Shown here: in pieces, positions 1 to 64,000 of the stretch | Layout of the letters: the number at the start of each line of letters is the position of its first letter | How positions within the stretch are numbered: the first letter of the stretch is position 1 | NCBI RefSeq assembly: GCF_041886205.1 | Contig: NZ_CP169029.1 | Strand: one strand, 5' to 3' | From: Escherichia coli | GTDB lineage: Bacteria > Pseudomonadota > Gammaproteobacteria > Enterobacterales > Enterobacteriaceae | Length of the DNA stretch: 64,000 nt | Translations under genes and position numbers: made by a program | Notes under the pieces: model-generated | What the model was told of the DNA's origin: nothing | Database searches by the model: none | The model's input: only the letters and a program-made list of their open reading frames with translations

Positions 1-1428
1 GATCAGTGAGAAAGCCAGTTGTCCTGTGGTTAAAGCGGAGTGCGCGGAGTATGTCGGTAAGATGTCCTGTATCGCCCACGGCTGACGACCAAACTCGGTC
101 ATAAACCACCCGGCTTCAATCGCAATCCACGGCAACGGCAAACTCCAGAGCGCCATTTTCAGCACCCAGCGATGCTGGTCGATTTTGCCACGCAGCGTCT
201 GGACAAGCGCAATCAGCATCACCAGTAGCAGCAGGGAACCACAGCCCACCATGATGCGGAAACTCCAGAATACCGGCGCAACCTGAGGTATCGCGCCACG
301 CATCGCCGCCTGGTACTGTGCGGCTGTGACATGATTCATATCCGGCGCATAGCGGGAGAGCAACATGCCGTAACCAAGGTCGCCTTCCAGCTCCCGGAAT
401 GCCTGCAACACATGCGGCTCACGATTGCCTTGCGATATTTCCTGCATTAACAGCCAGGCCATACGTCCGCGTTGCAAGCGTGGGTAGGTTTCAGCCATCA
501 AATTCTTCAGACCCGGCACGGGTTTATCTAATGAGTGAGTGGCGAGGATCCCTAGCAGCGCGGGAATTTTGATGGCAAAGGCGTTACGCTCTTGATCCTG
601 TTCCGGCCAGGCAACCACATGGAACGGTGCAGGAGCAGGTTCCGTTTGCCACTCCCCTTCCATCGCCGCCAGTTTTACCGGTTGTACTTGCGCGACTTCA
701 TACGCAGAACTGTCTCCGAGTTGCAGGGTACCGATAATCGCCAGAGTACCGAAGACGGAACCGATGGCAAACGAGCGTAATGCGACATCGCGCTCCCGTC
801 CGCGCAGTAAATACCAGGCGCTGATCGCCATAATAAACATGGCCCCGGTCACGTAGCCCGCCATTACGGTGTGCACAAATTTCACCTGGCTGACCGGGTT
901 AAAGACCAACTCGCTGAAACTGGTCATCTCCATACGCAGGGTGTCGATATCAAAATGCGCACCGGTCGGGTATTGCATCCAACCGTTGGCATTCAATATC
1001 CACAACGCAGAGAGATTTGAACCGAACGCCACCAGCCACGTCACCAGCAGGTGCTGGTATTTATTCAGCCGTTGCCAGCCGAAGAAGAACAGCCCGACAA
1101 AGGTGGATTCGAGGAAGAAGGCCATTAATGCTTCCATCGCCAGTGGTGCGCCAAAAATATCGCCCACATAGTTGGAATAGAATGACCAGTTAGTACCAAA
1201 CTGAAACTCCATGGTCAGGCCGGTAGCCACGCCAAGAGCAAAGTTGATACCGAAGAGCTTACCCCAGAAGCGCGTCATATCGCGGTAGATTGTTTTGCCG
1301 GTGACCACGTAAATGGTTTCCATGATAGCCAGCAAAAAAATCAGCCCCAGGGTAAGGGGTACAAATAAAAAGTGATACAGCGCGGTCAGAGCAAACTGCC
1401 AGCGCGATAAATCAATGACATCCCACAT
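1..1428 (-). CDS. appC: Cytochrome bd-II ubiquinol oxidase subunit I (AppC/CbdA), N-terminal ~476 codons; 3' end runs off the window start
   Basis: Reverse-strand translation from ATG (complement of 1426..1428) reads MWDVIDLSRWQFALTALYHFLFVPLTLG..., recognisable as AppC. The ORF continues past position 1, so it is absent from the ORF track. Confidence 0.9.
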   Translation of the reverse strand, partial: MWDVIDLSRWQFALTALYHFLFVPLTLGLIFLLAIMETIYVVTGKTIYRDMTRFWGKLFGINFALGVATGLTMEFQFGTNWSFYSNYVGDIFGAPLAMEALMAFFLESTFVGLFFFGWQRLNKYQHLLVTWLVAFGSNLSALWILNANGWMQYPTGAHFDIDTLRMEMTSFSELVFNPVSQVKFVHTVMAGYVTGAMFIMAISAWYLLRGRERDVALRSFAIGSVFGTLAIIGTLQLGDSSAYEVAQVQPVKLAAMEGEWQTEPAPAPFHVVAWPEQDQERNAFAIKIPALLGILATHSLDKPVPGLKNLMAETYPRLQRGRMAWLLMQEISQGNREPHVLQAFRELEGDLGYGMLLSRYAPDMNHVTAAQYQAAMRGAIPQVAPVFWSFRIMVGCGSLLLLVMLIALVQTLRGKIDQHRWVLKMALWSLPLPWIAIEAGWFMTEFGRQPWAIQDILPTYSAHSALTTGQLAFSLI

Positions 1429-1561
1429 GCGCACTCCTGTAGGCGAAGAGAGAAAAATAACCCGATAATGGTAGATCTCCCTCTTTATCCTGAAACTCTA
1501 CGACCAGAGGTATTCGCCGATTGCGATATTCATAAGACTGAAAGCGATACTTACCGTCTTT

Positions 1562-2419
1562 TTACGTCGGTACACCTTCCGCCAGCCACTGACATACCTC
1601 GCTAAGCCGCTGCGCAGAGTCGACCAAATCTTCTGGCGCTGCCAGCACCACTTCCGGTATTGGGCAGATTTCATAACTTTCCAGTAACGGGCCTTTTAAG
1701 GTGTCCGTACAGCGTAAATGCCAGACATGGCGTAACCCCGTGGCGTTGATATAGCTCTCGCCATAGCCAATGGTACGAATCTGAATATTTCCCGGCCCAC
1801 AGAGACGTGAGAGAAAAAGCCGATCAGCCTCGCTGATGGGTAATTGCGTCAGATTAATGCTGTGCGGCTGCGCGTCGGGGTTACGTACATGCGCCAGTAA
1901 CTCATGCGCCAACGGTAGGCCATTCATCAGGCCATCAATGGGCGGCGGTAACAGCGAATCTGTCGGCAAGAGATTTTGCGTTGCCGCCTGCCACAACGCC
2001 AGCGGCGCGCAGCCAGCCTCCAGTTTGTCCTCCAGCAACTTTTCGCCGCGACGTCTGCGCACCCGCCATAATCCGCAGAAGATCGCCTCCTGTATTTCAC
2101 TTTCACTGTCGTCAGCCTGCTGAATGCGCACTGACACTTCCCCTTCCCCGAGAAGCGTATTGATAAAGTGACGATCGTCGGCGTTGAGATTTAACAGATC
2201 GACTGCCAGCACCTCGCCCAACGGCGGCTGGCGTTCGCTTAGTTGATGTTGTAACTCGTTTAACAGCGCAATCACCTGCGGGCTGTGAGCACATTGCTCC
2301 AGGGCCGCCATACTCGGTTCATCATTCACCTGACAGGTGATCGGCAGTGGATTCATGCTGAAACTGTCATCGTTCGGTTGCGTTCCTGGCCCCAGCAGAT
2401 GGAAAAAAGTTTCGCTCAT
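1562..2419 (-). CDS. hyaF: Hydrogenase-1 operon protein HyaF (285 aa)
   Basis: Track ORF 1562..2479; the known product starts at [12 protein letters not shown] (ATG at 2419). Overlaps hyaE stop by 4 nt. Confidence 0.93.
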
Positions 2420-2814
2420 GAGGCACGCTCCTGCTGCGGTTCGACAAGCCCGCGCATCAGGTTTATCAGTTCCGCCCACGGGTGAATACCATTCAGCACA
2501 CCGCGATAGTTTCCGCCGGTAAACACTAATGTGGCGGGAAAACGAAAGACGCCAAAGCGATCGCCGATGGCTTCGCTCTGCTCAAGGTCAGCAATCGCCA
2601 CCTGCCATGTATAGTCGGGAAACTCGCGCAGTAATTCGCCAATCATTACCGGATTATCGCTGACCTCTGGCGTGCGTTTCGGGTCACTGCTTAATAACAC
2701 CACGCCGTCTGGCGCTTGCGTAAGCCAGTCGTCAAGACGGGATTCACTGACCGGCGTCCAGCCGCGCGCCAGCATTCGTTGCCACAACGCATCAAATGGC
2801 GTGTCGTTGCTCAT
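2416..2814 (-). CDS. hyaE: Hydrogenase-1 operon protein HyaE (132 aa)
   Basis: Track [22 protein letters not shown]... matches HyaE; 4-nt overlaps with both neighbours. Confidence 0.93.
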
Positions 2815-3398
2815 CCCTGCTCCTCCTGTGTCATCCGGTACTGGCGCAAGCGAACGCCTTCGTAATTTTCCATCGACAGACAGTCATAATTGAGACAACG
2901 CGATTCATTAGCCGGTTGCGGCACAATTCCCCATGCAGCCAGCTGCGCCAGCGCCGCCTGTTCCGCTGCGGGCAGTTGCTCCCGTGCCAGTTCGCTCAGG
3001 CTGCCGCCGTAGTCGTCGAGCATTGCGGGTTGCAGACCGACGAGGGCAATATGTGCTGGCAGATGTCCGCGGATATCTGCCAGCGCCAGCACTTCGGAGA
3101 AACTGTTCTGGTGCAGGCTCATTTTCTTCGCGCTGAGATAAGCCGGAATGCGTTCTCCGGCATAGGTTCGCAGCGTTCCAGGTTCCAGCCCGTAGTCAAT
3201 GGCATCGAGAATCAACAGATGGCTGGCGCTTTCGACATAGCCCAGCAAGTTCAGCCCCTGAGTGCCGCCATCAACAATCTCGACTTCATCGGGCCAGTGG
3301 TAATGGGCATACAGCCGTTCCGCCACCCGCACGCCGAAGCCTTCATCGGCCCACAGCAGGTTGCCCAGCCCCATGACCACCACGCGTTGCTCGCTCAT
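2811..3398 (-). CDS. hyaD: Hydrogenase-1 maturation protease HyaD (195 aa)
   Basis: Track [25 protein letters not shown]... matches HyaD. Confidence 0.93.
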
Positions 3399-4102
3399 GA
3401 ACGCTCCTTGTTACTTATTTTGCCAAATTTGTGGCTACGGTAGCCGTTGACCATGGTGGAGATCACCGTGTCGTCGGACATGATGTCTTCACGCAGCGCC
3501 ATATAGACATGACCGATCACAAACGCGCCAATCAGCCACATCCCCAGCCGATGCCAGCTGTGAATGTCCATTGAGTTGCCTCCCGTCCAGTAGAAAAATT
3601 CCACCACATAACGGAACGGCGCAAAAATAGCGTACTGGCTGTGTTCGCTGTACAGCGCAAAGCCGGAGATGATCATAAAGACCGACATCAGGAAATAGCC
3701 GAACATCGCCGCCTGGGCGATGGGATTATGGCCTATATCGGCACTCGGACGTTTTGCCAGAAACAGATACCAGCGGATTTCATACCACACGCCCTGCCAC
3801 CAGCTTTTACGCCATACCGGCACGATAAACAGCTCGCGGGAGTAACGATTGCCAACAAAAGCCCAGTAGATCCGCATCAGCAAGACCACGGTAAAAACCA
3901 TCCCGGCGCTGAAGTGAATTAACCTGATGTAGCCCATATAAAACAGATACGTCGCCTCGCCGCTGACGGAAGGTAGCGGCTTGCCGATAAAGTAACCGGT
4001 GACCATCAACACCGCCATGCATAACACCGTCAGCCAGTGCCAGATGCGGACTGGCGCTTCAAAGACATAGTGGCTGACAACGTTGTCGCTTTTCTGTTGC
4101 AT
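3395..4102 (-). CDS. hyaC: Hydrogenase-1 cytochrome b subunit HyaC (235 aa)
   Basis: Track [26 protein letters not shown]..., hydrophobic membrane protein, matches HyaC. Confidence 0.93.
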
Positions 4103-4120
4103 GATGATTCTCCTTCGCTG

Positions 4121-5914
4121 TTAACGCACCTGCACGGAGATCAGCTCGCTACCGTCGTCGCCCAGCACGTGTGTTGAACAGGCGAGGCACGGGTCAAAGC
4201 TGTGCAGAGTACGCAGGATCTCCAGCGGTTGCTCGGGGATCGCCATTTTGGTGTTCATCAGCGCCGCTTCATAAGCGCCAATCTGCCCTTTGGGATCGCG
4301 CGGGCTGGCGTTCCAGGTGGTCGGCACCACGCACTGGTAGAGATCAATCTTGCCATCGCGAATGGCGGCCCAGTGGCCTAACGCCCCGCGCGGCGCTTCG
4401 GTAAAACCGACACCACGGCACTCTGTCGGCCAGGTTGTGGGTTCCCATTTTTCCGTGGAGGCGGTGGCAAGATTGCCGTTTTTCAGGTTAGTCATCAGCT
4501 TGTCGAAGAAATACTGTAACTTACCTGCGGCCCACTGCGCTTCGTGCGCGCGGCACAAAATGCGGCCTAACGTTGACTGGATACCGGAAAGCGGCAGGTT
4601 CAACGCCGACATCATGCGATCGACCGACTCAACGGTCGCAGCATCGCCTTTGTGATAAGCGATTAACGTGCGTGCCAGCGGCCCCACTTCCATCGCGTTA
4701 CCGCGCCAGCGCGGCGCTTTGATCCACGAGTAGCGTTCCTGTTCATTCAGCTGCTGAATGTTGGTATCGCTGCCTTTGACATCGCCGGGGTTGTACCACG
4801 GGTCGGTAATGCCATCGAATGGATGACGCCCGACCTGATCGTTGGGATAACGATACCAGGCGTGATCGACAAACTCCTGCACCTGCTGCGGATCAACCAA
4901 ATCCACTGGCAGCACATTGTTGAAGTCGCCGTTAATCACCGCGCCGCCAGGCATCAGCAGACTTTTCTCTCCAAAGTCGTTGGCAATATCCGGGAATGCG
5001 CCGTAGCTGAGAACGCATTTATCAGAAAGACCAGTGCCGATTTCGCTCCACGGTTTGTTGAACTGACCGATGGCTAAGGCGTCGGGGATCATCACGTTGT
5101 TAATGAAATCCGCCGTGCGGGTAATGATCGACTGCACCAGGTTCAGGCGTTCCATATTGACCGCCCCGACCGCGCCGCTTTCGTCAATGTTAATGGCGCA
5201 AGGCATCCCGCCGACAATCCAGTTTGGATGTGGGTTTTTACCGCCAAAGACCGCGTGGATTTTCACAATTTCACGCTGGAAATCGAGAGCTTCGAGGTAG
5301 TGGGCAAAGCCCATCAGGTTGGCTTCTGGCGGCAACTTGTACTGCGGGTGCCCCCAGTAGCCATTGCGGAAGATCCCCAACTGCCCGCCTTCAACGAATT
5401 TCTTCAGGCGATTTTGTACGTCGAAGAAATAGCCAGGGGATGATTTCGGCCAAGAGGAGAGACTTTGCGCCAGTTCGGAGGTTTTTCGCGGGTCGGCTTT
5501 CAGCGCATCTAACACATCGATCCAGTCCATCCCGGCGAGCTGATAGAAGTGCACCAGGTGATCGTGGCACCAGAGCGTTGCCAGCATAATGTTGCGGATG
5601 ATATTGGCGTTGTCCGGCACTTTAATACCGATGGCATCTTCGATGGCGTAAACCGAAGCCAGGGCGTGTACGCCAGTACAGACGCCGCAGATACGTTCAA
5701 CGAACGCCCACGCATCGCGCGGGTCGCGCCCTTGCAGGATGATCTCCAGCCCGCGAAACATGGTGCCGCAGGAGACGGCATTGGTGATCACATTCTGATC
5801 GTTAATATTCACTTCGCAGCGCATGTGGCCTTCGATGCGCGTAATCGGGTCAACCACCAGGCGGCGTCCGGCATTATTGATGGTGTATCCCTGAGTTTCG
5901 TACTGAGTGCTCAT
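4121..5914 (-). CDS. hyaB: Hydrogenase-1 large subunit HyaB (597 aa, NiFe)
   Basis: Track [33 protein letters not shown]... with the RxCGxC N-terminal and DPCxxC C-terminal NiFe-binding motifs. Confidence 0.95.
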
Positions 5915-7029
5915 GCCTGTTTATCCTCATTGCCTGGCTGATGTTCGGTTTCTGTAGGTTGCTGGTTATGACGTCTGCGCTGGTCAACGGCGCTGGCGAC
6001 TGCGTGCACACCAACAGCCGCTGCCACCACGCCAAGCGCGGTTAAACCGACGGTGTCGGCGGTGGAATGAGTACCCATTTGCGGAATATCGACCACGCGG
6101 CTGTAGAACGAACCGCGATCCCAGAAACCATTTTCCGCACAACCCAGGCAGCCGTGACCAGACTGGATTGGGAAAGAAACGCCATCATTCCAGCGTGTGG
6201 AGGAACAGGCGTTATAGGTGGTAGGCCCTTTGCAGCCCATTTTGTACAGGCAGTAACCTTTGCGGGCAGCGTCATCATCCCAACTCTGGACGAACTCTCC
6301 GGCGTCGAAGTGGGCGCGGCGATAGCATTTATCGTGGATTCGCTGACCATAGAACATCAATGGACGGCCCATTCTGTCGACATCTGGCAAGCGATCAAAG
6401 GTCACCATGTAAGTAATGATGGCGCTCATCACATCCGGGATCGGCGGGCAGCCAGGTACTTTGATAATGGGTTTGTCGGTGATGACTTTGTCGATAGGCG
6501 TTGCCTGCGTCGGATTAGGTCGCGCGGCCTGCACGCAGCCCCAGGACGCGCAGGTTCCCCAGGCGATAATCGCGCTGGCTCCGGCAGCGGCACGTTTGAG
6601 TTTCTCAATAAACGGTCGACCGCTGCTGATACAGAACATCCCCTGCTCGCCCAGCGGCGGATTACCTTCTACTGCGAGGATATATTTGCCATTGTATTGC
6701 GCGATGATGTCTTCAAAGACTTCTTCCGCCTGGGTTCCGGCGGCAGCCATCAAAGTATCGTCGTAATCGAGGGAAATCAGGGAAAGGATGACGTCCTTTG
6801 CCAGTGGGTGAGCGGAGCGGATAAAAGATTCGGTACAGCAGGTGCATTCCAGACCGTGGATCCATACCACCGGAATGCGCGGTTTGTTCTCCAGCGCCCA
6901 GGCAATCTTTGGTGCCATTCCCGCGCCTAATCCCAGCGACGTGGCAGCCAGACTGCAATATTTGAGAAAGCTGCGTCGGGTAACGCCCTGACGCCGCATG
7001 GCCTGGTAAAATGTTTCCTCGTTATTCAT
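5911..7029 (-). CDS. hyaA: Hydrogenase-1 small subunit HyaA (372 aa) with twin-arginine signal peptide
   Basis: Track ORF 5911..7056; the known product starts at [24 protein letters not shown] (ATG at 7029), which carries a Tat motif RRSFLK. Confidence 0.93.
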
Positions 7030-7414
7030 ATCGCACGTCTCTTCTCCTTGCGACACCGGCAGGACACCGGGCGCTTATGGTCGGCAAGCGACGTCCCTGT
7101 AGCAAGGCAAACCATCGCTTCACGTGAGATGCTGAAAACGAAAGCTCATCCTTCTGCACTGGCGCACGTCGCCAGAAAGTGTTGTTAATAAAGAGTAGTG
7201 AAACTTTTGCACAAAACAATACAAACTGTGTGGATTTATCTTTTAGCGATAAAAATGGACCTATTTTTCTTTTTGCCGGGCGGTGGGGATGTTTAGCCAG
7301 TTGCTAAACGAGTAAAAGAGAAGGAATTCATGGTGATGAAATGATCAATCTGCTGTTATTTCACGCTATCAATGCACTTTTGGCTGTTTTTCAGGCAAAC
7401 AAACAAATTAGGGG

Positions 7415-7443
7415 TTTACACGCCGCATCGGGATGTTTATAGT
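7415..7443 (+). promoter_or_regulatory. serT promoter: TTTACA (7415..7420), 17-nt spacer, TATAGT (7438..7443), GC-rich discriminator
   Basis: Near-consensus sigma70 hexamers with ideal spacing, 12 nt upstream of the mature tRNA 5' end; the GC-rich discriminator GCGCGTC is typical of stringently controlled stable-RNA promoters. Confidence 0.75.
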
Positions 7444-7455
7444 GCGCGTCATTCC

Positions 7456-7543
7456 GGAAGTGTGGCCGAGCGGTTGAAGGCACCGGTCTTGAAAACCGGC
7501 GACCCGAAAGGGTTCCAGAGTTCGAATCTCTGCGCTTCCGCCA
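7456..7543 (+). tRNA. serT: tRNA-Ser (anticodon UGA), 88 nt, with encoded CCA end
   Basis: Sequence GGAAGTGTGGCCGAGCGGTTGAAGGCACCGGTCTTGAAAACCGGCGACCCGAAAGGGTTCCAGAGTTCGAATCTCTGCGCTTCCGCCA read directly; long variable arm typical of a class II tRNA. Confidence 0.95.
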
Positions 7544-7551
7544 AATAAGAT

Positions 7552-7584
7552 AAGGGGTTAGCTAAATGCTAACCCCTTTTTCTT
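7552..7584 (+). terminator. Intrinsic terminator after serT
   Basis: Hairpin AAGGGGTTAGC-TAAAT-GCTAACCCCTT followed by a T-rich tract. Confidence 0.8.
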
Positions 7585-7749
7585 TTGCCTGTCGAAATTC
7601 TCAGGGCGTTATATTTGCTTAATGACCTGATAATCCGCTGTTAAACCTGTTCCAGATCAAATGCGTAAAGATGGGTAAAACTTCTGGGTGCCCTTACGCA
7701 TTATCATTATGCTGCTTAATTAATTACATCTGTCATAGAGAGTGACTCA

Positions 7750-8409
7750 ATGGATCGTATTGTTAGTTCTTCACATGACCGTACATCACTGCTTAGCACC
7801 CATAAGGTGCTGCGTAATACCTATTTTCTGCTGAGCCTGACGCTGGCCTTTTCGGCGATTACCGCAACTGCCAGTACGGTGCTGATGCTGCCATCTCCGG
7901 GTCTGATTCTGACGCTGGTGGGTATGTATGGTTTGATGTTCCTGACCTATAAAACGGCGAATAAGCCGACCGGGATTATCTCCGCATTCGCCTTTACCGG
8001 TTTTCTGGGTTATATCCTCGGACCAATTCTGAACACCTATCTGTCTGCCGGAATGGGTGACGTAATCGCTATGGCACTGGGCGGAACGGCGTTAGTGTTC
8101 TTCTGCTGCTCTGCATATGTGCTGACCACCCGCAAAGATATGTCGTTCCTCGGCGGTATGCTGATGGCGGGTATTGTGGTGGTGCTGATTGGTATGGTTG
8201 CTAATATCTTCCTGCAACTGCCTGCTCTGCATCTGGCGATCAGCGCGGTCTTCATTCTGATCTCCTCTGGCGCTATTTTGTTTGAAACCAGCAACATAAT
8301 TCATGGCGGTGAAACGAACTATATTCGTGCCACGGTTAGCCTGTATGTTTCGCTGTACAACATCTTCGTCAGCCTGCTGAGCATTCTGGGCTTCGCCAGC
8401 CGCGATTAA
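7750..8409 (+). CDS. yccA: Inner membrane protein YccA (BAX inhibitor-1 family, FtsH modulator), 219 aa
   Basis: Track [37 protein letters not shown]... matches YccA. Confidence 0.93.
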
Positions 8410-8431
8410 TCTCACCCGCTAACACTTTCAT

Positions 8432-8462
8432 AGCCTCGCTTTATGCGGGGCTTTGTTTTTTG
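8432..8462 (+). terminator. Probable intrinsic terminator after yccA
   Basis: Hairpin AGCCTCGC-TTTAT-GCGGGGCT (one G-U pair) followed by TTGTTTTTTGTT. Confidence 0.6.
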
Positions 8463-8499
8463 TTACACTGCCGCCAGTCTGATTAAGGTAGTAATAATT

Positions 8500-8829
8500 A
8501 TGCTGATCTTCGAAGGTAAAGAGATAGAAACGGATACCGAAGGCTATCTCAAAGAAAGCAGCCAGTGGAGTGAACCGCTGGCAGTGGTGATTGCAAAGAA
8601 CGAAGGGATTTCGCTGTCGCCAGAACACTGGGAAGTGGTGCGTTTTGTGCGTGATTTCTATCTGGAATTTAATACGTCTCCGGCGATTCGTATGCTGGTA
8701 AAAGCGATGGCGAATAAATTTGGTGAAGAAAAAGGTAACAGCCGCTATTTATACCGACTGTTCCCGAAAGGCCCGGCAAAGCAAGCCACCAAAATTGCTG
8801 GCCTGCCAAAACCGGTAAAATGTATTTAA
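8500..8829 (+). CDS. tusE: Sulfurtransferase TusE (109 aa)
   Basis: Track ORF 8443..8829; the known product starts at [19 protein letters not shown] (ATG at 8500). Confidence 0.9.
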
Positions 8830-9104
8830 CGGATACGAAAATCGGTTAATTCACCCGAGGGATGATGCGGCTCGCTGAGCACCCGTTCTACACGCGCAGA
8901 ACGCGGGCCGCCACTCTTTAACCACTGCATTAATTTTTCTACCTGCCCTTCTTCACCGCAAGCAACCACTTCCACGCTGCCATCGTCAAGATTTTTGGCG
9001 TACCCGGTTAAACCCAGTCTTTTCGCTTCGTACTGTGTGGTGTAGCGAAATCCTACGCCCTGAACTCGCCCGTAAACCCAGGCAATTATGCAGACTTTCG
9101 ACAT
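8826..9104 (-). CDS. yccX: Acylphosphatase (YccX/AcyP), 92 aa
   Basis: Track ORF 8826..9317 contains [38 protein letters not shown]..., the acylphosphatase signature; start taken at that Met (9104). Confidence 0.88.
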
Positions 9105-9198
9105 TGCTGCTCTCCTTATCCTTAATGGACGCGTTGCAAATCCATGGAAAACTCCGGACAATGACGCCCATTTCTTTGCATCGACAGAAAAGTAAATT

Positions 9199-10389
9199 AT
9201 GAGTGTACGTTTAGTGTTAGCCAAAGGGCGCGAAAAATCATTACTTCGTCGCCATCCGTGGGTCTTTTCCGGGGCCGTTGCCCGCATGGAAGGTAAAGCC
9301 AGCCTCGGTGAAACCATCGATATTGTTGATCATCAGGGAAAATGGTTAGCACGCGGCGCTTATTCGCCAGCTTCGCAAATCCGGGCGCGCGTCTGGACGT
9401 TTGACCCGTCTGAGTCTATCGACATTGCTTTTTTTTCCCGCCGTTTGCAACAGGCACAAAAATGGCGTGACTGGCTGGCGCAAAAAGATGGCCTCGACAG
9501 CTATCGTTTAATCGCCGGAGAATCTGATGGCCTGCCGGGTATTACTATCGATCGTTTCGGTAATTTTCTGGTGCTGCAACTGCTGAGTGCTGGCGCAGAG
9601 TATCAGCGCGCGGCATTAATTAGCGCCCTGCAAACGCTTTACCCGGAATGTGCGATTTACGATCGCAGCGATGTTGCGGTACGTAAAAAAGAAGGGATGG
9701 AGCTGACCCAGGGCCTCGTCACCGGCGAGTTGCCACCTGCCCTGCTGCCGATTGAAGAACACGGCATGAAGCTGCTGGTGGATATTCAGCACGGACACAA
9801 AACGGGCTACTACCTGGACCAGCGAGACAGCCGCCTGGCTACCCGCCGCTACGTTGAAAATAAACGTGTGCTGAACTGTTTCTCCTATACCGGTGGTTTC
9901 TCCGTATCGGCACTGATGGGCGGTTGCAGCCAGGTTGTCAGCGTTGATACCTCCCAGGAAGCGCTGGATATTGCACGGCAGAACGTTGAGCTGAACAAAC
10001 TGGATCTGAGCAAGGCTGAGTTTGTCCGTGATGATGTCTTTAAATTGCTGCGTACTTATCGCGATCGCGGTGAAAAATTTGACGTTATCGTGATGGACCC
10101 GCCGAAGTTTGTTGAGAATAAAAGCCAGTTGATGGGCGCGTGTCGTGGCTATAAAGACATCAACATGCTGGCGATTCAGCTGCTGAATGAAGGCGGTATT
10201 CTCCTGACTTTCTCCTGTTCCGGTCTGATGACCAGCGATTTATTTCAGAAAATCATCGCGGATGCCGCAATTGATGCCGGTCGTGATGTACAATTTATAG
10301 AGCAGTTCCGTCAGGCAGCCGATCATCCGGTGATCGCTACCTACCCGGAAGGGCTATATCTGAAAGGGTTTGCCTGTCGCGTCATGTAA
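9199..10389 (+). CDS. rlmI: 23S rRNA m5C1962 methyltransferase RlmI (396 aa)
   Basis: Track [30 protein letters not shown]... matches RlmI (YccW). Confidence 0.93.
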
Positions 10390-10764
<375 letters not shown>

Positions 10765-10774
10765 TCCCTGAACA

Positions 10775-10812
10775 AATCCCCGGAAGGTTTTTGCCTTCCG
10801 GGGATTTTTTAT
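10775..10812. terminator. Bidirectional intrinsic terminator between convergent hspQ and yccU
   Basis: 10-bp GC-rich stem CCCCGGAAGG / CCTTCCGGGG with a 6-nt loop, flanked by an A-tract upstream and a T-tract downstream. Confidence 0.8.
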
Positions 10813-11222
10813 TTAGCCAGGCCCAGGCGAGGGATCTCAATAGCTGGGCAGCGATCCATCACCACATTCAACCCGGCATCCCGTGCCAGTACTGCCGCTT
10901 GCTCATTAATCACCCCCAGTTGCATCCAGAGGGTTTTCGCGCCAATGGCAATAGCTTCCTGTGCCACGCCCCACGCCGCTTCTGAATTACGGAAAACATC
11001 GACCATATCGACTTTTTCCGGAACGTCTGCCAGCGTGCCATACCCCTTCTGGCCCAGCAGCGTTTTGCCGGCAACTTTTGGCGAAACCGGAATGACGTGA
11101 TACCCCTGGTCGAGTAGATATTTCATCACGCGATAGCTGGGACGATCGGGTTTGTCGCTTGCCCCCACCAGCGCAATGGTGTGAGTGGACGTTAAAATGC
11201 CTGCAATATCGGTTTCTTTCAT
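10809..11222 (-). CDS. yccU: CoA-binding domain protein YccU (137 aa)
   Basis: Track ORF 10809..11303; the known product starts at [30 protein letters not shown] (ATG at 11222). Confidence 0.88.
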
Positions 11223-11394
11223 TATTTCCTCCAGACTGTTTAACAAAGTGTACGACAAAGCCGACATGCCAACCATGCAGCTAATACGAATGAATGAGAG
11301 CAAAAGCGGGAAATATGTCTATATGTTAGTAAGTATGATTAAAGAAAAATTTTGACACATTATTATTCGGGCGGTCTTTTGACAGGAGCTACCT

Positions 11395-12057
11395 ATGAAA
11401 ACCGGCATCGTGACCACCTTGATTGCATTATGTTTGCCGGTATCCGTTTTTGCCACCACGCTGCGGCTTTCAACCGATGTCGATCTTCTGGTACTCGACG
11501 GCAAGAAGGTTTCCAGCTCTCTGCTGCGCGGTGCGGACAGCATTGAACTGGATAATGGACCACATCAGTTAGTGTTTCGCGTTGAGAAGACGATTCATCT
11601 TTCCAATAGTGAAGAGCGGCTGTATATCTCCCCACCGCTGGTGGTCAGTTTTAATACCCAGCTCATCAACCAGGTCAATTTTCGCCTGCCTCGCCTGGAG
11701 AATGAGCGGGAAGCTAACCATTTTGATGCCGCGCCGCGCCTTGAATTGTTGGATGGCGATGCGACGCCGATTCCGGTAAAGCTGGATATTCTCGCCATTA
11801 CCTCAACGGCAAAAACGATTGATTATGAGGTCGAGGTTGAACGCTATAACAAATCCGCGAAACGCGCTTCACTACCGCAATTTGCCACGATGATGGCAGA
11901 TGACAGTACGCTGCTTTCGGGTGTTTCCGAGCTGGATGCTATTCCACCGCAGTCTCAGGTGCTCACAGAACAACGGCTGAAGTATTGGTTTAAACTGGCT
12001 GACCCACAAACGCGCAATACTTTCCTGCAGTGGGCGGAAAAACAACCATCTTCCTGA
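11395..12057 (+). CDS. yccT: Periplasmic protein YccT (220 aa, signal peptide), reported as curli inhibitor CsgI
   Basis: Track [33 protein letters not shown]... with a clear N-terminal signal peptide. Confidence 0.9.
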
Positions 12058-12152
12058 GATTTTTGTGCCTGTGCGCAGGCTTTTTCGGTCTTTATCTTGC
12101 AGCGATAAGTGCTTACAGTAATCTGTAGGAAAGTTAACTACGGATGTACATT

Positions 12153-12611
12153 ATGGAACTGACGACTCGCACTTTACCTGCGCGGAAACATATTGCGCTG
12201 GTGGCACACGATCACTGCAAACAAATGCTGATGAGCTGGGTGGAACGGCATCAACCGTTACTGGAACAACACGTACTGTATGCAACAGGCACTACCGGTA
12301 ACTTGATTTCCCGTGCAACCGGCATGAACGTCAACGCGATGTTGAGTGGCCCAATGGGGGGTGACCAGCAGGTTGGCGCATTGATCTCAGAAGGGAAAAT
12401 TGATGTATTGATTTTCTTCTGGGACCCACTAAATGCCGTGCCGCACGATCCTGACGTGAAAGCCTTGCTGCGTCTGGCGACGGTATGGAACATTCCGGTC
12501 GCCACCAACGTGGCAACGGCAGACTTCATTATCCAGTCGCCGCATTTCAACGACGCGGTCGATATTCTGATCCCCGATTATCAGCGTTATCTCGCGGACC
12601 GTCTGAAGTAA
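12153..12611 (+). CDS. mgsA: Methylglyoxal synthase (152 aa)
   Basis: Track ORF 12144..12611; the known product starts at [23 protein letters not shown] (ATG at 12153). Confidence 0.93.
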
Positions 12612-12616
12612 TATTG

Positions 12617-12640
12617 CACAGGTGGCAAACGCCACCTGTT
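12617..12640. terminator. Bidirectional terminator hairpin between convergent mgsA and helD
   Basis: Stem CAGGTGGC-AAAC-GCCACCTG followed by TTTCTT; abuts the helD stop codon. Confidence 0.65.
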
Positions 12641-12642
12641 TC

Positions 12643-14697
12643 TTACGGTTTTCTCGCCACCGGTACATCCAGATTTTTCAGTATTGCCACAAAGGGAGAG
12701 GGATTCTCTTTGTTAAACAGTGCCCATACCCGATGACGTGCCCGGGTCAGCGCCACGTACATTAACCGCCGTTCTTCAGCGTCCGGGAAATCCTCAACCG
12801 GTGGCAGTAGCGCCTCTTCCATAATCGACTCCCGCGCCGCAGCCGGAAAACCATCACTTCCCTCCTGCAAGCCAACGATGATGACGTAATCCGCCTGTTG
12901 CCCTTTGCTGGCATGAATGGTCATAAAGTCGATTTGCAACTTCGGCCAGCGTGTTGCCGCTTTTTCCAGGCTGGCAGGCCTCATGTGATGGTAACGCGCC
13001 AGGATCAGAATGCGCTCTTCCGGTTTGGCATAACCAGAGAGCTTATCCAGCAAAGCGTCAAGTTGACTCTCATCCAATAACGTGACGGCTTTTTTGTCTC
13101 CATTGGTTAAGCTGTTTAGCGGCTTTTTCAGCTGGCCTGGGTTCTGCTGAATAAACCGGTTTGCCACCTCACCGATACGACTGTTAAAACGGTAAGTCGT
13201 GTCTAAATCACAACGTTCGCCTTCACCAAAGTTTTCATGGAAAGCGGTGGTGAGCGACATTTGCGCACCGCTGAATCGGTAAATCGCCTGCCAGTCATCA
13301 CCAACGGCGAACAACGTCGTCTGACTGTTTTGCTTGCGTAATGCCGCTAACAACGCTGCCCGCTGCGGCGAGATATCCTGAAATTCATCAACCAGAATAT
13401 GCTTCCACGGGCTGATAAAGCGACCTTTCTCCAGAATCACAATCGCCTGATGAATAAGGCCCGAAAAATCGACAGCCTTTTCTGCCTTCAGCGCACCTTT
13501 CCAGGCTTTTAATAACGGGGCCATCAACTTGATACGTTTACTGAACAGATCGCGAATCTCTTCGGGTGCACTGGCAATCATTTCTGCCTGTGCACCACCG
13601 TGCATCCGCATCAGACTTACCCAGCGATCGAGGCGAGAGGCAAGGCGACGCTGTAATTTTTCATCATCCCAGAAGTTACCTTCTGGCACTGACCACTGCA
13701 TTTCTTCCGTCAGCCATTGCCGCCAGCCCTTCTCCTGCGCTTTCTTTTCGCTGCATTGCTTGCGCCACTCAGCAATAAAGAGTTCATGACGGGCAGCGGT
13801 ATCATTTTCCAGTTTGCTGACTATCGGAACTTTTTTGCTGCCCTGCTGAATAATATGCAGCGCCAGCGCATGAAACGTGCGTGCGGTAATGTCTTCGGTA
13901 TGTAGCCGTTCGCGAATACGCTCGTCCATCTCTTCAGCGGCTTTGCGACCAAACGCCAGCAATAAAATTTGCTCAGGAGACGCTTCACCACGCGCCAGCA
14001 ACCAGCCTGCACGGGCCACCAGCACCGACGTTTTTCCGCTTCCTGCACCTGCCAGCACTAACAGAGAATGCTCGCCATTAACGACTGCCCGGGCCTGCGC
14101 CGGATTCAGCGGTGAAGACTCGACCTGGCGGAAAAAATCCGCATACTCGGTAAGCATGGCTTCGGTATACGCCTGGTTATGCTGCAACCGAGCGCTTTCA
14201 ATATCTTTCAACCAGGCCTGACATTTACGCCACGCCTCACGGCAGTTATCGAATTCTTCCAGTCGGTTAACCGGCAACGGCAACGCCGACAAAGCCTGGC
14301 GGATTTGTTGCTGAACGCCAGAGGTTTGCTCACGCGTCAGCCATTTATTTTCTCCAGTGCGCGTGGCAATCAAATCCAGTTGCTGTCGTAAAACACCAGA
14401 CGCAATTTCGCTCATCTCGCCACTCCACCGCCGCCAGTGAGCATCAAGATGATGGTAAAAACGCTGCGTCTCGCCCCATTCGGTGCCGTGCAGACGCACC
14501 ACTTTTTCGTCCGGCAGTACAAATTCCAGCTCGCCCCATACCAGACCGCGCTTACAGTGAATCGCCAGTAATTGATTGAAAGGAATAAGGTATTCGTGGC
14601 GATCGCCGGAGACTTTAATCCCGGCATTGAGGATCACCGCCCGATCGTAAGGGTGCTGTGCCAGACGTTTTCCAAGCGTTGTCGCTTTCAGTTCCAT
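12643..14697 (-). CDS. helD: DNA helicase IV (HelD), 684 aa
   Basis: Track ORF 12643..14790; the known product starts at MELKATTLGKRLAQHPYDRAV (ATG at 14697); UvrD-type Walker A GAGSGKTS is present. Confidence 0.93.
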   Translation of the reverse strand: MELKATTLGKRLAQHPYDRAVILNAGIKVSGDRHEYLIPFNQLLAIHCKRGLVWGELEFVLPDEKVVRLHGTEWGETQRFYHHLDAHWRRWSGEMSEIASGVLRQQLDLIATRTGENKWLTREQTSGVQQQIRQALSALPLPVNRLEEFDNCREAWRKCQAWLKDIESARLQHNQAYTEAMLTEYADFFRQVESSPLNPAQARAVVNGEHSLLVLAGAGSGKTSVLVARAGWLLARGEASPEQILLLAFGRKAAEEMDERIRERLHTEDITARTFHALALHIIQQGSKKVPIVSKLENDTAARHELFIAEWRKQCSEKKAQEKGWRQWLTEEMQWSVPEGNFWDDEKLQRRLASRLDRWVSLMRMHGGAQAEMIASAPEEIRDLFSKRIKLMAPLLKAWKGALKAEKAVDFSGLIHQAIVILEKGRFISPWKHILVDEFQDISPQRAALLAALRKQNSQTTLFAVGDDWQAIYRFSGAQMSLTTAFHENFGEGERCDLDTTYRFNSRIGEVANRFIQQNPGQLKKPLNSLTNGDKKAVTLLDESQLDALLDKLSGYAKPEERILILARYHHMRPASLEKAATRWPKLQIDFMTIHASKGQQADYVIIVGLQEGSDGFPAAARESIMEEALLPPVEDFPDAEERRLMYVALTRARHRVWALFNKENPSPFVAILKNLDVPVARKP

Positions 14698-14819
14698 GAC
14701 TCTGTAGATCCACACGAAATTATTTCTTATCAGTGTAACCGTCAGAGAAAACGTGCTCCAGCCCAAAAAAACGTTACAATTGCCGCCCATTACTGAAAAC
14801 CACAGTAAAGCGAGGTTTT

Positions 14820-15266
14820 ATGCGTACCGTTTTGAACATTCTGAACTTTGTGCTTGGCGGATTTGCCACCACTCTGGGCTGGCTGTTGGCGACTCTGGTC
14901 AGTATTGTGCTGATTTTTACCTTACCGCTGACACGATCCTGCTGGGAGATCACTAAACTGTCTCTGGTACCTTATGGCAATGAAGCTATTCATGTCGATG
15001 AACTGAACCCGGCTGGCAAAAATGTACTGCTGAATACTGGCGGTACGGTATTGAATATTTTCTGGCTGATTTTCTTTGGCTGGTGGTTATGCCTGATGCA
15101 CATTGCAACGGGCATCGCACAATGTATTTCCATCATTGGCATTCCTGTCGGTATTGCGAACTTTAAAATTGCAGCTATTGCACTATGGCCGGTCGGTCGT
15201 CGCGTGGTATCGGTAGAAACAGCGCAAGCTGCGCGTGAAGCCAATGCACGTCGTCGTTTTGAATAA
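14820..15266 (+). CDS. yccF: Inner membrane protein YccF (148 aa, DUF307)
   Basis: Track ORF MRTVLNILNFVLGGFATTLGWLLATLVSIVLIF..., hydrophobic. Confidence 0.9.
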   Translation: MRTVLNILNFVLGGFATTLGWLLATLVSIVLIFTLPLTRSCWEITKLSLVPYGNEAIHVDELNPAGKNVLLNTGGTVLNIFWLIFFGWWLCLMHIATGIAQCISIIGIPVGIANFKIAAIALWPVGRRVVSVETAQAAREANARRRFE

Positions 15267-15275
15267 TCCACTAAT

Positions 15276-17438
15276 ATGGCCTTTATGCTAAGTCCTTTGC
15301 TCAAACGCTATACCTGGAACAGCGCCTGGCTGTATTACGCGCGTATTTTTATTGCGCTTTGTGGAACCACAGCGTTTCCGTGGTGGCTGGGTGATGTAAA
15401 ACTGACGATTCCGCTAACGCTGGGGATGGTGGCAGCGGCGCTGACCGATCTCGATGACCGACTGGCGGGACGTTTGCGTAACCTCATCATTACGCTGTTC
15501 TGCTTTTTTATCGCCTCGGCCTCAGTAGAATTGCTGTTTCCCTGGCCCTGGCTATTTGCGATTGGCTTAACGCTCTCTACCAGCGGCTTCATTTTGCTCG
15601 GCGGTCTGGGTCAACGCTATGCAACAATTGCCTTCGGTGCATTGCTGATCGCCATTTACACTATGTTGGGAACATCACTTTATGAGCACTGGTATCAGCA
15701 GCCGATGTATCTGCTGGCCGGTGCCGTCTGGTACAACGTCCTGACACTTATTGGTCATCTGCTGTTCCCGGTCCGCCCGCTGCAGGACAACCTGGCGCGT
15801 TGCTATGAACAACTGGCGCGTTATCTTGAGCTCAAGTCGCGCATGTTTGATCCTGATATTGAAGATGAAAGCCAGGCACCGCTGTACGATTTGGCTCTCG
15901 CCAACGGACAGCTGATGGCGACATTGAATCAGACGAAACTCTCGCTGCTGACCCGCTTACGTGGCGATCGTGGTCAACGGGGAACGCGTCGCACGCTGCA
16001 TTATTACTTTGTCGCGCAGGATATTCACGAGCGTGCCAGCTCTTCTCATATTCAGTATCAAACATTGCGTGAACATTTTCGCCACAGCGACGTGCTGTTC
16101 CGTTTTCAGCGGCTGATGTCGATGCAGGGCCAGGCGTGCCAGCAACTGTCACGCTGTATTTTGCTGCGTCAGCCTTATCAACATGATCCGCATTTTGAGC
16201 GCGCTTTTACGCATATTGATGCTGCCCTGGAGCGGATGCGCGATAACGGCGCGCCTGCCGATTTACTCAAAACACTAGGATTTTTGCTGAACAATTTACG
16301 CGCCATTGATGCCCAACTGGCAACAATTGAATCAGAACAGGCCCAGGCACTACCCCATAATAATGACGAAAATGAGCTCGCTGATGACAGCCCGCACGGA
16401 TTGAGTGATATCTGGCTGCGTCTTAGCCGTCACTTCACGCCGGAGTCCGCCCTCTTCCGTCATGCGGTTAGAATGTCGCTGGTGTTGTGTTTCGGCTACG
16501 CCATCATTCAGATAACCGGAATGCATCACGGGTATTGGATCTTGCTGACAAGTTTGTTTGTCTGCCAGCCAAACTATAACGCCACGCGCCACCGCCTGAA
16601 GTTAAGGATTATTGGTACGCTGGTAGGTATCGCCATTGGCATTCCTGTGCTGTGGTTTGTACCGTCACTGGAAGGGCAGCTGGTGCTACTGGTTATTACC
16701 GGCGTGCTCTTTTTTGCCTTCCGTAACGTGCAATATGCCCATGCAACGATGTTCATCACACTTTTGGTGCTACTGTGTTTTAACTTGCTGGGTGAAGGTT
16801 TTGAAGTAGCGTTACCTCGCGTAATCGATACGCTGATTGGTTGTGCCATTGCGTGGGCGGCAGTGAGCTACATCTGGCCTGACTGGCGGTTTCGCAATCT
16901 GCCGCGCATGCTCGAACGCGCCACCGAGGCCAACTGTCGGTATCTCGATGCCATACTGGAGCAATACCATCAGGGGCGTGATAACCGTCTGGCGTATCGT
17001 ATTGCCCGCCGCGATGCACACAACCGTGATGCTGAGCTGGCGTCGGTGGTATCAAACATGTCCAGCGAACCGAACGTTACCCCGCAAATTCGAGAGGCCG
17101 CGTTTCGGTTACTGTGCCTTAACCATACGTTTACCAGCTATATCTCAGCCCTCGGTGCTCACCGGGAGCAGTTAACTAATCCTGAAATTCTGGCGTTTCT
17201 TGATGACGCAGTTTGCTATGTTGATGACGCGTTACATCATCAACCTGCTGATGAAAAACGCGTCAATCAGGCATTAGCTGGCCTGAAACAGCGGATGCAG
17301 CAACTTGAACCACGGGCAGACAGCAAAGAACCTCTGGTCGTACAACAAGTTGGGTTATTGATTGCATTACTGCCTGAGATTGGTCGTCTGCAACGCCAGA
17401 TTACTCAAGTTCCGCAGGAAACTCCTGTTTCGGCGTAA
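15276..17438 (+). CDS. yccS: Inner membrane protein YccS (FUSC-like, about 717-720 aa); alternative start at 15285
   Basis: Track ORF MAFMLSPLLKRYTWNSAWLYYARIF...; I recall the reference product starting MLSPLL (ATG 15285). Begins 10 nt after the yccF stop, so likely co-transcribed. Confidence 0.88.
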   Translation: MAFMLSPLLKRYTWNSAWLYYARIFIALCGTTAFPWWLGDVKLTIPLTLGMVAAALTDLDDRLAGRLRNLIITLFCFFIASASVELLFPWPWLFAIGLTLSTSGFILLGGLGQRYATIAFGALLIAIYTMLGTSLYEHWYQQPMYLLAGAVWYNVLTLIGHLLFPVRPLQDNLARCYEQLARYLELKSRMFDPDIEDESQAPLYDLALANGQLMATLNQTKLSLLTRLRGDRGQRGTRRTLHYYFVAQDIHERASSSHIQYQTLREHFRHSDVLFRFQRLMSMQGQACQQLSRCILLRQPYQHDPHFERAFTHIDAALERMRDNGAPADLLKTLGFLLNNLRAIDAQLATIESEQAQALPHNNDENELADDSPHGLSDIWLRLSRHFTPESALFRHAVRMSLVLCFGYAIIQITGMHHGYWILLTSLFVCQPNYNATRHRLKLRIIGTLVGIAIGIPVLWFVPSLEGQLVLLVITGVLFFAFRNVQYAHATMFITLLVLLCFNLLGEGFEVALPRVIDTLIGCAIAWAAVSYIWPDWRFRNLPRMLERATEANCRYLDAILEQYHQGRDNRLAYRIARRDAHNRDAELASVVSNMSSEPNVTPQIREAAFRLLCLNHTFTSYISALGAHREQLTNPEILAFLDDAVCYVDDALHHQPADEKRVNQALAGLKQRMQQLEPRADSKEPLVVQQVGLLIALLPEIGRLQRQITQVPQETPVSA

Positions 17439-18030
17439 GAGAGTCAGCCCATTCTGCTAGCTCCTGGCGGCGTGCCACCGGGAGCGCAGCTTCATGAATC
17501 CCGATAATGGCACCTTCAAGCATAAACAGAATCTTTTCTGTCACCAGACTGTTTTGCTGCCGCAGTCGCAACCAACACATTTTTGCCCCAAGTATACGTA
17601 ACGCCCGTACATCCTTAATCCCCACCTCCCCGAGAATCGCTTCCAGATGAAAAGACATATTGGGCAAATCTTTCAGTCTTTCCCGGGTATTGCGCGTGCT
17701 TTTCTCTTTCAGCGCTGCATCGAGAGAATATTTCGACAGACGCACCAGCTTCAGTTGATTTCGCCATAGACTTTCATCAACCCGATAGTAATTGAGGGTA
17801 ACGGATCGGCCACACTTTTTATATGTCAGCCAGACAGGCGGATGTTTTACACAGTACTGTGCACTTTGCTCACAAGCCCGAAGATACAACTCACCATCAG
17901 AAACCATCGCAAACACCGTGTCGTCAACGGTCAGGCTGTAACTACCAAACAATGATCGGTATTCAATTGTGCCCAACGTTGCCAGGTATTCTTGTGATTT
18001 ATAGATCCGCTTATAGGAGAGGTTTTTCAT
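17401..18030 (-). CDS. sxy: Competence regulator Sxy/TfoX (209 aa)
   Basis: Track ORF MKNLSYKRIYKSQEYLATLGTIEYRSLFGSYSLTVDD... matches Sxy; 3' end overlaps the yccS 3' end by 38 nt. Confidence 0.92.
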   Translation of the reverse strand: MKNLSYKRIYKSQEYLATLGTIEYRSLFGSYSLTVDDTVFAMVSDGELYLRACEQSAQYCVKHPPVWLTYKKCGRSVTLNYYRVDESLWRNQLKLVRLSKYSLDAALKEKSTRNTRERLKDLPNMSFHLEAILGEVGIKDVRALRILGAKMCWLRLRQQNSLVTEKILFMLEGAIIGIHEAALPVARRQELAEWADSLTPKQEFPAELE

Positions 18031-18206
18031 AAAATTCCTTTTAAAATCATAATATAAAAGAATGATTCACATTAACGGATCCGTTAAATACGAAAATAGG
18101 CAACTTCTTCTTTAGGGGCAAGATTAATTTATGTTTTCCCGTCACCAACGACAAAATTTGCGAGGCTCTTTCCGAAAATAGGGTTGATCTTTGTCGTCAC
18201 TGGATG

Positions 18207-18226
18207 TACTGTACATCCATACAGTA
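18207..18226 (+). promoter_or_regulatory. LexA operator (SOS box) of sulA: TACTGTACATCCATACAGTA
   Basis: CTGT-N8-ACAG palindrome immediately upstream of sulA; matches the well-known sulA SOS box. Confidence 0.9.
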
Positions 18227-18248
18227 ACTCACAGGGGCTGGATTGATT

Positions 18249-18758
18249 ATGTACACTTCAGGCTATGCACATCGTTCTTCGTCGTTCTCATCCGCAGCAA
18301 GTAAAATTGCGCGTGTCTCTACGGAAAACACTACAGCCGGGCTTATCAGTGAAGTTGTCTATCGCGAAGATCAGCCCATGATGACGCAACTTCTACTGTT
18401 GCCATTGTTACAGCAACTCGGTCAGCAATCGCGCTGGCAACTCTGGTTAACACCGCAACAAAAACTGAGTCGGGAATGGGTTCAGGCATCTGGGCTACCC
18501 TTAACGAAAGTAATGCAGATTAGCCAGCTCTCCCCTTGCCACACCGTGGAGTCAATGGTTCGCGCTTTACGCACGGGCAATTACAGTGTGGTGATCGGTT
18601 GGTTGGCAGATGATTTGACTGAAGAAGAGCATGCTGAACTTGTTGATGCGGCAAATGAAGGTAACGCTATGGGGTTTATTATGCGTCCGGTAAGCGCATC
18701 CTCTCACGCCACGAGACAACTTTCCGGGCTAAAAATTCACTCTAATTTGTATCATTAA
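18249..18758 (+). CDS. sulA: SOS cell-division inhibitor SulA (169 aa)
   Basis: Track ORF 18243..18758; the known product starts at [23 protein letters not shown] (ATG at 18249). Confidence 0.93.
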
Positions 18759-18981
18759 GTAAATTTAGGATTAATCCTGGAACTTTTTTTGTCGCCCAGC
18801 CAATGCTTTCAGTCGTGACTAATTTTCCTTGCGGAGGCTTGTCTGAAGCGGTTTCCGCGATTTTCTTCTGTAAATTGTCGCTGACAAAAAAGATTAAACA
18901 TACCTTATACAAGACTTTTTTTTCATATGCCTGACGGAGTTCACACTTGTAAGTTTTCAACTACGTTGTAGACTTTACATC

Positions 18982-19114
18982 GCCAGGGGTGCTCGGCATA
19001 AGCCGAAGATATCGGTAGAGTTAATATTGAGCAGATCCCCCGGTGAAGGATTTAACCGTGTTATCTCGTTGGAGATATTCATGGCGTATTTTGGATGATA
19101 ACGAGGCGCAAAAA
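18982..19114 (+). promoter_or_regulatory. ompA 133-nt 5' untranslated leader (target of sRNA MicA and Hfq)
   Basis: Sequence GCCAGGGGTGCTCGGCATAAGCCGAAGATATCGG... to the ATG matches the known long ompA leader. The track ORF starting at 19043 is an in-frame upstream extension inside this leader, not a coding start. Confidence 0.8.
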
Positions 19115-20167
19115 ATGAAAAAGACAGCTATCGCGATTGCAGTGGCACTGGCTGGTTTCGCTACCGTAGCGCAGGCCGCTCCGAAAGATAACACCTGGTA
19201 CACTGGTGCTAAACTGGGCTGGTCCCAGTACCATGACACTGGTTTTATTCCTAACAATGGTCCGACCCACGAAAACCAACTGGGTGCAGGTGCTTTTGGT
19301 GGTTACCAGGTTAACCCGTATGTTGGTTTTGAAATGGGTTACGACTGGTTAGGTCGTATGCCGTACAAAGGCGACAACATCAACGGTGCATACAAAGCTC
19401 AGGGCGTTCAACTGACCGCTAAACTGGGTTACCCAATCACTGACGATCTGGACGTATACACTCGTCTGGGTGGTATGGTATGGCGTGCAGACACCAAGGC
19501 TAACGTACCTGGTGGCGCATCCTTTAAAGACCACGACACTGGCGTTTCTCCGGTTTTCGCAGGTGGTGTTGAGTACGCGATCACTCCTGAAATCGCTACC
19601 CGTCTGGAATACCAGTGGACCAACAACATCGGTGACGCAAACACCATCGGTACTCGTCCGGACAACGGTCTGCTGAGCCTGGGTGTTTCCTACCGTTTCG
19701 GTCAGGGCGAAGCAGCTCCGGTAGTTGCTCCGGCTCCAGCTCCGGCACCGGAAGTACAGACCAAGCACTTCACTCTGAAGTCTGACGTTCTGTTCAACTT
19801 CAACAAAGCAACCCTGAAACCGGAAGGTCAGGCTGCTCTGGATCAGCTGTACAGCCAGCTGAGCAACCTGGATCCGAAAGACGGTTCCGTAGTTGTTCTG
19901 GGTTACACTGACCGCATCGGTTCTGACGCTTACAACCAGGGTCTGTCCGAGCGCCGTGCTCAGTCTGTTGTTGATTACCTGATCTCCAAAGGTATCCCGG
20001 CAGACAAGATCTCCGCACGTGGTATGGGCGAATCCAACCCGGTTACTGGCAACACCTGTGACAACGTGAAACAGCGTGCTGCACTGATAGACTGCCTGGC
20101 TCCGGATCGTCGCGTAGAGATCGAAGTTAAAGGCATCAAAGACGTTGTAACTCAGCCGCAGGCTTAA
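19115..20167 (+). CDS. ompA: Outer membrane protein A precursor (350 aa here; non-K-12 loop allele)
   Basis: Starts at [30 protein letters not shown]-terminal OmpA domain present. Loop segments read [10 protein letters not shown] and [15 protein letters not shown], unlike the K-12 form I recall. Confidence 0.95.
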
Positions 20168-20182
20168 GTTCTCGTCTGGTAG

Positions 20183-20211
20183 AAAAACCCCGCAGCTGCG
20201 GGGTTTTTTTT
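20183..20211. terminator. Bidirectional intrinsic terminator between convergent ompA and matP
   Basis: A-tract, stem CCCCGCAG / CTGCGGGG, then T8. Confidence 0.85.
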
Positions 20212-20242
20212 CGCCTTTAGTAAATTGAACTGACTTCGTCAG

Positions 20243-20695
20243 TTATTCCTTACCCAGCAATGCCTGCAGATCATGCTTCAAAGAAGACATTTTATTCGCG
20301 TATTTCTCTTTGTTTTCCGCATCTTCAATCAGCTGAACAATCGTTTCAGAAAGCGTTTTACCGCGACGCTGCGCAAGACCAGCCAGACGTTGCCAGACAA
20401 TAAATTCCAGATCGATCGATTTTTTGCGCGTATGCTGGTGTTCCGCATTAAAATGGCGCTTCCGTCTGGCCCGAATGGTTTGCTTCATGCGATTGACCAG
20501 TTCCGGATTCATATGCTTGTCAATCCAGCCATTTACCAGCACGGGTTCATTTTCCAGCGAGAGCAACACATCGACGGCTTCCTGGGCGGCACTGGCTTCT
20601 ATGTAACGGGTGATTAACTCCCCTTCGCGATGCTTCTTCACCAGATACTTCCATTTCCAACCGCTTTCAAGATTTTCAAGTTGTTGATATTTCAT
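20243..20695 (-). CDS. matP: Ter macrodomain organiser MatP (150 aa)
   Basis: Track [38 protein letters not shown]... matches MatP. Confidence 0.93.
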
Positions 20696-20880
20696 AGCGA
20701 TCTCAATGTTACCGTGTAACTCTTTACAGAATATCAGCTTTTTAGGCCAGTGAAGAAAAGAATCTCCATCCTGTGAGCTTTAACGCCCATGCCAGGAGTA
20801 TTGTCGGTGCTTTCTACGTGTGCTGTAGTGCCGGTTACGGTATAATCGCGGCTTTGACAACAGACTAAAAAACATCAACT

Positions 20881-22641
20881 TTGACCATTACGAAACTTGC
20901 ATGGCGTGACCTGGTTCCTGATACCGATAGCTATCAGGAAATATTTGCTCAGCCACATTTGATTGACGAAAACGATCCTTTATTCAGTGATACTCAACCG
21001 CGGCTGCAATTCGCACTGGAGCAGTTGCTGCATACGCGAGCATCCTCCTCTTTTATGCTGGCGAAGGCCCCGGAAGAGTCTGAGTATCTGAATCTTATTG
21101 CCGATGCCGCGCGTACGCTACAAAGCGATGCAGGCCAACTCGTGGGCGGTCACTATGAGGTTTCCGGCCACTCCATCCGCTTACGTCACGCAGTGAGTGC
21201 AGATGATAATTTTGCGACTTTAACGCAAGTTGTCGCTGCCGACTGGGTAGAAGCGGAGCAACTCTTTGGCTGCCTGCGCCAGTTTAATGGCGACATTACC
21301 CTGCAGCCTGGTCTGGTGCATCAGGCAAATGGCGGTATTCTCATCATCTCTTTGCGTACACTGCTGGCGCAACCTCTGCTGTGGATGCGGCTGAAAAATA
21401 TCGTTAACCGCGAGCGTTTTGACTGGGTTGCGTTTGATGAGTCGCGCCCTCTCCCCGTCTCTGTGCCTTCGATGCCATTGAAGCTGAAAGTCATTCTGGT
21501 AGGCGAACGCGAATCATTGGCTGATTTCCAGGAGATGGAGCCAGAGCTTTCAGAGCAGGCTATTTATAGCGAATTTGAAGATACTCTGCAGATTGTCGAT
21601 GCGGAGTCAGTAAGCCAGTGGTGTCGCTGGGTGACATTTACCGCCAGACATAATCACTTACCTGCACCGGGAGCGGATGCCTGGCCGGTACTTATCCGCG
21701 AAGCAGTACGCTACACCGGTGAACAAGAAACACTTCCGCTTAGCCCGCAGTGGATCCTCCGCCAGTGTAAAGAGGTCGCCTCCCTGTGTGATGGCGACAC
21801 CTTCTCCGGCGAGCAGCTAAACTTAATGCTGCAGCAGCGTGAATGGCGCGAAGGTTTCCTCGCTGAACGTATGCAGGATGAGATCCTTCAGGAGCAAATC
21901 CTGATTGAAACCGAAGGCGAACGCATCGGGCAAATTAACGCCCTTTCGGTCATTGAATTTCCGGGTCATCCACGCGCTTTTGGCGAACCTTCTCGCATTA
22001 GCTGCGTTGTGCATATTGGCGATGGTGAATTCACCGACATCGAACGCAAAGCGGAGCTTGGCGGCAATATCCATGCGAAAGGGATGATGATCATGCAGGC
22101 GTTCCTGATGTCGGAACTACAGCTTGAGCAACAGATCCCCTTCTCAGCATCGCTGACATTTGAGCAGTCATACAGTGAAGTGGATGGCGATAGTGCCTCG
22201 ATGGCTGAACTCTGCGCCCTGATAAGCGCCCTCGCCGATGTGCCGGTGAATCAGAGTATCGCTATCACAGGTTCAGTCGATCAGTTCGGTCGTGCCCAGC
22301 CGGTCGGTGGTTTAAATGAGAAAATCGAAGGCTTCTTTGCTATTTGCCAGCAACGTGAGTTAACCGGGAAACAAGGTGTCATTATCCCCACTGCTAACGT
22401 TCGCCATTTAAGTCTTCACAGTGAACTGGTGAAAGCGGTAGAAGAAGGCAAATTCACCATCTGGGCAGTAGACGATGTGACTGACGCACTGCCGTTATTA
22501 TTAAATCTGGTGTGGGATGGCGAAGGCCAAACGACGCTGATGCAAACCATCCAGGAACGTATCGCGCAAGCATCGCAACAGGAAGGACGTCACCGTTTTC
22601 CATGGCCATTACGTTGGCTGAACTGGTTTATTCCGAACTGA
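20881..22641 (+). CDS. ycbZ: Lon-like protease YcbZ (586 aa, lacks AAA+ module), TTG start
   Basis: Track [27 protein letters not shown]...; the first codon is TTG; a TATAAT-like hexamer lies about 35 nt upstream. Confidence 0.88.
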
Positions 22642-22671
22642 TCGGACTTGTTCAGCGTACACGTGTTAGCT
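22636..22671 (+). promoter_or_regulatory. fabA promoter operators: FadR site AACTGATCGGACTTGTT (22636..22652) and FabR palindrome AGCGTACACGTGTTAGCT (22654..22671)
   Basis: Sequences match the fabA -40 FadR activator site and adjacent FabR repressor site as I recall them; located about 40-75 nt upstream of the fabA ATG. Confidence 0.75.
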
Positions 22672-22709
22672 ATCCTGCGTGCTTCAATAAAATAAGGCTT
22701 ACAGAGAAC

Positions 22710-23228
22710 ATGGTAGATAAACGCGAATCCTATACAAAAGAAGACCTTCTTGCCTCTGGTCGCGGTGAACTGTTTGGCGCTAAAGGCCCGCAATTGCCAG
22801 CACCGAATATGCTGATGATGGACCGTGTGGTCAAAATGACCGAAACGGGTGGTAACTTCGACAAAGGGTATGTTGAAGCAGAACTGGATATCAATCCGGA
22901 TCTGTGGTTCTTCGGATGCCACTTCATTGGCGATCCGGTTATGCCGGGATGCCTGGGCCTGGACGCAATGTGGCAGCTGGTAGGGTTCTACCTCGGCTGG
23001 CTGGGCGGCGAAGGTAAAGGCCGCGCGCTGGGCGTTGGCGAAGTGAAATTCACTGGTCAGGTACTGCCGACAGCGAAAAAAGTGACCTACCGTATTCACT
23101 TTAAACGCATTGTTAATCGTCGTCTGATTATGGGTCTGGCAGATGGCGAAGTGCTGGTTGATGGTCGTCTGATCTATACCGCCAGCGACCTGAAAGTCGG
23201 TCTGTTCCAGGATACGTCTGCCTTCTGA
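22710..23228 (+). CDS. fabA: 3-hydroxydecanoyl-ACP dehydratase/isomerase FabA (172 aa)
   Basis: Track ORF 22512..23228; the known product starts at [30 protein letters not shown] (ATG at 22710). Confidence 0.95.
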
Positions 23229-23249
23229 TTATAATCAGACAGAGTATCA

Positions 23250-23286
23250 AAAGGCGAAACCTCCGCAATGCGGAGGTTTCTTTTTA
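23250..23286. terminator. Bidirectional intrinsic terminator between convergent fabA and rmf
   Basis: Stem AAACCTCCG-CAATG-CGGAGGTTT with T-tract downstream and A-tract upstream. Confidence 0.85.
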
Positions 23287-23297
23287 AAGAGACAGAA

Positions 23298-23465
23298 TCA
23301 GGCCATTACTACCCTGTCCGCCATGGCTTCTCGCCAGCCTCCCAGCCATTGTGACCTTTGATTCAGCGTCTGATAGGGACACATTTCTTTTGAGCGTCCG
23401 GCGATGCCGGCCTGATAACCACGTTGATGTGCCCGTTCCAGGCGATCTCGTTTTTGTCTCTTCAT
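23298..23465 (-). CDS. rmf: Ribosome modulation factor Rmf (55 aa)
   Basis: Reverse translation from ATG at 23465 gives MKRQKRDRLERAHQRGYQAGIAG...; below the 60-aa track cutoff. The track ORF 23284..23481 is in a different frame. Confidence 0.9.
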   Translation of the reverse strand: MKRQKRDRLERAHQRGYQAGIAGRSKEMCPYQTLNQRSQWLGGWREAMADRVVMA

Positions 23466-23720
23466 GCCTCGTTTCCCTCATACTGGTTTCTGGTGGAAAA
23501 GAAAACAGTGATTACTAAATGTGCAATCACAGTTAAGCAATACCCCGAATCATAACTGCCGTCAATGCGCAAAATTCACGCCACTGTCATATTTGTGAGC
23601 TACACGGGCATGTCAGTTGTACAAAAAATGTGAAGAGGAACAACTTTTTCCGCACGTTAGAAACAAAAAAACCGCCTCAGGCAACATACCGGAGACGGTT
23701 ATATTTACAAATCTTTATAA

Positions 23721-24284
23721 TTAAGGTAGACGCTTTATCTCTTGTGCAATGGAAGCGGCTTCCTGACTCCAGACACTGGCCAGCACTTTGACCATCTCAT
23801 CGTAACCATCCTGCGTTTGCACCCCTTCCAGACGGAACGGACGTTTGATCAGTTGTCCCTGGTGGTTCAACAGCCACTCCCCACTGACAATGACCTTGCC
23901 ATCATAGCGACCGTTAAACTCCGTTACGGTAACATTGAGCGTGTCCTGGGCGCTTCCCAGAGGCTGGGAGGCAACCACCCAGCCGGGCAGTTGCGTGCTC
24001 AGGTTGGCAACCAGGGTGTTGCGCAACTGTTGATCCAATGGGCTGGCCCACAAGTTGTTGTTGGCAATCACATACTTCACATCACTGGTTTGATAAACCA
24101 CACCATTCCCCGCCAGATAGTCAGGAACAGTGACCTGCTCTACCCATAACAGGCGATTACCCTGGCTGGCGGTACTTTGTGTACCGCTCTGCACCACAGG
24201 TAACTGGTAATAGTTTTTATTAATTTCGCCGGAGCTGCATCCGGCCAGCCACAGTGCTGCAATCGTCACTAGCCACTTTTTCAT
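23721..24284 (-). CDS. pqiC: Paraquat-inducible lipoprotein PqiC (YmbA), 187 aa
   Basis: Track ORF MKKWLVTIAALWLAGCSSGEINKNYYQ... with a lipobox LAGC. Confidence 0.9.
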   Translation of the reverse strand: MKKWLVTIAALWLAGCSSGEINKNYYQLPVVQSGTQSTASQGNRLLWVEQVTVPDYLAGNGVVYQTSDVKYVIANNNLWASPLDQQLRNTLVANLSTQLPGWVVASQPLGSAQDTLNVTVTEFNGRYDGKVIVSGEWLLNHQGQLIKRPFRLEGVQTQDGYDEMVKVLASVWSQEAASIAQEIKRLP

Positions 24285-25921
24285 TGTTTCGCCCTCTTCG
24301 GCTCTGGATCTTTTTTGTCCTTCGCTTCAAATACCAGCGCGTTACTCTTCTCATTGAGCGTTTTAAGCACCGGTTGCAGTTCTCGCAACACCTGATCAAG
24401 GCGCTGCATATCCGCCACCATCTTGTTGTAGGCTGCGGAGCCAGGCTGGAAGCCCTGCATGCTGCGATTCAATTCACGCAACGTTGACTGCATATCCGTC
24501 GGCAACTGCTGCATCGACTGGCTGGCGAGGATCTTGTTCATGCTATCCAGCGTCGTTTGCAGGTTTTTCATTGTGCGCTGACTTTCAGAAAGCGTACTGG
24601 TTGCCTGTTCAATCATCGGATTCAATGGCAGTTTGTTGATCTTATCCAACGCTTCCATCAGTCGTTGCTGGATTTGCGCCAGGCCGCCGCTCACGGTCGG
24701 GATAATCTGATAACCATTAAATTCACGAATACCGGTTATTGCAGGCGTATTTGGATAGAAATCGAGATCAACATACAGTGCGCCAGTGACCAGGTTTCCG
24801 GTTTTCAGCGATCCGCGTAAACCACGTTTCAACAATTCGCCAAGGTGCTCAACAACATCCGCATTTTCGCCAAGCTGCATTTTCAGCCGCTCTGGCTCGA
24901 TACGAATCAGTACCGGAATACGGTAATCATCGTTAAATGTCTGACGCATATTCGGCGCAAAGAATGGCACTTTGCTTACGGTACCCAGGCGAATACCCCG
25001 GAATTCTACCGGAGCTCCCGGTTGCAGACCGCGTACGGAATCTTTAAAGAACATCAGATAATCAATGTGATCGGTGTACAACGAATCCTGAATGCTCTTC
25101 TGATCATCATACAAAACGAAAGCTGTTTTCGGTGCCACTGGCTGCCCTAAATCCAGACCTTCCGGCACATCAAAGCTGACACCGCCACTCAGCAGCGTTG
25201 TCAATGAGCCCATCTCCACACGCATTCCCGCTGACGTCAGATCAACCGCAATGCCACTATCTTTCCAGAAGCGAACATTGCTGGTCACCAGTCGGTCATA
25301 AGGTGCATTGATGAACAGTTGATAACTGATATTGCGTTTTTGCGTATCGAAGGTGCTGGTTTCAACCGAACCTACCCGATAGCCACGGAACAGCACCGGA
25401 TCTCCTGGCGAGAGCTGCCCGGCTTTTTTGCTATCGAGAATCACACGGATACCTTTCGCATCAGGCGGGGCCAACGGTGGCGAGTCCAGCAAATCGTATT
25501 TATCCATTTTGCTGCCTTTCGCGCCTGGCTGCAGTTCGATATAAACCCCAGACAGCAGGGTTCCCAGACCGCTAATCCCTTCTCGACCAATCTGCGGTTT
25601 CACCACCCAAAAGACGGTATCTTTATGCAGCAATTTTTCCATACCGGAATTCAGCCGCGCTTTGATTTCAACGTGTGTCAAATCATCAGCCAGTGTGGCG
25701 CTTTCAACCACGCCGACGTCAACGCTACGGCTTTTAATGGTGGTTTTGCCACCTTCAATTCCTTCCGCATTCGCGGTGATCAGGGTCACTTCCGGTCCCT
25801 GATGGCTGTAATGATAAAAAAGAACCCAGGCCCCAATGAGCGCCGTGACGATAGGAAATATCCACACGGGAGACCAGTTCTTCACTTTCTGGATTTTGGC
25901 TTCCCCATTATTAGATTCCAT
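24281..25921 (-). CDS. pqiB: MCE-domain intermembrane transport protein PqiB (546 aa)
   Basis: Track ORF 24281..25981; the known product starts at MESNNGEAKIQKVKNWSPVWIF (ATG at 25921). Confidence 0.92.
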   Translation of the reverse strand: MESNNGEAKIQKVKNWSPVWIFPIVTALIGAWVLFYHYSHQGPEVTLITANAEGIEGGKTTIKSRSVDVGVVESATLADDLTHVEIKARLNSGMEKLLHKDTVFWVVKPQIGREGISGLGTLLSGVYIELQPGAKGSKMDKYDLLDSPPLAPPDAKGIRVILDSKKAGQLSPGDPVLFRGYRVGSVETSTFDTQKRNISYQLFINAPYDRLVTSNVRFWKDSGIAVDLTSAGMRVEMGSLTTLLSGGVSFDVPEGLDLGQPVAPKTAFVLYDDQKSIQDSLYTDHIDYLMFFKDSVRGLQPGAPVEFRGIRLGTVSKVPFFAPNMRQTFNDDYRIPVLIRIEPERLKMQLGENADVVEHLGELLKRGLRGSLKTGNLVTGALYVDLDFYPNTPAITGIREFNGYQIIPTVSGGLAQIQQRLMEALDKINKLPLNPMIEQATSTLSESQRTMKNLQTTLDSMNKILASQSMQQLPTDMQSTLRELNRSMQGFQPGSAAYNKMVADMQRLDQVLRELQPVLKTLNEKSNALVFEAKDKKDPEPKRAKQ

Positions 25922-25925
25922 ACTG

Positions 25926-27179
25926 TCAGGACTCCTCATGCTCTGATTCAGGTTGACGATCCCACGACAAACGCGGGTCAAACGTCATAGCAGAAAACAT
26001 TGTCATTATGACGACTAAAGCAAACATTAATGCACCCATTGCCGGATAAATACTCATTAAACCTCCCATACGCACCAGCGCCGAGAGCACCGCGATAACG
26101 AAAACGTCAATCATCGACCAGCGGCCTACAAACTCAACAACTTCATAAATCAAATGCATTCTTTCACTGTCGCGCTTGCCATGCCCTTTGGCATCCCAAC
26201 ACAGCCACGCGATGGCGATCATCTTTAACGTTGGCACCATAATACTGGCCAGAAAGATCACCGCAGCGACGGGATAAGAGCCTTCGCTCCATAACAGGAT
26301 GACCCCAGCGAGAATCGTCGATGGCATCTTCGAGCCTAATAAATCCGTCACCATGATGGGCAAAATATTAGCCGGAAGATACAGCATGATGGACGTAACA
26401 AGCAGCGCGAGTGTCCATTGCAGGCTGTTTCTACGTCGAACGTACCCTTTAGTACCACAGCGCGGGCACACGGGTTCATCAGCAGGAAGGATTGCCGTAC
26501 AACAGGAGCACGAACGCAGCCCCTGACGTATCCCCGTGACGCCTGGTTTTAGCGGCTGGCGCAGTTCTGGCATCGGGGCGATATCGTCCCATAACCAGCG
26601 ACGATCAACGCACTGAAAAGCACGCAGTTGCAGGACACAAAATAAACACCAGGGGAGAAAGCTGCTGCCTACGCCAATGCTGCCGTAAGCCATCAGTTTA
26701 ACGAAACTGACCAGCACACCCGCGAGGAAAATCTCCGCCATTCCCCAGGTTTTGAGTTGAAAAAGCACCCGTGCCAGTTGCTCTTTTAAACGGACCGGTA
26801 ATTCCGCGCGATTCACCAGTAACAGAATAGTTATCAGACAAAACGCGGGAACCAGTTGCACAAACAACAGGAAAAAGGTGCCGAGACTGGCGTAATCCTC
26901 AGAAAAAAGCACGCCGGGAATTTCCAGTAATGTAATTTCACTGGTAACTCCTGCAACGTTCATATTCACAAAAGGAAACAAGTTGGACAGCAACAGCATG
27001 AACAGTGCAGCCAACGCATAGGCGGTAGGACGCTGCCGGGGGGCATCCCACGCCACGGTTAACGTTGTGCCACACCGGGGACATGCCGCTTTCTGACCAT
27101 GCTCAAGGCGCGGTAACGCCACCAGCATGTCACACTGCGAGCACAGGATATGCTTCGCGGCATGATGATGTTCGCACAT
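25926..27179 (-). CDS. pqiA: Paraquat-inducible membrane protein PqiA (417 aa)
   Basis: Track ORF MCEHHHAAKHILCSQCDMLVALPRLEHGQKAACPRCG... matches PqiA. Confidence 0.92.
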   Translation of the reverse strand: MCEHHHAAKHILCSQCDMLVALPRLEHGQKAACPRCGTTLTVAWDAPRQRPTAYALAALFMLLLSNLFPFVNMNVAGVTSEITLLEIPGVLFSEDYASLGTFFLLFVQLVPAFCLITILLLVNRAELPVRLKEQLARVLFQLKTWGMAEIFLAGVLVSFVKLMAYGSIGVGSSFLPWCLFCVLQLRAFQCVDRRWLWDDIAPMPELRQPLKPGVTGIRQGLRSCSCCTAILPADEPVCPRCGTKGYVRRRNSLQWTLALLVTSIMLYLPANILPIMVTDLLGSKMPSTILAGVILLWSEGSYPVAAVIFLASIMVPTLKMIAIAWLCWDAKGHGKRDSERMHLIYEVVEFVGRWSMIDVFVIAVLSALVRMGGLMSIYPAMGALMFALVVIMTMFSAMTFDPRLSWDRQPESEHEES

Positions 27180-27308
27180 TGGTACTCCTTAATGATGCGC
27201 TATTTTACAGATGACTAACAAAGTGTTGGTTTTCATGCCCGATAAACCCAGTTCATCAGGCAATTTTACCGTTGTCAGCTGTCTCTGTTTAAATCGACTA
27301 TTTTGCGA

Positions 27309-29216
27309 TCAGCCACCATTTTTTAACGCTTCAAGATACTCCCAGCGTTCAAAGGCTTGCTCCAGCTCCTGCTCTGCAGCAGCCATATTAGCGAGCACTT
27401 TTTGTGTCTGCTCATGCGGCTGACTGAAGAAGGAAGCATCCGCCACCTGCGTCTGTAGGGCTTCCAGCTTCGCTTCCAAATCTTCAAGCAATTGCGGTAG
27501 CTGCTCCAGTTCGCGCTGCAATTTATAGCTTAGTTTGCTACTGCTGCGTTTTACAGTTTCTGCTTTTGGCACGGCGGCTTCTTCGCTTTTTTTCACCGCA
27601 GGCTGTTTGAGCGCCACATACTGTTCTTGCTGACCACGGGCATCATGATAACCGCCAACATAACGACCAATTTTACCGCCGCCTTCGAAGATCCAGCATT
27701 CTGTAACGGTGTTATCAACAAACTGACGATCGTGGCTTACCAGCAATACCGTGCCCTGGTAGCTGTCGATCAGTTCTTCCAGCAGTTCCAGCGTTTCGAC
27801 ATCAAGATCGTTGGTCGGTTCGTCAAGAATCAATAAGTTGCTTGGTTTGAGGAACAAACGCGCCAACAACAAGCGGTTACGCTCACCGCCAGAAAGCGCA
27901 CGTACCGGCGTCATCGCCCGTTTCGGATGGAACAGAAAGTCCTGCAAATAGCCCAATACGTGGCGTGGCTTGCCGTTAACCATCACCTCTTGCTTACCTT
28001 CGGCAAGGTTATCCATCACCGTTTTATCGGGATCCAGTTCCGCACGGTGCTGATCGAAATAAGCCACTTCCAGTTTGGTGCCAACGTGAATACGCCCGCT
28101 GTCCGCTTGAAGCTGACCGAGCATCAGTTTCAGCAGCGTGGTTTTGCCGCACCCATTCGGACCAATCAGGGCAATTTTGTCGCCACGTAGAACCTGGGCC
28201 GAAAAATCTTTCACCAGTTGCTTACCGTCAACCTGGTAGCAAACGTCTTCCATTTCGAAAACGATCTTACCGGAGCGGCTGGCCTCTTCCACCTGCATCT
28301 TTGCGGTACCCATCACTTCGCGACGTTCACCACGCTCGCGACGCATTGCTTTCAGGGCGCGTACGCGGCCTTCATTACGGGTACGGCGTGCTTTGATCCC
28401 CTGGCGGATCCACACCTCTTCCTGCGCCAGTTTGCGATCGAACTCGGCATTTTGTAGTTCTTCCACGCGCAGGGCTTCTTCTTTTTCCTGCAGGTACTGG
28501 TCGTAATTCCCCGGATAAGTCACCAGCTTGCCGCGATCGAGATCAACAATGCGCGTCGCCATATTGCGGATAAACGAACGGTCGTGGGAGATGAAAATAA
28601 TCGTCCCATTGAAGGTTTTAAGGAACCCTTCCAGCCAGTCGATGGTTTCGATATCCAGATGGTTAGTCGGTTCGTCCAGCAGCAATACGCGCGGATTGCT
28701 CACCAGCGCGCGTCCTAATGCCGCTTTACGCAACCAGCCGCCGGAAAGCGACGACAGCGCAACGTTAGGATCTAACCCCAGTTGCGCCAGCACTTCGTTG
28801 ATGCGGTTTTCCAGCTGCCACAGGTTGTGGTGATCCAGCTGTTCCTGAACCTTCGCCAGTTCGTTGAGATTTTTCTCGCTCGGGTCGTTCATCACCAGGC
28901 GCGAAATATCGTGATAGCGTTTCAGATATTCCGCTTGTTCTTCAATGCCTTCGGCAACGAAATCATAAACGCTACCCTCAACGTTACGCGGCGGATCCTG
29001 TTGCAGACGAGCTACAATCAAATCTTGCTCGTAAATAATGCGACCGTCATCCAGCCCTTGTTCACGGTTGAGGATTTTCATTAACGTCGATTTGCCTGCG
29101 CCGTTGCGGCCCACCAGACAAACACGTTCGTTATCTTCGATATGCAGTTCTGCGTTATCGAGAAGCGGCGCGTCGCTGAACGACAGCCATGCGCCATGCA
29201 TACTGATTAATGACAT
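27309..29216 (-). CDS. uup: ABC-F ATPase Uup (635 aa)
   Basis: Track ORF MSLISMHGAWLSFSDAPLLDNAELHIEDNERVCLVGRNGAGKST...; two ABC cassettes (Walker A GRNGAGKST and GPNGCGKTT). Confidence 0.95.
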   Translation of the reverse strand: MSLISMHGAWLSFSDAPLLDNAELHIEDNERVCLVGRNGAGKSTLMKILNREQGLDDGRIIYEQDLIVARLQQDPPRNVEGSVYDFVAEGIEEQAEYLKRYHDISRLVMNDPSEKNLNELAKVQEQLDHHNLWQLENRINEVLAQLGLDPNVALSSLSGGWLRKAALGRALVSNPRVLLLDEPTNHLDIETIDWLEGFLKTFNGTIIFISHDRSFIRNMATRIVDLDRGKLVTYPGNYDQYLQEKEEALRVEELQNAEFDRKLAQEEVWIRQGIKARRTRNEGRVRALKAMRRERGERREVMGTAKMQVEEASRSGKIVFEMEDVCYQVDGKQLVKDFSAQVLRGDKIALIGPNGCGKTTLLKLMLGQLQADSGRIHVGTKLEVAYFDQHRAELDPDKTVMDNLAEGKQEVMVNGKPRHVLGYLQDFLFHPKRAMTPVRALSGGERNRLLLARLFLKPSNLLILDEPTNDLDVETLELLEELIDSYQGTVLLVSHDRQFVDNTVTECWIFEGGGKIGRYVGGYHDARGQQEQYVALKQPAVKKSEEAAVPKAETVKRSSSKLSYKLQRELEQLPQLLEDLEAKLEALQTQVADASFFSQPHEQTQKVLANMAAAEQELEQAFERWEYLEALKNGG

Positions 29217-29227
29217 TACTATTCCTT

Positions 29228-31336
29228 TCAGGCTGCGGTAATCAGCCAGCAGTTGTGGATCTGGCGGTTACGGGCGAAATCCTGGGAGAGCGTTTTTTGC
29301 GTAATTTCTTGTGCTTTCAGTCCCAGTTTTGCCAGCCCGTCGAGATCCATACGGAAGCCACGTTTATTGTTCGAGAACATGATCGTCCCACCTGCACGCA
29401 GCAGACGTTTCAAATCTTTCATCAGCGCCAGATGATCGCGCTGAACATCAAACGCATCTTCCATTCGTTTTGAGTTAGAGAAGGTTGGCGGATCGATAAA
29501 GATCAGATCGAACTGTTCATTTGCCTCACGCAGCCACGCCAGGCAGTCGGCCTGAATCAGGCGATGCGCACGCCCGGTCAGGCCATTCAGACGCAGGTTG
29601 CGTTCTGCCCACTCCAGATAAGTACGCGACATATCCACGGTGGTGGTGCTGCGTGCACCGCCTAATCCCGCATGCACGGTGGCGCTGCCGGTATAAGAAA
29701 ACAGGTTGAGGAAATCTTTGCCTTTGCTCATCTGACCGAGCATACGGCGGGCGATACGGTGATCGAGGAACAGACCAGTATCGAGATAATCCGTCAGGTT
29801 CACCCACAAGTGAGCGTTATATTCGGTAACTTCAAGAAACTCGCCCTTCTCGCCCAGTTTCTGGTACTGGTTTTTGCCCTTCTGGCGTTCGCGGGTTTTC
29901 AGTACCAGTTTGTTTGGCGCAATCCCCAGTACCGAAATGGTTGCAGCGATAATATCGAACAGACGCTGACGCGCTTTGTGAGCATCAATAGTTTTTGGCG
30001 GTGCATACTCCTGCACCACCACCCAGTCGGCATAACGGTCAACGGCAACGTTATATTCCGGCAGATCGGCGTCATACAGGCGGTAACATTCAATCCCTTC
30101 CTGGCGAGCCCACTTCTCGAATTTTTTGAGGTTCTTACGCAGGCGGTTGGCGTAGTCTTCCGCTACCATCGCCGGTTTGCTGTCTGGAGTGCTTTCGGCA
30201 ACGTGGTAATTTTTCTGTACGCAGTCCAGCGGGCCGTTTTTCGCCTTGTACTGTTTGTCTGCACGCAGCTGCAAGCAGCTTAGCAGATCCGGCGAGGCAC
30301 TAAACAAAGAGAGATTCCAGCCACCAAACTGGTTTTTCATGATCCGACCCAGCAGGCTATGCAGCGCAATCAGCGCCGGTTCGCTGTCCAGACGTTCCCC
30401 GTATGGCGGGTTGCTCAACACTGTGCCGTACGGCCCTTTCGGCAGCGGATTGGTCAGTTGCGCGACATCTTTCACCTCAAAGGTGATCAGTTCACCAATC
30501 CCCGCAAGACGGGCGTTAGTGCGTGCACGTTGAATCACCCGTGCGTCGCTGTCCGAACCGTAAAAATGAGAGCTATACTCAGCCAGGCCTTTACGGGCGC
30601 GAGTTTGCGCTTCCGCTTTCACTTCCTGCCAGATAGCTTCATCATGCTGCGCCCAGCCGCTAAAGCCCCAACGCCCACGGTGCAAGCCTGGTGCGCGATC
30701 GGTCGCCAGCATCGCCGCTTCAATCAGCAACGTACCGGAACCACACATCGGATCGAGCAGCGGTGTTCCTGGCTGCCAGCCGGATCGCATCACAATAGCG
30801 GCTGCCAGGGTTTCTTTAATCGGCGCAATACCAGCACGATCGCGATAGCCACGCAGATGTAAACCATCACCACTGAGATCAAGGGCGATATTGGCGGTTT
30901 CTTTATGCAGCCAGACGTTAACGCGGATATCCGGCGCATCGCGATCAACATTTGGGCGCGGCAGATTTTTCCGCGTGAAAGCATCGACGATCGCGTCTTT
31001 CACTTTCATCGCGCCGTACTGACTGTTGCGGATGGTGTCATTCAAACCACTGAAGTGGACAGCGAAGGTCGCGCCAGGATTAAACATCTCTGTCCAGTTG
31101 ATCGCCTGAACACCGAGATAGAGGTCTAAATCGCTGTAAACCTTACACTCGCCCAGCGGCAACATAATACGCGAGGCCAGGCGGCTCCACATCAGGCTCT
31201 GGTAAACAAGCCGTGTGTCGCCCTTGAAATGGACCCCACCCTGAACCACCTGGCATTCAACGGCCCCCAGGTTTTCCAGTTCAGTTTTTAACAGCTCTTC
31301 CAGCCCACGGGCCGTACTGGCAAACAGAGAATTCAT
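29228..31336 (-). CDS. rlmL: Bifunctional 23S rRNA methyltransferase RlmKL (RlmL/YcbY), 702 aa
   Basis: Track [28 protein letters not shown]... matches RlmL; stop lies 11 nt upstream of the uup start, consistent with an rlmL-uup operon. Confidence 0.93.
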
Positions 31337-31579
31337 ATCGTCACTTTTACTCTAAGAGCCTACCGCAGTAGGCGTAATTGTTGCAGTCAGTCTGGACATG
31401 GACAGCGCGGAGAAACCGGAGCGTACACAAGTACGTGAGGATTTCGAGCACTTCCCTGGGCCAAACTGACAAATAAAATAGCCTAATGGGACAGGCGCTA
31501 AGAAAATTGTTGCGCATTATAGCTAATAAGCGCGTCATGTCATAAAGTTGAGGGCTTATTTTCATTTGAGGACCGCACC

Positions 31580-32689
31580 GTGGTGACATTAACCCGGCTT
31601 TTTATTCATCCTGTTAAATCGATGCGCGGCATTGGTCTTACACATGCTCTGGCTGATGTCAGTGGTCTGGCCTTCGATCGCATCTTTATGATCACGGAAC
31701 CTGACGGTACGTTTATTACCGCTCGCCAGTTTCCCCAGATGGTACGGTTTACTCCTTCACCTGTGCATGATGGCTTGCATCTCACCGCACCAGATGGCAG
31801 TAGTGCATATGTTCGTTTTGCTGATTTCGCCACACAAGACGCACCAACCGAAGTTTGGGGCACACATTTTACCGCGCGAATTGCGCCAGACGCGATCAAC
31901 AAATGGTTAAGTGGGTTTTTCTCCCGCGAAGTGCAATTGCGCTGGGTGGGGCCACAAATGACGCGGCGCGTGAAACGCCACAACACTGTACCCCTGTCAT
32001 TTGCTGATGGCTATCCTTACCTTCTTGCTAACGAAGCCTCGTTACGTGATCTCCAACAACGTTGTCCGGCCAGTGTAAAAATGGAGCAATTCCGCCCCAA
32101 TCTGGTGGTTTCCGGCGCGTCAGCCTGGGAAGAAGATAGCTGGAAAGTGATTCGCATTGGTGATGTGGTGTTTGATGTGGTTAAACCTTGTAGCCGCTGT
32201 ATTTTCACCACCGTCAGCCCAGAAAAAGGGCAAAAACATCCGGCAGGCGAACCATTAAAAACGCTGCAATCTTTCCGCACTGCCCAGGATAACGGCGATG
32301 TCGATTTTGGTCAGAATTTAATTGCCCGTAATAGCGGCGTGATTCGCGTTGGCGATGAGGTGGAAATTCTGGCAACGGCACCGGCTAAAATTTACGGCGC
32401 AGCTGCCGCTGATGATACCGTCAACATCACGCAACAACCGGACGCCAATGTAGATATTGACTGGCAGGGTCAGGCATTTCGTGGAAATAACCAACAGGTG
32501 CTGCTGGAGCAATTAGAAAATCAGGGAATTCGTATCCCTTATTCTTGCCGCGCGGGCATTTGTGGAAGTTGCCGTGTTCAGCTTTTAGAAGGCGAAGTCA
32601 CGCCGCTGAAAAAATCAGCAATGGGCGATGATGGCACCATTCTTTGCTGTAGCTGTGTACCGAAGACTGCCCTTAAGCTGACGCGTTAG
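31580..32689 (+). CDS. ycbX: MOSC-domain plus 2Fe-2S ferredoxin protein YcbX (369 aa), GTG start
   Basis: Track [30 protein letters not shown]...; C-terminal CxxxxCxxC ferredoxin motif ([11 protein letters not shown]). Confidence 0.9.
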
Positions 32690-33228
32690 ACTGCCTGTTC
32701 GAGGCTGAAGCTGTCAACATTCACCTGCGGTTTCAGCCTGTCGTTCATGATTTTAATGGCGTCGCCCAACTGCATCGCGCGACCCGCAATAACAACGCAG
32801 GGTTGCGCCAGCAGACATAGCGCGGCATTCTCGCCAGATTCAACGACCAGTAAATTCACTTGCTCGTTAGTGTCGCTCAACCAAACGCAGGCCGCATCGC
32901 CCGGCATTGGTGCCCACATTTCGCCATGGGAAACAAAATGCCAGCTTTTCGGCATTTGCGGTTTGAGATAACGAATTGCTACCAGTGCATTCAGCACCAG
33001 TTCGGCTTTTTGTTCTTTAGATAAATAAAAATCGCGGCACTTTTCTTCAAACGAGAAATAGAGCGCGGCATCGTCAACGCAAAAGCCTGCGGGAGAAAAG
33101 GCATCTGGAGTCAACATTTTGCGCGCAAAACGTGAGCGAAATAGCATACCATTGGCTAAATCGAGCATCATTCGATCGTGCTCTTCATCGTAATACCAAC
33201 GCCAGTTATCGTCTGGTTTAATTCGCAT
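32686..33228 (-). CDS. zapC: Cell-division protein ZapC (180 aa)
   Basis: Track ORF 32686..33264; the known product starts at [24 protein letters not shown] (ATG at 33228). Confidence 0.9.
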
Positions 33229-33401
33229 CTGCCTCTCCCCTACCCTATAAAACCGCAGCAACACAATCCATTGTCGCTTCGCTTAATAACCTCAACAATA
33301 AAAGTACAAAATGTCTAAATAAGCAACAGCGATGAATATAAAACAACCAGGGCTGAAAATAAAGCCCTGATTATCTTATAAAGAGGAATTCGAAGAAATA
33401 A

Positions 33402-34412
33402 TTAGATATGGGTAACGATTTCTTTAATCAGCGGCGGACCTTTAAAAATAAAACCAGAATAAATTTGCACCAGTGAGGCACCCGCAGCAATCTTTTCACG
33501 CGCAGCGATAACCGAGTCGATGCCGCCAACCCCGATGATCGGTAAGCGACCGTTTAATTCCAGTGACAAGCGGCGAATAATTTCGGTGCTTTTTAACTGA
33601 AGCGGACGACCACTTAAGCCACCGGTTTGATCGCAATTTTTCATTCCCTGAACCAGAGAACGATCGAGTGTGGTATTGGTTGCAATAACGCCATCAATAT
33701 TATGGCGAACTAAACTATCGGCAACCTGGATCAATTCGTCTTCAGAAAGATCCGGCGCGATCTTCACTGCGATCGGCACATATTTATGGTGCATCGCTTG
33801 CAAATCATTTTGCTTATTTTTAATCGCGGTTAAGAGATCATCCAGCGCTTCACCATATTGCAGCGTGCGTAATCCTGGGGTATTCGGCGATGAAATATTG
33901 ATGGCGATATATCCCGCATAGGCATAGATTTTTTCCATACAAATCAGATAGTCATCTTTTCCCTGCTCCACTGGCGTATCTTTATTTTTGCCGATATTAA
34001 TACCCAGGACGCCGTCATAATGGGCCTTTTTTACGTTCTCTACGAGGTTATCAACGCCAAGATTATTAAAGCCCATACGGTTGATCAAACCTTCGGCATC
34101 TACCAGACGAAAGAGACGCGGCTTGTCATTACCTGGCTGTGGACGTGGCGTGACGGTACCGATCTCGATCGATCCAAATCCCATCGCGCCTAACGCATCA
34201 ATGCACTCCCCGTCTTTATCAAGACCGGCTGCCAGACCAAGCGGATTTTTAAACGTCAGGCCCATGCAGTTAACAGGTTTCGCAGGCACTTTCTGCCGCA
34301 CCAGTGCTTCAAACGGCGTTCCAGTAATGCGGCGTAATTGCTGAAAAGTAAACTCATGAGCGCGCTCTGGATCGAGCTGGAAAAGGGCTTTACGAACGAA
34401 GGGGTAGTACAT
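33402..34412 (-). CDS. pyrD: Dihydroorotate dehydrogenase (quinone), PyrD (336 aa)
   Basis: Track ORF 33402..34439; the known product starts at [28 protein letters not shown] (ATG at 34412). Confidence 0.95.
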
Positions 34413-34498
34413 GAACTCTCCTGGATTCCCGGTGTGCAAACCGGGGGCGTATTATGTGCGAGTTCGGACCAAAAGGGAATTGACCTGCGGCAAAAAAA

Positions 34499-34514
34499 AC
34501 GCAAACGTTTTCCG
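34499..34514. promoter_or_regulatory. Putative PurR operator in the pyrD promoter (ACGCAAACGTTTTCCG)
   Basis: Matches the PurR box consensus ACGCAAACGTTTGCGT at 12-13 of 16 positions, about 90 nt upstream of the pyrD ATG; pyrD is a known PurR target. Confidence 0.7.
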
Positions 34515-34522
34515 AACCTGTT

Positions 34523-35232
34523 TCAGGGCAGATTTTGCTCCTTCTTTGCACTCAACCCGCCGTAATCATTTATCGCCCGCCAGGCGACATGACACGGTGC
34601 TATTGCCTGACACCAGCTTGTCTGACGCTGGCTTTTAGGTGGCACAACTCCCGCATTACTTAACGCTTTACCATTTACGCTCACCTGAATCAGATTAATG
34701 TAGTAAGGCGTTGGGTTAGTGAGTTGCACACCCTGCGAATTCCGTGTCCAGCGTAATTGTTGATAAGCTTCCAGCGGGTCACCCGGCAAACCTTCGGGTC
34801 GCCAGAACAGTTTAAATACCGAGCGCATCGCCACTTTTACGCTCTGATTTTCGACTTTGCCGGATGGCACGCTGGCAATGCTTAACTCAAATAGCGTTTC
34901 GCGATCCACAGGCAAGATGTTGCTTTCCGTTCTCAGTAAGCGCAACGTGCCTGTAGTACCGGGCTTCAGGAGAATAAGTGGCGGAGCGGCCAGTAATGGT
35001 GCTGGCACTGTCGACGCTTCCCCCCGGCCCAACGCGTTGGGCGATTGATTTTACTGTTAATAAGCCAGGATTCCTGACTGGTATTAGTCAGTAAAATAGA
35101 TATCGATTCGCTGTCTGCCGGAAAGATAAATCGCGTTCCGCCGACCACCACTCCTGCCTGCAATTCACCCGCCACCAGCAGCGATAAAACGGCAAAAATC
35201 AAGAGCGCCAATCTGTTCCACGTATTAGTCAT
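34523..35232 (-). pseudogene. ycbF: Fimbrial periplasmic chaperone YcbF, disrupted by a frameshift in a 6-nt homopolymer (C6 on + strand, 35020..35025)
   Basis: The N-terminal part (MTNTWNRLALLIFAVLSLLVAGELQA..., track ORF 34966..35259) and the C-terminal part (track ORF 34523..35032) are in different frames. Adding one G to the minus-strand G6 run gives a continuous 236-aa PapD-like chaperone. Confidence 0.7.
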
Positions 35233-35740
35233 AATGAAGTACAAATGTCGCGCTGGCATTCACTTTACCCGACTGCACATCGCTATTAACAGGTCGCAAT
35301 TGCGCATAAAAAGTTAATGGCACCTTACCGCTATGTAGGCTGTAGTCTTTACTCGCCTGGTTAAGCGGAATCAACATCTTCGCATCATCCAGAATCGCAA
35401 TTGCCAGCCCGCTGGCTGCATCCGTACCACTTTCAATGGACAGCATTTCGCTCTGCACTCCGTCGGGGGTTCCTGAAAAGGTGACGTCAACCGTGCTGAC
35501 ATCTGTTCCGCAATCCTGCAAATTAATGATGAAAGATTTCTCCGGGCCATAATTCCCATGAGAAAAACGTGTCAGCGAGACATCGCCTAACTGCACATTG
35601 ATTTGCGTGCTATCCTGTGCTAGCACGCATGTATTACGGCGAAACGATCCGCTAATGTTGACCGTACCATCATGGGCAAATAGCTCACAGCCCCCCGTTA
35701 ATCCCAGTAAGCACAGAATCCAGATTATCCTTTTCAACAT
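35225..35740 (-). CDS. ycbV: Fimbrial-like subunit YcbV (171 aa)
   Basis: Track ORF 35225..35788; start taken at MLKRIIWILCLLGLTGG (35740), 5 nt after the ycbU stop. Confidence 0.85.
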   Translation of the reverse strand: MLKRIIWILCLLGLTGGCELFAHDGTVNISGSFRRNTCVLAQDSTQINVQLGDVSLTRFSHGNYGPEKSFIINLQDCGTDVSTVDVTFSGTPDGVQSEMLSIESGTDAASGLAIAILDDAKMLIPLNQASKDYSLHSGKVPLTFYAQLRPVNSDVQSGKVNASATFVLHYD

Positions 35741-35747
35741 CACTCCT

Positions 35748-36290
35748 TCACTGGTAAACCAGATCAAAATAGAGAACCGCCGTCGCATTACCGCCCGTTG
35801 CTCCCGCCTTTGTGGACTTATAACGAAGTTGATATTTGAGTGTGTTATCCCCGGCTTTTAAGGGCGTAAGAGGCTGGACCTGATTGAGCGGGATTTCTTG
35901 CTGAGTTTGCGCATCAAGAATTTGTACGGCAATCCCCGTTGCCATACCACCGCTTCCGCCTGTGTCAGTTAGTTTGAGCAGTGTCGGCGCAAGGGTGTCA
36001 GCCTCGCCGCTAAAAAGGACGTCCGCGCCAGTAATACCAGCGGCACAACCGGTAATATCGATATTCAAATCAGCAGCAGTGCTTACGGTATTCGCGGCCT
36101 GAAAATCACTGATATTAAAATCACCAATATGAATATTTTGTAATGCACTTTTGGTGGCGACATCACAGCCCTGATCGACCACATTACCATAAATATGCAT
36201 ACTCACTTGTTCAGGCCCAGCCATCCCGATATGGATGTTAAGAAGGCTAAAGAACAAAATAACGCACTGATATATCATTTTTTTCTTCAT
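35748..36290 (-). CDS. ycbU: Fimbrial-like subunit YcbU (180 aa)
   Basis: Track ORF MKKKMIYQCVILFFSLLNIHIGMAGPEQV..., signal peptide plus pilin-like C-terminus. Confidence 0.88.
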   Translation of the reverse strand: MKKKMIYQCVILFFSLLNIHIGMAGPEQVSMHIYGNVVDQGCDVATKSALQNIHIGDFNISDFQAANTVSTAADLNIDITGCAAGITGADVLFSGEADTLAPTLLKLTDTGGSGGMATGIAVQILDAQTQQEIPLNQVQPLTPLKAGDNTLKYQLRYKSTKAGATGGNATAVLYFDLVYQ

Positions 36291-36301
36291 ACGTTCACGC
36301 G

Positions 36302-39963
<3,662 letters not shown>

Positions 39964-39987
39964 CTCGCTCTCTTAACTGAAGACGGC

Positions 39988-40689
39988 TTACGATTTACAG
40001 TTGAGTTGCGGCGTTTCCGCCCCGTAGTCATTGATGGTTCGGTACGTCAGGCTGCTGTTTTTGGCACCCTTTGGCAGAGAGAATTGGTATTTATCAAAAG
40101 GGGAAATCATTTGATTTTTAACTACTTTCCCACCAATTTTCAGACCTGTCAGGGTAATGAAATAAGGTGTTGGGTTACTGACCGAAACCATGTCAGCTGA
40201 CGAAGTGCAACGTAGTTTTTCCGGAGCTTCATCTGGAGAATACGGCAAACCTTTTGGTCGCCAGAAAAGTTTAATGACGCTTTGCGTAGCAATCTTCAGG
40301 GTATTGCCCTCTTCCCGCTTCGTTGTTGAAGGGACCGCCCGTACGCTGGTGAAGAAAAGGGTTTCCCTGTCTTTCGCCAACGGCGCGCCAATATACATAA
40401 TGCGTAACAGATTCTCATTTGCTGGATTCAGCACAAATAGCGGCGGTGTAATAATAAAGTCCGCTGACTTTTTATTATCTGGTGTCATCACCCATGACTG
40501 AATAAGATAAGGAACATCCGGACTGGTGTTACGCACACCCAGTGAAATTTGCTCTTCACCTTCCGAATAAACAAGGCGCGTTGCAGCAAGTCCAACCCCA
40601 CCGTTGCCTGCCGCCCATGCGGACGAACAGCTTAGCAATATTGCCGTTAAACTTACGGTCACAATTCCCTTTGTTATGCAAGTTCTCAT
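39988..40689 (-). CDS. elfD: Fimbrial periplasmic chaperone ElfD (YcbR), 233 aa
   Basis: Track ORF MRTCITKGIVTVSLTAILLSCSSAWAAGNGGVGLAATRLVYSEGEEQISLGVRN..., PapD-like chaperone. Confidence 0.9.
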   Translation of the reverse strand: MRTCITKGIVTVSLTAILLSCSSAWAAGNGGVGLAATRLVYSEGEEQISLGVRNTSPDVPYLIQSWVMTPDNKKSADFIITPPLFVLNPANENLLRIMYIGAPLAKDRETLFFTSVRAVPSTTKREEGNTLKIATQSVIKLFWRPKGLPYSPDEAPEKLRCTSSADMVSVSNPTPYFITLTGLKIGGKVVKNQMISPFDKYQFSLPKGAKNSSLTYRTINDYGAETPQLNCKS

Positions 40690-40772
40690 AAAAAATTACT
40701 CTTAGATAAATATAAACATCCCCTCTAATAAGTTTATTAAAGGGGGGATTAATGAATCGTTAAAAAATTTTA

Positions 40773-41315
40773 TCAATAATAGTTAATATGAAAATCTGTT
40801 ACTGCATTGACATTACCTGCTGTCGCTTTACCGGTAGCAATATAATCAACTTTAAAGGTCACTGTTTGCTCAGCAGAATCTGCTAACTGAATATTCGTGG
40901 TTTCAGTTCCAGGAGTCACCGTTGTTGACCCATCTGGCATATACAATTGTAGAGCAACATTCGTCGCTGCATCGGTGGAAGCTTGATTAGCAAATGCTGT
41001 AGGTTGCACACCATCAGCCGTACCACTGAAAGTAAAAGCAGCATTTTTAGTTACAGTAACATCACAATCTTCTAAAGCAATTGGTACATCAGTTTTAACG
41101 CCAGAGACTGCTCCATTACTTTGCAACTTCGTTGCACTGACATTTGGCAGTGTGACTACTGAATCTTTTGTCGCAGCAACTAACGTACAGGCTGGAGCAA
41201 TGACTTTACCATTAAACGTAACGGAGCCGTCCGTGATGGCATTATCATCGGCCGCCATAACGCTGGACGTTACACACACCACAGTGATAAAAGCCGTCAA
41301 TACACTTTTTTTCAT
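40773..41315 (-). CDS. elfA: Major fimbrial subunit ElfA (YcbQ), about 180 aa
   Basis: Track ORF 40773..41324; start taken at MKKSVLTAFITVVCVTSSVMAADD (41315). Confidence 0.88.
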   Translation of the reverse strand: MKKSVLTAFITVVCVTSSVMAADDNAITDGSVTFNGKVIAPACTLVAATKDSVVTLPNVSATKLQSNGAVSGVKTDVPIALEDCDVTVTKNAAFTFSGTADGVQPTAFANQASTDAATNVALQLYMPDGSTTVTPGTETTNIQLADSAEQTVTFKVDYIATGKATAGNVNAVTDFHINYY

Positions 41316-41670
41316 CGTTATCATCCTGATTTGTTCGTAAATATGATAATGTCTTCAAATGACATTGGACTTAATAATAGCAATAATTATCCGCCATTTA
41401 AATGAAGCATACGCAATCCAATAGGTTACAAATCTTTAAATTATTTATTTCATGAATATATATTTATTACCTGAACGAGTAATACATTGATTAAACATGA
41501 ATTGAACAGCAAATAAATAAATCCACGTGATATATATGTCTCAATCCTTAGTTCATTTTTAGAAAAAGATACACAAAATTTATATTTGGCATTTTCTTGT
41601 CTCTCCGACAGACTAACCGAATTGTTATCGATGTTAACAAAATAAGAACAATTGGTTATAAGGAGAGAAT

Positions 41671-42246
41671 ATGCGTGTCATCACCCTAGCGGGTAGTCCT
41701 CGCTTTCCTTCTCGCTCCAGCTCCTTGCTGGAATATGCGCGGGAAAAACTGAATGGCCTGGATGTAGAGGTTTATCACTGGAATCTGCAAAACTTTGCCC
41801 CGGAAGATCTGCTCTATGCCCGTTTCGATAGTCCGGCGCTAAAAACTTTCACCGAACAGCTGCAAGAGGCTGATGGACTGATAGTCGCTACGCCTGTGTA
41901 TAAAGCCGCCTATTCCGGGGCGCTTAAAACCCTGCTCGACCTGCTGCCGGAACGCGCTTTGCAAGGCAAAGTGGTGCTGCCGCTGGCGACGGGCGGCACG
42001 GTGGCTCATCTGCTGGCGGTTGATTACGCACTTAAACCGGTGTTAAGCGCCCTGAAAGCCCAGGAGATCCTGCACGGCGTATTTGCCGATAACTCACAAG
42101 TCATTGATTACCATCACAGACCCCAGTTCACGCCAAATCTGCAAACCCGTCTTGATGCTGCGCTCGACACCTTCTGGCAAGCGCTGCACCGCCGTGATGT
42201 TCAGGTTCCTGACCTTTTTTCTCTGCGAGGTAATGTCCATGCGTAA
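41671..42246 (+). CDS. ssuE: NADPH-dependent FMN reductase SsuE (191 aa)
   Basis: Track ORF MRVITLAGSPRFPSRSSSLLEYAREKLNGL...; AAGGAGAG Shine-Dalgarno 4 nt upstream. Confidence 0.93.
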   Translation: MRVITLAGSPRFPSRSSSLLEYAREKLNGLDVEVYHWNLQNFAPEDLLYARFDSPALKTFTEQLQEADGLIVATPVYKAAYSGALKTLLDLLPERALQGKVVLPLATGGTVAHLLAVDYALKPVLSALKAQEILHGVFADNSQVIDYHHRPQFTPNLQTRLDAALDTFWQALHRRDVQVPDLFSLRGNVHA

Positions 42247-43198
42247 CATCATTAAACTGGCGCTGGCGGGATTACTTAGCGTCTCTACACTCGCGGTTGC
42301 CGCAGAGTCTTCGCCAGAGGCGTTAAGGATTGGCTATCAGAAAAGCAACATCAGTTCAGTACTGGCGAAAAATTACCAAATGCTGGAAAAACGTTATCCG
42401 CAAACAAAAATCTCCTGGGTGGAGTTTCCCGCTGGCCCGCAGATGCTGGAGGCGTTAAACGTTGGCAGTATTGATCTCGGCAGTACCGGGGATATTCCGC
42501 CAATCTTTGCCCAGGCTGCCGGGGCTGATTTGGTATACGTGGGCGTCGAGCCGCCGAAGCCAAAAGCCGAAGTGATTCTGGTAGCAGAAAACAGCCCGAT
42601 CAAAACCGTAGCCGATCTTAAAGGCCACAAAGTTGCCTTTCAGAAAGGTTCCAGTTCACACAACCTTTTACTGCGTGCACTGCGTCAGGCCGGACTTAAG
42701 TTTACCGATATACAACCCACTTACCTGACACCCGCTGATGCCCGCGCCGCGTTCCAGCAAGGTAACGTTGACGCCTGGGCTATCTGGGATCCCTACTACT
42801 CCGCTGCATTATTACAGGGCGGCGTGCGGGTGTTGAAAGACGGCACCGATCTCAATCAAACCGGATCGTTTTATCTGGCAACTCGCCCCTATGCAGAAAA
42901 AAACGGCGCTTTTATTCAGGGCGTACTGGCAACCTTTAGTGAGGCCGATGCGTTAACCCGCAGCCAGCGCGAGCAAAGCATCGCTTTACTGGCAAAAACG
43001 ATGGGCTTACCGGCACCGGTGATTGCCTCTTACTTAGATCATCGCCCTCCTACCACCATCAAACCGGTTAACGCCGAGGTTGCCGCCTTACAGCAGCAAA
43101 CGGCAGATCTGTTTTATGAAAACCGACTGGTGCCGAAAAAAGTCGATATCCGCCAGCGCATCTGGCAGCCCACTCAACTGGAAGGAAAACAATCATGA
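42239..43198 (+). CDS. ssuA: Aliphatic sulfonate periplasmic binding protein SsuA (319 aa)
   Basis: Track ORF 42083..43198; the known product starts at [25 protein letters not shown] (ATG at 42239), overlapping the ssuE stop by 8 nt. Confidence 0.92.
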
Positions 43199-44340
43199 GT
43201 CTGAATATGTTCTGGTTTTTACCGACCCACGGTGACGGACATTATCTGGGAACGGAAGAAGGTTCACGCCCGGTTGATCACGGTTATCTGCAACAAATTG
43301 CGCAAGCGGCGGATCGTCTGGGCTATACCGGTGTGCTGATCCCAACGGGGCGATCGTGTGAAGATGCGTGGTTGGTTGCCGCATCGATGATCCCGGTGAC
43401 GCAGCGGCTGAAGTTTCTTGTCGCCCTGCGCCCCAGCGTAACCTCACCTACCGTTGCCGCTCGCCAGGCCGCCACGCTTGACCGTCTCTCGAATGGTCGT
43501 GCGTTGTTTAATCTGGTCACAGGCAGCGATCCACAAGAGCTGGCAGGCGACGGCGTATTCCTTGATCATAGCGAGCGCTACGAAGCCTCGGCGGAATTTA
43601 CCCAGGTCTGGCGACGTTTATTGCAGGGAGAAACCGTCGATTTCAACGGTAAACATATTCATGTGCGCGGAGCAAAACTGCTCTTCCCGGCGATTCAACA
43701 GCCGTATCCGCCACTTTACTTTGGCGGATCGTCAGATGTCGCCCAGGAGTTGGCGGCAGAACAGGTTGATCTCTACCTCACCTGGGGCGAACCTCCGGAA
43801 CTGGTTAAAGAGAAAATCGAACAAGTGCGGGCAAAAGCTGCCGCGCATGGACGCAAAATTCGTTTCGGTATTCGTCTGCATGTGATTGTTCGTGAAACTA
43901 ACGACGAAGCGTGGCTGGCCGCCGAGCGGTTAATCTCGCATCTTGATGATGAAACTATCGCCAAAGCACAGGCCGCATTCGCCCGGACGGATTCCGTAGG
44001 ACAACAGCGGATGGCGGCGTTACATAACGGCAAGCGCGACAATCTGGAGATCAGCCCCAATTTATGGGCGGGCGTTGGCTTAGTGCGCGGCGGTGCCGGG
44101 ACGGCGCTGGTGGGCGATGGTCCTACGATCGCCTCGCGAATCAACGAATACGCTGCACTTGGCATCGACAGTTTTGTGCTTTCGGGCTATCCGCATCTGG
44201 AAGAAGCGTATCGGGTCGGCGAGTTGCTGTTCCCACATCTGGATGTCGCCATTCCGGAAATTCCCCAGCCGCAGCCGCTGAATCCGCAAGGCGAAGCGGT
44301 GGCGAATGATTTTATCCCCCGTAAAGTCGCGCAAAGCTAA
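43195..44340 (+). CDS. ssuD: FMNH2-dependent alkanesulfonate monooxygenase SsuD (381 aa)
   Basis: Track [47 protein letters not shown]... matches SsuD. Confidence 0.95.
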
Positions 44341-44348
44341 GGAACACG

Positions 44349-45143
44349 ATGATGCCAACGCCAGTGAAGAAGTGGTTATTGCGCGTTGCCCCCTGGTTTT
44401 TACCGGTGAGCATCGTAGTGGTGTGGCAACTGGCCTCCTCGGTTGGCTGGCTGTCGACGCGTATTTTGCCTTCACCGGAAGGAGTGGTGACGGCGTTCTG
44501 GACGCTCTCCGCCAGCGGTGAACTGTGGCAGCATCTGGCGATCAGTTCCTGGCGGGCGCTGATTGGCTTTTCAATTGGCGGATCGCTGGGCTTGATTCTG
44601 GGACTGATTAGCGGGCTGTCACGCTGGGGAGAACGGCTGCTGGATACCTCAATTCAGATGTTGCGCAACGTACCGCATCTGGCGCTGATCCCGCTGGTGA
44701 TTTTGTGGTTTGGCATTGATGAATCCGCAAAAATCTTTCTGGTGGCGCTCGGCACGCTATTCCCCATTTATATCAACACCTGGCATGGCATCCGTAATAT
44801 CGATCGCGGGCTGGTGGAGATGGCGCGTAGCTATGGGTTATCCGGCATACCGCTGTTTATCCATGTGATCCTGCCTGGTGCCCTGCCCTCAATTATGGTC
44901 GGCGTGCGTTTTGCGTTGGGCCTGATGTGGCTGACGCTGATTGTTGCCGAAACCATTTCTGCCAATTCAGGCATTGGTTATCTGGCGATGAATGCGCGGG
45001 AGTTTTTGCAAACGGACGTGGTGGTGGTCGCCATTATTCTTTACGCCCTGCTCGGCAAACTTGCTGACGTCAGCGCGCAGCTGTTAGAGCGCCTCTGGTT
45101 GCGCTGGAACCCGGCTTATCATTTGAAGGAGGCCACGGTATGA
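44349..45143 (+). CDS. ssuC: Aliphatic sulfonate ABC transporter permease SsuC (about 263 aa)
   Basis: Track [30 protein letters not shown]...; AAGGAA Shine-Dalgarno 5 nt upstream. Confidence 0.92.
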
Positions 45144-45907
45144 ATACTGCTCGTCTGAACCAGGGCACACCATTGTTGCTCAATGCAGTAAGCAAACATT
45201 ACGCGGAAAATATCGTCCTGAACCAACTGGATTTACATATTCCGGCAGGTCAGTTTGTGGCGGTGGTGGGCCGCAGCGGTGGTGGCAAAAGTACCCTGCT
45301 GCGCCTGCTGGCAGGTCTGGAAACGCCAACCGCAGGCGATGTGTTAGCGGGCACCACACCGCTGGCTGAAATTCAGGAAGACACGCGAATGATGTTTCAG
45401 GATGCGCGTCTGCTACCGTGGAAATCGGTGATTGATAACGTTGGGTTAGGCCTTAAAGGCCAGTGGCGCGATGCAGCGCGTCGGGCGTTGGCTGCGGTAG
45501 GACTGGAGAATCGCGCAGGGGAATGGCCTGCCGCACTTTCAGGCGGGCAGAAACAGCGTGTGGCGCTGGCAAGAGCGTTGATTCATCGACCGGGTTTATT
45601 GTTGCTTGATGAACCGCTCGGGGCACTGGACGCCTTAACGCGACTCGAGATGCAGGATTTGATTGTGTCACTTTGGCAGGAGCACGGCTTTACCGTACTG
45701 TTGGTGACGCATGATGTGAGCGAAGCGGTAGCAATGGCTGACCGGGTGTTGTTAATTGAAGAGGGAAAAATTGGTCTGGATTTGACGGTGGATATCCCCC
45801 GTCCGCGCCGGTTAGGGTCGGTGCGATTAGCGGAGCTGGAAGCGGAAGTGTTGCAACGGGTGATGCAGCGTGGGCACTCTGAACAACCGATTCGGCGTCA
45901 TGGTTAA
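45140..45907 (+). CDS. ssuB: Aliphatic sulfonate ABC transporter ATPase SsuB (255 aa)
   Basis: Track [32 protein letters not shown]... with Walker [10 protein letters not shown] and ABC signature LSGGQKQR. Confidence 0.95.
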
Positions 45908-45909
45908 TA

Positions 45910-46100
45910 TGCCGGATGTGCCGCACAAAACCAGCAGTTTCAACGGATTGTAGGCCTGATAAGACGCGTCAAGCGTCGCATCAGGCATTTGGGCACGGCT
46001 GCCGGATGCGGCGTGAACGCCTTATCCAGCCTACAAAACCAGCATTTTCAACGGACTTGTAGGCCTGATAAGACGCGTCAAGCGTCGCATCCGGCATTTT
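45910..46100. repeat. REP/BIME cluster: two ~66-nt direct repeats (45927..45992 and 46035..46100) with an inverted REP-like copy between them
   Basis: Repeated motif TGTAGGCCTGATAAGACGCGTCAAGCGTCGCATC(A/C)GGCA and inverted GCCGGATGCGGCGTGAACGCCTTATCCAGCCTACA, the canonical E. coli REP palindrome family, between convergent ssuB and pepN. Confidence 0.9.
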
Positions 46101-46112
46101 GGCTCAAAAGTA

Positions 46113-48725
46113 TCAAGCCAGTGCTTTAGTTATCTTCTCGTACAGATCGCCAGAGAGATTTTCCAGCCCTTTCAACTGCTCCAGCGCCGCGCGCATTTTC
46201 TCCTGACGTTTGGCATCGTAACGTTTCAGGCGAATCAGCGGTTCAATCAGACGTGAAGCCACCTGCGGGTTACGGCTGTTGAGGTCGGTAAGCATTTCCA
46301 CCAGGAACTGGTAACCACTGCCATCGTCGGCATGGAACGCTGCCGGGTTGCTGCCCGCAAACGCGCCAATCAACGAACGAATACGGTTCGGGTTGCTCAT
46401 GGTAAATGAGCGATGCTGCAACAGACCACGTACCGTCTCCAGCACATTCGCCGCCGGGCTGGTGGCTTGCAGGATAAACCATTTATCCATCACCAGACCA
46501 TCCTGATGCCACTTGTCGTCGTACTCCTGCATCAGCGCGTCACGGCATGGCAGCTGTGCGGCAACCGCCGCAGAAAGCGCCGCCAGCGCATCGGTCATAT
46601 TGTTCGCTTCATGGAACTGCTTGCTCACCAGCACATCAGCCAGATGCGTTTCACCAAAAGCAAGGAAGCGCAGACAGGCATTACGCAGAGTGCGTTTTGC
46701 AATATCTTCATGCTCAACGCGGTACTCGCTCTGGTAATTCGCGTTGTAAATAGCCAGCAGCTCATCCGCCAGTTCAGTCGCCAGAGTACGAGTGAGTGCT
46801 TCGCGTACTTCGGCAATAGCAATCGGGTCGATGATATCGAACAGTTCAGCCATTTCATTGACGGATGGCAGAGTCAGAATTTCTGCCGCCAGTGCCGGGT
46901 CAATCTTCTCATCGAGCAGCACCGCGCGGAAGGCGTCGGCCACATGCACCGGCAGAGACAGCGGCTGCCCTTGCTGATGACGGGCGACGTTCAGCTTGAT
47001 GTAGGTTGCCAGCAAACTTTGCGCCGCATCCCAACGGGAGAAATCATTACGCGCATGACGCATCAGGAAGGTCAGTTGCTGATCGCTCCACTTATATTCC
47101 AGTTTCACTGGCGCAGAGAATTCGCACAGCAGCGCAGGCACCGGCTGGAAGTAGACATTATCAAAGACAAAGGTCTGTTCCGCCTGAGTGACGTTCAGCA
47201 CGGAATTCACCGGATGACCGCCTTTCTGCAACGGGATCACTTTGCCTTCGTTATCATACAGTTCGATGGCAAACGGAATATGCAGCGGCTGTTTTTCTGC
47301 CTGATCCGGCGTGGCTGGCGTGCGCTGGCTGATGGTCAGGGTGTACTGCTCGGTTTCCGGATTGTAGTCGTCTTTGACGGTCACAATCGGTGTACCGGAC
47401 TGGCTGTACCAACGGCGGAAATGGGAGAGATCGACATTCGACGCATCTTCCATCGCCTGCACAAAGTCGTCACAGGTCGCTGCACTACCATCATGACGCT
47501 CGAAATAAAGCTGCATCCCTTTCTGGAAGTTTTCTTCGCCCAATAGGGTATGGATCATGCGAATCACTTCCGCGCCCTTCTCGTAAACGGTCAGGGTGTA
47601 GAAGTTGTTCATCTCAATGACCATATCCGGGCGGATCGGGTGCGCCATCGGGCTGGCGTCTTCTGCAAACTGCAATCCGCGCATGGTGCGCACATTATTG
47701 ATGCGGTTAACTGCGCGGGAACCAAGGTCAGAGCTGAACTCCTGATCGCGGAAGACGGTTAAACCTTCTTTCAGGCTGAGCTGGAACCAGTCGCGGCAGG
47801 TCACTCGGTTACCGGTCCAGTTATGGAAATATTCATGGCCGATAACGCGTTCAATATCGAGGTAATCTTTATCGGTGGCGGTGTCGGTGCGGGCCAGCAC
47901 ATATTTGGAGTTAAAGATATTCAGACCTTTATTCTCCATTGCGCCCATATTAAAGAAGTCCACCGCGACGATCATATAGATGTCGAGGTCATACTCCAGG
48001 CCGAAGCGTTCTTCATCCCATTTCATGGAGTTTTTCAGCGAGGTCATCGCCCACGGCGCGCGGTCGAGGTTGCCGCGATCGACGTACAACTCCAGCGCCA
48101 CTTCGCGACCAGAACGCGTGGTGAAGGTGTCGCGCAGCACGTCGAAGTCGCCTGCAACCAGCGCAAACAGGTAGCACGGTTTAGGGAACGGATCCTGCCA
48201 CTGTACCCAATGGCGTCCGTTTTCCAGTTCGCCTTGCGCAACGCGGTTACCGTTGGAAAGCAGGAAGGGATATTTGGTTTTATCGGCTATAATTTTGGTG
48301 GTAAAACGCGCCAGCACGTCCGGGCGGTCGAGATAATACGTAATGTGGCGGAAACCTTCGGCTTCACACTGGGTGCAAAGCGCATCGCCTGACTGATAAA
48401 GCCCTTCCAGCGCAGTATTCGCCGCCGGGCTAATTTCATTAACGATCTTAAGCGTAAAACGCTCCGGCAAATTACTGATGACCAGTGCGCCCTCTTCTTC
48501 TTTCCAGGCGGTCCACGGCTCATCATTAATATGAACAGAAACCAGTTTAAGATCTTCGCCATCAAGACGAAGCGGAGTATCTGATGCACCATGACGGGCA
48601 GCCTGGCTGACCGCGGTAACGACCGTCTTTTGCGCGTCCAGGTCAAAGGTCAAGTCAATATCAGTAATCTGGTAATCCGGCGCACGATAATCGTGACGGT
48701 ATTTGGCTTGTGGCTGTTGAGTCAT
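46113..48725 (-). CDS. pepN: Aminopeptidase N (870 aa)
   Basis: Track ORF MTQQPQAKYRHDYRAPDYQITDIDLTFDLDAQKT... with the HEYFHNWTGNRVT zinc-binding motif. Confidence 0.96.
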   Translation of the reverse strand: MTQQPQAKYRHDYRAPDYQITDIDLTFDLDAQKTVVTAVSQAARHGASDTPLRLDGEDLKLVSVHINDEPWTAWKEEEGALVISNLPERFTLKIVNEISPAANTALEGLYQSGDALCTQCEAEGFRHITYYLDRPDVLARFTTKIIADKTKYPFLLSNGNRVAQGELENGRHWVQWQDPFPKPCYLFALVAGDFDVLRDTFTTRSGREVALELYVDRGNLDRAPWAMTSLKNSMKWDEERFGLEYDLDIYMIVAVDFFNMGAMENKGLNIFNSKYVLARTDTATDKDYLDIERVIGHEYFHNWTGNRVTCRDWFQLSLKEGLTVFRDQEFSSDLGSRAVNRINNVRTMRGLQFAEDASPMAHPIRPDMVIEMNNFYTLTVYEKGAEVIRMIHTLLGEENFQKGMQLYFERHDGSAATCDDFVQAMEDASNVDLSHFRRWYSQSGTPIVTVKDDYNPETEQYTLTISQRTPATPDQAEKQPLHIPFAIELYDNEGKVIPLQKGGHPVNSVLNVTQAEQTFVFDNVYFQPVPALLCEFSAPVKLEYKWSDQQLTFLMRHARNDFSRWDAAQSLLATYIKLNVARHQQGQPLSLPVHVADAFRAVLLDEKIDPALAAEILTLPSVNEMAELFDIIDPIAIAEVREALTRTLATELADELLAIYNANYQSEYRVEHEDIAKRTLRNACLRFLAFGETHLADVLVSKQFHEANNMTDALAALSAAVAAQLPCRDALMQEYDDKWHQDGLVMDKWFILQATSPAANVLETVRGLLQHRSFTMSNPNRIRSLIGAFAGSNPAAFHADDGSGYQFLVEMLTDLNSRNPQVASRLIEPLIRLKRYDAKRQEKMRAALEQLKGLENLSGDLYEKITKALA

Positions 48726-48943
48726 AAATAACCTTTAGCATCTTTTATAGAGTCTGGTGTTCAGTCTATTCCTGTTGCGTAAATCGCGCTATGCAGAATC
48801 TTCATCTTTTCAGGTACAAACGCCCTTATTGCTACATTTTTATAACATACACCGCGTAGTGCCATCGACCAGAAAGGTGGCATATGGTGTGATCGGGGTT
48901 CAATAAATTGCGAAACAAGGTATACTCCAGCAGTTCCTGAAGA

Positions 48944-48960
48944 TGTTTATTGTACTAAAC
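48944..48960. promoter_or_regulatory. Putative NadR operator upstream of pncB (TGTTTA-N6-TAAAC)
   Basis: Inverted half-sites TGTTTA and TAAAC separated by 6 nt, about 30-45 nt upstream of the pncB ATG; pncB is NadR-regulated in enterobacteria. Confidence 0.5.
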
Positions 48961-48990
48961 GCTCCTGTACGAGGACGCTACTGCGCACCT

Positions 48991-50193
48991 ATGACACAAT
49001 TCGCTTCTCCTGTTCTGCACTCGTTGCTGGATACAGATGCTTATAAGTTGCATATGCAGCAAGCCGTGTTTCATCACTATTACGATGTGCATGTCGCGGC
49101 GGAGTTTCGTTGCCGAGGTGACGATCTGCTGGGTATTTATGCCGATGCTATTCGTGAACAGGTTCAGGCGATGCAGCACCTGCGCCTGCAGGATGATGAA
49201 TATCAATGGCTCTCAGCCCTGCCTTTCTTTAAGGCCGACTATCTTAACTGGTTACGCGAGTTCCGCTTTAACCCGGAACAAGTCACCGTATCCAACGATA
49301 ATGGCAAGCTGGATATTCGTTTAAGCGGCCCGTGGCGTGAAGTCATCCTCTGGGAAGTTCCTTTGCTGGCGGTTATCAGTGAAATGGTACATCGCTATCG
49401 CTCACCGCAGGCCGACGTTGCGCAAGCCCTCGACACGCTGGAAAGCAAATTAGTCGACTTCTCGGCATTAACCGCCGGTCTTGATATGTCGCGCTTCCAT
49501 CTGATGGATTTTGGCACCCGCCGCCGTTTTTCTCGCGAAGTACAAGAAACCATCGTTAAGCGTCTGCAACAGGAATCCTGGTTCGTGGGCACCAGCAACT
49601 ATGATCTGGCGCGCCGGCTTTCCCTCACGCCGATGGGAACACAGGCACACGAATGGTTCCAGGCGCATCAGCAAATCAGCCCGGATCTAGCCAACAGCCA
49701 GCGAGCTGCACTTGCTGCCTGGCTGGAAGAGTATCCCGACCAACTTGGCATTGCATTAACCGACTGCATCACTATGGATGCTTTCCTGCGTGATTTCGGT
49801 GTCGAGTTCGCTAGTCGGTATCAGGGCCTGCGTCATGACTCTGGCGACCCGGTTGAATGGGGTGAAAAAGCCATTGCACATTATGAAAAGCTGGGAATTG
49901 ATCCACAGAGTAAAACGCTGGTTTTCTCTGACAATCTGGATTTACGCAAAGCGGTTGAGCTATACCGCCACTTCTCTTCCCGCGTGCAATTAAGTTTTGG
50001 TATTGGGACTCGCCTGACCTGCGATATCCCCCAGGTAAAACCCCTGAATATTGTGATTAAGTTGGTAGAGTGTAACGGTAAACCGGTGGCGAAACTTTCT
50101 GACAGCCCTGGCAAAACTATCTGCCACGATAAAGCGTTTGTTCGGGCGCTGCGCAAAGCGTTCGACCTTCCGCATATTAAAAAAGCCAGTTAA
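48991..50193 (+). CDS. pncB: Nicotinate phosphoribosyltransferase PncB (400 aa)
   Basis: Track ORF 48943..50193; the known product starts at [30 protein letters not shown] (ATG at 48991). Confidence 0.93.
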
Positions 50194-50201
50194 TATCATC
50201 A

Positions 50202-50227
50202 GGGAGCTAATCGGCTCCCTTTTTTTA
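50202..50227 (+). terminator. Intrinsic terminator after pncB
   Basis: Stem GGGAGC-TAATCG-GCTCCC followed by T8. Confidence 0.75.
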
Positions 50228-50361
50228 CCTTTAATTCCGAAATCTTTCGCTGCATTTGCGAATTCTGCTTGTCTGATTGCAGATGCCAGGTAACATAGGT
50301 ATCCCCCCATTTACGGGTGGACAAGTGTTTATTTTTTCCGACTATTAACAGAGAGAATATT

Positions 50362-51762
50362 ATGAGCGTTGTGCCTGTAGCCGACGTACTCCAGGGCCGT
50401 GTAGCCGTTGACAGCGAAGTCACCGTGCGCGGATGGGTACGTACCCGCCGAGATTCAAAAGCTGGCATCTCCTTCCTCGCCGTTTATGACGGTTCCTGCT
50501 TTGATCCTGTACAGGCTGTCATCAATAATTCTCTGCCCAATTACAATGAAGACGTCCTGCGTCTGACCACCGGCTGCTCGGTCATTGTGACGGGTAAAGT
50601 CGTGGCGTCGCCGGGCCAGGGGCAACAATTTGAAATTCAGGCCAGCAAGGTTGAAGTTGCTGGTTGGGTTGAAGATCCAGACACTTACCCGATGGCGGCA
50701 AAACGCCACAGCATTGAGTATCTGCGTGAAGTCGCTCACCTGCGTCCGCGCACAAACCTGATTGGTGCCGTCGCGCGCGTTCGCCATACGCTGGCGCAGG
50801 CGCTGCATCGCTTCTTTAACGAGCAGGGATTCTTCTGGGTTTCAACGCCACTGATTACTGCGTCTGATACCGAAGGGGCTGGCGAAATGTTCCGCGTTTC
50901 TACGCTGGATCTGGAAAATCTGCCGCGTAACGATCAGGGCAAAGTGGATTTCGACAAAGACTTCTTTGGTAAAGAGTCTTTCCTGACCGTATCTGGCCAG
51001 TTGAACGGCGAAACCTACGCTTGCGCATTATCCAAAATTTATACCTTCGGCCCGACTTTCCGTGCTGAAAACTCCAACACCAGCCGTCACCTGGCGGAGT
51101 TCTGGATGCTGGAGCCGGAAGTGGCGTTTGCTAACCTGAACGATATCGCGGGTCTGGCTGAAGCCATGCTGAAATATGTCTTCAAAGCGGTTCTCGAAGA
51201 ACGCGCAGACGACATGAAATTCTTCGCTGAACGCGTAGATAAAGATGCCGTTTCACGTCTGGAACGCTTCATTGAGGCCGATTTCGCGCAGGTGGATTAC
51301 ACCGACGCAGTGACCATTCTCGAAAACTGCGGCAGGAAGTTTGAAAACCCGGTTTACTGGGGCGTCGATCTCTCTTCTGAGCATGAGCGTTATCTGGCGG
51401 AAGAACACTTTAAAGCACCGGTAGTGGTTAAAAACTATCCGAAAGATATTAAAGCGTTCTATATGCGCCTCAACGAAGACGGTAAAACCGTTGCGGCTAT
51501 GGACGTTCTGGCTCCGGGCATCGGTGAGATCATTGGTGGCTCCCAGCGTGAAGAACGTCTGGACGTTCTGGACGAGCGTATGCTGGAAATGGGCCTGAAT
51601 AAAGAAGATTACTGGTGGTATCGCGATCTGCGTCGCTACGGTACTGTTCCGCATTCAGGTTTCGGTCTTGGTTTTGAACGCCTGATTGCTTACGTAACTG
51701 GCGTGCAAAACGTGCGTGATGTGATTCCGTTCCCACGTACTCCGCGCAACGCCAGCTTCTGA
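50362..51762 (+). CDS. asnS: Asparaginyl-tRNA synthetase AsnS (466 aa)
   Basis: Track ORF 50317..51762; the known product starts at [30 protein letters not shown] (ATG at 50362). Confidence 0.95.
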
Positions 51763-51773
51763 TTTTCTTCCTC

Positions 51774-51804
51774 AAAGAGCCAGCGCCTGCTGGCTCTTTT
51801 TTAT
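51774..51804 (+). terminator. Intrinsic terminator after asnS
   Basis: Stem AGAGCCAGC-GCCT-GCTGGCTCT followed by TTTTTT. Confidence 0.85.
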
Positions 51805-52153
51805 CCTTTCTGTCAAGTTATCTGTTTGTTAAGTCAAGCAATCTATTTGCAACCCCGCCATAACGATCATCCTGTTACGGAATATTACATTGCAACATTT
51901 ACGCACAAAAAATAACCTGGATTCTTATTGCGGATTAGTTTTTTCTTAGCTGATAGCACAATTTTCATACTATTTTTTGGCATTCTGGATGTCTGAACGA
52001 GGATTTAGTGCCAGGTCGATAAAGTTTCCATCAGAAACAAAATTTCCGTTTAGTTAATTTAAATATAAGGAAATCATATAAATAGATAAAAATTGCTGTA
52101 AATATCATCACGCTTCTATGGAAATATGACGGTGTTCACAAAGTTCCTTAAAT

Positions 52154-52218
52154 TTTACTTTTGGTTACATATTTTTTCTTTTTGAAACCAAATCTTTATC
52201 TTTGTAGCACTTTCACGG
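52154..52218 (+). promoter_or_regulatory. ompF promoter-proximal OmpR binding sites F1-F2-F3
   Basis: Sequence TTTACTTTTGGTTACATATTTTTTCTTTTTGAAACCAAATCTTTATCTTTGTAGCACTTTCACGG matches the classical ompF OmpR-box region as I recall it, about 150-210 nt upstream of the ATG. Confidence 0.8.
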
Positions 52219-52363
52219 TAGCGAAACGTTAGTTTGAATGGAAAGATGCCTGCAGACACATAAAGACACCAAACTCTCATCAATAGTTCCGTAAATTTTT
52301 ATTGACAGAACTTATTGACGGCAGTGGCAGGTGTCATAAAAAAAACCATGAGGGTAATAAATA

Positions 52364-53452
52364 ATGATGAAGCGCAATATTCTGGCAGTGATCGTCCCTG
52401 CTCTGTTAGTAGCAGGTACTGCAAACGCTGCAGAAATCTATAACAAAGATGGCAACAAAGTAGATCTGTACGGTAAAGCTGTCGGTCTGCATTATTTTTC
52501 TAAAGACAATGGTGTAAACAGTTACGGCGGAAACGGCGACAAAACTTATGCCCGTCTTGGTTTTAAAGGGGAAACACAAATCAATTCCGATCTGACCGGT
52601 TATGGTCAGTGGGAATATAACTTCCAGGGTAACAACTCTGAAGGCGCTGACGCTCAAACTGGTAACAAAACGCGTCTGGCATTCGCGGGTCTTAAATACG
52701 CTGACATTGGTTCTTTCGATTACGGCCGTAACTACGGTGTGGTTTATGATGCACTGGGTTACACCGATATGCTGCCAGAATTTGGTGGTGATACTGCATA
52801 CAGCGATGACTTCTTCGTTGGTCGTGTTGGCGGCGTTGCTACCTATCGTAACTCCAACTTCTTTGGTCTGGTTGATGGCCTGAACTTCGCTGTTCAGTAC
52901 CTGGGTAAAAACGAGCGTGACACTGCACGCCGCTCTAACGGCGACGGTGTTGGCGGTTCTATCAGCTACGAATACGAAGGCTTTGGTATCGTTGGTGCTT
53001 ATGGTGCAGCTGACCGTACCAACCTGCAAGAAGCTCAACCTCTTGGCAACGGTAAAAAAGCTGAACAGTGGGCTACTGGTCTGAAGTACGACGCGAACAA
53101 CATCTACCTGGCAGCGAACTACGGTGAAACCCGTAACGCTACGCCGATCACTAATAAATTTACAAACACCAGCGGCTTCGCCAACAAAACGCAAGACGTT
53201 CTGTTAGTTGCGCAATACCAGTTCGATTTCGGTCTGCGTCCGTCCATCGCTTACACCAAATCTAAAGCGAAAGACGTAGAAGGTATCGGTGATGTTGATC
53301 TGGTGAACTACTTTGAAGTGGGCGCAACCTACTACTTCAACAAAAACATGTCCACCTATGTTGACTACATCATCAACCAGATCGATTCTGACAACAAACT
53401 GGGCGTAGGTTCAGACGACACCGTTGCTGTGGGTATCGTTTACCAGTTCTAA
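52364..53452 (+). CDS. ompF: Outer membrane porin OmpF precursor (362 aa)
   Basis: Track [48 protein letters not shown]... ending in the C-terminal Phe; a few substitutions relative to the K-12 sequence I recall. Confidence 0.95.
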
Positions 53453-53477
53453 TAGCACACCTCTTTGTTAAATGCCG

Positions 53478-53508
53478 AAAAAACAGGACTTTGGTCCTGT
53501 TTTTTTTA
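53478..53508 (+). terminator. Intrinsic terminator after ompF
   Basis: Stem CAGGAC-TTTG-GTCCTG followed by T9. Confidence 0.85.
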
Positions 53509-53636
53509 TACCTTCCAGAGCAATCTCACGTCTTGCAAAAACAGCCTGCGTTTTCATCAGTAATAGTTGGAATTTTGTAAATCTCCCGTTACCCTGATAG
53601 CGGACTTCCCTTCTGTAACCATAATGGAACCTCGTC

Positions 53637-54827
53637 ATGTTTGAGAACATTACCGCCGCTCCTGCCGACCCGATTCTGGGCCTGGCCGATCTGTTTCGTG
53701 CCGATGAACGTCCCGGCAAAATTAACCTCGGGATTGGTGTCTATAAAGATGAGACGGGCAAAACCCCGGTACTGACCAGCGTGAAAAAGGCTGAACAGTA
53801 TCTGCTCGAAAATGAAACCACCAAAAATTACCTCGGCATTGACGGCATCCCTGAATTTGGTCGCTGCACTCAGGAACTGCTGTTTGGTAAAGGTAGCGCC
53901 CTGATCAATGACAAACGTGCTCGCACGGCACAGACTCCGGGGGGCACTGGCGCACTACGCGTGGCTGCCGATTTCCTGGCAAAAAATACCAGCGTTAAGC
54001 GTGTGTGGGTGAGCAACCCAAGCTGGCCGAACCATAAGAGCGTCTTTAACTCTGCAGGTCTGGAAGTTCGTGAATACGCTTATTATGATGCGGAAAATCA
54101 CACTCTTGACTTCGATGCACTGATTAACAGCCTGAATGAAGCTCAGGCTGGCGACGTAGTGCTGTTCCATGGCTGCTGCCATAACCCAACCGGTATCGAC
54201 CCTACGCTGGAACAATGGCAGACACTGGCACAACTCTCCGTTGAGAAAGGCTGGTTACCGCTGTTTGACTTCGCTTACCAGGGTTTTGCCCGTGGTCTGG
54301 AAGAAGATGCTGAAGGACTGCGCGCTTTCGCGGCTATGCATAAAGAGCTGATTGTTGCCAGTTCCTACTCTAAAAACTTTGGCCTGTACAACGAGCGTGT
54401 TGGCGCTTGTACTCTGGTTGCTGCCGACAGTGAAACCGTTGATCGCGCATTCAGCCAAATGAAAGCGGCGATTCGCGCTAACTACTCTAACCCACCAGCA
54501 CACGGCGCTTCTGTTGTTGCCACCATCCTGAGCAACGATGCGTTACGTGCGATTTGGGAACAAGAGCTGACTGATATGCGCCAGCGTATTCAGCGTATGC
54601 GTCAGTTGTTCGTCAATACGCTGCAGGAAAAAGGCGCAAACCGCGACTTCAGCTTTATCATCAAACAGAACGGCATGTTCTCCTTCAGTGGCCTGACAAA
54701 AGAACAAGTGCTGCGTCTGCGCGAAGAGTTTGGCGTATATGCGGTTGCTTCTGGTCGCGTAAATGTGGCCGGGATGACACCAGATAACATGGCTCCGCTG
54801 TGCGAAGCGATTGTGGCAGTGCTGTAA
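53637..54827 (+). CDS. aspC: Aspartate aminotransferase AspC (396 aa)
   Basis: Track [49 protein letters not shown]... matches AspC. Confidence 0.96.
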
Positions 54828-54837
54828 GCGTTAAAAA

Positions 54838-54869
54838 CAATGAAGCCCGCTGAAAAGCGGGCTTTTTTA
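54838..54869. terminator. Bidirectional intrinsic terminator between convergent aspC and gloC
   Basis: Stem GCCCGC-TGAAAA-GCGGGC flanked by an A-tract and T6. Confidence 0.85.
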
Positions 54870-54875
54870 TGCGAC

Positions 54876-55523
54876 TTACCAGACGGGCATTTCGTCTTGC
54901 AGGAAGGGATTGTGCAGGCGCTCATAACCAAGAGTGGATAATGGTCCGTGACCCGGAATAAATGTCACGTCATCCCCCAGTGGCAGCAATTTATCTTTGA
55001 TTGAAGAAATCAGTTGATTATGATCGCCACGCGGGAAGTCACTGCGCCCTACTCCGCCTTTGAAAATAACATCGCCAGAAATCAGCAGCTTTGCCCGATC
55101 ATCAAAAAACACGACATGACCCGGCGTATGCCCAGGGCAATGTAACACCTGTAAAGTCACATTCCCTATGCTGATGGTATCGCCTTCGTTCAGCCAACGA
55201 TCTGGCGTCAGCGGCTGGCACTCTTCCAGACCAAACATACGACTTTGCGCAGGCAAGCCTTGCAGCCAGAACTCATCTTCTTTTTCCGGGCCAAAAACCG
55301 GCACGCCGTAATGTTGCGCCAGTTCCGCCGCTGCGCCAACGTGGTCCAGATGACCATGCGTCAGCAGGATCTGCATCAGTGTCAGGCCGCTGTCATCAAC
55401 TTCCTGTTTGATTTTTTCCGCATCGCCGCCAGGATCGACCAGTGCGGCCAGGCGGGTTTGTTCACACCAGATCAATGAACAGTTCTGGGAGAATGCGGTG
55501 ACCGGAATAATACGATAGTTCAT
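54876..55523 (-). CDS. gloC: Hydroxyacylglutathione hydrolase GloC (YcbL), metallo-beta-lactamase fold, 215 aa
   Basis: Track [41 protein letters not shown]... with the THGHLDH motif. Confidence 0.9.
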
Positions 55524-55549
55524 ACTGCCCCTGTTTCGTTAAGCAATTA

Positions 55550-56098
55550 CTACCAGTGCCGTGCTGGCCCGGTATCAATATGCACAAAGTTACTACGTGG
55601 GTAATATCCTACACCACCTGCGCGCATAGATAACGCGGCTTTGCGAATATTGCTTAACGCGATACCTTCAATATGGAAATCCATCGCCTGGCCTTTAGTG
55701 TGATAGCTTTTCTTCGCTACTCCACGGCTGCGGGCGCGTAGTTCATTGTTGGTATCAATGGAACGATAACCGGAAATGAGTTGCACCGGTTTGCGGGTGC
55801 CTAACAACCCTTGCAGGCGATACAACTGGTCGAATAATCCTGGGTCGATGGACTTTATTTTGTTCGCGCGGTAATCGCGGAAAAAATGGTTAAGTTTTGC
55901 CAATTCTTCCTGAATATAGCCTCTGCCATCGAAAAACTCCGCTTTGATTGACTCTCCGGTATGAAGATTATTGAGTGTCAAAATGCGCGGGCGTGGGGTA
56001 GAGAGTGTTGCAAACGCAGGGGTCGGCAGGATGGCGGCACCGAGTGCAACGCCACCAAGCGCCAGCAATTTGCGGCGATTAGCGTCGAATTTGTCCAT
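55550..56098 (-). CDS. mepK: Murein endopeptidase MepK (YcbK), 182 aa, Tat signal
   Basis: Track ORF 55550..56107; start taken at MDKFDANRRKLLALGGVALGAAILPTPAFA (56098), which carries a twin-arginine motif. Confidence 0.88.
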   Translation of the reverse strand: MDKFDANRRKLLALGGVALGAAILPTPAFATLSTPRPRILTLNNLHTGESIKAEFFDGRGYIQEELAKLNHFFRDYRANKIKSIDPGLFDQLYRLQGLLGTRKPVQLISGYRSIDTNNELRARSRGVAKKSYHTKGQAMDFHIEGIALSNIRKAALSMRAGGVGYYPRSNFVHIDTGPARHW

Positions 56099-56278
56099 GA
56101 TAATCAAGTCTACAGGTCAATGTTATCGTTTATATGCACTTCTGGCGCACAAGAGGCACCTTAACCGCCCGTAAAGCAGACGTCAAGATGACTAAACCCC
56201 AGCAGTGACGGGGGCTGCAGAGAATCGCCCCCAATCATGCTAATTATTACGACAACTGATTTCCCCGAACTACTTCAT

Positions 56279-58126
56279 TTACCTGATTAATTGTTCCGCT
56301 TTCGATACGATTTGCGAGCTGGATCGCGCAGGCAGATCATAATTGTAAATATCTGTACGATACTGGGTACGACCATCTGCACCAACAAAGGCAGTCAGGT
56401 AGTAGAGATTCACCGGAATCGACTGCCGAATATTGACGTAACGCGTATCACCCTGCTTCAGCGCATCAGAAATACGTTTGTCATTCCAGCCTGCATCCTG
56501 CAACAGCATATTCGCCAGATCGGAAGCTTTATTCACTCGTACACAGCCTGAGCTCAATGCGCGTGTATCACGCTTGAACAGATTGTGGTTCGGCGTGTCA
56601 TGCAAATAAATGGCCTCTGAACTCGGCATATTGAATTTATAGCGCCCCAGCGAGTTCCGTGGGCCTGGAGCCTGCTGGAAGCGGAACGGTAAATTCGAGG
56701 CCGTGATTGTAGACCAGTCAACCTGCCATGGGTCAATCGCTTCTCTGCTGTTCCAGCCGCGCATCACCGTATAGCCATGGCTTTCGAGATATCCCGGATC
56801 GTTGCGCACTTTCGGCAGAATATCTTTGCGTGCCAGAGTTGGTGGTACGTTCCACGGCGGGTTTACCACTACGTTGTTAAGGGCACTGCTCATCATCGGC
56901 GTTTTGCGATCGGGGCGACCGACAATGACTCGGGAATCCAGCACCTGATTGCCGTTCTGATAATAAACCAGCGAATAGGCCGGAATGTTAACCATGATCC
57001 CGGTAGAAAGCTCTGTTGGCAGCAAGCGCAATCGCTGGATGTTGAGTGCCAACACGCCAGCACGCTGGGCGGGCGTTACGTTTAACCAGTCCCGCGTTGC
57101 CGGGCCAATAGCACCATCTGCCCCCAATCCTTGCCATGCCTGAAAACGTTTAACGGCTTCCACCAGTTCATTATCGTAGGCGGCGCGAACGGCAGGCGCA
57201 GGTTTACTACGAGACGTCGTTTGTTTGTCCATCGGCTTAGTTTCTGCTGTTTCAACAGTAACAGCGGATGGGCTGACTACCGCGTCAGTTGGCGTGTCAT
57301 CGCCAGGTAGCGTAATTTTCGGCCCCCCGTCCAACATGCCTGTGCGTTGCAATATTTCGCGCAACGCCGGTACGTCGTTACTCCACTGCCCTGGGCGCAA
57401 CGTTGCTTTGCCGGTCAGTTGGGGCCACGGTTTGGTGTCACTAAGTAAGGCCAGTAACGACTCATGCATCGCCGCATATTGCGGATGCTGCGGTGCCAGT
57501 CCTGCAACAAACGTAGGCAATTGGCCTTTATCCAGCGCCAGCTGCCATTGGTTAATCACCGAAAGCGGCGGCGTTGCAAGCGCATAAGGTTTACTGCTAT
57601 ATAGCCAGCGAGTGCCTTTGACTGGAATATTTGCAATGAAATGGAGATAGCCCATCATCGCATCAGAGAGCACCACGTCGCGTGCCATCCCGTTAACACC
57701 AGGATCGGTCAGTAACTCTACCCATTTATTAAACTGCGGCTGGAAACCGGCAATCGCCACCTCTGCCAGCTGTTGCTGGAAGGCTTTAACAGCATCACGG
57801 TTTTCCCACATGGGTTGCATATCGCGTGCGGCATACAACAATTGAAGCTGGTTAAGATAAACCGGCTTGTAACCTGCGGGTAATTGAGATTCGATTTGCG
57901 TGCGGGCTTTTTCTGCCGCACCTTCAGGCAATGGCTGGATCCCCGCCATTATTGCCGTGGCTTGCGCCTGCGGCAGTGCCTCGCCCTGTTCACTGACAGC
58001 CACCGGGCTGTCGCCAGGGATTACTTCAGGCTCATCGGCCTGCGCATTGAACAGTGGAGCGAATGTTACGGCCAGGCACAAACTGATTGCCGACAGCCGA
58101 CGACCACACATCATATTAAGCAACAT
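56279..58126 (-). CDS. ldtD: L,D-transpeptidase LdtD (YcbB), 615 aa
   Basis: Track [38 protein letters not shown]... with a C-terminal YkuD-type catalytic region (HDTPNHNLF...SSGCVRV). Confidence 0.92.
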
Positions 58127-58349
58127 CCCTTGCCCCCTGTTTTTATCATACTCTGAATAGCCAGGCTGTTATTTTACGACTTGCCTGTACAACGCCAATA
58201 CTCACGAAAGTATGACGAGCAAGCCTGTTACTCATCAGGCTTATCTTCAGTATATAAACGCCGATACGTTTTTACATAACCTAATGTAAAGAAGTTTAAA
58301 GAAAAGCGCGCCGTAATGTGCCACTTTTTTAGTGCAGAAACGGAGTTTT

Positions 58350-58382
58350 CGGAAAAAGAAAAGGCGGCATTGCTGCCGCCTT
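58350..58382 (-). terminator. Intrinsic terminator downstream of mukB
   Basis: On the minus strand: stem AAGGCGGCA-GCAA-TGCCGCCTT followed by TTCTTTTTCC, a few nt after the mukB stop. Confidence 0.8.
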
Positions 58383-58386
58383 CATT

Positions 58387-61300
58387 TTAACTCGCCTGGG
58401 AAGGCGCTTCGTCACTTCCTGGAAGCGTTTCAGGGAGTTGCGGCGCAAATCCTCGCAGGCCGACGACGTGAACATGTTCGGTATTCTGGAAGACTTTACG
58501 CACCAGTTTATAGGTGGTGCCTTTCTCCGGGCTGATATTTTCCGGCGCTGCGATGATGAGCTGCATTTGCAAACGTTCACACAATTCAAACAGCGTGGCG
58601 ATAGAACGAGCATCCAGTCGCGCTGCTTCATCGAGGAACAGCAGGCGGCAAGGAGAGATATCTTTACCGCGCAGGCGGCGAGATTCATCTTCCCAGCTTT
58701 GTACCACCATCACCAGAATCGACATACCGGTACCAATCGCCTCACCGGTCGACAGAGCACCAGACTCTGCGCGCAACCAGCCATCGGAACCACGGTTAAC
58801 CTCAACTTCCATTTCCAGATAGTTGCGGTAATCCAGCAGTTCTTCGCCAATGGTCTGCGGCGTGCGCTGCCCCATATCAATCTGCGGATTAAGACGCTGA
58901 TACAATTTCGCCAGCGCTTCCGAGAAGGTCAGACGGTTGCTGTTAAACAGATCCTGATGCTGCTCGTGCTGTTCAGAGAGCACATCCAGCAGCATGGCGT
59001 GCGTTTCACGCACGTTCACGTTCAGACGTACGCTGTTCACCTGACCAAACGATACGTTCTGCAAACCCTGGTTGAGCATACGGATACGGTTCTGTTCGCG
59101 CTGAATGGTTTTGCGAATAATGTTCGCCACGCTGCGGGAACTGATCGCCAGTTTCTGTTCACGGGAGGTTAATTCTTCGGTCAGACGGCTAAGCTCGATC
59201 TCCATCTGTTCGATAGCTTCCACCGGATCATCGGTACGAATAATATCCTGACGAATACGTTCACGCAGATGCTGATAAACCGCCACGAAGAACTGAATTT
59301 TACGTTCCGGACGTTTTGGATCTTCCGACATACGCAGCACGTCGCGCAGATGTTCGTTATCCGCCACCGCCAGACGCAGCGCACCTAACGCCTTATCCGA
59401 CATGGAACGCAAATCATCAGCGGAGAGATAAGCCAGCTCACGACGGTGTAAGCGGCGCTCAACGCCGTTATCTTTCACCATGCGCATCACCGCACACCAG
59501 CCCGCTTTGGCGGTCACTACCTGCTCGCGCATCTCAAAGTAATCCCGCTCCAGCTTGCGCAGTTTGCGGGTCAGGTTGTCCATCTCCGCTTCGCAGAAGG
59601 TAAGCGCTTTTTCCAGTTGATTGCGGCGTGAACGGTTATTGCTCAGTTGCGCATGCAGCTCGTCACGGCGAATACGCGCCCGCTCTTCTGCCCCGCTATC
59701 AGCACGCACGCCGATATCCTGCAATTCACGTTGCAGATCGTTGAGTAGCTCTTTTTTGGTGTCGTAAGAACTTTTCAGCGAAGCCAGCACCTGGTTGTAC
59801 TGACTCAACTGCGCTGCGTGACCGCGCAACGCTTCGCGAGCGCGGGTACGCTCCGCTTCCGCCTGTTCCAGACGTTCACGCAGTTTTTCGTTGAGATCGC
59901 TGTTACCGCTAAGCATTTCTGCCGAGTCAGAATAGCTAAAGTGCGCACGACGCTGCACCACTTCCGTCAGGGCAAACGCCTGCTGACGGGCATCGCGCTG
60001 CATCTGCTGAGAGTACGCGTAATCTTCTTTTAACTGTTCGAACTGTTCCGGGTCGCTCTGCAATACCGAAACGATCGGTTCCAGTTTCGCCAGTTGATTG
60101 CCAAACTGCTGAACAAAACGCGCAGCTTCCTGGGCTTCATCCAGACGTTCGCGGATTTCATCGACGCGATCCGCCAGGCTGTCATCAGCCAACAGGTTGA
60201 GACGCGGCAGAATGCGGTTCAGCGCCGTAACGCCTTCTTTCGCCTGCTCAAACTGAATACGCTGCTGCTGGTTATCATTTTCATGATTACTCAACGCCCG
60301 CTCCAGTTCGACGCGACGGCTGTTCAGTTGACGGATTTCTGCTTCCGGGTCAGACTCAAACGCAACCGCCAGATGACTGCCGATAAAGCGGCTGAACGCC
60401 TGATGCAGACGCTGAGTTTTCTGTACATCAAAGGAGAGCGTGGCGAAGCGTTCGGAAAGCACTTCACGCTCGGCATGGAGGCTTTCAATACGGCTTTCAC
60501 GCGCAGCACGACCAAACAGCGGCACTTCCGGGAAACGTGAATAACGCCACTGACGATCGGCGATTTTCACCACTACCGCTTTTTCCAGCTCATCAACGCT
60601 GAACACGCTGTCATCGAATGACTGCGGATCTCCTTCGATCAGATAGAGATCTTCCGGGCAATCGGTCAAGCCTTCCAGGTGTTCAGTTACCTGTGACAGA
60701 TCTGGCACCACGATGGCGTGGCGTGACGGGCCATACAGCGCTGAGAAGTACGGCGCATCTTCCAGGCTAACGTCGTCATAAATTTCTGACAGCAGCACAC
60801 CACCAAAACGCTCCGCCAGCGCGTTCAGACGCTGATCTTCAGAGCCGCCAGGCTGGCTTAAACGTTCGATCTCTTCATCGACGGCGTTTTTGCGCGCGCC
60901 CACTTCATCGCGTTCAACAATCGCCTCTCGCTCACGCTCCAGCAACTGTTGCAGATATTCGGTGACGTCCTGGCTGGAGGTAAACTCTTCGCCGCACTGT
61001 TCGCTCAACTGGTTGAGACTGTTTTGCGCTGCCAGCCAAACCGGCGCACGCTGCATCAAACTCTGAATGCGAGACTGCAGCTGTTCCTGCTCCTGGCGCA
61101 GTGCCATGCGCTCTTCACGGGCGTTAGACACGCTATCGGAAAGAGAGGCAATGCGTGCTTCCAGTTCCTGATGCAGGGCTTCCAGTTCGTCGATATCAAA
61201 ATTCTTGCCCTGACGTTTGCAGAAATCTGCCAGCAGACGCTCAGCTTCTTGCTGCTCGCGTAGACGCTGTTCCAGTTCGCTTAATCGCATCCGCAGCGGC

Positions 61301-62847
61301 TGAACCTGCTCTGCCAGGTGACGCTGATCGACCCCTTCGCGCAATAGTTCGCGAGCGACATCCCACGCCTCGTTACGCGCCAGTGGGCCGTTGATTGCCA
61401 CCACCAGCTGATAAGCCTGCTCAAACTGGCTGTGCGCGGTTTGCGCCATGCTCATTTTCTGCTCAAGAGAGAGCATTTTTTCAGTCGCTTCCAGCTCTTT
61501 CGCCTGGAAGGTTTCCAGCCATTCGGCGGCGCTGTCGGCGGTTAAGTCCGGCAGATGGCACAGTTCTTTGGCGCGATTAAGCGCAGCAATCGCCTGGTTA
61601 TACTGGATCGCGCGCGTTTGCTGGACGTCCAGCGCCTGCTGGTAGTCAGCAAGCTGGCTTTTCAGCTCGTCCACTTCCAGTTCGGCAGCTTCCGCACGAA
61701 CCTCGTTCTCTTCCTGGCGTTCGATGGCTTCTGCCACCACTTCGTTTTGCTCTTCCAGACGGATCTGCAGCTCATCGAGATCCGCTTCGTAGCGTTCGAT
61801 CTTCTCCTGCTGACGCAGTGCGGTTTGCACCAGGTTCAGGTGATCGCTGGCCGCCTGATAATCCGCTTCCAGATCGCCTTCGGCACCGTTGTGCTCTGCC
61901 AGCTCACGCGCCATATCGACGTGTTTGTACTGCTCAGCCGCCAGTTGCTGACGCGAAGTATGTAGCTCGCGACGAAACTCCAGGGCTTTGTCGAGATGGA
62001 CACGGCGCTCGTTGGCGTGACGCATGTAGTCCGCCGCCACGTAGTTGGTAGCTTCGCTGATCAGATGCTTAAACAGGTCACGGTCCGACTGGGTGACACG
62101 AATCGCTTCCAGCGTCATGCGGTTTTCACGCAGCGCCGCTTCCATGTCCTGGAACGCTTTACGCACGCCGCTGTTTTCCGGCAACAGGTAGTCGCGCAGA
62201 GAACGGGTAATGGCACTGGAGATCCCGCCATACAGCGAAGCTTCGATCAGACGATAGAATTTGCTACGGTCAGATGCGGAGCGCAGACGACGCGCGATGA
62301 TGCCCAGATCGAACATCATCGAGTGGTAATCGGTAATGGAGTTGAACTGTTTAAACTGCACGCCTTCCATCGCCTCGAGCTTGTCTTTCAGCTCGTTAAG
62401 CGGCAGCACGCGCGCCTGGCGTTCGTTCAGGGTTTCGGTCACCAGCTGTGTCGGCTGCACCGACATCGGCAGTCCCTGAATGGCAAATGGTTTGATATCC
62501 ACTTTACGATCGCGTCCGGCAACCTGTTGCAGACGCACACCGACCACCACGCGCTGGTGGCGCGAGTTAATGGTGTCGAGCATCGAATAACAGACACCCG
62601 CTTTCAGCTTACCGTGCAGACCTTTATCGCGCGAACCGCTGGTGGCCCCGGCTTCCGTAGTGTTACGGAAATGCAGCAGGGTCAGGTCGGGGATCAGCGC
62701 CGTAACGAACGCCGCCATCGTGGTGGATTTACCCGCCCCGTTACCGCCGGAAAGCGTCGTGACCAGCTCGTCAAGGTCAAAAGTTCGGGCAAAAAAGCCG
62801 TTCCAGTTAATCAGCGTCAGTGAGCGAAATTTACCGCGTTCAATCAT
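58387..62847 (-). CDS. mukB: Chromosome partition protein MukB (SMC-like condensin), 1486 aa
   Basis: Track [50 protein letters not shown]... with long coiled-coil and C-terminal head. Confidence 0.97.
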
Positions 62848-63551
62848 TATTCTTCCTCTCCGCTATCTGGCTGGCTCTCTTCGGTTTCATCGTTGAGTTG
62901 CAGATGATTTTCAATCGGCATTGCTTCGCCATCACGAATCAGGCGACGCTGTGCTTCACGGGGATCGTCGCCAGCACGCACATCGGCTCCGAAGCGGAAC
63001 ACCGATTCGGTAATGCGGAACTTGCTGCTGTCGTGGCCCATAAACCACACCATGCCTAAACGACGCAGACGGTTGAGCGAAGAACGTACTTTCTCCTGCA
63101 ACTTCTGACGGTCAACGTCTGAACCGGTTGAACGGTTGTTCACCAGTTTCAGCAGTTTTGCTTCATCGGCCAGGGTGAGCAGCTCGTCGTACAGTTCCTG
63201 CTGGGTGAAAATCCCCTCATTCGCCAGCCGTTCCGGGCTGAGATAGAGATAACAGAGGATTTTCCCGACCATCATATCCAGTTCCGACAAGACGGAACGA
63301 GGGATCAGCGTGGTGGAACGTGGGCGTAAATAGAAGAACCCTTCTGGTGCGCGAATAAGCTCAACGTTATAACGCGCGTAAAACTCTTCCAGATATTCCT
63401 GAAAATCCATCAGGAATGCATGATTATCCAGTTCGTCGAGGCCAATATGGCGGCCTGAACGTAAGGCGCTGTCCAGCGCCGGAAATAACGGATTCGCCAG
63501 CGCCTGCGCCAGCTTAACCGGCATCACTTGTTCAATATTTGTCGATGACAT
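62847..63551 (-). CDS. mukE: Chromosome partition protein MukE (234 aa)
   Basis: Track ORF 62847..63578; start taken at [23 protein letters not shown] (63551); stop overlaps the mukB start by 1 nt. Confidence 0.9.
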
Positions 63552-64000
63552 GCGCCTGTACCTTGGCTCCGTAATCATTAATCGGCTGCCATTTCGCTGG
63601 CAGTCCGGTGAAATCTGCTTGCGCTACGCCAAGACGTACCGCCTGATCAATAACAATGCGCGCAACGTCAAAGTGACGTGCACGCGGATACTGTGACAGA
63701 TATTCGCGTACCACCAGACCAAGATCCAGCGGCACTTGTCTGGTTTTGTACACGGCAAGTTGTTCTTCGATGATCGCCGCCAGCTGTTCGCGGATCTCGT
63801 TAAACTCTTCGTATTCTAAATCTGGCGGAAGTTCCCCAGTCACTTCTTCATCGCGCAGTGCCATCTCTTCGTCACGCATATCCAGCAGACGATCGGCATT
63901 GGCATAAGTTAGCGCCCACGGCTCATCAAAATAGGTTTGTACCGACTGACGTAACCGCTGAGCAAAGACGCGGTTTTTATCCATATCGATCGCGGTACGA
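63532..64000 (-). CDS. mukF: Chromosome partition protein MukF, C-terminal ~155 codons; 5' end beyond the window end
   Basis: Track ORF 63532..63984 ends ...[10 protein letters not shown], the MukF C-terminus; the frame stays open to the window edge. Overlaps the mukE start by 20 nt. Confidence 0.9.

Follow-up and report, generated by a model that had tools for sequence, protein, structure and literature searches.

Identification of rmf, the ribosome modulation factor gene, beneath a longer overlapping open reading frame in an Escherichia coli chromosome, with a covarying hairpin at the start of its leader

Introduction

The overall question raised by this locus is which of two overlapping reading frames on the minus strand between fabA and pqiC is a gene. 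The DNA analyzed, referred to here as the window, is a 64,000-nucleotide stretch of an E. coli chromosome (contig NZ_CP169029.1, assembly GCF_041886205.1). A program-made list of its open reading frames shows a single 65-codon frame at this place. A preliminary description made from the sequence held that this frame is spurious, and that the true gene is rmf, which encodes the 55-residue ribosome modulation factor (RMF) in a different frame and was missed by the list. The two frames are as follows.

23298..23465, minus strand: rmf coding sequence, 55 codons, TGA stop at 23300..23298 (from translation, PDB, Pfam/NCBIfam and RefSeq coordinates)
23284..23481, minus strand: 65-aa open reading frame, judged not to be a gene; overlaps rmf in another frame, has no family hit and is unannotated

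Results

The 55-codon frame encodes RMF

Direct translation of 23465..23298 on the minus strand gave MKRQKRDRLERAHQRGYQAGIAGRSKEMCPYQTLNQRSQWLGGWREAMADRVVMA, 55 codons followed by TGA. The preliminary description had stated that the minus strand encodes Rmf from the ATG at 23465, and our translation agreed with the one quoted there letter for letter. It had also proposed comparing the translation with Rmf. In this comparison the product was identical at 55/55 residues to E. coli RMF, as represented by the chains in PDB entries 6H4N, 6H58, 9IOT and 4V8G. The first three of these are structures of the E. coli 100S (hibernating) ribosome, and RMF is chain v in 6H4N.

Profile searches gave the same identification. 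The product matched the Pfam RMF family PF04957 at 79.6 bits (1.7e-22; cut-off 27.9) over profile positions 1-52 of 53, and the NCBIfam equivalog NF011162 at 92.1 bits (cut-off 40). It also matched the 65-residue RMF chain of PDB 2JRM at 4e-19. RMF proteins from other gammaproteobacteria (the 2JRM chain and those of Klebsiella, Yersinia, Proteus and Aeromonas) share the MKRQKRDRL N-terminus, the W-L-G-G-W motif and a length of 52-60 aa. These orthologues are 67-91% identical to E. coli RMF in amino-acid sequence, and differ from it in the length and sequence of the C-terminal tail. Two further families, Rmf_like_phage (NF041887) and CrpP_fam (NF033696), had weak similarity to RMF residues ~10-48, and both scored below their curated cut-offs (24.1 against 40, and 19.8 against 55, respectively). 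The window protein is a bona fide RMF equivalog, not a CrpP or a phage Rmf-like protein.

The genomic context is that of E. coli rmf

The window corresponds to the appC-to-mukF region of the E. coli chromosome, and a blastn alignment with the closest strain, LHM10-1 (NZ_CP037903.1), gave 99.88% identity across 50 kb with 2 gaps. The LHM10-1 RefSeq rmf, WP_000828648.1, maps to window positions 23298..23465, and K-12 MG1655 has the same protein accession. The gene is flanked by pqiC (23721..24284, minus strand) and the convergent fabA (22710..23228, plus strand), which is the enterobacterial context of RMF genes (pqiABC, rmf, convergent fabA). The order pqiC-rmf-fabA is kept in Klebsiella; in Yersinia pqiC-rmf is kept and fabF takes the place of fabA downstream. 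The 2-kb surroundings of rmf are present in 5,425 of 5,426 complete E. coli genomes, and rmf is annotated at this region in the E. coli genomes among the matches listed.

Elsewhere in the window, rlmI (396 aa, 9199-10389) and sxy (209 aa, 17401-18030) are intact; LHM10-1 has an internal stop in rlmI and a frameshift in sxy, so the window must come from another strain.

The K-12 gene (b0953) has an identical 55-aa protein, an identical coding sequence and identical leader DNA, and the neighbors pqiC and fabA are also the same. On the combined evidence we regard it as practically certain that 23465..23298 on the minus strand is E. coli chromosomal rmf, encoding the 55-residue ribosome modulation factor. 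The gene is a textbook one, and this identification, now confirmed, is correct but ordinary.

A length threshold hides rmf from the list

The open reading frame list uses a default cut-off of 60 aa. With this minimum, the sole frame reported in 23240-23720 was the 65-aa ORF. With a minimum of 20 aa, both the 55-aa and the 65-aa ORF appeared. Rmf is absent from the list because the length threshold drops everything shorter than 60 aa, and the start codons of the two ORFs are 16 nt apart, which places them in different frames. The statement that rmf was missed therefore holds at the 60-aa cut-off, but the list made no error of frame: by mechanical rules the 65-aa ORF is a true open reading frame, although it is not a gene.

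The 65-codon frame resembles a non-coding frame

The possibility that 23284..23481 is itself translated as a gene, besides the overlapping rmf or instead of it, deserves attention on several counts. The frame is intact, starts with ATG and is longer than rmf. It is also intact in K-12, in K. pneumoniae and in 13 of 96 species, and it appears as a protein entry in GenBank on 3-4 contigs, in one case named 'ribosome modulation factor'. Against this, its product had no match in Pfam or NCBIfam, and it has no RefSeq annotation in LHM10-1 or K-12. The 20 nt that precede its ATG lack any SD-like sequence, and the ATG itself overlaps the distal Shine-Dalgarno sequence of rmf (SD1, described below).

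We compared the frames across rmf loci from other genomes. Five loci came from chromosomes mis-filed in a plasmid collection, and 120 further loci from one DNA-pattern scan of a species-representative genome set; of these, the 96 gammaproteobacterial loci with enough flanking sequence and an RMF-like product were kept. The RMF frame was open in all 96, with products of 52-60 aa. Mean column entropy at codon positions 1, 2 and 3 of this frame was 0.57, 0.34 and 1.38 bits (93 ungapped sequences). Because entropy was highest at the third codon position, we conclude that the RMF frame is under purifying selection, as expected for a small basic protein of ~55 aa that belongs to this family. The 65-aa frame had at least one stop inside the span of the coding sequence in 76 of the 96 loci. 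In-frame stops were also seen in K. aerogenes and P. mirabilis. A start at the equivalent position followed by at least 60 open codons was found in only 13.

Amino-acid identity to E. coli separated the frames further. For the same five pairs of sequences, identity was

0.94, 0.94, 0.78, 0.71 and 0.71 in the RMF frame
0.74, 0.66, 0.46, 0.40 and 0.38 in the 65-aa frame
0.72, 0.70, 0.44, 0.38 and 0.36 in the third, non-coding frame, used as a control

Identity in the 65-aa frame was indistinguishable from that in the control frame, so neither an open frame across relatives nor conservation above the control, as looked for in a protein-coding gene, was found. The ATG of the 65-aa ORF does persist in relatives (as A/GTGAGGG), because it lies within the SD1 region of rmf. 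Given the stops, the control-level identity and the lack of an SD-like sequence, the 65-aa ORF is a chance open frame, which upholds the preliminary description on this point. We consider a translated gene in this frame extremely improbable.

An exact look-up in public databases assigned the 65-aa sequence to a 4-member cluster and located identical copies on 3 contigs; the same look-up found the true RMF sequence on at least 1000 contigs. The deposited wrong-frame proteins are ACT70914.1, EFJ93212.1 and EFU50567.1. The first of these, from E. coli O157:H7 TW14359, carries the name 'ribosome modulation factor' on the wrong-frame product. The existence of these deposits means that the warning in the preliminary description matches an annotation error that really occurred. 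In the plasmid collection (PLSDB), the 'plasmids' CP125156.1, NZ_OL790811.1 and NZ_AP026896.1 are 4-5 Mb long and contain chromosomal genes, pqiBC-rmf-fabA among them; these records look like chromosomes mislabelled as plasmids.

A covarying hairpin begins the rmf leader

The features upstream and downstream of the coding sequence are listed from upstream to downstream of rmf.

23671..23685, minus strand: terminator-like hairpin and T-run just after the pqiC stop (pqiC ends at 23721), from a terminator scan
23537..23565, minus strand: putative sigma-70 promoter, -35 TTGACG at 23565..23560, 17-nt spacer, -10 TATTGC at 23542..23537
23530, minus strand: transcription start (G), 65 nt upstream of the ATG, mapped from the position in PMC3415461
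23508..23530, minus strand: 5'-terminal leader hairpin, GUGAUUGC, 7-nt loop, GUAAUCAC (from covariation)
23498..23506, minus strand: U-rich tract GUUUUCUUU, predicted to pair with SD1 in the minimum-free-energy fold
23475..23479, minus strand: SD1 (GAGGG), distal Shine-Dalgarno sequence of rmf, overlapping the ATG (23481..23479) of the 65-aa ORF (from sequence)
23467..23470, minus strand: SD2 (GAGG), proximal SD-like sequence one base before the rmf ATG (from sequence and PMC7177335)
23246..23280, both strands: bidirectional intrinsic terminator of rmf and fabA, 11-bp stem at 23256..23280 with T-runs on both strands (from the scan)

The hairpin is an inverted repeat, GTGATTGC-N7-GTAATCAC, that runs from 23530 to 23508 and has an 8-bp stem. 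We measured covariation in 33 distinct Enterobacterales leaders. Compensatory changes on both sides of the stem occurred in 4 of the 8 pairs (23 cells), and one pair was G-U in 24 sequences and G-C in 8. Overall, 92% of the cells were paired, compared to 40-72% when the 3' partner was slid, and the covariation score was reached by no shuffle. RNAalifold recovered the hairpin independently, and the terminator scan marked it as terminator-like. Hairpin-plus-U-run shapes were visible by eye at the same place in Aeromonas, Zobellella, Shewanella and Pantoea. The covariation in the Enterobacterales leaders shows that the hairpin is a structure at the level of the RNA.

The rmf leader had no match to an Rfam family, either in a local scan at E<=1 or at the gathering score across the window. 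Pseudomonas reportedly has an 'rmf' RNA motif in Rfam, said to have been described by Weinberg et al. in 2010 as a cis-regulatory candidate upstream of rmf. In Pseudomonas as in Enterobacterales, the 5' leader of rmf would contain a conserved RNA structure, but that of Enterobacterales is a hairpin with just a simple 8-bp stem, located at the 5' end, and the E. coli leader does not match the Pseudomonas motif in Rfam. The local scan gave only three Rfam 'leader' hits, all below threshold (21-25 versus 50-55 bits) and over the rmf/fabA terminator hairpin, which were set aside as generic resemblance to a terminator.

Rfam matches were also seen at other places in the window. The PyrD leader was found at 34407-34480 on the minus strand, upstream of pyrD (97.9 bits), as expected for E. 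coli. The ssuB-pepN spacer (45925-46103) contains two direct copies of ~70 nt, 108-109 nt apart, that overlap a match to naRNA4, a REP-derived nucleoid-associated RNA, at 45953-46031 on the minus strand (82 bits).

The hairpin favors one of two published transcription starts

The two published positions of the rmf transcription start disagree. Kim et al. 2012 (PMC3415461, supplementary file 2) list a start at NC_000913.2 position 1014873 on the plus strand, with 493 reads and a 5'UTR of 65. This position maps to 23530 in the window, which is the first base of the hairpin. In PMC6134199, rmf transcription starts 58 nt upstream of the initiation codon (~23523), and a transcript with that end would lose the 5' arm of the hairpin. 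The start at -65 is favored over that at -58 because the covarying hairpin begins at -65.

The putative promoter was placed by the published -65 start together with conservation of its TTGAC and (G)TAT elements in the species alignment, and not by a match to consensus. A scan of 23150-23800 with the sigma-70 consensus reported no promoter, since the -10 element is a poor consensus match.

At the rmf locus the window differs from K-12 at four SNPs only (23662, 23644, 23615 and 23545). All are upstream of the transcription start, within the 255-nt pqiC-rmf spacer. At 23545, in the spacer of the putative rmf promoter between the -35 and the -10, the window has G and K-12 has C. Such differences raise the question of whether rmf could be present and yet silent or defective in this strain through changes in its regulatory region. 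K-12 and the window nevertheless agree at every base of the rmf coding sequence, the 65-nt leader, the two promoter hexamers and the terminator. Over the 2-kb region, six E. coli genomes among the matches listed are 100% identical to the window and 1,516 records reach 99% identity or more, and the sequence of the pqiC-rmf spacer is not conserved between species anyway. A silent or defective rmf is therefore a reading to which we give almost no weight.

The terminator-like hairpin at 23671..23685 separates pqiABC from rmf. At the other end, the stem of the terminator between rmf and fabA is G+C-rich, and compensatory changes preserve it in K. aerogenes and K. pneumoniae.

Translation signals and regulatory sites

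Two candidate Shine-Dalgarno sequences of rmf have been described, SD1 at the distant position of 11 nt and SD2 at 2 nt upstream of the AUG, and this arrangement puts rmf in the polyamine modulon (PMC7177335). The GAGG of SD1 was invariant in the 33 Enterobacterales leaders. Pairing between SD1 and the U-rich tract is predicted by the minimum-free-energy fold, but RNAalifold prefers a shifted register. Both elements are nearly invariant across the 33 leaders, and there was no covariation either way.

Control by CsrA through SD1, which contains GGA, was considered and dropped: PMC10746276 reports no CsrA effect on an rmf leader fusion, and CsrA regulation would therefore be transcriptional and indirect. 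The literature places rmf transcription under many factors, with an indirect effect of CsrA (PMC10746276, PMC6134199). No CRP box (TGTGA-N6-TCACA, up to 2 mismatches) was found in the upstream region of rmf. The nearest match, at 23224-23239, falls within the 3' end of fabA, on the far side of the shared terminator, and there were 21 matches in the window compared to 27 expected by chance.

Discussion

These observations describe the rmf gene as a monocistronic unit with a putative weak sigma-70 promoter. Its 65-nt leader presents the conserved hairpin first, then the unusually distant SD1 and, beside the AUG, a second SD-like site. Transcription ends at the terminator common to rmf and the convergent fabA. 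The function of the product is known from work on the identical protein. RMF is made and accumulates on entry into stationary phase, and its binding site on the 30S subunit lies close to the anti-Shine-Dalgarno end of 16S rRNA, where the helix between the SD and the anti-SD forms. RMF makes 70S ribosomes pair up as a 90S dimer, which HPF matures to the translationally silent 100S 'hibernating' ribosome (PMC10746276, PMC6134199). As 30S binding and 70S dimerization are established in the literature for the identical protein, the RMF encoded here would be expected to do the same.

The role of the leader hairpin can be considered in several ways. We think it possible, if rather doubtful, that the covarying hairpin and the U-run together make up a functional RNA element that is uncatalogued; in that case the commonly quoted -58 start would reflect either processing of the transcript or an artefact. 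Stem-loops placed right at the 5' end of an mRNA are a classical guard against 5'-end-dependent decay, as in the work on the ompA 5'-UTR. The half-life of rmf mRNA in stationary phase is reportedly very long, a finding attributed to Aiso et al. in 2005. It is conceivable that the rmf hairpin is a 5' stem-loop of this kind, which blocks such decay and sets the long half-life of the message, and protection by the hairpin would fit that half-life. It is also conceivable that the hairpin is instead part of a promoter-proximal attenuator, in which the U-tract would switch between a terminator and the masking of SD1.

Only a few parts of this work are mildly new: the documentation that the wrong-frame ORF was annotated as RMF in GenBank, the quantified covariation of the leader hairpin, and the agreement of the hairpin with the -65 start.

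The preliminary description had also concluded that short genes in the window need manual inspection. Rmf is one such case, but the generalization has a single-case basis, since the corresponding 64 kb of the closest reference genome have no annotated coding sequence shorter than 60 aa other than rmf. The locus can serve as a calibration point: a 60-aa cut-off hides a highly conserved real gene and shows a longer chance ORF in its place. For the biology of rmf, the leader hairpin and the choice between the -65 and -58 starts may help studies of the stability of rmf mRNA.

Follow-up and report, generated by a model that had tools for sequence, protein, structure and literature searches.

A private one-base contraction of the G tract in ycbF, a fimbrial chaperone gene of Escherichia coli, and its probable origin as a homopolymer under-call

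Periplasmic fimbrial chaperones of the FimC/PapD type (represented here by 6e14_C, 1kiu_A, and 1pdk_A) contain a PapD_N domain followed by a PapD_C domain, carry a cleavable signal peptide, and have a subunit-anchoring cleft with the residues Arg8 and Lys112 (FimC numbering); their genes lie in fimbrial operons together with usher and pilin genes. Pilus genes can also undergo slipped-strand phase variation, as in the case of the poly-G tract of Neisseria pilC, in which a pilus-biogenesis gene is read in one frame or another according to the length of a G run in its 5′ portion. The pilC tracts are long and conserved and switch at high frequency, and documented contingency-locus tracts in general are longer than seven G.

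In E. coli, elfADCG-ycbUVF is a known gamma-1 chaperone-usher operon (PMC3032704) and is cryptic. Ycb has been found in phylogroups A, B1, D, and E, with B2 carrying Auf instead (PMC3559732). The ELF fimbriae have been characterized in the O157:H7 strain EDL933, according to the passage of PMC3032704 that cites Samadder 2009, and among Keio mutants of seven ycb genes, only the ycbF mutant invaded HCT-8 cells like the wild type (PMC4914927). With respect to homopolymers, the indel rate in E. coli rises exponentially with run length (PMC8510543), and homopolymer deletions are a characteristic error of long-read sequencing (PMC12007338).

In the window—that is, the whole stretch of 64,000 nt of DNA analyzed here—the operon is present in the order elfA-elfD-elfC-elfG-ycbU-ycbV-ycbF, followed by pyrD, zapC, and ycbX (Table 1). 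The orthologous gene at the locus under study is annotated by RefSeq as ycbF, 'fimbrial chaperone', 738 nt, in the closest annotated genomes, which bears out an earlier note, made from the letters of this DNA, that had named the gene as ycbF at the end of elfADCG-ycbUVF. Like the genes of FimC and PapD, ycbF accompanies usher and pilin genes in a fimbrial operon; unlike FimC and PapD, it is the second chaperone of its operon, ElfD being the first, and its frame in the window is broken after residue 80.

Table 1. Positions of the operon genes, the interrupted tract, the two fragments, and neighboring features, in window coordinates.
Feature	Position	Strand	Remarks
pyrD	33402..34412	-	downstream of ycbF, intact; 110-nt spacer between the two
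ycbF	34523..35259	-	PapD/FimC-type periplasmic fimbrial chaperone; terminal operon gene; frame interrupted
Downstream fragment ORF, 169 aa	34523..35032	-	TTG start; remaining PapD_N including the Lys112 equivalent, and PapD_C; without signal peptide
Upstream fragment ORF, 97 aa	34966..35259	-	signal peptide, first ~45 mature residues including the Arg8 equivalent, and 17-aa out-of-frame tail KRRQCQHHYWPLRHLFS
G6 homopolymer (C6 on the + strand)	35020..35025	-	G7 in intact genes, codons GGG GGG G-AA (Gly79 Gly80 Glu81)
Perfect 16-nt palindrome GCCCAACGCGTTGGGC	35027..35042		adjoins the tract on its 5′ side, read along the coding strand
Whole upstream operon part	35225..41315	-	ORF lengths equal to annotated lengths in the closest genomes; no indel relative to wlxctx60
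ycbV	35225..35740	-	frame intact
ycbU	35748..36290	-	frame intact
elfG	36302..37372	-	frame intact
Second G7 run, in the clade-specific elfG allele	36955..36961	-	same length in all relatives
elfC (usher)	37363..39963	-	frame intact
elfD (chaperone)	39988..40689	-	frame intact
elfA	40773..41315	-	frame intact

On the minus strand, the sequence around the break reads ...AAT CGC CCA ACG CGT TGG GCC GGG GGG AAG CGT CGA..., with exactly six G at 35025..35020. This tract is the sole length difference from intact genes, confirming the frameshift that had been placed at the C6/G6 run. The addition of one G yields a continuous frame, which is 245 aa long when read from the PGAP start, ATG 35259, and 236 aa long, in agreement with the length given earlier, when read from ATG 35232; this frame reads ...RWAGGEASTVPAP.... 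In the restored 245-aa YcbF, Pfam PapD_N (PF00345) was detected at residues 36-158 (E = 5e-26) and PapD_C (PF02753) at residues 181-236 (E = 6e-14), which is the domain order of PapD-like chaperones. FimC (6e14_C) aligns with the restored protein end to end (E = 5.6e-33), residue 36 of YcbF falling on the N-terminus of mature FimC, and the signal peptide is probably cleaved after ELQA, at residue 35. Furthermore, the FimC alignment showed both subunit-anchoring cleft residues to be kept, the equivalent of Arg8 being the R in GGTRFIF and that of Lys112 the K in FKLFWRP. Restored YcbF thus resembles FimC and PapD in domain composition, in its cleavable signal peptide, and in these two residues.

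With six G, no single uninterrupted frame in the window carries the signal peptide and both domains, the gene being divided into ORFs of 97 and 169 aa that share 67 nt in different frames. The break follows codon 80 and lies 45 residues into the 123-residue PapD_N, in a loop where the alignment with FimC has a gap as well. The assignment of the N-domain to the first ORF and the C-domain to the second, as made in the earlier note, is therefore wrong: what the upstream ORF encodes is the signal peptide followed by some three strands and a nonsense tail. Since the Arg8 and Lys112 equivalents end up in separate ORFs, neither fragment could, on paper, work as a chaperone. Gene callers begin the downstream fragment at GTG 35008, giving a protein of 161 aa; the protein collection searched contained no exact match to the fragment proteins of 97, 88, or 169 aa.

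Start calls in this part of the operon vary among annotators, with 245, 236, or 229 aa given for ycbF, and 171 aa (PGAP) versus 187 aa (longest ORF, Prodigal-type; 35225..35788) for ycbV. The start codon of the 236-aa form of ycbF overlaps the stop codon of ycbV (ATGACTAA), which suggests translational coupling. A promoter and terminator scan of 34300..35400 returned nothing relevant on the coding strand.

Comparison with the nearest complete genome, wlxctx60, aligned all 64,000 nt with 12 substitutions and one gap, the gap being the G tract. As the sole indel in 64,000 aligned nucleotides, the ycbF frameshift is not a chance feature. The other 75 of the 76 homopolymers of at least 6 nt in the window, including 17 A/T runs of at least 7 nt and the G7 run of elfG, agree with wlxctx60, indicating that the window assembly is not noisy in general. 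The extra G is present in all nine clade members of the complete-genome set (9/9). To define the clone itself, ZapC N68Y, a private substitution at window position 33027 (zapC codon 68), was used as a marker; it occurs on 11 public contigs, three of which are readable across ycbF and the longest of which measures 4,855,826 nt. Apart from the tract, three clone mates—the draft GCA_036253135.1, SRR12852204, and SRR29303307—match the window exactly over 20,542, 11,830, and 6,282 nt, respectively, and each has G7. The 20.5-kb stretch shared with GCA_036253135.1 spans 5 of the 12 clone-specific SNP sites. Thus, the G6 of the window is private to this assembly, and with G7 in near-identical clone mates, a real mutation would need a terminal branch of near-zero length.

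A change that is confined to a homopolymer, private to one assembly, and contradicted by otherwise identical relatives is the pattern of an assembly artefact. The earlier note had left open whether the lesion is a genuine pseudogene or a homopolymer error, and the evidence leans toward the error: with a probability of roughly 60%, we consider G6 to be a one-base under-call of the homopolymer, the true gene being intact with G7. This reading draws both on the private nature of the change and on the behavior of G6 calls elsewhere in the databases, which resembles that of assembly errors (see below). In this scenario, a long-read-based assembly would have dropped one base from the longest G/C homopolymer in the region, and the recorded G6 would truncate YcbF after residue 80 on paper only, with the gene of the isolate itself staying at G7. 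The 4,855,826-nt contig with ZapC N68Y is chromosome-size, and hence long-read-based, making a long-read source for the window plausible, which counts for the under-call; if the window assembly were instead an Illumina assembly, a G7-to-G6 error would be unlikely, which would count against it. As with known long-read homopolymer miscalls, the change is private, removes a single base, and falls in the region's longest G/C run; a difference from them is that the 64 kb of the window show no second homopolymer discrepancy.

The length of the tract was determined across 5,426 complete E. coli genomes from exact matches to probes of 57-59 nt that differed in tract length alone. G7 was found in 2,819 genomes, G6 in 91, and G8 in about 14 (14-15), so that the in-frame G7 accounts for 96%, G6 for 3.1% (91/2,924), and G8 for 0.5%. 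The intact state of the ycbF tract is therefore G7; counting the tract in reference ycbF genes, a check proposed in the earlier note, gave G7 and no reference state in which G6 is in frame. Approximately 1,350 of the 5,426 genomes lack ycbF, consistent with the phylogroup distribution reported for Ycb (PMC3559732). In an alignment of six sequences, G7 was seen in intact genes (LHM10-1 and a K-12-like strain) and G6 in the window, FORC_082, and E118, with O157:H7 PA20 having GGGGGTG together with a separate T deletion. PGAP labels the ycbF genes of FORC_082, E118, and PA20 as 'frameshifted'. Public genomes already list the G6 allele found here as a frameshifted pseudogene, with this PGAP flag in 91 complete genomes.

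Several of the G6 calls outside the clone of the window can be compared with close relatives. Within an O26:H11 clone, at least 58 genomes have G7 on an 11-kb haplotype identical to that of E2865, and only E2865 and UTAK-23 have G6; UTAK-12 and UTAK-15, which come from the same project as UTAK-23, have G7. Similarly, the E. coli C assembly CP020543.1 has G6, and NCTC122, C122, WG5 and its derivatives, and PA11 have G7 over 25 kb with this single gap and no mismatch. CP020543.1 was built from PacBio RS II data only (PMC6805351). The idea that G6 on the K-12-like haplotype marks an inherited clade spanning many laboratories was considered and rejected, given that the other assemblies of E. coli C, its nearest relatives, have G7. 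G6 calls also cluster by project: among the 60 G6 genomes listed, of the 91 in total, 34 come from four projects (14 UTAK/UTME, 10 Belgian ETEC, 7 CDC STEC, and 3 CRE), and the G6 genomes of these projects belong to strains of diverse genome size.

A control tract for these calls is provided by leuQ, a tRNA-Leu gene (contig L018, 4337..4423), whose 3′-end C8 run is recorded as C7 in 178 of 4,972 RefSeq 'complete' E. coli assemblies (3.6%), a rate of one-base loss similar to the 3.1% of G6 in ycbF. The C7 records include the K-12 laboratory strains NEB 5-alpha, HST04, and DTU-1, and 16 CDC strains are among the 60 listed. C7 in leuQ, which would cripple the tRNA if it were real, looks like a database-wide homopolymer under-call. 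The ycbF tract and the control tract are both mis-sized in about 3% of 'complete' assemblies, and this technology-dependent mis-sizing at the same or equivalent sites in other assemblies again matches an artefact. Taken together, the position of G6 calls on terminal branches, their clustering by project, the conflicts between assemblies of one strain, and the leuQ control make the G6 calls in the database look technical.

Other candidate controls were less useful. The '7 G·C' runs of serW and serX were dropped since they are not mononucleotide runs in this strain, and the G7 run of elfG was uninformative, the allele occurring in just nine complete genomes, all with G7. No G/C run of at least 7 nt was found in an essential gene in ~115 kb (the window and ~50 kb of flanking sequence; contigs L006, L007, and L011). 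These ~115 kb consist mostly of housekeeping DNA, and G/C homopolymers of at least 7 nt occur in them just twice, both times in the ycb operon.

Logan contigs that have the haplotype of the window and carry the frameshift-type fragment were of three kinds. Three of them (L012, L014, and L015) have G6 along with other homopolymer deletions, namely G7 to G6 in elfG, G6 to G5 in ycbV, and T8 to T7, and a fourth (L013) has G8; these noisy assemblies count for the under-call. The contig from SRR19090883 (L016), 2,127 nt long, is free of other errors and matches the window base for base, G6 included, and it could be independent support for a real G6 allele.

This contig bears on the main alternative, namely that −1 replication slippage genuinely shortened the G7 tract in very recent times, leaving a null allele of ycbF that is tolerated because ElfD is kept and ycbF is dispensable under the conditions tested. 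We regard such a slip as a serious but rather unlikely explanation. The under-call and a real slip alike would predict a one-base contraction that is private and has clean sequence around it, and the lack of any other indel in the 64 kb of the window counts for the slip. Given the exponential dependence of the indel rate on run length (PMC8510543), the G7 tract is an obvious mutational hot spot and the likeliest site for a real knockout of ycbF. The clean window, the G6 contig from SRR19090883, the mutability of the tract—the most mutable site in ycbF—and the recurrence of real losses of the gene all count against the under-call.

Such losses are evident from lesions that cannot be homopolymer artefacts. 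A TTT-to-TT frameshift of the O157:H7 type, at a site corresponding to window 34788..34790, occurs in 298 complete genomes; lying outside any long homopolymer, it is a genuine inherited pseudogene, and ycbF was frameshifted in every O157:H7 genome examined. The interruption of the G tract to GGGGGTG in these genomes is synonymous. The O157:H7 pseudogene and the allele of the window are alike in affecting the same gene through a one-base deletion that PGAP calls 'frameshifted'; they differ in that the O157:H7 lesion lies at another site, in a gene whose tract reads GGGGGTG, and is lineage-wide, with the lesion of the window being private to one assembly. With G7 intact, a deletion at 34838 occurs in GCA_049981845.1 and in the independent SRA run ERR1937533, and further lesions comprise an additional G at 34894, a deletion at 34907, and internal duplications (L028-L035, the duplications being in metagenome scaffolds). 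Thus, loss of ycbF is tolerated and recurrent in nature. The wild-type HCT-8 invasion of the Keio ycbF mutant (PMC4914927) also speaks for tolerance of a real slip, as does the ELF function that PMC3032704, in its passage on EDL933, describes for O157:H7, taken together with the frameshifted ycbF of all O157:H7 genomes examined here. Moreover, a 161-aa fragment of the frameshift type, on the common haplotype, was found in 883 blocks of the protein collection, 388 of which include contigs of 10-20 kb, the size range of clean Logan assemblies at the ycbF locus; we infer that some short-read data sets carry the fragment, at a frequency that these unnormalized counts do not give.

Against a real slip stand, first of all, the clone mates with G7 over up to 20.5 kb of identical sequence, which leave almost no branch on which it could have occurred. 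The lesion does disrupt ycbF relative to intact orthologues, being one base short of the 2,819 G7 genomes, but it is not inherited by relatives (G7 is present in the nine clade genomes as well as in the three clone mates), and decay has not gone further: no second lesion was found in ycbF or in the rest of the operon, from ORF lengths and from the alignment to wlxctx60. In addition, intact ycbF is under purifying selection, with a dN/dS of 0.08 between the K-12 allele and the window-clade allele and of 0.14 between K-12 and Escherichia sp. E1V33. Finally, the equal −1 rate of the tRNA control shows that G6 calls are explicable without biology.

The earlier note had also raised a slipped-strand phase-variable site. 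In a contingency switch of this kind, G7 would be ON and G6 or G8 OFF, interconverting at high frequency, and phase variation would govern both the supply of the accessory chaperone and, through it, whether YcbU and YcbV are incorporated. Such a switch, which we hold to be very improbable, would account for the occurrence of G6 (91 genomes) and G8 (about 14) on many backgrounds, on terminal branches, and even among stocks of one laboratory strain, and the tract does lie early in a pilus-biogenesis gene, like the poly-G of Neisseria pilC, with its length setting the frame. Unlike the longer, conserved, high-frequency pilC tracts, the ycbF tract comprises seven G, below the tract lengths of documented contingency loci, and lacks conservation beyond E. 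coli. In O157:H7 an interruption breaks it, and it is absent from Escherichia sp. E1V33, the intact orthologue of which has no G run and reads TGG CCT GGC GTG AAG (TGGCCTGGCGTGAAG); the tract is accordingly an E. coli-specific accident of codon choice, and it has not been kept up across lineages and species. Furthermore, 96% of genomes have the ON length, as do all clean assemblies of the clone of the window, and the pattern of variation is reproduced by the tRNA-gene control and by batch effects among sequencing projects. Length polymorphism at ycbF (3.1% G6 and 0.5% G8) is no greater than the technical background (3.6% in the control), which leaves the phase-variable site unsupported.

A related reading takes the G7 run beside the 16-nt palindrome to be genuinely hypermutable, the G6 and G8 records (~3.6% of assemblies, among them different stocks of one laboratory strain) then representing real ON/OFF heterogeneity of the accessory chaperone within cultures. 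We give this still slightly less credence than an evolved switch; if true, the hypermutable ycbF tract would be a rare E. coli case of slipped-strand phase variation. Any role of the palindrome GCCCAACGCGTTGGGC in slippage or in miscalls by polymerase or sequencing is speculative.

Lastly, a real G6 allele might still be expressed if a −1 ribosomal frameshift or transcriptional slippage restored some full-length YcbF. Homopolymers can support slippage, and the frame required would be −1 at GGG GGG A, but the site has no canonical X XXY YYZ heptamer, and more than 96% of orthologues are in frame, so that a shift cannot be a conserved decoding feature. Known cases of productive transcriptional slippage involve runs far longer than G6. 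Residual expression by these routes is extremely improbable, and a programmed ribosomal frameshift was rejected, the shifted arrangement not being conserved and the orthologues being in frame with G7.

The G6 allele represents nothing new in kind, whether it stems from an assembly error, as in the preferred reading, or from a slip that very recently and in a routine way cost a dispensable accessory gene its function. Frameshifts in homopolymers that are seen in a single assembly should not be read as pseudogenes or as phase variation without read support. If the slip were real, it would add one more independent loss of ycbF to the several found in nature. The biological weight of either outcome is small, ycbF encoding the dispensable second chaperone of a cryptic fimbrial operon.

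Other parts of the region were seen to vary as well. At the position of the second G7 run, other elfG alleles read GGGGCAG. Between clades, elfG is ~93% identical, with the neighboring genes being much closer, and this divergence suggests a diversifying subunit or adhesin. IS1 insertions in elfG or elfC were present in numerous genomes, with ETEC1720, ETEC1722, and ETEC1739, for example, sharing one site (contig L010, 17270..17967); the ycb operon is a frequent IS target. Between pepN and ssuB, inverted REP/BIME-like repeats of ~70 nt were observed (window 45925..46103). The pepN-ssuB spacer measures 43 nt in K-12-like haplotypes (ETEC1720 and E. coli C) versus about 206 nt, and from this difference in length the repeat element is polymorphic.

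What the first reader, a model, noticed from the sequence alone, without database searches (positions are those of the whole stretch)
45910..46100. REP/BIME cluster with two ~66-nt direct repeats between ssuB and pepN
Two nearly identical copies of AAAACCAGCA(G/T)TTTCAACGGA(T/CT)TGTAGGCCTGATAAGACGCGTCAAGCGTCGCATC(A/C)GGCATTT flank an oppositely oriented REP-like palindrome (GCCGGATGCGGCGTGAACGCCTTATCCAGCCTAC). Such elements give mRNA 3'-end protection, termination, gyrase/IHF binding and recombination hotspots. It is not a CRISPR array: there are only two or three units, no unique spacers of regular length and no cas genes.
Basis: partly seen in the sequence, partly recalled or inferred. Interest (0 to 1): 0.2.

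Follow-up and report, generated by a model that had tools for sequence, protein, structure and literature searches.

The report
Ordinary E. coli BIME-2 repeat cluster
The spacer between the convergent genes ssuB and pepN holds an ordinary E. coli REP/BIME-2 repeat cluster (three hairpin-forming palindromes plus a stump of a fourth), a long-known kind of element, and about 58% of E. coli genomes carry a plain terminator hairpin at this spot instead.

Summary
They flank an inverted palindrome at 46001-46034, in the 205-bp spacer between ssuB (+) and pepN (-).

The element is a BIME-2 array: a truncated Y stump, linker, Z2, short linker, inverted Y, linker, Z2, with a 108/109-nt period. Each complete REP has the 5' GTAG and the stem bubble. 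The Z2-S-Y core passes Rfam's naRNA4 threshold (82.2 bits against 59.5) and matches K-12 REP325 units.

Two strains carry IS1397, an insertion sequence specific for REP loops, in the loop of the second Z2. These are independent insertions.

The locus has two alleles: the BIME in 2249 of 5426 complete E. coli genomes, and a 42-bp intrinsic-terminator hairpin with a recoded ssuB tail in 3173, K-12 included. All other Escherichia species sampled carry the BIME allele with 1-3 units, so it is the older one.

The likely role is inferred, not shown: a two-way 3'-end hairpin module acting as partial terminator and exonuclease block. This is a known kind of element and interest is low.

The parts
45140..45907 (+). 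ssuB (context): aliphatic sulfonate ABC transporter ATPase, stop codon TAA at 45905-45907. The last ~40 nt belong to the allele-specific patch.
   Evidence: ORF list. Annotation of the 100%-identical PT62 locus. 18 of the last 40 nt differ from K-12, against about 2% divergence further upstream.
45910..45927 (-). Y' stump: tail-side (non-GTAG) arm of a Y REP (TGCCGGATGTGCCGCACA) whose other half, about 18 nt, has been deleted. It forms no hairpin of its own.
   Evidence: Matches the REP arm pattern with 1 mismatch. It repeats 46000-46013 at spacing 90 instead of 108 (D7). E. albertii has the full-length Y at this position. The fold is not better than shuffles, z +0.3.
45928..45949 (.). Head-to-head linker, copy 1 (AAACCAGCAGTTTCAACGGATT).
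   Evidence: The linker is locus-specific in E. coli: 2249 genomes hold it, with a median of 2 places each.
45950..45987 (+). Z2 REP, copy 1 (GTAG + imperfect palindrome).
   Evidence: 0 mismatches to the Z2 string. Hairpin of -21.8 kcal/mol with an internal 2x2 bubble, z -5.6. Aligns to the Z2 units of K-12 REP325.
45988..45999 (.). Short tail-to-tail linker (S type), TTTGGGCACGGC.
   Evidence: Aligns with the linker inside REP325/naRNA units. Covered by the Rfam naRNA4 match.
46000..46034 (-). Y REP in inverse orientation (GTAG on the - strand).
   Evidence: 1 mismatch to a Y consensus recalled from memory, on the - strand. Hairpin of -18.7 kcal/mol with bubble. Aligns to the Y units of REP325.
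46035..46058 (.). Head-to-head linker, copy 2 (AAAACCAGCATTTTCAACGGACTT). It forms the loop of the possible long Y:Z2 hairpin.
46059..46096 (+). Z2 REP, copy 2. Its loop is the IS1397 insertion site in other strains. Its 3' arm is deleted in Nissle-type strains.
   Evidence: 1 mismatch. Hairpin of -17.1 kcal/mol. IS1397 junctions lie in its loop in L004 and L005. 12-nt deletion in L006 and L009.
46097..46112 (.). 16-nt tail (TTTTGGCTCAAAAGTA) between Z2-2 and the pepN stop codon.
46113..48725 (-). pepN (context): aminopeptidase N, stop codon at 46113-46115.
45953..46031 (-). Z2-S-Y core that matches the Rfam family naRNA4 (RF02564).
   Evidence: 82.2 bits against a gathering score of 59.5, full model 1-77.
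45925..45994 (+). Direct repeat copy 1 (linker + Z2).
46033..46103 (+). Direct repeat copy 2 (linker + Z2), 67 of 71 aligned positions identical to copy 1.

Best explanation
The spacer is a BIME-2 type bacterial interspersed mosaic element, that is, alternately oriented Z2 and Y REP palindromes with a short tail-to-tail linker and a locus-specific head-to-head linker. It is present here as about 1.9 tandem units.

Shown: its identity and anatomy, that it is old at this site in the genus Escherichia, and that it varies by unit gain and loss, small deletions and IS1397 insertion.

Inferred from what is published for such elements: it sits in the 3' untranslated ends of both converging transcripts, ssuEADCB and pepN. 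Its hairpins would act in both directions as a partial, largely Rho-assisted transcription stop and as a block to 3'-to-5' exonucleases. This is the job done by a plain intrinsic terminator hairpin in the 58% of E. coli genomes that lack the BIME. The tandem structure most likely arose by local duplication of a Y-linker-Z2 unit, through replication slippage or unequal exchange, or through REP-associated transposase (RayT/TnpA-REP) cleavage and strand transfer.
For: Identity:
- Z2, Y and Z2 strings are in alternating orientation.
- Each complete REP has a 5' GTAG and a stem bubble.
- The Rfam naRNA4 match is above the gathering score.
- The core is 81-83% identical over two-REP stretches of K-12 REP325 units, and about 90% over the Z2-S-Y core.
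- REP-like matches occur at a median of 32-34 places per E. coli genome.
- IS1397, shown experimentally to insert specifically into REPs (PMC1525189), sits in the loop of Z2-2 in two strains. Orientations are opposite and the target duplications are 4 and 3 bp, so these are two independent events.
- The BIME-2 definition is taken from PMC3333891.

Age and dynamics:
- The BIME allele, with the same ssuB tail, is present in E. whittamii, three other Escherichia lineages and E. albertii, with 1, 2 or 3 units.
- The linker is found only at this locus, which points to local amplification.

Function (inferred):
- No intrinsic-terminator match lies in the window spacer, whereas the alternative allele is a 13-bp stem followed by TTATTTAT.
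- The two alleles are close to mutually exclusive: 2249 + 3173 = 5422 of 5426 genomes.
- The spacer folds with z about -7 on both strands.
- 39 of 40 ssuB-pepN spacers across Enterobacterales fold with z below -2, whatever repeat or terminator occupies them.
- The preprint 10.64898/2026.03.23.713779 reports REP325, the same Z2/Y type, as a partly Rho-dependent terminator and an mRNA stabiliser. It also reports that REPs between convergent genes go with higher expression of both genes.
Against: - There are no transcript, 3'-end or half-life data for this locus, so the function is entirely by analogy.
- The same preprint reports large context dependence and no general half-life effect of terminal REPs.
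- The element tolerates damage. The left Y is a stump. Nissle-type strains lack the 3' arm of Z2-2. One abundant lineage, represented by strain 2012EL-2448, has two non-compensating changes in the Z2-1 stem. E. albertii's copy is degraded. IS1397 interrupts it in some strains. Selection on any one hairpin therefore looks weak.
- No clear compensatory substitutions were seen among the 10 aligned Escherichia sequences.
- rayT was not found in the window and was detected in only 3574 of 5426 genomes, so an ongoing role of the transposase here is untested.
Confidence: 0.8

Rival explanations
1. Neutral or selfish relic. The BIME is leftover repeat DNA that landed in a permissive spacer between convergent genes, was duplicated locally, and has no role. 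Hairpin-rich spacers simply tolerate such insertions.
For: The element shows decay and interruption in many lineages: the Y' stump, the 12-nt deletion in Nissle-type strains, the degraded E. albertii copy and the IS1397 insertions. It is absent from 58% of E. coli genomes without obvious cost. Other genera carry unrelated repeats in the same slot.
Against: In every allele and genus sampled the slot holds a strong hairpin; 39 of 40 spacers have z below -2. When the BIME is absent, a canonical terminator is present. This suggests the slot needs a hairpin and the BIME supplies it. REPs of this type have measured effects on termination and stability at yjdM-yjdN (10.64898/2026.03.23.713779).
Confidence: 0.3
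2. DNA-level role. As a BIME-2 it is a preferred DNA gyrase binding and cleavage site, relieving the positive supercoils that build up between the converging ssu and pepN transcription units.
For: Gyrase cleavage in vivo is cited specifically for BIME-2 repeats (Espeli and Boccard 1997, cited in PMC4550694 and PMC1525189). The element lies exactly between convergent genes.
Against: This cannot be tested from sequence. The K-12 allele does without it at the same site. The role is compatible with, not exclusive of, an RNA-level role.
Confidence: 0.25
3. Source of a nucleoid-associated RNA. The Z2-S-Y core would be transcribed as an naRNA4-like RNA that binds HU and bridges DNA cruciforms to condense the chromosome.
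For: The Rfam naRNA4 match is above the gathering score. The model is that of Qian et al. 2015 (PMC4550694).
Against: The match only shows that the core belongs to the same repeat family, since REP325 is itself a BIME-2 array. The 2026 preprint from the same groups finds no compaction effect of REP325 or naRNAs and no HU-dependent REP-REP contacts.
Confidence: 0.05
4. Translation-coupled down-regulation. A REP hairpin very close to a stop codon stalls the terminating ribosome and lowers the yield of the upstream protein (Liang, Rudd and Deutscher 2015; recalled from my own knowledge, the paper is not held in the library).
For: Z2-2 ends 16 nt from the pepN stop codon, and the Y' stump starts 2 nt after the ssuB stop codon. 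In E. albertii a full Y sits at that position.
Against: As I recall it, the published effect needs a REP within about 15 nt. Here the first complete REP is 42 nt from the ssuB stop. The stump does not fold. The pepN distance is just outside the limit.
Confidence: 0.08

Closest known systems
BIME-2 (Gilson/Bachellier/Hofnung classification; summarised in Ton-Hoang et al. 2012, PMC3333891)
   Same: Z2 and Y REPs alternate in orientation. A short S-type linker lies between the tails and a second linker between the heads. The units are repeated in tandem. The sequence is well conserved between units of one locus, and the unit number varies between strains.
   Different: Nothing essential differs. 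The array is short (about 1.9 units) and the outermost Y is truncated.
REP325 / naRNA4 of E. coli K-12 (yjdM-yjdN spacer; Rfam RF02564)
   Same: The Z2-S-Y core is the same, about 90% identical, with a full-length match to the covariance model above threshold.
   Different: REP325 has 6 units of 100 nt, lies between tandem genes and has a different 17-nt head-to-head linker. This array has about 2 units of 108 nt and lies between convergent genes.
REPIN (REP doublet forming a long hairpin; Bertels and Rainey 2011, PMC3116915)
   Same: Y, linker and Z2-2 can fold as one long hairpin of -55 to -58 kcal/mol on either strand. E. albertii carries exactly one such doublet.
   Different: REPINs were defined in Pseudomonas as mobile units with RAYT-linked population dynamics. 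Mobility of this doublet is not shown, and its linker occurs at no other locus.
Bidirectional intrinsic terminator between convergent genes
   Same: It has the same position and presumably the same task. The K-12 allele of this very spacer is a terminator hairpin.
   Different: The REP hairpins have no U-rich tail. There is no terminator-scan match in the window, and only TTTT follows Z2-2.

Membership tests
REP (E. coli palindromic unit) | Imperfect palindrome of 30-40 nt | tested here: met
   Z2 is 38 nt (twice) and Y is 35 nt. The hairpins are -21.8, -18.7 and -17.1 kcal/mol.
REP (E. coli palindromic unit) | Conserved GTAG tetranucleotide 5' of the stem foot | tested here: met
   GTAG at 45950 and 46059 (+), and at 46034-46031 (-). 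Definition from PMC3333891.
REP (E. coli palindromic unit) | Two-base mismatch (bubble) in the stem, needed for TnpA-REP binding | tested here: met
   All three predicted hairpins show a symmetric 2x2 internal loop.
REP (E. coli palindromic unit) | Extragenic, high copy number in the genome | tested here: met
   It lies wholly between two stop codons.
REP (E. coli palindromic unit) | Recognised as a target by REP-specific mobile elements | tested here: met
   IS1397 is inserted in the loop of Z2-2 in GN02270 and GPEC874. The specificity of IS1397 is from PMC1525189.
BIME-2 | Composed of Z2 and Y REPs in inverse orientation | tested here: met
   The order is Y', Z2(+), Y(-), Z2(+).
BIME-2 | Short (S) linker between REP and iREP, with no long L linker or IHF site | tested here: met
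   The 12-nt linker aligns with that of REP325. No WATCAANNNNTTR match lies in 45900-46120.
BIME-2 | Tandem copies, with number variable between strains | tested here: met
   About 1.9 units here, 3 in SCPM-O-B-8794 (L023), 1 in E. albertii (L011) and an extra partial unit in GPEC874.
BIME-2 | Binding and cleavage by DNA gyrase | not testable with these tools
   This needs in vivo quinolone cleavage mapping.
naRNA4 (Rfam RF02564) | Covariance-model score at or above the gathering threshold | tested here: met
   82.2 bits against 59.5, on the - strand at 45953-46031.
naRNA4 (Rfam RF02564) | Expressed as a discrete HU-bound RNA that condenses DNA | not testable with these tools
   No expression data are available. 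The function itself is disputed (10.64898/2026.03.23.713779).
REPIN / RAYT-mobilised doublet | Cognate REP-associated tyrosine transposase in the genome, and evidence of spread of the doublet | tested here: inconclusive
   rayT was not found in the 64-kb window. It was found in 3574 of 5426 E. coli genomes. The doublet with its linker occurs at this locus only.
Intrinsic (Rho-independent) terminator | GC-rich stem followed directly by a run of T | tested here: not met
   0 sites in 45700-46300. The K-12 allele does meet this feature.
CRISPR array | Several identical repeats separated by unique spacers of regular length | tested here: not met
   There are only two direct copies. The sequence between them is an inverted REP plus linkers that are themselves repeated. 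TRF finds no array.

The most novel reading that the evidence does not exclude
The ssuB-pepN junction is a natural, species-wide allele swap. An old BIME-2 array (about 41% of genomes, and all other Escherichia species sampled) stands against a sharply bounded patch of roughly 80 nt (about 58%, including K-12). The patch replaces the array with a perfect intrinsic terminator and recodes the last eight or so residues of SsuB. It is more diverged from the BIME allele than E. albertii's copy is. It was therefore either imported from outside the genus, or is a single REP hairpin that evolved into a terminator: CCGGATG..CATCCGG would have become CCGAATGG..CCATTCGG, which would be a compensated change. 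If so, the locus is a ready-made isogenic test of what a BIME does compared with a terminator.
Probability: 0.25. Interest if true: 0.35.

Novelty: already known. Interest (0 to 1): 0.12.

Why it matters
On its own it matters little. REP/BIME elements have been known since the 1980s and E. coli carries hundreds of them. The useful by-product is practical. This locus exists in nature in two clean versions, BIME-2 or intrinsic terminator, between the same two genes and at comparable frequencies. It also comes with 1-, 2- and 3-unit and IS1397-interrupted variants. That makes it a convenient natural test bed for the still-debated question of what REPs do to neighbouring transcripts. It is also a reminder that K-12-based REP catalogues miss strain-specific elements.

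Tried and rejected
- Tandem Repeats Finder found nothing in the window, so it added nothing to the repeat finder result.
- A synthetic 3-unit query, meant to count 3-unit genomes, did not discriminate. BLAST joined overlapping pieces from 2-unit genomes into 100% coverage. None of the 30 best hits had a 420-nt span, so 3-unit forms within E. coli proper remain uncounted.
- CRISPR was rejected (see membership tests).
- IHF/BIME-1 was rejected: no IHF core site and no long linker.
- The intrinsic terminator reading was rejected for this allele.
- rayT was not found in the window.
- A possible REP at 34858 turned out to be ordinary sequence with no palindrome.
- The short ORFs inside the spacer (45916-46062 +, 45989-46129 +, 45827-45988 -) lie across the repeat and are not annotated in PT62. 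I treated them as spurious.
- Gilson et al. 1991 (PMC333889), which defines the linker motifs, is not held in the library. I therefore did not name the head-to-head linker as s, l or r.
- A literature search for ssuB + pepN + BIME returned nothing.
- I looked for compensatory stem changes among 10 Escherichia sequences and saw none that were convincing. I did not run a formal pair count because variation is too low.
- The first run of the fold-versus-shuffle script over all spacers failed on a file name, and the second timed out. The rerun with 40 mononucleotide shuffles is.

Full report

Yes. The window between the ssuB stop codon (TAA, 45905-45907) and the pepN stop codon (TCA on the + strand, 46113-46115) is 205 bp. 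The central palindrome string is at 46001-46034.

Taken a little wider, the copies 45925-45994 and 46033-46103 share 67 of 71 aligned positions, at a spacing of 108/109 nt. Shuffles of the window never produce the Z2 string even with 3 mismatches allowed, and produce the linker string 0.01 times on average.

The gene names are right. The 601 bases around the site are 100% identical to E. coli PT62, where RefSeq annotates ssuB and pepN on either side.

**2. Anatomy**

Reading the + strand, the spacer contains:

| Coordinates | Feature |
|---|---|
| 45910-45927 | stump of a Y REP |
| 45928-45949 | 22-nt head-to-head linker |
| 45950-45987 | Z2 REP, + orientation, starts with GTAG |
| 45988-45999 | 12-nt short tail-to-tail linker |
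| 46000-46034 | Y REP, inverse orientation, GTAG on the - strand |
| 46035-46058 | second copy of the head-to-head linker, 24 nt |
| 46059-46096 | second Z2 REP, + orientation |
| 46097-46112 | 16-nt tail |

These assignments rest.

Each complete REP folds as a hairpin of -17 to -22 kcal/mol with the symmetric two-base bubble typical of REPs. Y, the linker and Z2-2 can instead fold into one long hairpin of -55 to -58 kcal/mol. The whole spacer folds with z about -7 on either strand.

The stump is a Y with an 18-nt internal deletion. Three results support this. It repeats the start of the full Y at spacing 90 instead of 108. It matches the REP arm pattern with one mismatch. E. albertii has a full-length Y at that position.

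**3. What it is**

Ton-Hoang et al. (PMC3333891) define E. coli REPs as 30-40-nt imperfect palindromes with a conserved 5' GTAG, of types y, z1 and z2. They define BIME-2 as z2 + y in inverse orientation, separated by a short linker S, with flanking s, l or r sequences. BIME-2 occurs in tandem copies that are well conserved within a locus and variable in number between strains. Every one of these sequence-level features is met here.

Independent support comes from three sources:
- The Z2-S-Y core scores 82.2 bits against Rfam naRNA4 (gathering score 59.5) over the full model. That family was built from REP325 of K-12, a six-unit Z2/Y array (PMC4550694).
- Direct comparison with K-12 REP325 gives 81-83% identity over two REPs and about 90% over the core. 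The period (100 nt) and the head-to-head linker differ.
- In two E. coli strains, GN02270 and GPEC874, an IS1397 element sits in the loop of Z2-2. The orientations are opposite and the target duplications are 4 bp (GTCA) and 3 bp (TCA), so these are two separate events. IS1397 is experimentally known to insert specifically into REPs (PMC1525189).

No IHF core site is present. That fits BIME-2 and not BIME-1.

**4. The locus in other strains and species**

K-12 has no REP here. Its spacer is 42 bp and consists of a 13-bp GC-rich stem followed by TTATTTAT, which the terminator scan picks up. The window spacer has no terminator-like site.

The two forms differ in a sharply bounded patch. 18 of the last 40 nt of ssuB differ, against about 2% divergence upstream. 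The SsuB tail therefore reads ...[11 protein letters not shown] in the window and ...GESETRLRKQG in K-12. The difference ends at the pepN stop codon.

Counts over 5426 complete E. coli genomes:
- The locus-specific linker is found in 2249 genomes, with a median of two places each.
- The full two-unit form is found in 2060.
- The K-12 patch is found in 3173.
- 2249 + 3173 = 5422, so the alleles are practically exclusive.

A scan of one genome per species with a degenerate pepN 3'-end pattern returned 57 loci. ssuB lies next to pepN in 38 of them. Every other Escherichia lineage recovered has the BIME allele with the window-type ssuB tail:

| Lineage | Locus | Spacer |
|---|---|---|
| E. whittamii | L040 | 198 bp |
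| Escherichia sp. E1V33 | L057 | 196 bp |
| strain E69 | L038 | 193 bp |
| SCPM-O-B-8794 | L023 | 307 bp, three units |
| E. albertii | L011 | 115 bp, one degraded Y-linker-Z2 unit |

The BIME allele is therefore the older one in the genus, and the K-12 terminator allele is derived or imported. Its source was not found.

Within E. coli there are further variants. Nissle-type strains have a 12-nt deletion that removes the 3' arm of Z2-2. GPEC874 has an extra partial unit.

In Enterobacter, Leclercia, Lelliottia and others the same slot carries different repeats or plain terminators. One kind is a GGGAGAGGG-type palindrome that I recall as boxC-like. Another is a GTAG-headed REP of their own, GTAGGCCCGGTAAGCG.... 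39 of 40 spacers fold with z below -2 against shuffles.

**5. How it most likely works**

Shown: it is a BIME-2, it is old at this site, its linker occurs nowhere else in the genome so the units were duplicated locally, and it is a live target for IS1397.

Inferred: it serves as the 3'-end hairpin module for both converging transcripts.

The argument has three parts:
- The slot holds a strong hairpin in every genus and allele examined.
- Where the BIME is missing, a canonical terminator stands in its place.
- A Z2/Y array of the same type, REP325, has been reported to act both as a partly Rho-dependent terminator and as a stabiliser of the upstream mRNA. The same study reports that REPs between convergent genes go with higher expression of both genes and often coincide with bidirectional terminators (10.64898/2026.03.23.713779).

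None of this has been measured at ssuB-pepN. The same study also stresses context dependence.

Rivals are listed in their own section, and none can be excluded from sequence alone:
- A neutral relic. The many damaged variants speak for weak constraint.
- A gyrase site between convergent genes.
- An HU-binding RNA. This is now disputed by the authors' own follow-up.
- Stop-codon-proximal translational damping. The distances of 42 and 16 nt are just outside the range I recall for that effect.

On how the array formed: RayT (TnpA-REP) cleaves and recombines BIMEs in vitro and is proposed to amplify them (PMC3333891). rayT was not found in the window and was detected in 3574 of 5426 genomes. Slippage or unequal exchange between units is an equally simple route.

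**6. Comparison, novelty and verdict**

This is a member of a thoroughly described family. All testable defining features of REP and BIME-2 are met. Gyrase binding, RNA expression and RayT action could not be tested.

It differs from the textbook example REP325 only in unit number, linker and gene context. I found no paper that mentions this particular locus, and PGAP does not annotate it. The kind of element is nonetheless already known, and the instance sits in thousands of public genomes.

Interest is low. The one mildly useful result is the clean two-allele state of the locus, which could serve as a natural experiment on REP function.

Noticed in passing
window 45868-46112, compared with L002:1676-1750 and L003 (K-12): The K-12 allele differs from the window in a sharply bounded patch. 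18 of the last 40 nt of ssuB differ, so the SsuB tail is GESETRLRKQG instead of [11 protein letters not shown], and the whole spacer differs. Flanking DNA is about 98% identical. The patch is more diverged than the E. albertii copy, and its donor is unknown. Its hairpin arms (CCGAATGGCGGC/GCCGCCATTCGG) faintly resemble the outer REP arms of the BIME allele.
   Followed up: partly
L004:3231-4680 (GN02270) and L005:3275-4725 (GPEC874): IS1397 is inserted in the loop of the second Z2 REP of this BIME in two strains. The orientations are opposite and the target duplications are GTCA and TCA, which marks two independent hits on the same 5-nt loop.
   Followed up: yes
L005:3120-3200 (GPEC874): An extra degenerate Y plus S linker lies between Z2-1 and the normal Y, so the array architecture varies beyond whole-unit copy number.
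   Followed up: no
L006:550-764 (Nissle 1917) and L009:549-762: A 12-nt deletion (CGTCGCATCCGG) removes the 3' arm of the second Z2, so these B2-type strains keep only two intact REPs.
   Followed up: partly
window 45937 and 46045 (linker position CAGCA[N]TTTC), alignment A2: The same linker position is G, T or A in different strains and in both units, while its neighbours are nearly invariant. This is a small hypervariable spot with no explanation so far.
   Followed up: no
L019, L029, L033, L039, L043, L059, L062 and other Enterobacter/Leclercia/Lelliottia loci (ssuB-pepN spacers): The same spacer in other genera is occupied by unrelated repeat families or by plain terminators. One is a CCCTCTCCC...GGGAGAGGG palindrome that I recall as boxC-like. 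Another is a genus-specific GTAG-headed REP, GTAGGCCCGGTAAGCG...CACCGGGC. The slot is recurrently colonised by repeats.
   Followed up: partly
E. coli genome collection: K-12 rayT (REP-associated tyrosine transposase) is detectable by megablast in only 3574 of 5426 complete genomes. Identities fall into two groups, at least 95% and 90-95%. REP matches, in contrast, are found in 5425 of 5426 genomes.
   Followed up: no
window 34407-34480 (-) and 7456-7540 (+): The only other Rfam matches above threshold in the window are a PyrD leader (97.9 bits) and one tRNA. No other Y/Z2-type REP was found in the 64 kb.
   Followed up: no
window 44340-44349, compared with K-12: The ungapped comparison with K-12 loses register about 1553 nt upstream of the ssuB stop codon, near the ssuD-ssuC junction. 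This indicates a small indel there.
   Followed up: no

Follow-up and report, generated by a model that had tools for sequence, protein, structure and literature searches.

Does the porin gene at positions 52364–53452 of this Escherichia coli chromosome carry a few substitutions relative to the OmpF of strain K-12, or does part of the gene have a history of its own? The gene lies on the + strand, as do the parts of the ompF locus placed below, within the window, the 64,000-nucleotide stretch of DNA that was analysed (contig NZ_CP169029.1). It comprises 362 codons from an ATG start to a TAA stop and is 99% identical to K-12 b0929. The NCBIfam equivalog model NF007446 ‘porin OmpF’ scores the encoded protein at 790.7 bits (cutoff 583), and the PhoE and OmpC models, at 481 and 465, stay below their own cutoffs; the Pfam family PF00267 (Porin_1) spans residues 28–362. 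OmpF is a trimeric, 16-stranded general diffusion porin whose weakly cation-selective pores have an exclusion limit of approximately 600 Da. The gene order asnS (ending at 51762)–ompF–aspC (53637–54827) is that of K-12, with the three genes lying on the opposite strand in MG1655 and their order kept, and it recurs at three related loci (L084, L085 and L088). We regard 52364–53452 as the normal chromosomal ompF of a non-K-12 E. coli.

The core ompF promoter and 5′ untranslated region (UTR), at 52115–52363, are identical to those of K-12 and hold the proximal OmpR box F1, which we take to be the sequence TTTACTTTTGGTTACATAT, matched exactly at 52154–52172. Between 52115 and 52482 there are zero differences between K-12 and the window. 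The signal peptide of 22 residues (52364–52429) is likewise K-12-identical, mature chains in the PDB beginning at residue 23 (AEIYNK), and the C-terminal aromatic residue (..VYQF) is present. The residues of the constriction zone (K16, R42, R82, R132, D113 and E117 in mature numbering, partly from the established structural literature) and loops L2–L8 are all as in K-12. Since the constriction zone, signal peptide, promoter and 5′ UTR are unchanged, the product should be a working and normally regulated OmpF. Downstream of the gene, a probable intrinsic terminator was read from the sequence at 53478–53508, consisting of AAAAAACAGGAC-TTTG-GTCCTGTTTTTT followed by a run of T residues; this hairpin is absent from the output of a consensus terminator scan.

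Two clusters of differences from K-12 lie further upstream. At 51905–51920, 5 differences occur within 16 nt (51905, 51912, 51916, 51918 and 51920), just 3′ of GTTACGGAATATTACATTGCAACATTTAC and approximately 350–380 nt upstream of the inferred ompF start site; this is presumably the neighbourhood of the distal OmpR site F4, and K-12 and the divergent E. coli locus L088, described below, agree with each other at three of the five positions. The other, at 51761–51806, is a substitution cluster with two single-base indels around the asnS stop codon and terminator hairpin (51774–51799). At most of its sites the window is the odd one out, and K-12 and L088 are the same there.

Comparison with the translation of K-12 b0929 (NC_000913.3) gave exactly four amino acid differences, leaving 358 of 362 residues identical. 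Three of them, G48D (mature G26D, GGT>GAC), E51V (mature E29V, GAA>GTA) and M60K (mature M38K, ATG>AAA), fall in a divergent cassette encoding loop L1, and the fourth, V115I (mature V93I, GTT>ATT), lies outside it. The K-12 residues are present in every OmpF chain of the PDB and the window residues in none. A preliminary description of this DNA had reported substitutions in the N-terminal region, quoting peptides from the window beside K-12 peptides, and had taken the rest of the protein to be identical. The quoted window peptides are indeed present, the quoted K-12 peptides (…KYADVGSFDY… among them) agree with both the b0929 translation and the PDB chains, and the pairwise comparison with b0929 bore out the identity of the remainder. 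That the differences are an artefact of sequencing or assembly is vanishingly improbable, given that at least 40 independent complete genomes carry a 100% identical gene and that the exact protein (UniProt W8TQJ0, W8TQJ0_ECOLX) is found on at least 1,000 public contigs.

The nucleotide differences are unevenly distributed along the gene. Thirteen of the 16 fall within 76 nt (52501–52576, codons 46–71), a segment that encodes loop L1 and the beginning of strand β2, and 8 of these 13 are at synonymous positions. When 16 differences were placed at random 200,000 times, no placement put 13 of them in any 76-nt span, the maximum being 9. Nei–Gojobori estimates for the patch are a dS of approximately 1.0 and a dN of 0.06, compared with 0.009 and 0.001 for the remaining 336 codons; the resulting dN/dS of 0.06 in the patch carries no direct signature of positive selection in this pairwise comparison. 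No difference from K-12 occurs in the 1.3 kb that follow 52933, in a window that as a whole is approximately 1–2.6% diverged. Synonymous divergence thus rises about a hundred-fold within a run of 26 codons, which is the mark of an exchanged segment and not of local adaptive mutation.

An origin of the four changes by recent point mutation in situ, with a K-12-like ompF acquiring them under antibiotic or phage selection, is very improbable for the same reason, as it would have to account for 8 synonymous changes beside 3 replacements in 76 nt. It would fit with the report of a clinical β-lactam-resistant isolate in which G48D, E51V and M60K are listed among ‘missense mutations’ (PMC8136739), and with the location of three of the four residues in an exposed loop or the pore lining. 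The identical patch nevertheless occurs in a second class of ompF alleles.

This second class was found by protein search. Its representative, P0123 (357 residues), has the same L1 as the window protein and different loops L2, L4, L5 and L6, and its DNA is the locus L088 (2501–3574) of E. coli GCA_038019395.1. The window gene is 100% identical to L088 over nt 1–216 and 99.5–100% identical to K-12 over nt 217–1089, and over aligned nt 216–900 L088 is 6–25% diverged from both the window and K-12. In a three-way alignment, the window agrees with L088 wherever it differs from K-12 between 51998 and 52576. Across 52600–53942, it agrees with K-12 at approximately 100 sites at which L088 differs, the only exceptions being 52706 and 52933. 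This pattern of sites places the breakpoint between an L088-like 5′ part and a K-12-like 3′ part in the interval 52577–52599. A possible 5′ extension of the exchanged tract covers 51998–52114, where six sites (51998, 52001, 52007, 52088, 52113 and 52114) match L088 and not K-12; the segment 52115–52482, being invariant in all three sequences, does not fix the 5′ edge of the tract.

With L088 matched on the 5′ side and K-12 on the 3′ side, the window ompF is a clean chimera with a crossover at 52576–52600, best explained by homologous recombination and not by local mutation. We give this overall explanation a probability of about 0.9. At least nt 1–213 of the gene, and probably a tract starting approximately 370 nt upstream, would derive from the divergent L088/P0123 allele class, with the rest of ompF being K-12-like and the crossover located between 52576 and 52600. 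The exchanged piece would thereby bring in an alternative 15-residue L1 cassette that is far more diverged than its flanks. The two exceptional sites in the 3′ part are changes private to the window in the comparison with K-12 and L088: a G>A change at 52706, where both K-12 and L088 have G, which results in V115I, and a synonymous change at 52933 (R190, CGT>CGC). V115I looks like a private point change that would be later than the exchange. The earlier wording of ‘substitutions’ is therefore correct in that the differences are real and incomplete in that three of the four belong to one recombined L1 cassette, only V115I being point-like.

The distribution of the cassette was assessed by comparing a 131-nt query (52463–52593) with 5,445 E. 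coli records. The L1 region proved to be nearly dimorphic: 763 records carry the window type (at least 99% identity), 4,675 the K-12 type (80–90%) and 7 are intermediate. In terms of the three replaced residues, the K-12 ‘GEM’ form of L1 is found in approximately 86% of records and the window ‘DVK’ form in approximately 14%. Both the number of window-type records, the commensal strain HS among them, and the rarity of intermediates weigh further against point mutation in situ. In whole-gene searches at an identity of at least 99%, the window allele recovered 283 records and the L088 allele 485; as these together account for the 763, the DVK cassette resides on essentially two gene backbones. 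The complete window ompF is 100% identical in HS (NC_009800.1), ATCC 8739 (NC_010468.1), PCN061 and numerous isolates from livestock, humans and the environment, and the allele is already known, common and catalogued. In a collection of adherent-invasive E. coli (AIEC), higher adhesion was correlated with E51 and M60, and outer membrane protein variants tracked phylogroup (PMC6691688); the association of E51V and M60K with adhesion is correlative. Separately, one E. coli OmpF (P0121, 385 residues) contains a 23-residue in-frame tandem duplication that covers L6 and runs into the beginning of the following strand; with a single member, it could reflect either a rare variant or an error of assembly.

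Gene conversion from a paralogue (ompC, phoE, ompN or nmpC), or acquisition from a porin gene carried by a phage or plasmid, would also deliver a divergent patch in one step. Each E. coli genome has a median of two places similar to the 131-nt query, and porin genes, lc and nmpC among them, are present in lambdoid phages. Phage matches, however, reach only query nt 82–122, the conserved β2 strand, at 90% identity, and matches in the plasmid collection are either short and partial or K-type ompF on records of chromosome size. The sole partial non-ompF match among the E. coli genomes listed (H70) is of the same kind, and L1 of the paralogues is shorter, for example FSDNKDVDGDQTY. Such a source is likewise very improbable. 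Paralogous, phage-borne and plasmid-borne porins were thus each considered as donors and set aside, the conserved β2 segment being all that matches.

The chimera accounts for how the cassette reached this gene; where the cassette itself came from is a separate matter. E. albertii (L004) and a divergent Escherichia (L057) have the K-12-type L1 in both protein and DNA, their patches being 97–99% identical to K-12 and 82–86% identical to the window, which indicates that the K-12 type is old in the genus. In the patch only, sequences from outside Escherichia are nearer to the window than those of Escherichia. Among the matches listed, patch identity to the window is 91% for Citrobacter sp. R56, 89.5% for a metagenomic enterobacterium (L084), 87–88% for Cedecea and 83% for K-12. 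Of the 14 sites that distinguish the window from K-12 in nt 1–276, 10 have the window base in Citrobacter sp. R56 as well, an agreement that again argues against independent point mutations. A form of L1 ending in [KQ]TY is usual in the OmpF of Citrobacter, Kosakonia, Superficieibacter, Dryocola and Buttiauxella, and an Enterobacter-like genome has D, V and K at all three L1 positions. Among the matches listed, no donor of the cassette was found above 91% identity. Metagenomic OmpF relatives with a DVK-like L1 (P0172, P0175 and P0177) were rejected as donors, their best identity in the patch being 89.5%, and a protein search for L1 donors with a 103-residue N-terminal fragment yielded truncated proteins only, none longer than 181 residues.

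The most likely source from which the cassette came into Escherichia is the ompF of another enterobacterium, Citrobacter-like genes being the closest among the sequences sampled. Import from an unsampled enterobacterial lineage is, on balance, the more likely origin. A smaller, still appreciable likelihood attaches to a different history, in which both L1 types belong to an ancient, balanced polymorphism within Escherichia, maintained for example by frequency-dependent selection from phages or colicins, and no import took place. The two discrete haplotypes with almost no intermediates would fit such a polymorphism, as would a closest donor of only 91% among the matches listed. Phages and the immune system are known to target porin loops (PMC5056734), and L1 is a demonstrated phage contact. 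Against an ancient polymorphism, both of the sampled outgroups, E. albertii and L057, have the K-12 type only, the synonymous states of the patch are common to Citrobacter, Cedecea and the metagenomic enterobacterium and not to any Escherichia sequence, and the window type occurs on just two allele classes. Under import, selection directed at the cell surface would presumably have maintained the cassette. A fuller proposal, in which the two-state L1 cassette was imported from another species, has stayed at intermediate frequency under balancing selection by OmpF-binding phages or colicins, and might measurably shift pore electrostatics and the passage of fluoroquinolones or β-lactams, is speculative and rather doubtful as a whole.

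For the positions of the replaced residues in the protein we relied on the literature, an AlphaFold2 model built on a 10-sequence alignment having a pLDDT of 26.7 and being unusable. Residues 51 and 60 of the precursor are extracellular according to the AIEC porin study (PMC6691688), and D26 and V29 are located in loop L1. E29 and M38 are among the inner-layer, pore-lining residues of a channel model (PMC8281304), and M38 forms part of an external enrofloxacin site together with Y32, R82, F118 and R132 (PMC3382719). In phage-21 coevolution, S53R was described as an ‘entry-level’ resistance mutation against OmpF-using phage (bioRxiv 10.1101/2023.04.13.536812); as this resistance arises two residues from E51, L1 is a genuine phage contact. 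The combination of E29V and M38K would add a charge of +2 facing the lumen, making the vestibule more basic, and would remove a hydrophobic contact, and G26D and E29V would alter the surface of L1. I93, placed by the known alternation of loops and turns, would lie in the periplasmic turn after strand β4, where it represents a conservative change. Given the pore-lining position of E29 and M38 and the contact of L1 with phage, altered behaviour towards phages, colicins or antibiotics, as the preliminary description suggested, is plausible; it would take the form of a modest shift in ion selectivity, in drug binding above the constriction or in recognition by phages or colicins. A literature search for functional experiments on the window allele found none, and returned correlative mentions only.

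The genomic surroundings agree with the preliminary description in its further proposal that, together with the ompA allele, the ompF differences indicate a non-K-12 background. The window is colinear with MG1655 at only 97.4–99.0% identity, and its ompA (19115–20167) is a different allele with 95.0% nucleotide identity, loop substitutions and a four-residue insertion: N46P, S87D/V88N/E89I, I114V, S129A, Y132P followed by the insertion GASF, N135D, H172N and M182L. The 20 kb at 34000–54000 is matched at 99% or more by 17 of 5,467 E. coli records, the best matches, each at 100.0%, being wlxctx60, from an Asian black bear, and 6EVA, of human origin. Despite having the same ompF allele, HS and ATCC 8739 have a different flanking haplotype.

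Other segments of the window also depart from K-12. The region of the elf (ycb) fimbrial operon, at 36000–43000, contains 58–136 differences per kb relative to K-12, against a window background of approximately 10–15 per kb, which makes it a further locus for surface structures whose alleles are deeply diverged. In the ssuB–pepN spacer, approximately 230 nt of repeats resembling repetitive extragenic palindromes (REP; 45883–46111) are found where K-12 has an unrelated 64 nt. Conversely, the aspC–gloC spacer of the window (54828–54875) is without approximately 170 nt of REP-like sequence present in K-12.

Both recombination and variation of the loops are textbook phenomena in enterobacterial porins, and as the allele is common and catalogued and the process ordinary, the finding matters little in itself. 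It does call for caution in the reading of clinical ‘porin mutations’ that are tied to resistance or adhesion: G48D, E51V and M60K are a natural, lineage-associated cassette and not acquired mutations. If allele swaps gave a phenotype, the L1 dimorphism would serve as one more predictor of phage and colicin host range. A true phenotype would also mean a small correction to models of permeability, all of which are based on K-12 structures.

Set beside OmpF of K-12 MG1655 (b0929, NP_415449.1; PDB 2OMF and 3HW9), the window protein has the same length, locus, synteny, promoter core and 5′ UTR, and is distinguished by G48D, E51V and M60K in L1, by V115I and by the 16 nucleotide differences in its gene. 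The ompF of HS, ATCC 8739 and PCN061 is the same gene, although the flanking 20 kb of the window is nearer to other strains. The L088/P0123 class shares nt 1–216 with the window, including the whole L1 cassette, and is unlike it in L2, L4 (AGIPE versus DTARR) and L5, and in a six-residue deletion in L6. A short L6 is common to the L088 class, E. albertii and L057; given its presence in the latter two, the longer L6 of K-12 (TNKFTNTS) may itself be a derived state.

Comparable variation has been described in related porins. Loop variants of E. coli OmpC occur in many combinations (Beck et al. 2016, PMC5056734), recombination has been reported in Yersinia ompF (PMC3105102), and the variation of porin loops has been put down to pressure from phages, the immune system and contact-dependent inhibition (CDI) (PMC5056734, PMC3105102). 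The window ompF resembles OmpC and Yersinia ompF in that its variation is concentrated in the extracellular loops. In contrast to OmpC, its variable unit, as known here from sequence, is the single loop L1, which occurs as two main haplotypes and not as dozens.
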